Shown piece by piece: positions 1-24,349 of a stretch of 24,349 nt of DNA. The notes beneath the pieces are model-generated. The model saw nothing but the letters and a program-made list of their open reading frames with translations, was not told where the DNA came from and did not search any database. The DNA comes from an uncultured Phycisphaeraceae bacterium (GTDB lineage Bacteria; Planctomycetota; Phycisphaerae; Phycisphaerales; UBA1924), in contig CAYZFW010000002.1 of assembly GCA_964477615.1 (NCBI GenBank), positions 1-24,349 of the forward strand, given 5' to 3'. How positions within the stretch are numbered: position 1 is the first letter of the stretch; every line of letters starts with the position of its first letter. The translations under genes and the position numbers were made by a program.

Positions 1-1921
1 CGCGGTCGACCATGGGGCTGCCGCCGGCGCCGGTGTCGGCGACGGAGTTGATGTTCACGCGGCGGGCGTTGCCGAGGATGTCGACGGGGATCTGCTCGAC
101 GAAGTTGCTGTCCTGGTCCACGTCGGAGACGTCGGCGGAGACCTGGGCGTTGTCACCGGCATCGATGGCGGGGCTGGTGATCTGGAGGCGGCAGTTGTCG
201 TCGGTGGTGCCGATGGTGTTGTCGGAGCCGTCGGCGTCCACGAAGAGGGGGTTGGCGCCGGCGGCGCCGGCGAGACCCTGAAGGGTCGTGAACGACGAGG
301 TGTAGGTGGAGCCGTTGTTGAGGTCGTTGAAGACGTTCTCGTTGGTGGTGTTGTTGACGATGGGGTCGGTGTTGCCCCAGAAGATGCAGTTGCGGGCCGT
401 GAGGTCGGCGCCGTTCCGGACGGCGACGCCGCCGTAGGAGCCGTTGGTGTAGTTTCCCGAGACGGTGCAGTTCCGCATGATGAGGTCCGCGGCCTCGTTG
501 TCGGCGTAGACCGCGCCGCCGTAGGAGAGTTCCGCGTCGGCGTGGTTGCCGGAGAAAAGGCAGTTGACGAGTTCGCCGGGGCCGTTGCCGAAGAAGGCGC
601 CGCCGCCGTTGCCGATGGATTCGTTGCCGATGAACTCGCAGTTAACGAGGCGCTGGTTGAGGGAGGACTCGGAGGCGAAGCCGCCGCCCTCGCCGTTGTA
701 GCAGTTGTTCTGGTAGAAGAGGCAGTCGGTGAAGGTGGGGATGCCGCCGGAGACGAAGACGCCCGCGCCCTTGAAGGTGGCCTCGTTACCAATGAACTTG
801 CAGCGGCGGATCTGGGGCGAGCCGCTGAGGATGCGGAGGCCGCCGCCGACGTGCTGGTTGTCCGCCGAGGCGCCGCTGGCGCGGCCGCGGGTGATCGTGA
901 AGCCGTCAATAAGGGTCGAGGAGTTGGTGCCGTCGGCGATCACGACGTTGTATGAGTTGTCGGTCTGCGCGGCGGAGTTGATCGAGCCGCTCATGGCGGT
1001 GATGAAGACTTCGGGGTTGGTGCGCTGGCTGAGCGAGGTCTCGGTGCCGGCGAACCCGCCGTAGAGCTTCAGGCCGCTGGGGATGACGAAGGCGGCGTCA
1101 CGGTTGGTGCTGGACTGGAACCGGGTGGGGTAGTAGAAGCCGCTGGCGACCCAGACTTCGCAGTTCGATCCGCCGACCATGGCGGCGAAGTCGAGGGCGT
1201 CGTTGAGGTACTGGTAGGGCTCGGTCCAGGAGTCGCCGTTGTAGGCGCTGAAGGCGGCGTCCTTGTCGACGTACTTGCGGACGGGGAAGCCGCCGCCGGG
1301 GAGCTTGACGAGCTGGAAGCCATTGACAACGCCGGCGGCGGTGGTGCCGCGGATCTTGATGGTGATCGAGCCGCCGGCGGCGACAGTCTTGGAGTGGATG
1401 ATGTGGGAGATGTTGAACTGCGAGAAGGAATTGGCGGAGAGGAACCCGCCGCACTGGATGACATCGGGCCCGCCCGCGGACACGACCTCGACGTCGGTCT
1501 CGACGCCGACGCCGCCGGTGCCGGTGCTGTGGGCGTAGGTGTAGAGGAGGTAGTCGCCCGCTTCGAGTTTGTTGAAGGAGTAGACGAGCTCGCCGCCGAG
1601 GGCGATCGAGTGCCAGTCGTTGTAGAGCGAGGCGAAGTCAAAGATCATGAGGTTGCCGCCCGACGAGTTGCTGTTGGCGGGGCGGGTGAACGTGGCCGAC
1701 GAAGTGGTTCCGTCGAGGCGCTCGAGCAGGGTGGTGAACGGGGTGGCGTGCCCGCTGGCGTTCCACTGGCCTGGCTGCTCGGCGGCGCCGCCGTAGGAAG
1801 ACGGGGGCAGGCCCGCGCCGGGCTGACCGACGGGGGCGTCGATGTCGACGTTGAAGGACTGGGCGTGCCCGGCGGCACAGGACAGGGCGATCGCGCCCGC
1901 GGCGAACAGACTGCGGTTCAT
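1..1921 (-). CDS. Secreted right-handed beta-helix (pectin-lyase-like) protein with choice-of-anchor-Q-like motif; 3' end runs out of the window
   Basis: Absent from the ORF track because it has no stop in the window. Hand translation from ATG 1921 gives MNRSLFAAGAIALSCAAGHA|QSFNVDI (signal peptide) and stays open for 640 codons. It contains YVDKDA..NGDSW..PYQYLNDAL..EVWVASG.Y, LYGGFAGTETSLSQR, repeated 'NC.F.GN' / 'GGG' beta-helix turns, NPLFVD and SPAIDAGDN, and ends MVDR at the edge. Confidence 0.88.
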   Translation of the reverse strand, partial: MNRSLFAAGAIALSCAAGHAQSFNVDIDAPVGQPGAGLPPSSYGGAAEQPGQWNASGHATPFTTLLERLDGTTSSATFTRPANSNSSGGNLMIFDFASLYNDWHSIALGGELVYSFNKLEAGDYLLYTYAHSTGTGGVGVETDVEVVSAGGPDVIQCGGFLSANSFSQFNISHIIHSKTVAAGGSITIKIRGTTAAGVVNGFQLVKLPGGGFPVRKYVDKDAAFSAYNGDSWTEPYQYLNDALDFAAMVGGSNCEVWVASGFYYPTRFQSSTNRDAAFVIPSGLKLYGGFAGTETSLSQRTNPEVFITAMSGSINSAAQTDNSYNVVIADGTNSSTLIDGFTITRGRASGASADNQHVGGGLRILSGSPQIRRCKFIGNEATFKGAGVFVSGGIPTFTDCLFYQNNCYNGEGGGFASESSLNQRLVNCEFIGNESIGNGGGAFFGNGPGELVNCLFSGNHADAELSYGGAVYADNEAADLIMRNCTVSGNYTNGSYGGVAVRNGADLTARNCIFWGNTDPIVNNTTNENVFNDLNNGSTYTSSFTTLQGLAGAAGANPLFVDADGSDNTIGTTDDNCRLQITSPAIDAGDNAQVSADVSDVDQDSNFVEQIPVDILGNARRVNINSVADTGAGGSPMVDR

Positions 1922-2061
1922 GGGGACTTCTCCGATGTGGGTTGCGTGGGAATGATCTGTGACGGGCGGACCCGCCACGACCCCATGCGACAACGACCGT
2001 CGGGGCGGCTAACGAATCCGGTTCTCGGGCGCGGGTTCACGGAATCCTCAAGGTCCGGCGA

Positions 2062-2580
2062 TCAGGCGTCGGAACCTTCGGGCTGAGGCGGGGGCGGCTG
2101 CGGGGGCGTCAGCGATTGGATGTACCCGCGGAGGATCGCGGCCGCGGCGAGGGCGTCGCGGCGCTGCTTCTTCTGCTTGTGGGTGAGCCCTGAGCCGGCC
2201 ATCTGCCAGTCGGCGTCGGCGCTCGTGAGGCGCTCATCGTGGTAGGCGATCTCGGCACGGATGTTTGGGGCCAGGCGGGCTCCGAAGGCGCGGACCTTCG
2301 CGGCGGCTGGGCCTTCGGTGCCGTCCATATTGAGCGGGAGGCCGATGACAACACGCGAAGGGGCGTGCACTTCGATGAGGCGGATAACGTGCCGGAGAAG
2401 CTCTTCCCCACCAGCAGCGGTGATGGGGGTTTCGATCACGTCGACGGGGGAGACGATGCGCGTGAGGGTGTCGCCGGCCGCCACGCCGGTGCGTTTATCG
2501 CCGAGGTCGATCGCGAGGAGTCGGAGCACGGTGGGATTGAACGTGGGCGCAGCGGGGAAGTCGAATCGGGGGCTGGACAT
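2062..2580 (-). CDS. ruvX: YqgF/RuvX family RNase H-fold nuclease (pre-16S rRNA maturation / putative Holliday junction resolvase)
   Basis: LLAIDLGDKRTGVA, VVIGLPLNMDGTEG, YHDERLTS and DALAAAAIL are the canonical YqgF motifs. 172 aa. Confidence 0.95.
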   Translation of the reverse strand: MSSPRFDFPAAPTFNPTVLRLLAIDLGDKRTGVAAGDTLTRIVSPVDVIETPITAAGGEELLRHVIRLIEVHAPSRVVIGLPLNMDGTEGPAAAKVRAFGARLAPNIRAEIAYHDERLTSADADWQMAGSGLTHKQKKQRRDALAAAAILRGYIQSLTPPQPPPPQPEGSDA

Positions 2581-2768
2581 TGGCGTGCCTCAACCCATGG
2601 GGTGGCACGATCCCTCCCACGAGCCGAACAAAGTCGCCAGCGTCACGGATTTCACGCAGTTTTCGCTTGCTCCGCGGCGTGCCGGGCCTGAGACTTGTCT
2701 CGTTGGCCCCGGCGTCCGCCCGCTCGTTGCTCTGTCCGCGCCGGGTCATCGGTGTTTCACGTCTCCAG

Positions 2769-5207
2769 ATGTTCGCGGCTGTGAATCTGCGCTCACCGAG
2801 TCTGACGGTCGCTTCGGCTCTTGCGCTCATCGCGGGGCAGGGTGTGTGCTGCGCCGCAGATGCCCCGGAGTCGAACCCCGGCGCGGCGTCCATCGCGTGC
2901 TACCCGTCCGACCCGACGCCCGAGCAACTCGCGTACATCCGGCGCGTGCGGGCGCTCGCCCCGACGCAGTCGCCGATTGATCCCTCGCGGTTCATCCTCG
3001 ACACGTTCTGCTGGCAGGCGGGCGGGTCGGTGGGTGTCGGCGGCGGCGCGCTGCCGGTTGATCTCACCTACTCGTTCCCCAAGGACACGACGATCTGGGG
3101 GCTCAGCGGGATCAGCCAGCCGCTGGCGAGCGAACTGAACCAGAAGCTCATCGCGCTGTTCGGATCGGGCAATCTCGATCTCGGACGCGAGCACATCCGC
3201 CAGGCGATGGCGTCGTGGCGGCGCGCGGCGGGGGTCCGGTATCAAGAGGTCGCCGACGACGCCGCGCCGATGGACCAGCTTGAATCCCGAGTGGGAACGC
3301 GGGGCGATATCCGCATCGGCGGGAACTCACTGGGCATCCAGTTCTTCCTCGCGTACAACGCGTTCCCCTCGGCGCAGGGCGGTGGCATTGCGGGCGGCGG
3401 TGACATGTTCCTCAACACGTCGTACTTCCAGGCGCAGTGGTTCAACAACCCCGCCGACAACTTCCGCTACTTCCGGAACGTGGTGGCCCACGAGCACGGG
3501 CACGGGCTGGGGCTGATCCACACCACGCCGTGCGACAACACGAAACTGATGGAACCGTTCATCTCGCTGCTGTTCGACGGGGCGCAGATCGACGACATCC
3601 GCGCGGTGCAGCGGAACTACGGCGATCGTCTGGCCCCGAACCACACTCCCGCGCAGGCGACGGACCTCGGGGAACTCTCGCTGGTGGGATCGGGGCCGAA
3701 GTCTGTGCGTGAATCACTGCTCTCGACCAACGGCTCGACGGGGATCAACGGGACGAATCAGGACTTCTTCAAGTTCTCGCTCGCCGAGGCGAGGCAGGTC
3801 GTGCTGTCGGCCCAGCCGACGGGCGGGACGTACCCGCAGGGCTCGCAGATCGCCGAGTGCGAGGGGCTGGGGATCGCGAACGTGAACGCGTCGGCGGCGG
3901 GCGACCTCTCGCTGGAACTGCGAGATGCGTCGGGGTTCGGCGTGCTGTTCACCTCCGCCGCGGGCGGCCCGAGTGTGACGGAATCGCTCACGGCGACCCT
4001 GCAGCCAGGGACGTACTACGCACGGGTGTTCGATGTGGGGTTCAACCCCCCGGCGAACCAGGAGGTGCAGCTGTACAACCTGACGGTGCGCGTGGAGGGG
4101 GCGCTCTATCCGCCGCGGGCGATCGGCGGACTGCACAAGCGGTCGTTCGCGAACGCGAAGTGCTTCTTCATCGGGAACGTGTCGTCGTGGGTGAACGAGC
4201 CGGGGGCGACGATGGCGGCGTGGGACTGGGACCTCGACGGCGACGGGACGTTTGAGGCCACGGGAACACAGGTGTTCCGCACGTACCCCTCCAACGGCGT
4301 GATGCCCGTGACGCTGCGGGTGACGGACTCGAACGGGCTGTCGGCCACGGACACGATCAACGTCACGGTGTTCAACGCGTCGGCGTCGATCTCGGCGGTG
4401 ACGCCGGGGGTCGTGCCGCGCGGTGCGCTGACGCCCGTGACCATCCACGGGACGAACTTCAAGGGCGTGGTGAGCGCGTCGCAGTTCAGCACCTCGGGCA
4501 CGGGTGTGACGTTCACGGGCACACCGGTGGTGAACGCTCTGGGCACGCAGGTCTTTGGGCTTTCGGTGTGGGTCAGCCCCTCGGCGGCGCTCACGACCCG
4601 GACCATCAGCGTGACCAACTCTGATGGGCTGGGCGGCCTTTCTGGAAACGCGACCAGTGCACCCTTGCTGACGCTCACGACACCCTCGGCCGCGCCTGGG
4701 CCGTTCGCGCTGCTTTCGCCGGTGAACAACGCCGGGAGCGTGCCGGTGGACCCGGTGCTGTCGTGGGGCCCGGCGACTGGGGCATTCAACTACCGCCTGA
4801 CGGTGGCGCTCGACCCCGGGCTGTCGCGGGTCGTGACGCAGGAAGACATCGCGCCGCCGCTGACCTCGTTCTCGGTCCCGAGCGGGATGTTGGAAGCGGG
4901 CACGGTGTACTTCTGGAGCGTCGAGGCGCAGAACCCGGTTGGCAACACGCTGCCGGTGCCGGAGCCTTCGTTCTCGTTCACGACGCACAGCACGGTGCCG
5001 GTGTGCCAGGGCGATCTGACCGGGGATGGGCTGAGGGACGTGGCCGACCTGGTGGTGTTCCTCGGTGCCTTCGGATCGACGGTGCCCGTGGGCACGGGGG
5101 CGGATCTCAACGCCGATGGTTCGGTGAACGTGCTGGACCTGGTCCGGCTGCTCAGCGTTTTCGGGTACCCGTGCGAGGACGGGATCGGCCGGCCGGTGGC
5201 CCAATAA
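2769..5207 (+). CDS. Secreted matrixin/M10-type metzincin metalloprotease with PPC-like, PKD, Ig/TIG-like, Fn3-like and dockerin-like domains
   Basis: Zn motif HEHGHGLGLIH, Met-turn KLMEP, PKD signature WDWDLDGDGTFE...TLRVTDSNG, C-terminal double DxxxDG loops. Start moved from 2580 (collides with the ruvX start) to ATG 2769, which is followed by a signal-like stretch (MFAAVNLRSPSLTVASALALIAG). 812 aa. Confidence 0.88.
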   Translation: MFAAVNLRSPSLTVASALALIAGQGVCCAADAPESNPGAASIACYPSDPTPEQLAYIRRVRALAPTQSPIDPSRFILDTFCWQAGGSVGVGGGALPVDLTYSFPKDTTIWGLSGISQPLASELNQKLIALFGSGNLDLGREHIRQAMASWRRAAGVRYQEVADDAAPMDQLESRVGTRGDIRIGGNSLGIQFFLAYNAFPSAQGGGIAGGGDMFLNTSYFQAQWFNNPADNFRYFRNVVAHEHGHGLGLIHTTPCDNTKLMEPFISLLFDGAQIDDIRAVQRNYGDRLAPNHTPAQATDLGELSLVGSGPKSVRESLLSTNGSTGINGTNQDFFKFSLAEARQVVLSAQPTGGTYPQGSQIAECEGLGIANVNASAAGDLSLELRDASGFGVLFTSAAGGPSVTESLTATLQPGTYYARVFDVGFNPPANQEVQLYNLTVRVEGALYPPRAIGGLHKRSFANAKCFFIGNVSSWVNEPGATMAAWDWDLDGDGTFEATGTQVFRTYPSNGVMPVTLRVTDSNGLSATDTINVTVFNASASISAVTPGVVPRGALTPVTIHGTNFKGVVSASQFSTSGTGVTFTGTPVVNALGTQVFGLSVWVSPSAALTTRTISVTNSDGLGGLSGNATSAPLLTLTTPSAAPGPFALLSPVNNAGSVPVDPVLSWGPATGAFNYRLTVALDPGLSRVVTQEDIAPPLTSFSVPSGMLEAGTVYFWSVEAQNPVGNTLPVPEPSFSFTTHSTVPVCQGDLTGDGLRDVADLVVFLGAFGSTVPVGTGADLNADGSVNVLDLVRLLSVFGYPCEDGIGRPVAQ

Positions 5208-5321
5208 CGGCGGCGGAGCGTCCCACGGCGTCACACACGGAACCCCAAAGCCCCGGGGGCGTAGACGCCTCTTGGAATCGGGCACGGGCGGGGTATGCTC
5301 TCGTCATCGGGGCTTGACTGC

Positions 5322-8300
5322 GTGCAGACACGAGACCGCGTCATCACGATCCTCGGCGGGGCGGGCGTGCTCGCCGCGCTCCTGCTTTTGCAGCGCTGCG
5401 GCGGCGACGGCGAACCGGGCGCCGCGGTGCTGGGCGGTGCCGCGGGGACCGGCGGGTCCGCTTCGCGGGTGTTCCCGTTCAACGCGCCGGGGGGAGGCGC
5501 GGGCGCGCGGAGCGGGTACAACGGGCCGTCACTTGATTCGCTCGTGCAGGACGCGGCGCGGCGGCGGATGGACCGCTTCGCCAGCGCGCCGGGCGACCCT
5601 GCCCTGCCCCGCGGCGGTGCGGACGACTCGAGCGGGGCCTCGATTTTCGCTGGCGAAACCATGCCGCCGAGGATCGAGGGGCCTGGGAACACCACCGGCG
5701 GTGTGCGGAACCCGCGGCGCTTCAACCCGCGTCCGAACACCGGGACGGTCAACGCGCCCGTGGTCTCGGGGGGCAACGGCGGGGTCTTTCCCGCAAGGCC
5801 GGTGGCGCCGCAGAGGCAAGGGGATGTCAGCGCGATGCTGCGTGCGGCGGCGCTGGCTCAGGAGCAGGCGCAGATCGACGCCGGGAATGTCGACCCCACG
5901 GGTGGAGAAGTTGGCGGGACGGTGACGGAGGGCGGGACATCGGGCCGCGGCGATCTCGCGTCGCTGATCCAGTCTGCGCTCGCGGCGGGAGGCACTGGTT
6001 CGGGTGCGGGTGGCACGGGCTCGGGCGGTGGGCAGTTCATTGTCGGGGGGATTGATCTCACAGAGTTCTTCGCCGGTCAGCCGTTCCCGACCGTCGGCGG
6101 TGGCGCGGGGGGCACGGGCGGAACCGGAGGCACCGGAGGCACCGGGGGAACTGGAGGAACGGGAGGCACCGGGGGGACCGGGGGGACCGGGGGCACGGCG
6201 ACCAACCGGGCACCCGCGGTGGCAACGCTGAGCGCGACGCCGAGCGTGGTCAGCCCGCCGGGGCCGGTTTCCCTCACGGCGGCGGGGGTGAGCGATCCGG
6301 ACAGCGCTTCGAGCGACGCCGGTGGGCGTGTGGCCCGCGTCGAGTTCTTCCTCGATTCCAACAACAACGGCGTGTTCGATGCCGCAACCGATACGGCGCT
6401 GGGTGCCGATACGACGAGTGCCGACGGGTTTGCACTGCTCACCACAGCGCAGAGTGCTTGGCGTCCCGAAGGCGGTGCGGTGCGCGTGTTTGCACGAGCA
6501 CAGGACGGACGGGGACTGGTTTCGAACATCGTCTCCACGCTGGTGACGCTGAACCGTGCGCCGACGCTCGCCTCGCTCACGGCGTCGCCGGCGGTGGTCT
6601 CGACGGGCGCGACGGTGACGCTGTCCGCCGCGGGCGCTTCCGACCCCGATCTACCCGGCGCGGGGCTGGCATCGGTGCGGTTCTTCTTCGACAGCGACAA
6701 CGACGGCACGCTGACCAGCGCGGACACGCTGCTGGCCACGGCGAGCCCGAACACCGGCGGCGGTGCTCAATCTTCTGCCGTCGTTGGTCCGGGTGCGTCC
6801 GGCACGCTGCGGTACTTCGCGGTGGCGCGGGACGGCGCGGGCGTGGACAGCGCGCCCCAGTCCGCGACGGTGAGCGTGAACCGCGCTCCTGTGGCGGGGA
6901 ACCTCGCGCCCTCGTCGGGCTTGGTCGCCCCGCCGGCGAGCCTCACGCTGTCGGCCTCGGGCTTTGCCGATCCTGACGGCGAGTCCGGCACTTTGGGGCT
7001 GGTTTCCGTGGAGTTTTTCCTCGATCTCGACCGCGACGGCGTGGTGGGTACTTCCGACACGTTGATCTCGACTGTGCCCGCTTCGAGTGGTAGCGCGTCG
7101 CTCGTCGTCGATGTCGTTTCGGGCACGACGACCGGCCCCGCGTACCTTGCTCGCGGCGTGGACGGCCAGGGGCTGCGCGGCCCGGCCGCGGCGGCTTCGG
7201 TGGTGGTCAACCGCGCACCGGTGGTGGCTTCGGTGAGCGCGAGCGCTTCGCCGCGGGTGCTGGCTCCGCTGACGTTGTCGGCGGCGGCTTCGGACGTGGA
7301 CCCCGCGCCCGACGCGGTGGAGCGCGTCTCGTTCTACGTGGACACCGACAACAACGGTGCGTTCGACAGCGCGGTGGACGAGCGGCTGGCGATTGACTTT
7401 GTCGCCAGCGCCGGGCTTTACAGCGGCACGGTGACGGCGCGGGCCGAGTGGTCGCCGCAGCGGGTGTTCTTCGCGGTGGCGCGGGACACGCGCGGGGTGG
7501 AGTCGGTGGCCGCGAGCGTGACCGTGTCCATCGGCGCGTTCCCCGACAGCGTGCTGCGCGTGCGCGCGGACGCCGCTCCCGGGGGCGACGGGCTTTCGTG
7601 GGCTTCGGCGTTCGGGACGTTCGCAGCGGCATTCGACACCGCGTCGCGTTCGGGGGGCGTGGTGACGCAGGTGTGGGCCGCGTCTGGCACGTACAGCGGG
7701 CCTGTTGTGTTGGGGCAGCCCATCGCGCTGCTGGGCGGGTTCACGGGCACCAGCGAAACCCAGGAAAGCCAGCGAGACTGGGCCGCAAACCCGACGATCA
7801 TTGATGCGGGCGGCACGGCCCGAGCGCTGGATGTGGCGCACGTGGCCCAGGCCACCATCGACGGCTTCACGATCACGGGCGGGCTTGCCGAGAGCGGCGC
7901 CGGGGTGCGCTCGGCGGCGGTGGCGACGACCATCGCCAACTGCATCATCCGGGGAAACACCAGCACGGGCGCCGGCGGCGCGGGGGTCCACCTTGTGAAC
8001 GCCGGCACGGGCACCCGGCTGGTGAACTGCCTCATCATCGAAAACTCGGCGGGTGGGACGGGCAACGGCGCCGGCGTGCTGATCGGCGATGCCTCCGCGG
8101 GTGTGCTTCTGGCCAACTGCACCATCGCCTCCAACGCCGCGACAACCGCCGGGGCGGGCGCGGTGCACGTGCTCGCGGGCGTGCCGAGCATTGTGAACTG
8201 CATCGTCTCGAACAACGCGTGCGCCGGGATCACGGCGGGTGCCGCAGTGATGCCCGTGGTTGCCAACTGCAATGTCTTCGGGAACGGCGCCCCGGACCTT

Positions 8301-8720
8301 TCGCCGGGCATCTCCCCCACTGCTCCGGTGGCTGGCGATCCGATGTTCACGAATCTCGCCGGTGGTGATTACACCCTCGGCGCGGGTTCGCCGTGCATCG
8401 ATTCGGGGACCACCAGCCAGCCGCCTGCGGAGTTCGCGCTGGACCTTGCGCACCGGGCGCGTGTCGTTCGCGCGACTCCCGGCGGAGCGCTCGCGCCGGA
8501 TGTGGGCGCGTATGAGCGTCCCTGCGCGCCGCCGCCGTGCGCGGGCGATCTCAACGGCGACGGCAGCGTCAACACGGCTGACCTTGTCACATTCCTCGGG
8601 CGGTTCGGAACGGGCGGCGTGAACAACCCCGCCGACCTGAACGGCGATGGGTCCGTGAATACCGCGGACCTGGTGGTGTTCTTGGGGCGGTTCGGGAGTT
8701 CATGCCCGACATGTCCCTAA
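5322..8720 (+). CDS. Large surface/secreted modular protein: N-terminal hydrophobic anchor, Gly-rich linker, 4 Ig-like repeats, beta-helix domain, dockerin-like C-terminus
   Basis: ORF 5295..8720. GTG 5322 is preferred because ATG 5295 sits inside a -10-like TATGCT. Hydrophobic VITILGGAGVLAALLLL followed by QRC; four NRAP-initiated ~110-aa repeats; beta-helix turns (NCIIRGN, NCLIIEN, NCTIASN); SPCIDSG; CAGDLNGDG..ADLNGDG. Confidence 0.85.
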   Translation: MQTRDRVITILGGAGVLAALLLLQRCGGDGEPGAAVLGGAAGTGGSASRVFPFNAPGGGAGARSGYNGPSLDSLVQDAARRRMDRFASAPGDPALPRGGADDSSGASIFAGETMPPRIEGPGNTTGGVRNPRRFNPRPNTGTVNAPVVSGGNGGVFPARPVAPQRQGDVSAMLRAAALAQEQAQIDAGNVDPTGGEVGGTVTEGGTSGRGDLASLIQSALAAGGTGSGAGGTGSGGGQFIVGGIDLTEFFAGQPFPTVGGGAGGTGGTGGTGGTGGTGGTGGTGGTGGTGGTATNRAPAVATLSATPSVVSPPGPVSLTAAGVSDPDSASSDAGGRVARVEFFLDSNNNGVFDAATDTALGADTTSADGFALLTTAQSAWRPEGGAVRVFARAQDGRGLVSNIVSTLVTLNRAPTLASLTASPAVVSTGATVTLSAAGASDPDLPGAGLASVRFFFDSDNDGTLTSADTLLATASPNTGGGAQSSAVVGPGASGTLRYFAVARDGAGVDSAPQSATVSVNRAPVAGNLAPSSGLVAPPASLTLSASGFADPDGESGTLGLVSVEFFLDLDRDGVVGTSDTLISTVPASSGSASLVVDVVSGTTTGPAYLARGVDGQGLRGPAAAASVVVNRAPVVASVSASASPRVLAPLTLSAAASDVDPAPDAVERVSFYVDTDNNGAFDSAVDERLAIDFVASAGLYSGTVTARAEWSPQRVFFAVARDTRGVESVAASVTVSIGAFPDSVLRVRADAAPGGDGLSWASAFGTFAAAFDTASRSGGVVTQVWAASGTYSGPVVLGQPIALLGGFTGTSETQESQRDWAANPTIIDAGGTARALDVAHVAQATIDGFTITGGLAESGAGVRSAAVATTIANCIIRGNTSTGAGGAGVHLVNAGTGTRLVNCLIIENSAGGTGNGAGVLIGDASAGVLLANCTIASNAATTAGAGAVHVLAGVPSIVNCIVSNNACAGITAGAAVMPVVANCNVFGNGAPDLSPGISPTAPVAGDPMFTNLAGGDYTLGAGSPCIDSGTTSQPPAEFALDLAHRARVVRATPGGALAPDVGAYERPCAPPPCAGDLNGDGSVNTADLVTFLGRFGTGGVNNPADLNGDGSVNTADLVVFLGRFGSSCPTCP
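6108..6197 (+). repeat. In-frame 9-bp tandem repeat encoding (GGT)10 linker
   Basis: Ten consecutive Gly-Gly-Thr codon triplets with varied synonymous codons (ggg/ggc/gga; acg/acc/act). Confidence 0.95.
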
Positions 8721-8949
8721 CTCGTTCGAGGCTCGCGCCGAGTTGCAAGATCTTTACACCCGGACGCACCCCGAAAAAGGGAGCGAAAACGGGGAACGCG
8801 GGGCTGGGCGGCGGGCCTCAACCGGTGGACACTTGTTGGTGAGTCCGTGAAGGGGCGGGGAGCGAATCCCCACTTCCGCACAGGGTTCGGGTTCGCCTCG
8901 CATGAAAGACACCTTCGAGACTTCGCCGCATCACACGGGAGACTTCCTC

Positions 8950-11313
8950 ATGACGCATCGCCGCCGTAGTTCGTTTCGGATGCTGACCGCCGGTTCGCTC
9001 GTGCTCGCCGCCGCGCTGACGGCGTCGGGTGCGACGCCTGCCCCGCTGACCATCAACCCGTTGAAGGTGGAGCGTGCGGGCGTGGCCGCGGCGCGTGGGG
9101 CGACGGTGCTGTCGGTGGACAAGGTGGCGTACGAAGCGCTGAAGGGGTTCGAGCGGGCGGTGTTCCCGGCCGTCGCGCTAGACTCGGCGCGGGCGCTGAG
9201 CGCTGATCTTGAGCTCGAGAAGATGGAAGTCTTCACGAGCGAGACGGTGTTTGTGGAGATGACCGACGCGGGCGAGGTTCGGCTGCCCCCGCCGGATATC
9301 CAGCTGTGGCGCGGGAAGGTTCGGGGCGACGCGGAGTCGAAGGTGTACCTGGCGATCACGCCGGACAACGTGCAGGGCTACATCTCGACGGGCGGCGAAC
9401 TGTTCATGATCTCCAGCGGCGAGAAGGGCGACCAGCCCACGCTGATCTACGGTGCCGGTTCTGAAGCGGCGCGGAACGTGAACATCACCGAGCCGGTGTG
9501 CGCCGGGGCCGTCGCCGGTCCGCTGGGCGACCTGCCCGCGCGCCCGAACACGGGCGAGGGCACGACCGACCGCGGCGGGTTCGTTTGCAAGCGGTTCAAC
9601 CTGGCCATCGACACCGACAACGAGTTCCGCACGCGGCTGGGCGGGACCACGCAGGCGCAGAACTACGTCGCCACCATCATGGGCGGGCTGAACGACATCT
9701 ACAACCGCGATGTCTCGATCAAGCTCAACGCGTCGTACGTCCGCATCTGGACCACCGACGACCCCTGGACGGCGGGCAGCACCGGGGCGCAGCTCGACCA
9801 GTTCGTGAGCTACTGGATCCAAAACATGGGGAGCGTGCAGCGCGATCTTGCGCACCTCATCAGCACGCGCGGGCTGGGCGGCGGCATCGCCTATCTCAAC
9901 GCCACGTGCAGCACCGGATTCGGTTACGGCGTGTCGGCCAACCTCAGCGGCTTCTTCCCTTACCCGCTGGTGAACAACGTCGGGAACAACTGGGACATCA
10001 ACGTTGTCGCCCATGAACTGGGGCACAACTTCGGCACCGGGCACACGCACGAGTCCGGCTGGTACAGCCCCGTCATCGACGGCTGCGGCAACGGCGACTG
10101 CTCCAACGCCTTTGCCCTGGGCTCCATCATGTCGTACTGCCACCTGTGCCCCGGCGGCATGGCCAACATCAAGCTCGACTTCGGGCCGCGCGTCGAGAAC
10201 ATGATCCGCTCGTGGGTGGACGGCGGGGGCAACAACTGCGGCGTGGTGCTCCCGCGCCGCAACGTCAACCCCGTCGGCGGCACCTACGAAGAAGGCGACC
10301 CCGTCAACCTCTCCGCCTCGTTCGAGACCTTCGGCCCCGCGACGTACCAGTGGCGGCGCAACGGCGTGAACCTCACGCCGGGCGGGCGGTTCATCGGCGT
10401 CAACTCGCCCAACCTCACCATCAGCCCCTCACAGCCGGGCGACTCGGGCCAGTACACGCTCGCGATCACCGCGGACTGCGGCAACCTCACGTCGCTCGCG
10501 GGCACAGTGGTGGTGAACCAGACGTGCCCGAGCGGGCAGTCGCGTCCGACGATCACCGACCCGCCCGACAGCGTGAACGCCGTGAGCGGGCAGAACGTCA
10601 ACTTCGCGGTTGCGGCGACGGGAACGGGCACGCTGAACTACCGCTGGCGCAAGGGCACAACGGACCTCTCGGATGACGCCCGCTTCAGCGGCACGGGCAC
10701 CCCGAGCATGACCATCACGGGCGTGCTGGAATCCGACGCGGGGCAGTACAACTGCGAGGTGACCGGGCCGCAGTGCGCGACGGTGTCGCAGCTGGCGACG
10801 CTGGCGGTCACGCCCCCGCCGCCCGCGCCGTTCAACCTGACGACGCCCGCCAACGGTGCGACGCAGGTGCCGGTGAACTCGTCGCTGCTGATGAACTGGG
10901 ATGCCTCGGATGGCGCGACGACGTATTCGTTCGTGCTCGACAACGACAGCAACTTCTCGTCGCCGATTGCGCAGGTGAACGACCTGACCTTCCCGGGTCT
11001 GGCGGTCTCGCCCGGCACCCTGAGCCAGAGCACCACCTACTTCTGGAAGGTCACGGCGACCAGCCCCTGGGGCGTCACCACCGGCAGCCCTGCGGTGGCC
11101 CAGTTCCGCACGTTCACCCCCGGCGGCAACTGCCGGGCCGATTGGTCGGGCGACGGCGTGGTCAACACCATCGACCTCACCCTGTTCCTGGGCCGCTTCG
11201 GCACCCAGGTCACGCCCTTCGGCGTGGGCGACACCAACGGCGACGGGATCGTGAACACGGCAGACCTGGTGGCGGTGCTGGCCGAGTTCGGGACGACGAA
11301 CTGCAACGGGTGA
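8950..11313 (+). CDS. Secreted reprolysin-like (M12) metalloprotease with prodomain, two Ig-like domains, Fn3-like and dockerin-like domains
   Basis: Zn motif [11 protein letters not shown], Met-turn [11 protein letters not shown]-set-like YQWRRNG..LTI..DSGQYT and YRWRKG..DAGQYNC. ATG 8950 has an SD-like GGGAG at 8937-8941 and is followed by a signal peptide. 787 aa. Confidence 0.9.
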
Positions 11314-11345
11314 GCATCCCGCTGGATGACTCGCTCTCTGCTGGT

Positions 11346-11398
11346 GCCCCCCAACGGCGTTGTCGCGCTCCCGGTTCGCGTGTCGGGGGCTTTTCTTT
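11346..11398 (+). terminator. Possible intrinsic terminator after the protease cluster
   Basis: GCCCCC (11346-51) pairs with GGGGGC (11385-90), followed by TTTTCTTT. The loop is long and branched, so the structure is atypical. Confidence 0.35.
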
Positions 11399-11576
11399 CG
11401 GCTGCCTCAGCCCCTCGCATTCTCCCGCTCGACAACCGCAGTGTTCAGCGATAGGGTGCATTGACCTGCGGGCTGTCCCACGGCCGAGGCAGCGCTGCTT
11501 CATCCGCAAACCAGCGCCTGCGCCGCGATATTGGTCGGCGTGCGGAGATTCGGCCCCAGAATCAAAGGAGAGTGCC

Positions 11577-12482
11577 TTGCGGTACGACCGTGTCGTTCAG
11601 GGTGACTGTGTCGCGGGTATGCGCTCGCTGCCCGATTCGATGATCAACCTCGTCTTCGCCGACCCACCGTTCAACATCGGTTACAAGTACGACTCGTACC
11701 ATGACCGAAAGCCGCCCCGGGAGTATCTGGACTGGTGCGGGACCTGGATGTCGGAGATCCACCGGGTGCTGAAGGCGGACGGCGCGTTCTGGCTCGCGAT
11801 CGGCGACGAGTACGCGGCCGAGCTCAAAGTCCGCGCGACGCACGATGTCGGGTTCTACTGCCGCAGCTGGGTGGTGTGGCACTACACGTTCGGCGTCCAT
11901 TGCACCGAGAAGTTCACCCGATCGCACGCGCACCTGTTCCACTTTGTGAAGAACCCCGAACGGTTCACCTTTAACTCAGATGCCATCCGGGTGCCCTCCG
12001 CCCGACAACTGATCTACGCCGACCGCAGGGCCAACCCCGCGGGCCGGGTACCGGATGACACGTGGATACTCCGACCGCAGAGCGTCCCCGAAGGATTCGC
12101 ACCGGACCACGATACGTGGCACGTTCCCCGAGTCTGTGGAACGTTCAAGGAACGCCAGGGATTCCACGGCTGCCAGATGCCGGAACAGATTCTCGGGCGA
12201 ATCATCCGCGCTTGCTCGAACAATGACGACATCGTCATGGACCCGTTCGCGGGCAGCGGAACGACGCTCGCGGTCGCGAAGAAGCTCGGGCGCCGCTACC
12301 TCGGGTTTGAGCTCTCCGAGAACTACGCGGAGCAGGTTCAGTCACGGTTGGGTGGGGTGCACAAGGGCGATGCACTCGATGGAGGCGACGGGCTCCCGCC
12401 ATTGCCGACCGGCTTGCCGAGTGTCAAGGTGCCTCCGCGAAAGAAATCGAAGAAGACTCCGATCCCGATCGAAGCCAAGTGA
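11577..12482 (+). CDS. Orphan beta-class N4/N6 DNA methyltransferase
   Basis: Catalytic DPPF near the N-terminus and SAM-binding DPFAGSGTT near the C-terminus (beta order); [17 protein letters not shown] start 11577 with AGGAG at 11566-70. The listed 10773 start is a shadow extension over the protease gene. 301 aa. Confidence 0.93.
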
Positions 12483-12499
12483 ATCACGCGGCGGCATTC

Positions 12500-13399
12500 T
12501 CATGCCCCGAGCCATGGAAACTCGCGCCGGAGCATCGGCTCTTCGCGGCGGGTCGGTGAACGGGCCTGCGCTCCTTCGGTCTCCCTGCGCACCGCGCGGT
12601 CGGATCGCTCTTGGCTCTTCGCCACGCCGAGAGCAACCCGCAGCGAGTTGAGAATCACACCGGTGCGGGCCGCGCCGATCTCGATGGCTTGACGCGTCAT
12701 CAAAGCCTGGTTCATTTCGATCTCGATCCCCGCGTATGAACGGAGCGGGAACCGCTTTCTGAGCCGGGTCGTCAGCCCGTCGGCGGTTCCGAGATAGGGG
12801 TAGTTCCGTCGCACACGCATTGAGGGTGTCGAGCGCCGTCCACCATCTGCCACGTGAGCATCCCGCAGAGCGTCGATCCACAGGTCGCACGTCACACGCT
12901 CCAGCGGGCGACGCGGGTCGTAGAGCAGCGCGAAGTCCGCGGTGCGGACCTCGCCGTTCAGCACCGGCGTGAAGGAGTGTACCCCAAGGTGCAGCACCAC
13001 GCCGCCCGCCTCAATCTCACCGCTCACCAGCGCCTCGATCTTCTGCCAGTGCGGTGTGTGCAATCGGTCGATGAGCATCGCCCGCTCGATCTCGCTGAGA
13101 GGCGACATGAACTCGGACGTCACCCCGCCGCGCCGGTTCCAAGGGGAGCGGTTGAGATCGCACACCAGCCGTGAATGCGTGCCGAGAATGGGCGATGTGT
13201 GGAAGGCGCGGGCGATCGCACGCGCCAGCGGGGCCGCGCCGGGGTCCCACCCGCGGTGCGAGTTCAGCGCCTTCTTCGCTGCGGCGGAGCGGAAAAGGTG
13301 CGCGTACGCCCGCGGCACCGCGTTGGTCGCGTGCTCGCAGCTCACGACGATCTTCGTGAACGGCAGTGAGCGGGCGAGTGGTTTGAGACGTCGGCCCAT
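12500..13399 (-). CDS. N-formylglutamate amidohydrolase family protein (Zn carboxypeptidase-like fold)
   Basis: SCEHA, RGWDPGA, SRLVCDLNR, VHSFTP, EIEMN motifs. Start is either ATG 13399 or ATG 13513 (ATGA overlap with the upstream stop). Confidence 0.88.
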   Translation of the reverse strand: MGRRLKPLARSLPFTKIVVSCEHATNAVPRAYAHLFRSAAAKKALNSHRGWDPGAAPLARAIARAFHTSPILGTHSRLVCDLNRSPWNRRGGVTSEFMSPLSEIERAMLIDRLHTPHWQKIEALVSGEIEAGGVVLHLGVHSFTPVLNGEVRTADFALLYDPRRPLERVTCDLWIDALRDAHVADGGRRSTPSMRVRRNYPYLGTADGLTTRLRKRFPLRSYAGIEIEMNQALMTRQAIEIGAARTGVILNSLRVALGVAKSQERSDRAVRRETEGAQARSPTRREEPMLRREFPWLGA

Positions 13400-13509
13400 C
13401 GGAGTGGTTTGTGGTTGCCGGGTGCCGGGGTACACGTCCGCGTGTGCCCCTATCTGTGCCAGTTTCGCGGCGGGGCACGGCGAGGACGCCGTACCCCGGC
13501 ACCCGAGAT

Positions 13510-14787
13510 TCATGTGTGGTGCATGCCGGTGAACATCCGACCTTCACTCAGGCAGTGCGCCAGCCGGTCGTACGTCTTGAGCAGGGTCGTCTGGTCCGGG
13601 CTTGCCCCGAGCGACCGCGACAGCCGGCGTGCCAGCGTGCCCTGCTCAAGGATCACCCCCAGGCACTCACGGTCCCCCGGCGTCAGGTGGTCCGCCGCCG
13701 CGGATTCGAGATGCCGCCACAGGTCCCGCGCCGTCACCGACTTCCCACCCGCACCGGGCGCGAAGCCCCACGCCTTCAGGTACTCCGCGTCGTCGATCAC
13801 CGCCTCGTCGGCGTGCCTCAGGCACTTCAGGAAGATCGCTTCGAGTCGGTCGACCGTCCACGACTTCTGCTGTTCGAGCGTCGCCCACCGCCCGCGCACC
13901 GCGTCTTTCAGCGTCTGCACAATCAGCGCCACCATCGCGAGGTCGGCGCGCGGGCACTCCTGCACGTCCAGCACGCGGATCTCGATGCTGCCGCGAGAGA
14001 ACCGCGCGATGGCCCCGCGCGCGTTGGCCCACTCGTGGCGCAGCACACCCTCGGGGTCGAGCGGCTCGAGGTCCTTGTAGATGCGCTGGAACACCTGACG
14101 GTCGTAGTCTGCGTGCGTGAACACCTGCTCGGGGATCACCCTGCCGGTCATGCTCGGCAGTTTCCGTGAGTTCGTCCGGTACACCTCGAGCCGGTTGTCC
14201 ATCAGCCCCGTCACCCGTCCCTCCATCACCGGCGAGCTCGCCGCCAGCGCGGGCAGGATCGGCAGGATCATCCGGATCGCGGCGTGGAGCTGGGCAAACT
14301 CCGCGTCGCCGCGAAACGGCAGGTTGATGTGAACGCTCTGTAGATTCGCCCACCCGTGGCCCTTGCACCCGAAGATGCGGTCGAAGGTGCTGTACACCTC
14401 GCTGTAGTTGTGCGGCCACAGCACCATTTCTTTGTCCGGGTTCATCCACGGGTGCATGCCGCCCGGCATGAGGCGGGCGTGCATGGGTGCCAGCAGGGTG
14501 TTGATGCGCTCGACAGACTCATCGAAGATCGCCCCAAGCCCCATCAGGGTGCGTGCTGGTTCGACGGTCTTCATCTCGATCACGTGCAGCGCGAGCTCGT
14601 TCGACCACTCGGCGCCCTCGAACTCGAAGTCTGTTGGCTGGTCGCCGTCGAGGCTCGATCCCGCCTCGACCGCCGCCTGCAGCAGCAGCTTGTCGGCGAT
14701 CGGGCGCACGTCGAGTGTGGCGCGGTCGGCGATGATGTACTCCAGTTCCACACCCACCGCCTCGAAGAGTCCGTAAGGAGTGCTCAC
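13510..14787 (-). CDS. Glutamate--cysteine ligase family 2 (GCS2) carboxylate-amine ligase
   Basis: GVELEY, NELALHVIE, GMHPW, QSVHIN and IEIRVLD motifs. GTGA overlap with the upstream stop. 425 aa. Confidence 0.9.
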   Translation of the reverse strand: MSTPYGLFEAVGVELEYIIADRATLDVRPIADKLLLQAAVEAGSSLDGDQPTDFEFEGAEWSNELALHVIEMKTVEPARTLMGLGAIFDESVERINTLLAPMHARLMPGGMHPWMNPDKEMVLWPHNYSEVYSTFDRIFGCKGHGWANLQSVHINLPFRGDAEFAQLHAAIRMILPILPALAASSPVMEGRVTGLMDNRLEVYRTNSRKLPSMTGRVIPEQVFTHADYDRQVFQRIYKDLEPLDPEGVLRHEWANARGAIARFSRGSIEIRVLDVQECPRADLAMVALIVQTLKDAVRGRWATLEQQKSWTVDRLEAIFLKCLRHADEAVIDDAEYLKAWGFAPGAGGKSVTARDLWRHLESAAADHLTPGDRECLGVILEQGTLARRLSRSLGASPDQTTLLKTYDRLAHCLSEGRMFTGMHHT

Positions 14788-16256
14788 GGGTTCACCTTGC
14801 CTTCCTTGATGCGCTTCACGCGGTCCATGAGCGACTGCATGATCGTCAGAAACAGCCCCTCGCCCATGATGACGTCCTCGTAGCCGTGGTCGACGTTGGG
14901 GTTGTCGTTGATCTCGATCATGTACACGCTCTGGTCGATCTGCTTCATGTCCACGCCGTACAGGCCGTCCCCGATCAGGTTCGCCGCCCGCACGGCGGTG
15001 TTCAGCACCTTCTTCGGCACCAGGTCCAGCGGCACCGCCTCGGTCTTGCCGTAGTCCTTCTCGCCCTTCTTCCCGCTGCTGACGATCTGCCAGTGCCCCT
15101 TGGCCATGTGGTACCGGCAGGCAAAGAGCGGCTTGCGGTCGAGCACGCCGATGCGCCAGTCAAAGGCACTGGGGAGGAACTCCTGAGCGATCACCAGGTC
15201 GCTCTTCTCAAGGAATAAGTCGAGTTCCTTCTCCAATTTGTCCGCGTCCGTGACCTTGATCACGCCCTGGCTGAACGAACTGTCGGGCCGCTTCAGCACG
15301 CACGGGATGCCCAGTTTCTCCCGCACTTCGTGCTTGTTCTCCCGGTGAACAACCAGCGTCTTGGGGCACGGCACGTCGTTGGTCTCGAACAGTTCGTGCA
15401 GGTACACCTTGTTCGAGCAGCGCAGGATCGAGGTTGGATCATCGATGACGGCCAGCCCCTCGGCCGCCGCGCGCCGGGCGAAGCGGTAGGTGTGGTGGTT
15501 CACCGCCGTGGTCTCGCGGATGAACAGCGCGTCGAACTCGGCGATCTTCCCGTAGTCGTCGCGGTCGATCATCTCGACGTTGAAACCCACCTGCTTGGCC
15601 GCCTTCTGGAAATGCTTGATCGACGTCATCGTCGACGGCTTGTCCTCCACCTCGGCGTTGTACAGGATCGCCAGGTCGTAGCCCTTCTCCTGCGGCTTGC
15701 CGCGGATCTTCTTCCGCCCCGAGAAGTACTCGCCCGCCGCCCACTCGACAAACGATCGGTGCAGGTCGGGGATCTCGCCCGCCGCGACCGCTTCCAGGCT
15801 CTCGAGGTGCCACCGACCGCCCTCGAAGTTGAACTCCGCTCGCAGCAGCGGCGTGGGGAACAGGTTGAACAGCGCCTTGCACAACCGGTCGTACCGCTTG
15901 GCCATGTTCTGACCGAAGTACACGCTCAGCGTGAAACTCGTCGACTGGATGTGCGACAGGCTCGGCTGGATCACGTCCTCAAGGTCCTCCGCCGCAAAGC
16001 GGATCATCGACAGGCTCTTGAGGTCCTGGATGGTCGTCACACTGGGCAGCGGCTTGTGACCCCGCGCCTCGGCCAGCAGACTGACGTAGTACCCCAGCGC
16101 CTGATACCGGTGGCTCTTGCACAGATTGAACACCTTCACCCCGCGCTCGTCGGCATATGAGGGGTCGGTGAGGTACTTCCGCGCCGAGACGACCCCAACG
16201 CCGGGGATATCGAGCGGCCACGTCTCGGGGTTGTCGGTCACGATCAGGACGGACAT
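14784..16256 (-). CDS. RimK-like ATP-grasp ligase with N-terminal RLAN domain
   Basis: N-terminal NLCKSHRYQALGYYVSLLAEARGH (RLAN-type); ATP-grasp motifs VLKRPDSSFSQGV, QEFL, DWRIGV, YGVDMK, IEINDNP. 490 aa. Confidence 0.92.
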   Translation of the reverse strand: MSVLIVTDNPETWPLDIPGVGVVSARKYLTDPSYADERGVKVFNLCKSHRYQALGYYVSLLAEARGHKPLPSVTTIQDLKSLSMIRFAAEDLEDVIQPSLSHIQSTSFTLSVYFGQNMAKRYDRLCKALFNLFPTPLLRAEFNFEGGRWHLESLEAVAAGEIPDLHRSFVEWAAGEYFSGRKKIRGKPQEKGYDLAILYNAEVEDKPSTMTSIKHFQKAAKQVGFNVEMIDRDDYGKIAEFDALFIRETTAVNHHTYRFARRAAAEGLAVIDDPTSILRCSNKVYLHELFETNDVPCPKTLVVHRENKHEVREKLGIPCVLKRPDSSFSQGVIKVTDADKLEKELDLFLEKSDLVIAQEFLPSAFDWRIGVLDRKPLFACRYHMAKGHWQIVSSGKKGEKDYGKTEAVPLDLVPKKVLNTAVRAANLIGDGLYGVDMKQIDQSVYMIEINDNPNVDHGYEDVIMGEGLFLTIMQSLMDRVKRIKEGKVNP

Positions 16257-16260
16257 GGGT

Positions 16261-17091
16261 TCAGGTCTTTCGCTTGGATTTCTTGGTGCGGGCGGGCGAG
16301 AGCGAGCGGTGTCTGCGGCGAGCGCTCGCGGCCGGAGTCATCGTTGGCGCATCGCCTCGCGCCGCCGCCAGCCCCGGCCCCGGCTCGATCACCAGCAGGT
16401 TCGCGTCGTACGTCAGGATCCCCAGCAGGATCGAACAAATCAGCCGGTCCATCCCAACTTCGTACACATGACTATTGAACGGCGGGTTGGGCTCCAGCGG
16501 GTCCGCCACGCTCACCGTGTTCGCCTCGGCGTCGTGACCGAACAACACCACAAAGTGCCCCGCCGGATCGCCACGCACGTCGTCGTCGTCGTACCGCGGG
16601 CCGTACTCCCGCGGCGTGCGGTATAGGTATGTCGACGACAGCCCCGTCAGCACCGGCCTCCCGTCACGCAGGTACCGCGTGATCAGCCCCGGTGTGAGGT
16701 CCTGGAAGTCCACTTTCCCGCCCAGATCAATGAACTCCAGATACGCCCTGATCTCCGCCTTCAGCCGCTTGCCCTTCTTGGCCTTCATCCGCCCCCGCAG
16801 TTTCTTCGCGAGGTCCACCGGCTTTTCACCCGCCGGCGTTTCGGCGAACCACGTCGGGTCGAACACCTCAAGGTTGTACGTGTGGATCGAGGCCCGGTAC
16901 CCCCGCCGCAGCGCGTGGCACGCGAGCATCACCGCCAGCGTGCCCCCCCAGCGCAGGCGCGCCGCCTCCTTCATCACCCTGGCCAGCGGGATGTCGTCGC
17001 CGTAGTAGCGGTACACGCTGTGCAGGCACGTGGGGCCGCAGGCGGTGCCGTCGGGCTGCTTCAGGATGTCGAGTTTCAGCCGGTTTTCCAC
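16261..17091 (-). CDS. Stand-alone papain-like (C39-like) cysteine peptidase
   Basis: Q..CGPTCL (oxyanion Gln, catalytic Cys), GHFVVL (His), VADP (Asp). GTG 17091 is chosen because the 17151 start overlaps the thioredoxin gene. No signal peptide visible. 276 aa. Confidence 0.85.
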   Translation of the reverse strand: MENRLKLDILKQPDGTACGPTCLHSVYRYYGDDIPLARVMKEAARLRWGGTLAVMLACHALRRGYRASIHTYNLEVFDPTWFAETPAGEKPVDLAKKLRGRMKAKKGKRLKAEIRAYLEFIDLGGKVDFQDLTPGLITRYLRDGRPVLTGLSSTYLYRTPREYGPRYDDDDVRGDPAGHFVVLFGHDAEANTVSVADPLEPNPPFNSHVYEVGMDRLICSILLGILTYDANLLVIEPGPGLAAARGDAPTMTPAASARRRHRSLSPARTKKSKRKT

Positions 17092-17132
17092 GCGCCGCCC
17101 AGTGTAATGCAGCGCCCGCCGGCCACAATCAC

Positions 17133-17606
17133 TCACAGCCCCCGCAGCCACTCCAGCATCTCGTCCGCCGACTTGGCGCCCATGGACCGCGCCACCTCCA
17201 CGCCGTCCCGCACCGCGATCACCGTCGGCATCGCCTCGATGTTGAAGTGCCGGGCAAGCTCCGGCTGCTTGTCCACATCAAACTGGAACGCCACGGCGTT
17301 CTGATTCAGCCATGACGTGACTTCTCGGTCGGGCCAGGTCCGGGCGTCCATCGCCTTGCAAGGCCCGCACCAGGAGGCCATCGCGTCCACGATCAGCAGC
17401 TTGCCGTTCTGCGAGGCCTTGGCCGAAGCCTGCTCGAACGACACATCCACGAAAACCTCCGGGCGCGAAGCCCAGAAAGGCATCCGCCACGCGAAGAACG
17501 CCACCAGAAGCAGCAACACCGCCAGTGGGAACAGCCACGGCTTGATCCGCGCTTCGTAGAACGACGGTTTGGGGAACGTCAGCGGTGCGTCATCGAGCTG
17601 GTTCAT
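17133..17606 (-). CDS. Membrane-anchored thioredoxin-family protein
   Basis: WCGPC active site, NIEAMPTVI (cis-Pro loop), N-terminal hydrophobic helix WLFPLAVLLLLVAFFAW. ATG 17606. 157 aa. Confidence 0.9.
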   Translation of the reverse strand: MNQLDDAPLTFPKPSFYEARIKPWLFPLAVLLLLVAFFAWRMPFWASRPEVFVDVSFEQASAKASQNGKLLIVDAMASWCGPCKAMDARTWPDREVTSWLNQNAVAFQFDVDKQPELARHFNIEAMPTVIAVRDGVEVARSMGAKSADEMLEWLRGL

Positions 17607-17631
17607 GCGGTCCTCCGGTTCCAACCTCGGC

Positions 17632-18780
17632 TCACCAACCCCGAACACTCCGGTACGCGCACCCGCACAGCTTGTACAGCACCCTCGCCCCCACGTTCGC
17701 GTCCCATTCGTTGCTTTCATCGGGCGACGGGCACACCTCGTTGAGGTCGAAGCCCACCACACGCCGCCCGCTCCGCGCCAGCGTTTCCAGCAGCAGCCCC
17801 GCGTGATTGAACGTCAGCCCGCCCGGCACCGGCGTCCCTGTGTGCGGGCACAGCGCCGGGTCCAGCCCGTCGATATCGAACGACACGTACACAAGCCGCG
17901 GCAGCGCCGCCACGATCTGCTGGCACGTCGCCTCCCACGCCTCACCCCGCGACTGCCGCTTGAACAGGTCGAGATCAAAGTGCGTCACCACCCGCGTGCT
18001 CGGTCCGCTGTGCGCCGGATGATCGGTGATCCACGAGTCATTCGGGTTCACCGGGCTCGACTGCGCCGGCGCCGGCTCCGCGGCCACGCGCAGCTCTCCC
18101 TCCCCGAAGTCCCGGATCCCCACCTGCACCAGCCGGCGCACGTTCGGGATCCGCCGCAGCACGTTGAACATGATCGACGCGTGCGACCACGTGAAGCCCT
18201 CGAAGGCGTCCCGCAGGTCCATGTGCGCATCGATGTGCAGGACCCCCAAAGGCTCGCCCGACGCGAGCGCCTTCTCGGCGCATGCCCGGATCGCCCCGAA
18301 CGGCGTCGAATGATCCCCGCCCACCAGCCCGGGCACACGCCCCGATTCCAGCACCCGCTTGAAGCGGTCGTACACCACCCCGTTCATCCACTCGCTCGCC
18401 TCGTCGACCTTTTTCAAGATCGCCCGGTCGGCGGCGTCGTCCAAATCAGCGCCGCCCTTGGCGATGATCGGCTCGGCCAGCGCCCGTGCCTCACGGCTCC
18501 TCGTCAGCATCGATTCGTCGATGTCCTGCATATGGAGCCCGAACTCGTAGACACGCCCGAACTGCAGATCGAACAGGTCCACCTGCGCCGAGCCCGCCAG
18601 GATCGCCTCCGGCCCTGCCGAAGCCCCGCCACCGTACGACGTCGTCGCGTCAAATGGCGCCGGCACCAGCACGCACCCCGCCTGCTCGAAGGTGTGCGGC
18701 AATCCGAAGATGCCCGTCCCGGGCTGCGCCGCCGCGTCGGGGTCGAAGGAAGCCGGCTCGTTCGAAGGGTGCTGGGCCAT
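17632..18780 (-). CDS. Agmatinase / ureohydrolase (arginase family)
   Basis: Mn-binding GGDHS, DAHMD, SFDIDGLDP; TGTP; FDLNEV. ATG 18780. The substrate (agmatine or another guanidino compound) cannot be fixed from motifs, so no gene symbol is given. 382 aa. Confidence 0.92.
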   Translation of the reverse strand: MAQHPSNEPASFDPDAAAQPGTGIFGLPHTFEQAGCVLVPAPFDATTSYGGGASAGPEAILAGSAQVDLFDLQFGRVYEFGLHMQDIDESMLTRSREARALAEPIIAKGGADLDDAADRAILKKVDEASEWMNGVVYDRFKRVLESGRVPGLVGGDHSTPFGAIRACAEKALASGEPLGVLHIDAHMDLRDAFEGFTWSHASIMFNVLRRIPNVRRLVQVGIRDFGEGELRVAAEPAPAQSSPVNPNDSWITDHPAHSGPSTRVVTHFDLDLFKRQSRGEAWEATCQQIVAALPRLVYVSFDIDGLDPALCPHTGTPVPGGLTFNHAGLLLETLARSGRRVVGFDLNEVCPSPDESNEWDANVGARVLYKLCGCAYRSVRGW

Positions 18781-18786
18781 GCGGTG

Positions 18787-18792
18787 ATCGTA
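18787..18792 (-). promoter_or_regulatory. -10-like hexamer TACGAT 6 nt upstream of the agmatinase ATG (leaderless-type)
   Basis: Minus strand reads TACGAT-CACCGC-ATG; no Shine-Dalgarno visible. Confidence 0.4.
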
Positions 18793-18918
18793 CGCGCGCT
18801 CACGCCACTTCTCGGACGTTTCCAAGCCCAAGCGCGCGGGCCGTAGGGCCGGGAACCACCGCGCAACCCAGAAAAATCATGCTTCACGGCCCTGCTTCGT
18901 GGCCCGAGTGTCGATGAC

Positions 18919-19995
18919 ATGCGAATCTGTTCTCGGCCCCGGCGTTCTCGGGTGTGGTGCCCGGACGCTCTCGTTTCCGCCCTTCCAGGGATGCCCCGCG
19001 TGCCCTCAGGCCGTTCCAACCCCGGCGCCAGCGTCACCGCGGCGGGCTGCCCCCCGGCGCTGCTCCATGCCCTCCACGCCGCGCTCGCCCAGCGCCCTGG
19101 CTGGTCGATGCGCGTCGCCGACACCTGGAACGACGCCGCGTCGAGCCCCGCCCCGGACATCGCCGTGTGGCACGCGGCGCTGGGCCTCGAAGCCCTCGCG
19201 GGGGCGAGCGCCGAGAACCCTGAAACCTGCTTTCTCTATGTCGCGCGCGCCGGCGACGAATCGACCATCGCCGATGCCGTGGAGCACGGCGCCACCGACG
19301 CCGTCACCGAACCGCACCTCATCGCCGCCGCCGGCGCTGTGCTGGAGAAGTGCCGCGTCCAACTCGAACACCGCCGCGCCCAGCGCCGTTTGGTCATCGA
19401 TCTCCGCACCACCGCGGCCCAGCTCAAGGCCCGCAGTGACCGCCTCGAAAGCGAGATGAGCCGCCTCGAAGCGATGGCCTGGACCGACCCGCTCACCGGC
19501 CTCGCCAACCGCCGCCAACTCAACCAGCGCGTCCCGCAACTTTTCGCCGAGGCCGTCCGCTACCAGAAAGACCTCGCCTGCCTGATGATCGACCTCGACC
19601 ACTTCAAGGAAGTCAACGATCACCTCGGCCACGCCAAAGGCGACGACCTCCTCTGCGCCGCTGCAAGGCTCATCACCTCCGGCCTCCGCACCAGCGACAT
19701 CGCCGTCCGCTACGGCGGCGACGAGTTCGTCGTCCTCATGCCCCAGACCCCCGCGAAGATCGCCGCCCAGGTGGCCCGGCGCATCGTCGACGGTTTCGCC
19801 GCCGCCGTGCGTTCGCTCACCCCCACCGAAGGCTGCGGCATGTCGGTGGGCATCTCCTGTCTGAAAACCAGCGGCCCCATTGACGGCGACGACCTCATCG
19901 CCCAGGCCGATTCGGCCTTGCTCGCGGCCAAGAAGTCCGGCAAAGGGCGCATCATGATCTGGGCCGCCGACGGCCGGCACGCGGAGATCGCATAG
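18919..19995 (+). CDS. Diguanylate cyclase: degenerate receiver domain + coiled coil + GGDEF
   Basis: TDPLTGLANRR, MIDLDHFKEVND, intact RYGGDEF and I-site RTSD. The true start may be downstream (e.g. MPRVP...). Confidence 0.92.
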   Translation: MRICSRPRRSRVWCPDALVSALPGMPRVPSGRSNPGASVTAAGCPPALLHALHAALAQRPGWSMRVADTWNDAASSPAPDIAVWHAALGLEALAGASAENPETCFLYVARAGDESTIADAVEHGATDAVTEPHLIAAAGAVLEKCRVQLEHRRAQRRLVIDLRTTAAQLKARSDRLESEMSRLEAMAWTDPLTGLANRRQLNQRVPQLFAEAVRYQKDLACLMIDLDHFKEVNDHLGHAKGDDLLCAAARLITSGLRTSDIAVRYGGDEFVVLMPQTPAKIAAQVARRIVDGFAAAVRSLTPTEGCGMSVGISCLKTSGPIDGDDLIAQADSALLAAKKSGKGRIMIWAADGRHAEIA

Positions 19996-20027
19996 CGATC
20001 ACCCTTGATGCCTCGATGCCTTCCCCC

Positions 20028-20066
20028 AAAAACGAACCCGCCCACCTCATCGGCGGGCGGCGGTTC
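20028..20066 (-). terminator. Intrinsic terminator of tRNA-Ala (possibly bidirectional with the GGDEF gene)
   Basis: Minus strand CCGCCCGCC-GATGA-GGTGGGCGG (9 bp with one G.U) followed by GTTCGTTTTT. Confidence 0.75.
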
Positions 20067-20073
20067 CTGAAAG

Positions 20074-20146
20074 TGGAGCTGATCGGGATCGAACCGACAA
20101 CCTCATCCATGCCATGGATGCGCTCTCCCAATTGAGCTACAGCCCC
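20074..20146 (-). tRNA. tRNA-Ala(GGC), CCA not encoded
   Basis: GGGGCTGTAGCTCAATTGGGAGAGCGCATCCATGGCATGGATGAGGTTGTCGGTTCGATCCCGATCAGCTCCA: cloverleaf, anticodon GGC, G3:U70 Ala determinant, GTTCGAT T-loop. The discriminator is followed by CTT. Confidence 0.97.
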
Positions 20147-20196
20147 GACACAATGTCTTTCGACCACCCGCCCACGCGGGTTTGGTCGAGCCGAGA

Positions 20197-20225
20197 AGGG
20201 TAGCGGAAACTCCGCCTGCGATCAA
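20197..20225 (-). promoter_or_regulatory. Putative sigma70-type promoter of tRNA-Ala
   Basis: Minus strand TTGATC-N17-TACCCT about 50 nt upstream of the tRNA. Confidence 0.45.
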
Positions 20226-20267
20226 GTCATCGCGGTTCCGGTTCGGCTTGAGTTCGGGTTTGGTGCC

Positions 20268-20358
20268 GGGGTTCGGGTTTCGGGGTTCAGGGTTCGGCCT
20301 ACGAGGGGAGCCACTCCAAGTCCGAACCCCGAGCCCCGACACCCGAACCCCGAACCCC
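20268..20358. repeat. Inverted pair of heptamer tandem arrays (GGGGTTC)4 ... (GAACCCC)5
   Basis: Left arm ggggttc gggtttc ggggttc agggttc gg (20268-97); 24-nt centre; right arm cc gaacccc gagcccc gacaccc gaacccc gaacccc (20322-58). Confidence 0.9.
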
Positions 20359-20395
20359 CCACACACGCCCCCGCTTCCGCGATACTCCCCCCCCG

Positions 20396-21061
20396 ATGCC
20401 CACGACGCACCCGCAGTTTCCCAATCTGGTGGTCTTCGATCACCCGCTGATCCAGCACAAACTCTCGCTGATGCGCCAGCGCTCCACCAGCGACCGCGCC
20501 TTCCGCGCCCTGCTCATCCAGATCGCAGGCCTTATGACTTTCGAGGTCACGCGGAGTTTCCCCGTCGAGCGCATGCCCATCGAGACCCCGCTGGAAAAGA
20601 TGAGCGGCACACGCGTCAGCGGCAAGGTCACCATCTGCCCCGTGCTCCGCGCGGGTCTTTCGATGGCCGAGGGAATCCTCGAACTCATCCCCGAGGCCCG
20701 CGTCGGGCACCTGGGGATGTTCCGAGATGAGAAGACCCTTCAGCCCGTGCAATACCTGCTGCGACTCCCGAAAGACCTCGACGCCGGCCCAGTCATCTTG
20801 GTCGATCCGATGCTCGCCACCGGCGGCTCGGCGTCCGCCGCCATCCGCATGCTCCACGAGCACGGCGCCAGGGACGTCCGCATGATCTGCCTCGTCGCAG
20901 CCCCCGAGGGCGTCCGTCGCATGCACACCGACCACCCGAACCTAAAGATCTACGCCGCGGCCCTCGACCGTGAACTGAACGCCAGCGGCTTCATCCTCCC
21001 CGGACTTGGGGACGCGGGAGATCGACTCTACGGGACAGGTGAGCAAAGGGCCGACACGTAG
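20396..21061 (+). CDS. upp: Uracil phosphoribosyltransferase
   Basis: HPLIQHKLSLMR, PVLRAGL, ARVGHLG, PRPP loop ILVDPMLATGGSA, ILPGLGDAGDRLYGT. 221 aa. Confidence 0.97.
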   Translation: MPTTHPQFPNLVVFDHPLIQHKLSLMRQRSTSDRAFRALLIQIAGLMTFEVTRSFPVERMPIETPLEKMSGTRVSGKVTICPVLRAGLSMAEGILELIPEARVGHLGMFRDEKTLQPVQYLLRLPKDLDAGPVILVDPMLATGGSASAAIRMLHEHGARDVRMICLVAAPEGVRRMHTDHPNLKIYAAALDRELNASGFILPGLGDAGDRLYGTGEQRADT

Positions 21062-21186
21062 CCGCACGATTCTCGCAGTTTTTCTGGGCTGTTGCGGCTG
21101 GTTTTTCAGTGAAGCCGGGGGATTCCATTACCCCAACCGGGTGGATATCCATGCCTGAGCATCATGGGCGATCAAGGAGCAGAGAC

Positions 21187-21333
21187 GTGAAGACGAAATC
21201 CAAGAACCCTGTGGTGGTGCTCACGAAGCCGAGCGGGGAGACCCCTCCAGGCCGTGACGCCGGGGATTCTCTGGGTGTCGGGACGCCGGTGGCTCGACGC
21301 CCGGATTACGAATCGCAGCAGCCGCACACATGA
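21187..21333 (+). CDS. Candidate 48-aa small protein
   Basis: AAGGAG (21174-79) lies 7 nt before GTG 21187. Product MKTKSKNPVVVLTKPSGETPPGRDAGDSLGVGTPVARRPDYESQQPHT; no recognisable domain. Confidence 0.35.
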   Translation: MKTKSKNPVVVLTKPSGETPPGRDAGDSLGVGTPVARRPDYESQQPHT

Positions 21334-21688
21334 ATGTCGGTCGGCGAGGGCGCGTGCGTCCACGGCGTAGTGTTCCATTCCGCGCGGTAATGCGCTCGCC
21401 GGGCGACCTCGGCGGTGCAGGGGCGGCGTGAGTTGGATTCTGCACTTCACCGCATGCCTGAAAAAGATCGCCGGCCGCGCGCGACGGATGAGGGCAGCGA
21501 CACGGTACCAGATCGTGTGTGCTTCCCCGTCGAGCGGGTGCTGGCGGATGGGCTGACGACACTTGGGATGCGGGGTTTGAGTCGGATGTGAGCGCGGGCA
21601 CGGCGCAACCATCTCCGATCCTCTCGTCGCTGCTCACCGCTCCCTGCTTCGGGCATGACGCAGTACCCGTCGAGAACGAATCCGATCT

Positions 21689-21779
21689 CCACCCGCGAAG
21701 CGGGTGGGTCATGTTTGCCAGCGGCGCAGCCGCTGGTACCGTGGTGTCAGACCGACCCGCCCATGAACTGGGAGGGCGA
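21689..21779 (+). repeat. Three-hairpin REP-like unit, copy 1 (upstream of tnpA)
   Basis: A: CCACCCGC-GAA-GCGGGTGG (21689-707). B: CCAGCGGC-GCA-GCCGCTGG within 21710-37. C: CCCGCCCAT-GAA-CTGGGAGGG-CGA (21756-79, two mismatches). Confidence 0.85.
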
Positions 21780-21794
21780 GATCCCATCCCAGCC

Positions 21795-22256
21795 ATGCCC
21801 TCCTCCTACACCCAGTCCTACTTCCACCTGGTCTTCGGCACGCTCCGCCGCGAGCCGCTGATCACCGACCAACTCCACGACCGTCTCTACACTTTCCTCG
21901 CGGGCATCGTGCGCGACCTCGGCGAAGGGCACTCCGGCCACCTCATCGCGGGCAATGGTCTCGCCGATCACGCACACCTCCTCGCGCGCTGCCCGCCGGA
22001 CGTCTCGCTCGCCGTGCTCGCCCGAGAGGTCAAGTCCCGCTCGTCGAAGTGGATTCACGAGACATTCCCCGAGCTCAACCACTTTGCATGGCAACGCGGA
22101 TACGGCGGCTTCACGGTCAGCCGCTCCGAAGTCAACACCGTCGAGCGGTACATCCGCAATCAAGCCGAGCACCATCGCACCATGACCTTTCAGGACGAGT
22201 TCCGGCTGATGCTCGAGAAGCACGGCGTGGACTTTGATCCGAGATACTTGGAGTAA
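21795..22256 (+). CDS. tnpA: IS200/IS605-family Y1 HUH transposase (TnpA / RAYT-like)
   Basis: YFHLVFGT, HUH motif DHAHLL, WQRGYGGFTVS, catalytic Tyr in ERYIRNQAEHH. ATG 21795; the ORF-track start 21519 runs through the hairpin repeats. 153 aa. Confidence 0.92.
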   Translation: MPSSYTQSYFHLVFGTLRREPLITDQLHDRLYTFLAGIVRDLGEGHSGHLIAGNGLADHAHLLARCPPDVSLAVLAREVKSRSSKWIHETFPELNHFAWQRGYGGFTVSRSEVNTVERYIRNQAEHHRTMTFQDEFRLMLEKHGVDFDPRYLE

Positions 22257-22275
22257 GCTCGGCCAAGTGTCAGGT

Positions 22276-22323
22276 GGAGACCGCGTCTGGTAGGGAAGCC
22301 GTCTGGTGGAGAAGCCGTCAGAT
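22276..22323 (+). repeat. Three imperfect tandem 16-mers downstream of the tnpA stop
   Basis: ggagaccgcgtctggt / agggaagccgtctggt / ggagaagccgtcagat, then ggaga. Confidence 0.7.
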
Positions 22324-22366
22324 GGAGAGATCACCGGGTGTCCGGATTCAACCGGCGCCGCGAATC

Positions 22367-22458
22367 GTGCCCGCAAAGCGGGTACCCGATGGTTGCCAGA
22401 CGCGCAGCGTCTGGTGGACACCAGTATGCACCACCCCGCCCATGAAATGGGCGGGCGA
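22367..22458 (+). repeat. Three-hairpin REP-like unit, copy 2
   Basis: A: GTGCCCGC-AAA-GCGGGTAC (22367-85). B: CCAGACGC-GCA-GCGTCTGG within 22388-415. C: CCCGCCCAT-GAA-ATGGGCGGG-CGA (22435-58). Confidence 0.9.
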
Positions 22459-22490
22459 ATCGCACCGCTTCGGCTCTCTTGAACAAGCCT

Positions 22491-22599
22491 TCGCTCGCCC
22501 ATTTCATGGGCGAGGGGCATCAGGACACCGGCGAGAACCCAATGGCCCAGTACCAGACGCTGCGCGTCTGGCAACCATCACAGGCCCGCTTCGCGGGCC
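22491..22599 (-). repeat. Three-hairpin REP-like unit, copy 3 (inverted; forms a doublet with copy 2)
   Basis: On the minus strand, A: GGCCCGC-GAA-GCGGGCC (22583-99). B: 22552-79 is the exact 28-bp reverse complement of 22388-415. C: CTCGCCCAT-GAA-ATGGGCGAG-CGA (22491-514). Confidence 0.9.
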
Positions 22600-22656
22600 G
22601 GTCACGGTGAGCTACGGACCGCGATGCGACGGCGTTGGGCTACGATGACATCGGCG

Positions 22657-23487
22657 ATGATCACACTGCGTACCCAGAAGCAACTGCGTCAGTGCCAGAG
22701 CATCGATTTCTGCTGCCTTTGCGGAAGACCGTTGGCGTCAGGCGAACCGCTGAACCGACACCACATTCCACCCGAGGCCATCTTCCGAAAAGAAGACCGA
22801 GAGCCATTGGTACTGCCGGTACACAAATCTTGTAATGACGCAGAATCGACTCGGGACGAACCGATCTCGCAACTGATTCGGGCACTTCGTGGCGAGTTTC
22901 CTGCGGACAAGAACAAGAAACTTCGGGGTGCGTCACTTCGGGCCGTTGACGGCGGCGATGTCGATGCGATGGTGTTCCCAGAGGCCAAGCGAACAATCTT
23001 TCGATGGGTCAAGTGCTTCCACGCCGCGATGTATCGGCAGTATCTCGACAACCCTCGCGGCAAGGTCTTTCTGCCCATCGTCGAAGGAACCTCGGTTGCC
23101 GGCTTCGCAACCGCTGATCCACCCCACCGTGTACGCATCGCGCTGACCGCCATCATTTCTCGTCACATGAGGCTCGAAGAATGTGACTCGATTGTGTGCA
23201 ACAAAGGAAACTGCGAGTATCACTGCATCTGGAAGACATTCTCGGGTGGCCGTTCGCTATGCATCTTCGCCCTGCGTGTCTATGACTGGGAGCGGCTGAC
23301 TGATCCTCGATTCGAACCTCACGGCTGCGTTGGTTTCTACGAATTTCCAGCGCCACACGGCGCTTCGTACTCTGAATGGGAAGAGGTTGACCCCAACTTC
23401 AACTCATTGGACCCTTTCGCCGCGCTGAATATCCAACCAGTCACACCCCCAGCATCAACCGAGCCGGGTCCTCAATCCCCTCCTTGA
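22657..23487 (+). CDS. Hypothetical protein with N-terminal HNH-like (Zn-knuckle, beta-beta-alpha-Me) nuclease signature
   Basis: FCCLCG...[11 protein letters not shown]...[13 protein letters not shown] is clearly lower than the flanks (30/60 at 22801-60 and 28/60 at 23161-220, versus 45/60 at 9061-120 or 16921-80). Start could be 22624, 22645 or 22657. Confidence 0.65.
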
Positions 23488-24349
23488 TCGTTTTGAGGAA
23501 CCCCACCGCCCCCGCCCCGTCCACAATCCTGTGGTCGTACGACAGCGCCAGGTACATCATCGGGCGCAGCGCGATCTGGCCGGGGTTCTCCGGGTCTTCC
23601 ACGGGGCGCTTCACGATGTTGTGCATGCCCAGGATGCCCGACTGCGGCGGGTTCAGGATCGGCGTGCTCATCAGGCTGCCGTAGACGCCGCCGTTGCTGA
23701 TGGTGAACGTGCCGCCCTGCATGTCCTCGATGGCGAGTTTGTTGTCGCGGGCCTTGAGCGCCAGGGCGTTGATGCCCGACTCGATCTCGGCGAAGCCCAG
23801 GCCTTCACAGTTGCGCAGCACCGGGACCACCAGGCCGCGGTCGGTCCCCACCGCCACGGCGATATCGCAGTAGTCGTGGTACTCCACCTCCGACCCCGGC
23901 TTGCCGTCGCCGCCGCTGGGGGTCGTGATGTACGCGTTGACCGCGGGGTACTTCTGCAGCGCCGCGACGGCGGCCTTGACGAAGAACGACATGAAGCCGA
24001 GCTTGACGCCGTGACGCTTCTCGAAGGCGTCCTTGTGCTTGTTGCGCAAGGCCATGACGTTCGTCATGTCGCACTCGTTGAAGGTCGTGAGCATCGCGGC
24101 GTTGTGCTGCGCCTCGACGAGGCGCGTGGCGATACGCTGGCGGAGCGTGGTCATCCGCTCGCGCCGCACGCCGCGACCGCCGGGGGCGGCGACGGGTGGC
24201 ACCGGTCTCTGCCCGGTGCTGGGCGCGGCGCTCGACGACGCACCGGCGGATGATCCCGCCCCCGCCACATACGCCTTGACATCCTGCTCACGCACGCGCC
24301 CGCCGGGGCCGGTGGGTTCGATCTTCGAGAGATCAACGCGGGATTCCTC
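23441..24349 (-). CDS. sucB: Dihydrolipoyllysine-residue succinyltransferase (E2 of 2-oxoglutarate dehydrogenase); 5' end outside the window
   Basis: The frame stays open to the window edge (E3-binding [13 protein letters not shown]); [54 protein letters not shown] and catalytic SYDHRIVDG. Confidence 0.96.

Follow-up and report, generated by a model that had tools for sequence, protein, structure and literature searches.

Is a small Y1 HUH transposase gene that lies among three copies of a hairpin repeat an ordinary insertion sequence, or is it the enzyme of a dispersed repeat family? The question was raised by one locus in the window, the 24,349-nt stretch of DNA analyzed here, which is the whole of contig C2 of a 3.49-Mb MAG (G000; 777 contigs, 81% complete, 67% GC) whose relatives are labelled Phycisphaerales. 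To our knowledge, the spread of REPs is still debated, and every known case pairs a class-2 RAYT enzyme with single hairpins. The locus probably belongs to a REPtron-type system, in which a single-copy, vertically kept Y1 HUH enzyme sits amid its cognate repeat and the repeat has spread through intergenic space as a non-autonomous element.

Architecture of the window units

Three A-B-C units, each of ~95-118 nt with three hairpins in fixed order, were found where an initial annotation of the locus had placed them. The parts of the repeat are a small hairpin A followed by ..ACGA, a single-stranded GTTG foot, hairpin B (CCAG....CTGG), a variable spacer, and hairpin C, which is of the A type and is likewise followed by ACGA. 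Unit 1 (U1; 21687-21785, + strand) consists of A (21689-21707), a linker ending in ATGTTTG, B (21718-21736), the spacer, C (21756-21776) and a CGA tail; it scored 105.5 bits with the covariance model described below and ends 9 nt before the ATG of tnpA. Unit 2 (U2; 22365-22464, + strand; 109.3 bits) consists of A (22367-22385), the linker CCGATGGTTG, B (22396-22414), C (22435-22455) and a CGAA tail. Unit 3 (U3; 22485-22602, - strand; 116.7 bits) is inverted, with C' at 22494-22514, B' at 22553-22571 and A' at 22583-22599, and has a B-C spacer of 37 nt. U2 and U3 together make up a tail-to-tail doublet (22365-22602). Three 16-nt tandem repeats lie between tnpA and U2 (22269-22328, + strand). 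Read by eye, each combines the 3' arm of B with the start of the spacer (..GTCTGGTGGAGAAGCC..), so that these repeats are probably unit fragments.

When folded as ssDNA, every window unit formed its three hairpins (z-scores relative to dinucleotide shuffles, -3.5 to -4.3). On the unit strand, the loops were GAA, GCA and GAA for A, B and C in U1 and U3, and AAA in hairpin A of U2; when folded, the C hairpin of U1 has a G.A mismatch and a 5-nt loop containing GAA. The motif GCGAAGC, reported for two A copies, was seen in hairpin A of both U1 and U3, and the compensatory swaps quoted for the stems (AC/GT vs CG/CG in B, CCCG/CGGG vs CTCG/CGAG in C) were both correct. The statement that a GTAG-type foot is absent had to be corrected for hairpin B, which has GTTG here and GTAG in sister lineages. 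In the window lineage the foot is part of an invariant ATGGTTG directly 5' of B, with TTTG in U1. Hairpin B is the part of the composite repeat that resembles a REP.

Covariation of the stems

Stem pairing was scored over 31 distinct G000 copies. Of all stem cells, 93% were paired, and 17 of the 25 pairs had double-sided changes, a result reached by none of 500 shuffles. The covariation score was 0.31, compared with 0.10 for shuffles and 0.02-0.04 for slid partners; the latter controls left 30-43% of cells paired. Selection on structure rather than on sequence, as initially proposed, is supported by this covariation. The G-N-A loops (A, GAA; B, GCA; C, GAA) were kept in most of 72 distinct copies from five genomes while the stems varied, and about a quarter of copies carried an 18-nt insertion in the B loop. 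Among stem mispairs, G.T and A.C were equally common (32 vs 38); the unit stems carry no RNA signature by this parity, and wobble pairs are for the same reason uninformative for picking the active strand.

Classification and copy number of TnpA

The tnpA gene (21795-22256, + strand) encodes a 153-aa Y1 HUH protein with the motifs DHAH, AWQ and YIRNQAEHH and a conserved C-terminal tail. The gene occurs once and lacks a tnpB partner; the downstream ORF had no Pfam or NCBIfam match. In the homologue alignment, the HuH motif is DHAH in the window protein and DHVH in its relatives. TnpA matched Pfam Y1_Tnp (1.6e-23) and the NCBIfam IS200/IS605 model NF033573 (65.9 bits, cut-off 55), and it scored 25 bits with NCBIfam REP_Tyr_transpos, below the cut-off of 80, as did all 11 aligned homologues. 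The nearest solved structures were IS200-type TnpAs of Sulfolobus, Deinococcus and Helicobacter, and no TnpA-REP or REP-nuclease name occurred among the structure matches listed. A classical RAYT/TnpA-REP (class 2) identity was rejected on the HMM score (25 vs 80) and on the tyrosine motif, which is YIRNQ and not Y-x3-NP. Judged by its motifs (YIxxQxEHH; Y-x3-Q-x2-HH), which served here in place of the classification authors' own HMM, TnpA is an IS200-like class 1 protein of subclass 1.2.

Searches of G000 by tblastn recovered this one tnpA and one 49% paralogue on contig C120. The paralogue is flanked by variant units of its own, which have GGA loops and the same A-linker-B-C-ACGA order, and which occur as one further doublet elsewhere, on contig C7. 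Against the orthologue of G004, a genome of the same genus (76% identity), dN/dS for tnpA was 0.16. Relatives carry several TnpA homologues per genome, all divergent. A near-identical second tnpA copy was found in none of the genomes examined, and same-genome homologues were only 39-60% identical to the query TnpA.

Dispersal of the unit in G000 and its relatives

A covariance model was built from the three window units and used to search G000 at E<=0.01. It returned 39 units, of which 33 were full-length (49-117 bits), on about 30 contigs. By a codon-usage gene call almost all units were intergenic, the few apparent overlaps being over-extended ORF starts. Sequence beyond the A..CGAA span was unrelated from copy to copy. 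The scan thus gave dozens of intergenic copies away from tnpA, as the initial annotation had predicted for a REP/REPIN family; the repeat is not limited to the termini of near-identical IS copies. The dispersed G000 copies are singlets. Loss of doublets during assembly was considered and dropped, because units are not enriched at contig ends (2/29, 1.9 expected), and the singlet form is therefore not an assembly effect.

The same model was applied to 40 relatives. Unit counts were 35-39 in G000, 77 in G004 and 54 in G019 (another genus); the 38 other relatives had 0-8, five of them with 1-8 and 33 with none. The three unit-rich genomes are those with the closest TnpA, at 100% (G000), 76% (G004) and 60% (G019) identity. 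The complete genome G010 also has a TnpA at 60% and its own diverged unit family, for which BLAST found about 9 loci including the gene and about seven others; the units flanking its gene have diverged past the reach of the covariance model. Four genomes (G001-G003 and G013) have 4-8 units and no close TnpA orthologue, so either the enzyme is not needed for units to persist or its gene escaped assembly there.

The tnpA locus of G004 consists of a unit, tnpA, and a unit plus an inverted unit, and adjoins sucB as in the window. Its upp gene lies elsewhere, and synteny is common to the sucB side only; at sucB, G001 has neither tnpA nor units. The G019 locus is a tightly packed unit, tnpA and inverted unit. 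Doublets are the main form in G004 (at least 23) and in G019 (at least eight), always as a plus unit followed by a minus unit, and their halves are often of different stem subtypes. As to the suggestion that the 233-bp window doublet may be a non-autonomous unit, the dispersed form in G000 is the single unit and not this doublet, and tail-to-tail doublets predominate in the two relatives. The broader REP/REPIN-like reading of the locus gained support from the dispersal, the single-copy tnpA, the locus layout conserved in a sister species and the doublets of the two relatives.

A pattern scan for TnpA relatives, with one genome per species, found 519, and the best 80 of these were nearly all from Planctomycetota. 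Cognate ~100-nt inverted repeats, scoring above 99% of non-cognate pairs, surround the gene at 43 of the 77 Planctomycetota loci with usable flanks. The layout in this clade is a small GC hairpin, ..ACGA-xx-, a tetranucleotide foot, a hairpin of the form CC[AG][CG]..complement, a pyrimidine-rich spacer, a second like hairpin, and ACGA. The B foot was GTTG in 66 and GTAG in 32 of about 128 flanks (~98/128 together), from which hairpin B is taken to be a tagged REP of the GT-x-G kind. Hairpins A and C co-vary with the enzyme lineage, and the base of B is conserved across lineages.

Turnover of unit sites

Unit sites were compared between G000 and G004, whose intergenic DNA is 65-85% identical; they were scored for presence or absence only, since ends are not placeable to the base at this divergence, and derivation of exact element boundaries from the pair was given up. 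Of 18 G004 unit sites that could be assessed, 17 have an orthologous G000 flank with enough room for a unit but no unit in it. One site was shared; G004 has a doublet there and G000 a single unit.

The organism occurs in data sets of biofilter and biofilm studies. For closer strains, contigs of four sequencing runs from four studies (1-2.5% divergence) were placed on contig C29, which has five units. Bridging contigs covered all five units in run X2, four in X5, two in X6 (3027, 12776) and two in X8 (1764, 6795), so that only some unit/run pairs were bridged. No empty/filled polymorphism was seen at the five sites: every bridging contig keeps its unit and no joint skips one, the joints listed in this check coming from other genomic copies of the repeat. 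Unit turnover is slow, since the C29 units are present in all bridging contigs of close strains. Activity is low or has ceased, and the C29 check is silent on slow or past activity.

Gene ends, strand bias and a possible host role

The positions of the G000 units point to gene 3' ends. Seventeen of 33 lie between convergent genes, and in 27 of 33 the C side faces a gene end, mostly within about 130 nt. Host roles as RNA 3'-end stabilizers, barriers and protein-binding sites are known for the REPs of E. coli. It is conceivable, though rather unlikely, that the units are kept mainly for a host RNA or chromatin function (as 3'-UTR stabilizers, terminator-like barriers between convergent genes, or protein-binding sites), with TnpA a historical spreader or a mere neighbor. 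Stability of unit sites among strains, the persistence of low unit numbers in genomes without an orthologous TnpA and a ~100-nt C-rich, G-poor tract 3' of the unit would all suit such a function. In co-directional intergenic regions, however, units point either way (6 vs 5), no T-run follows the unit hairpins, and the parity of G.T and A.C mispairs is unlike that of RNA structures.

Orientation tracks GC skew rather than transcription. The unit strand is the C-rich strand of the contig for 28 of 33 units in G000, and on 24 of 27 contigs when that with the tnpA locus is set aside; the same holds for 9 of 10 solo units in G004. This strand bias of solo units is a new finding. It persists more than 300 nt away on both sides of the unit, and the 120 nt directly 3' of the unit are extremely C-rich (skew -0.35 to -0.47). 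In G000, GC skew is independent of gene direction (rho 0.04), with a mean of +0.13 for genes on the G-rich strand and -0.15 for genes on the C-rich strand; because it does not follow gene direction, the skew resembles a replication-type asymmetry. The strand bias is compatible with a strand-specific, replication-coupled process such as that known for IS608 and ISDra2 (cited in PMC3333891). For tnpA itself, orientation relative to skew was only weakly biased over 69 loci (25 vs 44, mean -0.01).

The position bias makes a secondary role at gene ends plausible. Such a role leaves unexplained the skew-linked orientation and the lineage-specific co-variation of units with the enzyme, and the host-function reading is compatible with TnpA-driven spread as well.

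The insertion sequence alternative

The REPtron-type reading was also weighed against an ordinary, selfish IS200-family insertion sequence (unit, tnpA, inverted unit; about 670-900 bp) with MITE derivatives, recently active and horizontally acquired and not a domesticated REPtron. NCBIfam names the protein an IS200/IS605 transposase, and the gene lies between inverted ~100-nt repeats that recall terminal repeats. IS200/IS605 ends, however, are subterminal hairpins in direct orientation on one strand and not inverted 100-nt units. The doublets look like internal-deletion derivatives and relatives hold several TnpA homologues each, but these homologues are only 39-60% identical to the query within a genome, with no near-identical second copy in the genomes examined. 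Synteny on the sucB side alone, and the absence of gene and units at sucB in G001, would suit a recent arrival; set against this, the orthologue stands beside sucB in two species, with a TnpA that has diverged to 76% identity under purifying selection, and unit sites are stable among strains differing by 1-2.5%. We regard this alternative as quite unlikely, given that similar gene copies never occur twice within a lineage and that two species share the locus.

An origin of the hairpins by chance at 67% GC, or from an artefact of assembly, is already refuted: GC-rich DNA does fold readily and the MAG is in 777 contigs, but there are 39 register-true copies of up to 117 bits, covariation exceeds shuffled and slid controls, units recur in contigs of four further sequencing runs and in other species whose assemblies are independent, and contig ends are not enriched (2/29 vs 1.9).

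Comparison with known systems

Rfam searches with the unit at gathering and permissive thresholds gave chance-level matches only, and no description of the A-B-C unit was found in the literature searched. The closest parallel is with REPtron or RAYT-REP(IN) systems (E. coli TnpA-REP with BIMEs, Pseudomonas RAYT with REPINs; PMC3333891, PMC3116915, PMC2817692). Shared with these are a single-copy Y1 HUH gene flanked by inverted cognate hairpin repeats, tens of extragenic copies as singlets and inverted doublets, a repeat family particular to each enzyme lineage, and a conserved GT-x-G tetranucleotide 5' of a hairpin; as in the E. coli Y/Z BIMEs, doublets are often heterodimers. Unlike those systems, the enzyme here is class 1 (Y-x3-Q-x2-HH) and does not reach the cut-off of the RAYT HMM, a composite of three hairpins (~100 nt) takes the place of one palindrome of 20-40 nt, the tetranucleotide reads GTTG in the window lineage (TTTG in U1) and GTAG in 32 sister-lineage flanks where those systems have GT[AG]G, the host belongs to Planctomycetota, and solo units are biased to one GC-skew-defined strand.

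TnpAY1 subclass 1.2 was described as low-copy, not IS-like, 'REP: no', generally without terminal hairpins, and mostly from Cyanobacteria and Bacteroidetes (Quentin, Siguier, Chandler, Fichant 2018; PMC6006769). Its members agree with the window protein in a DH[IV]H-like HuH motif, WQ, YIxNQxEHH, a C-terminal tail of ~30 aa and a length of ~150 aa (153 here, ~148 reported), as well as in low copy number and low within-genome identity between copies. They differ from the proteins studied here in that the latter are flanked by structured repeats dispersed genome-wide, and in Planctomycetota.

IS200/IS605 elements and their MITE/PATE derivatives (IS608, ISDra2) supply the nearest structures and HMM of TnpA, and by analogy their recognition of ssDNA hairpins and their coupling to a replication strand are likely working principles here too. 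The present system differs from them in lacking multiple identical copies and tnpB, in flanking repeats that are inverted and not direct, and in units that far outnumber the gene.

Hairpin B and the GT[T/A]G foot 5' of it match the pattern of the GTAG-tagged REP superfamily (Di Nocera et al. 2013; PMC3733652). The nearest hint of the whole unit in the literature searched concerns the GTAG-23 REPs of T. roseum, 'inserted within small palindromes CCGSSCC(n3-4)GGSSCGG' (PMC3733652). Lying next to a tagged REP, such short GC-rich palindromes are reminiscent of hairpins A and C; unlike here, they were treated as insertion targets and not as parts of one unit. The GTAG REPs of R. baltica (reported in PMC3733652) differ in going with class-2-type transposases.

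A proposed composite REP class

A wider proposal, which we put forward tentatively, is that subclass 1.2 Y1 proteins are the dedicated enzymes of a distinct composite REP class (a hairpin with a GT[T/A]G foot between two hairpins with ACGA tails) in Planctomycetota and perhaps beyond, and that solo insertion is coupled to a replication strand. If so, REP biology would have a class-1 (IS200-side) origin independent of RAYTs, and the strand bias would be a direct genomic trace of strand-specific REP spread. Apart from this proposal, an IS200-side subclass without an assigned role is seen here to have a structured repeat population of its own, so that the REP/enzyme partnership either has more than one origin or predates the RAYT class. 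With 519 relatives of the clade in public genomes, the question is a broad one. The three-hairpin unit, with its invariant unpaired motifs and covarying stems, offers a ready oligonucleotide set for DNA-shape reading by Y1 enzymes, and the biased strand of solo units gives a genome-based way to ask whether REP insertion is coupled to replication.

Proposed mechanism and replication strand

Mobilization of the units by TnpA is suggested by the co-occurrence of high unit numbers with the orthologous enzyme, by the GC-skew strand bias of solo units and by the turnover of sites. By analogy with IS608 TnpA and E. coli TnpA-REP, the hairpins would extrude when the DNA becomes single-stranded. TnpA would then read hairpin shape together with the conserved unpaired bases, namely the GT[T/A]G foot, the ACGA tails and the GNA loops. 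Binding and cleavage of the unit hairpins by TnpA, through an ssDNA intermediate, would let it cut and rejoin one strand, so that units are copied or moved to new intergenic sites. There they would stand solo or as tail-to-tail doublets, a doublet corresponding to the tnpA locus minus the gene.

IS608 and ISDra2 act on the lagging-strand template, according to work cited in PMC3333891. The direction of the bias found here conflicts with the simplest REP analogy, in which the enzyme would read the footed strand: if the G-rich strand is leading, it is the complement of the unit strand, and not the strand with the 5' GTTG foot, that lies on the lagging-strand template. Skew was followed in the complete relative G010 in twenty 6-kb samples. 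It was mosaic and noisy: it passed from -0.25 to +0.23 across dnaA at 3.06 Mb, a switch that agrees with the usual rule, but the next sample was at -0.22.

Variant units and a separate hairpin family

A second TnpA was encoded on contig C120 of G000, the Phycisphaerales genome to which the window belongs, within a locus (6168-6910) that also held its own variant three-hairpin units. This protein was 49% identical to the TnpA of the window, its units carried GGA loops, and one extra doublet of the same variant type was located at C7:6964-7194. The C120 TnpA and its units thus amount to a second, low-copy enzyme/repeat pair within the same genome. A subfamily of G000 units was distinguished by a hairpin B loop carrying an insertion of ~18 nt (..CGCGAGCAAAGCGAGCAA..) and measured 114-118 nt; its members were found at C29:1764, C760:73, C429:2089 and C340:1981, with further sites at C55:8329, C446:2054, C145:5900 and C420:1484.

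A REP-like family separate from the three-hairpin units is represented by a long perfect hairpin of ~60 nt (stem 18 bp, GGTGGGGCAGGCTTCCAG..) at 2871-2937 of L081, a sequence from contig C47 of the same-genus relative G004. BLAST against G000 returned 65 matches to this repeat across 45 contigs, with 0 copies in the window.

Sequence and gene order around the units

Dispersed units in G000 were followed, for ~120 nt past their CGAA end, by sequence very rich in C/A and poor in G (C 47% and G 17% over the first 40 nt), as at C12:6100-6225, C340:1860-1980 and C55:8200-8328. This tract could reflect a target preference, form part of the element, or act as a rut-like tract. Between the stop codon of tnpA and unit 2, three 16-nt tandem repeats (window 22269-22328) were identified, each of which contained the first spacer bases and the 3' arm of hairpin B, and which may therefore be remnants left by faulty cleavage and rejoining, or by slippage.

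At many G004 unit sites (L053-L072), the left and right flanking genes fell within separate G000 contigs, away from the contig ends, so that units would often coincide with disruptions of synteny between the two species. GC skew of the G000 contigs was mosaic and unusually strong, with a median magnitude of 0.07-0.08 and values reaching 0.3, and it was independent of gene direction; it was similarly patchy in the complete relative G010.

Directly after unit 3, a 287-aa ORF started on the plus strand (window 22624-23487), with codon usage below the coding threshold used in the analysis. No match was obtained for it in a search of Pfam and NCBIfam, and no DNA similar to this region was detected by BLAST in its G004 counterpart, the gap between sucB and the doublet. 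The ORF contained the motif CxxC..HHIPP..HKSCN, which is HNH-like. On the other side of the locus, a tRNA-Ala(GGC) gene was located on the minus strand between the GGDEF gene and upp (window 20073-20146), ~1.5 kb upstream of unit 1.
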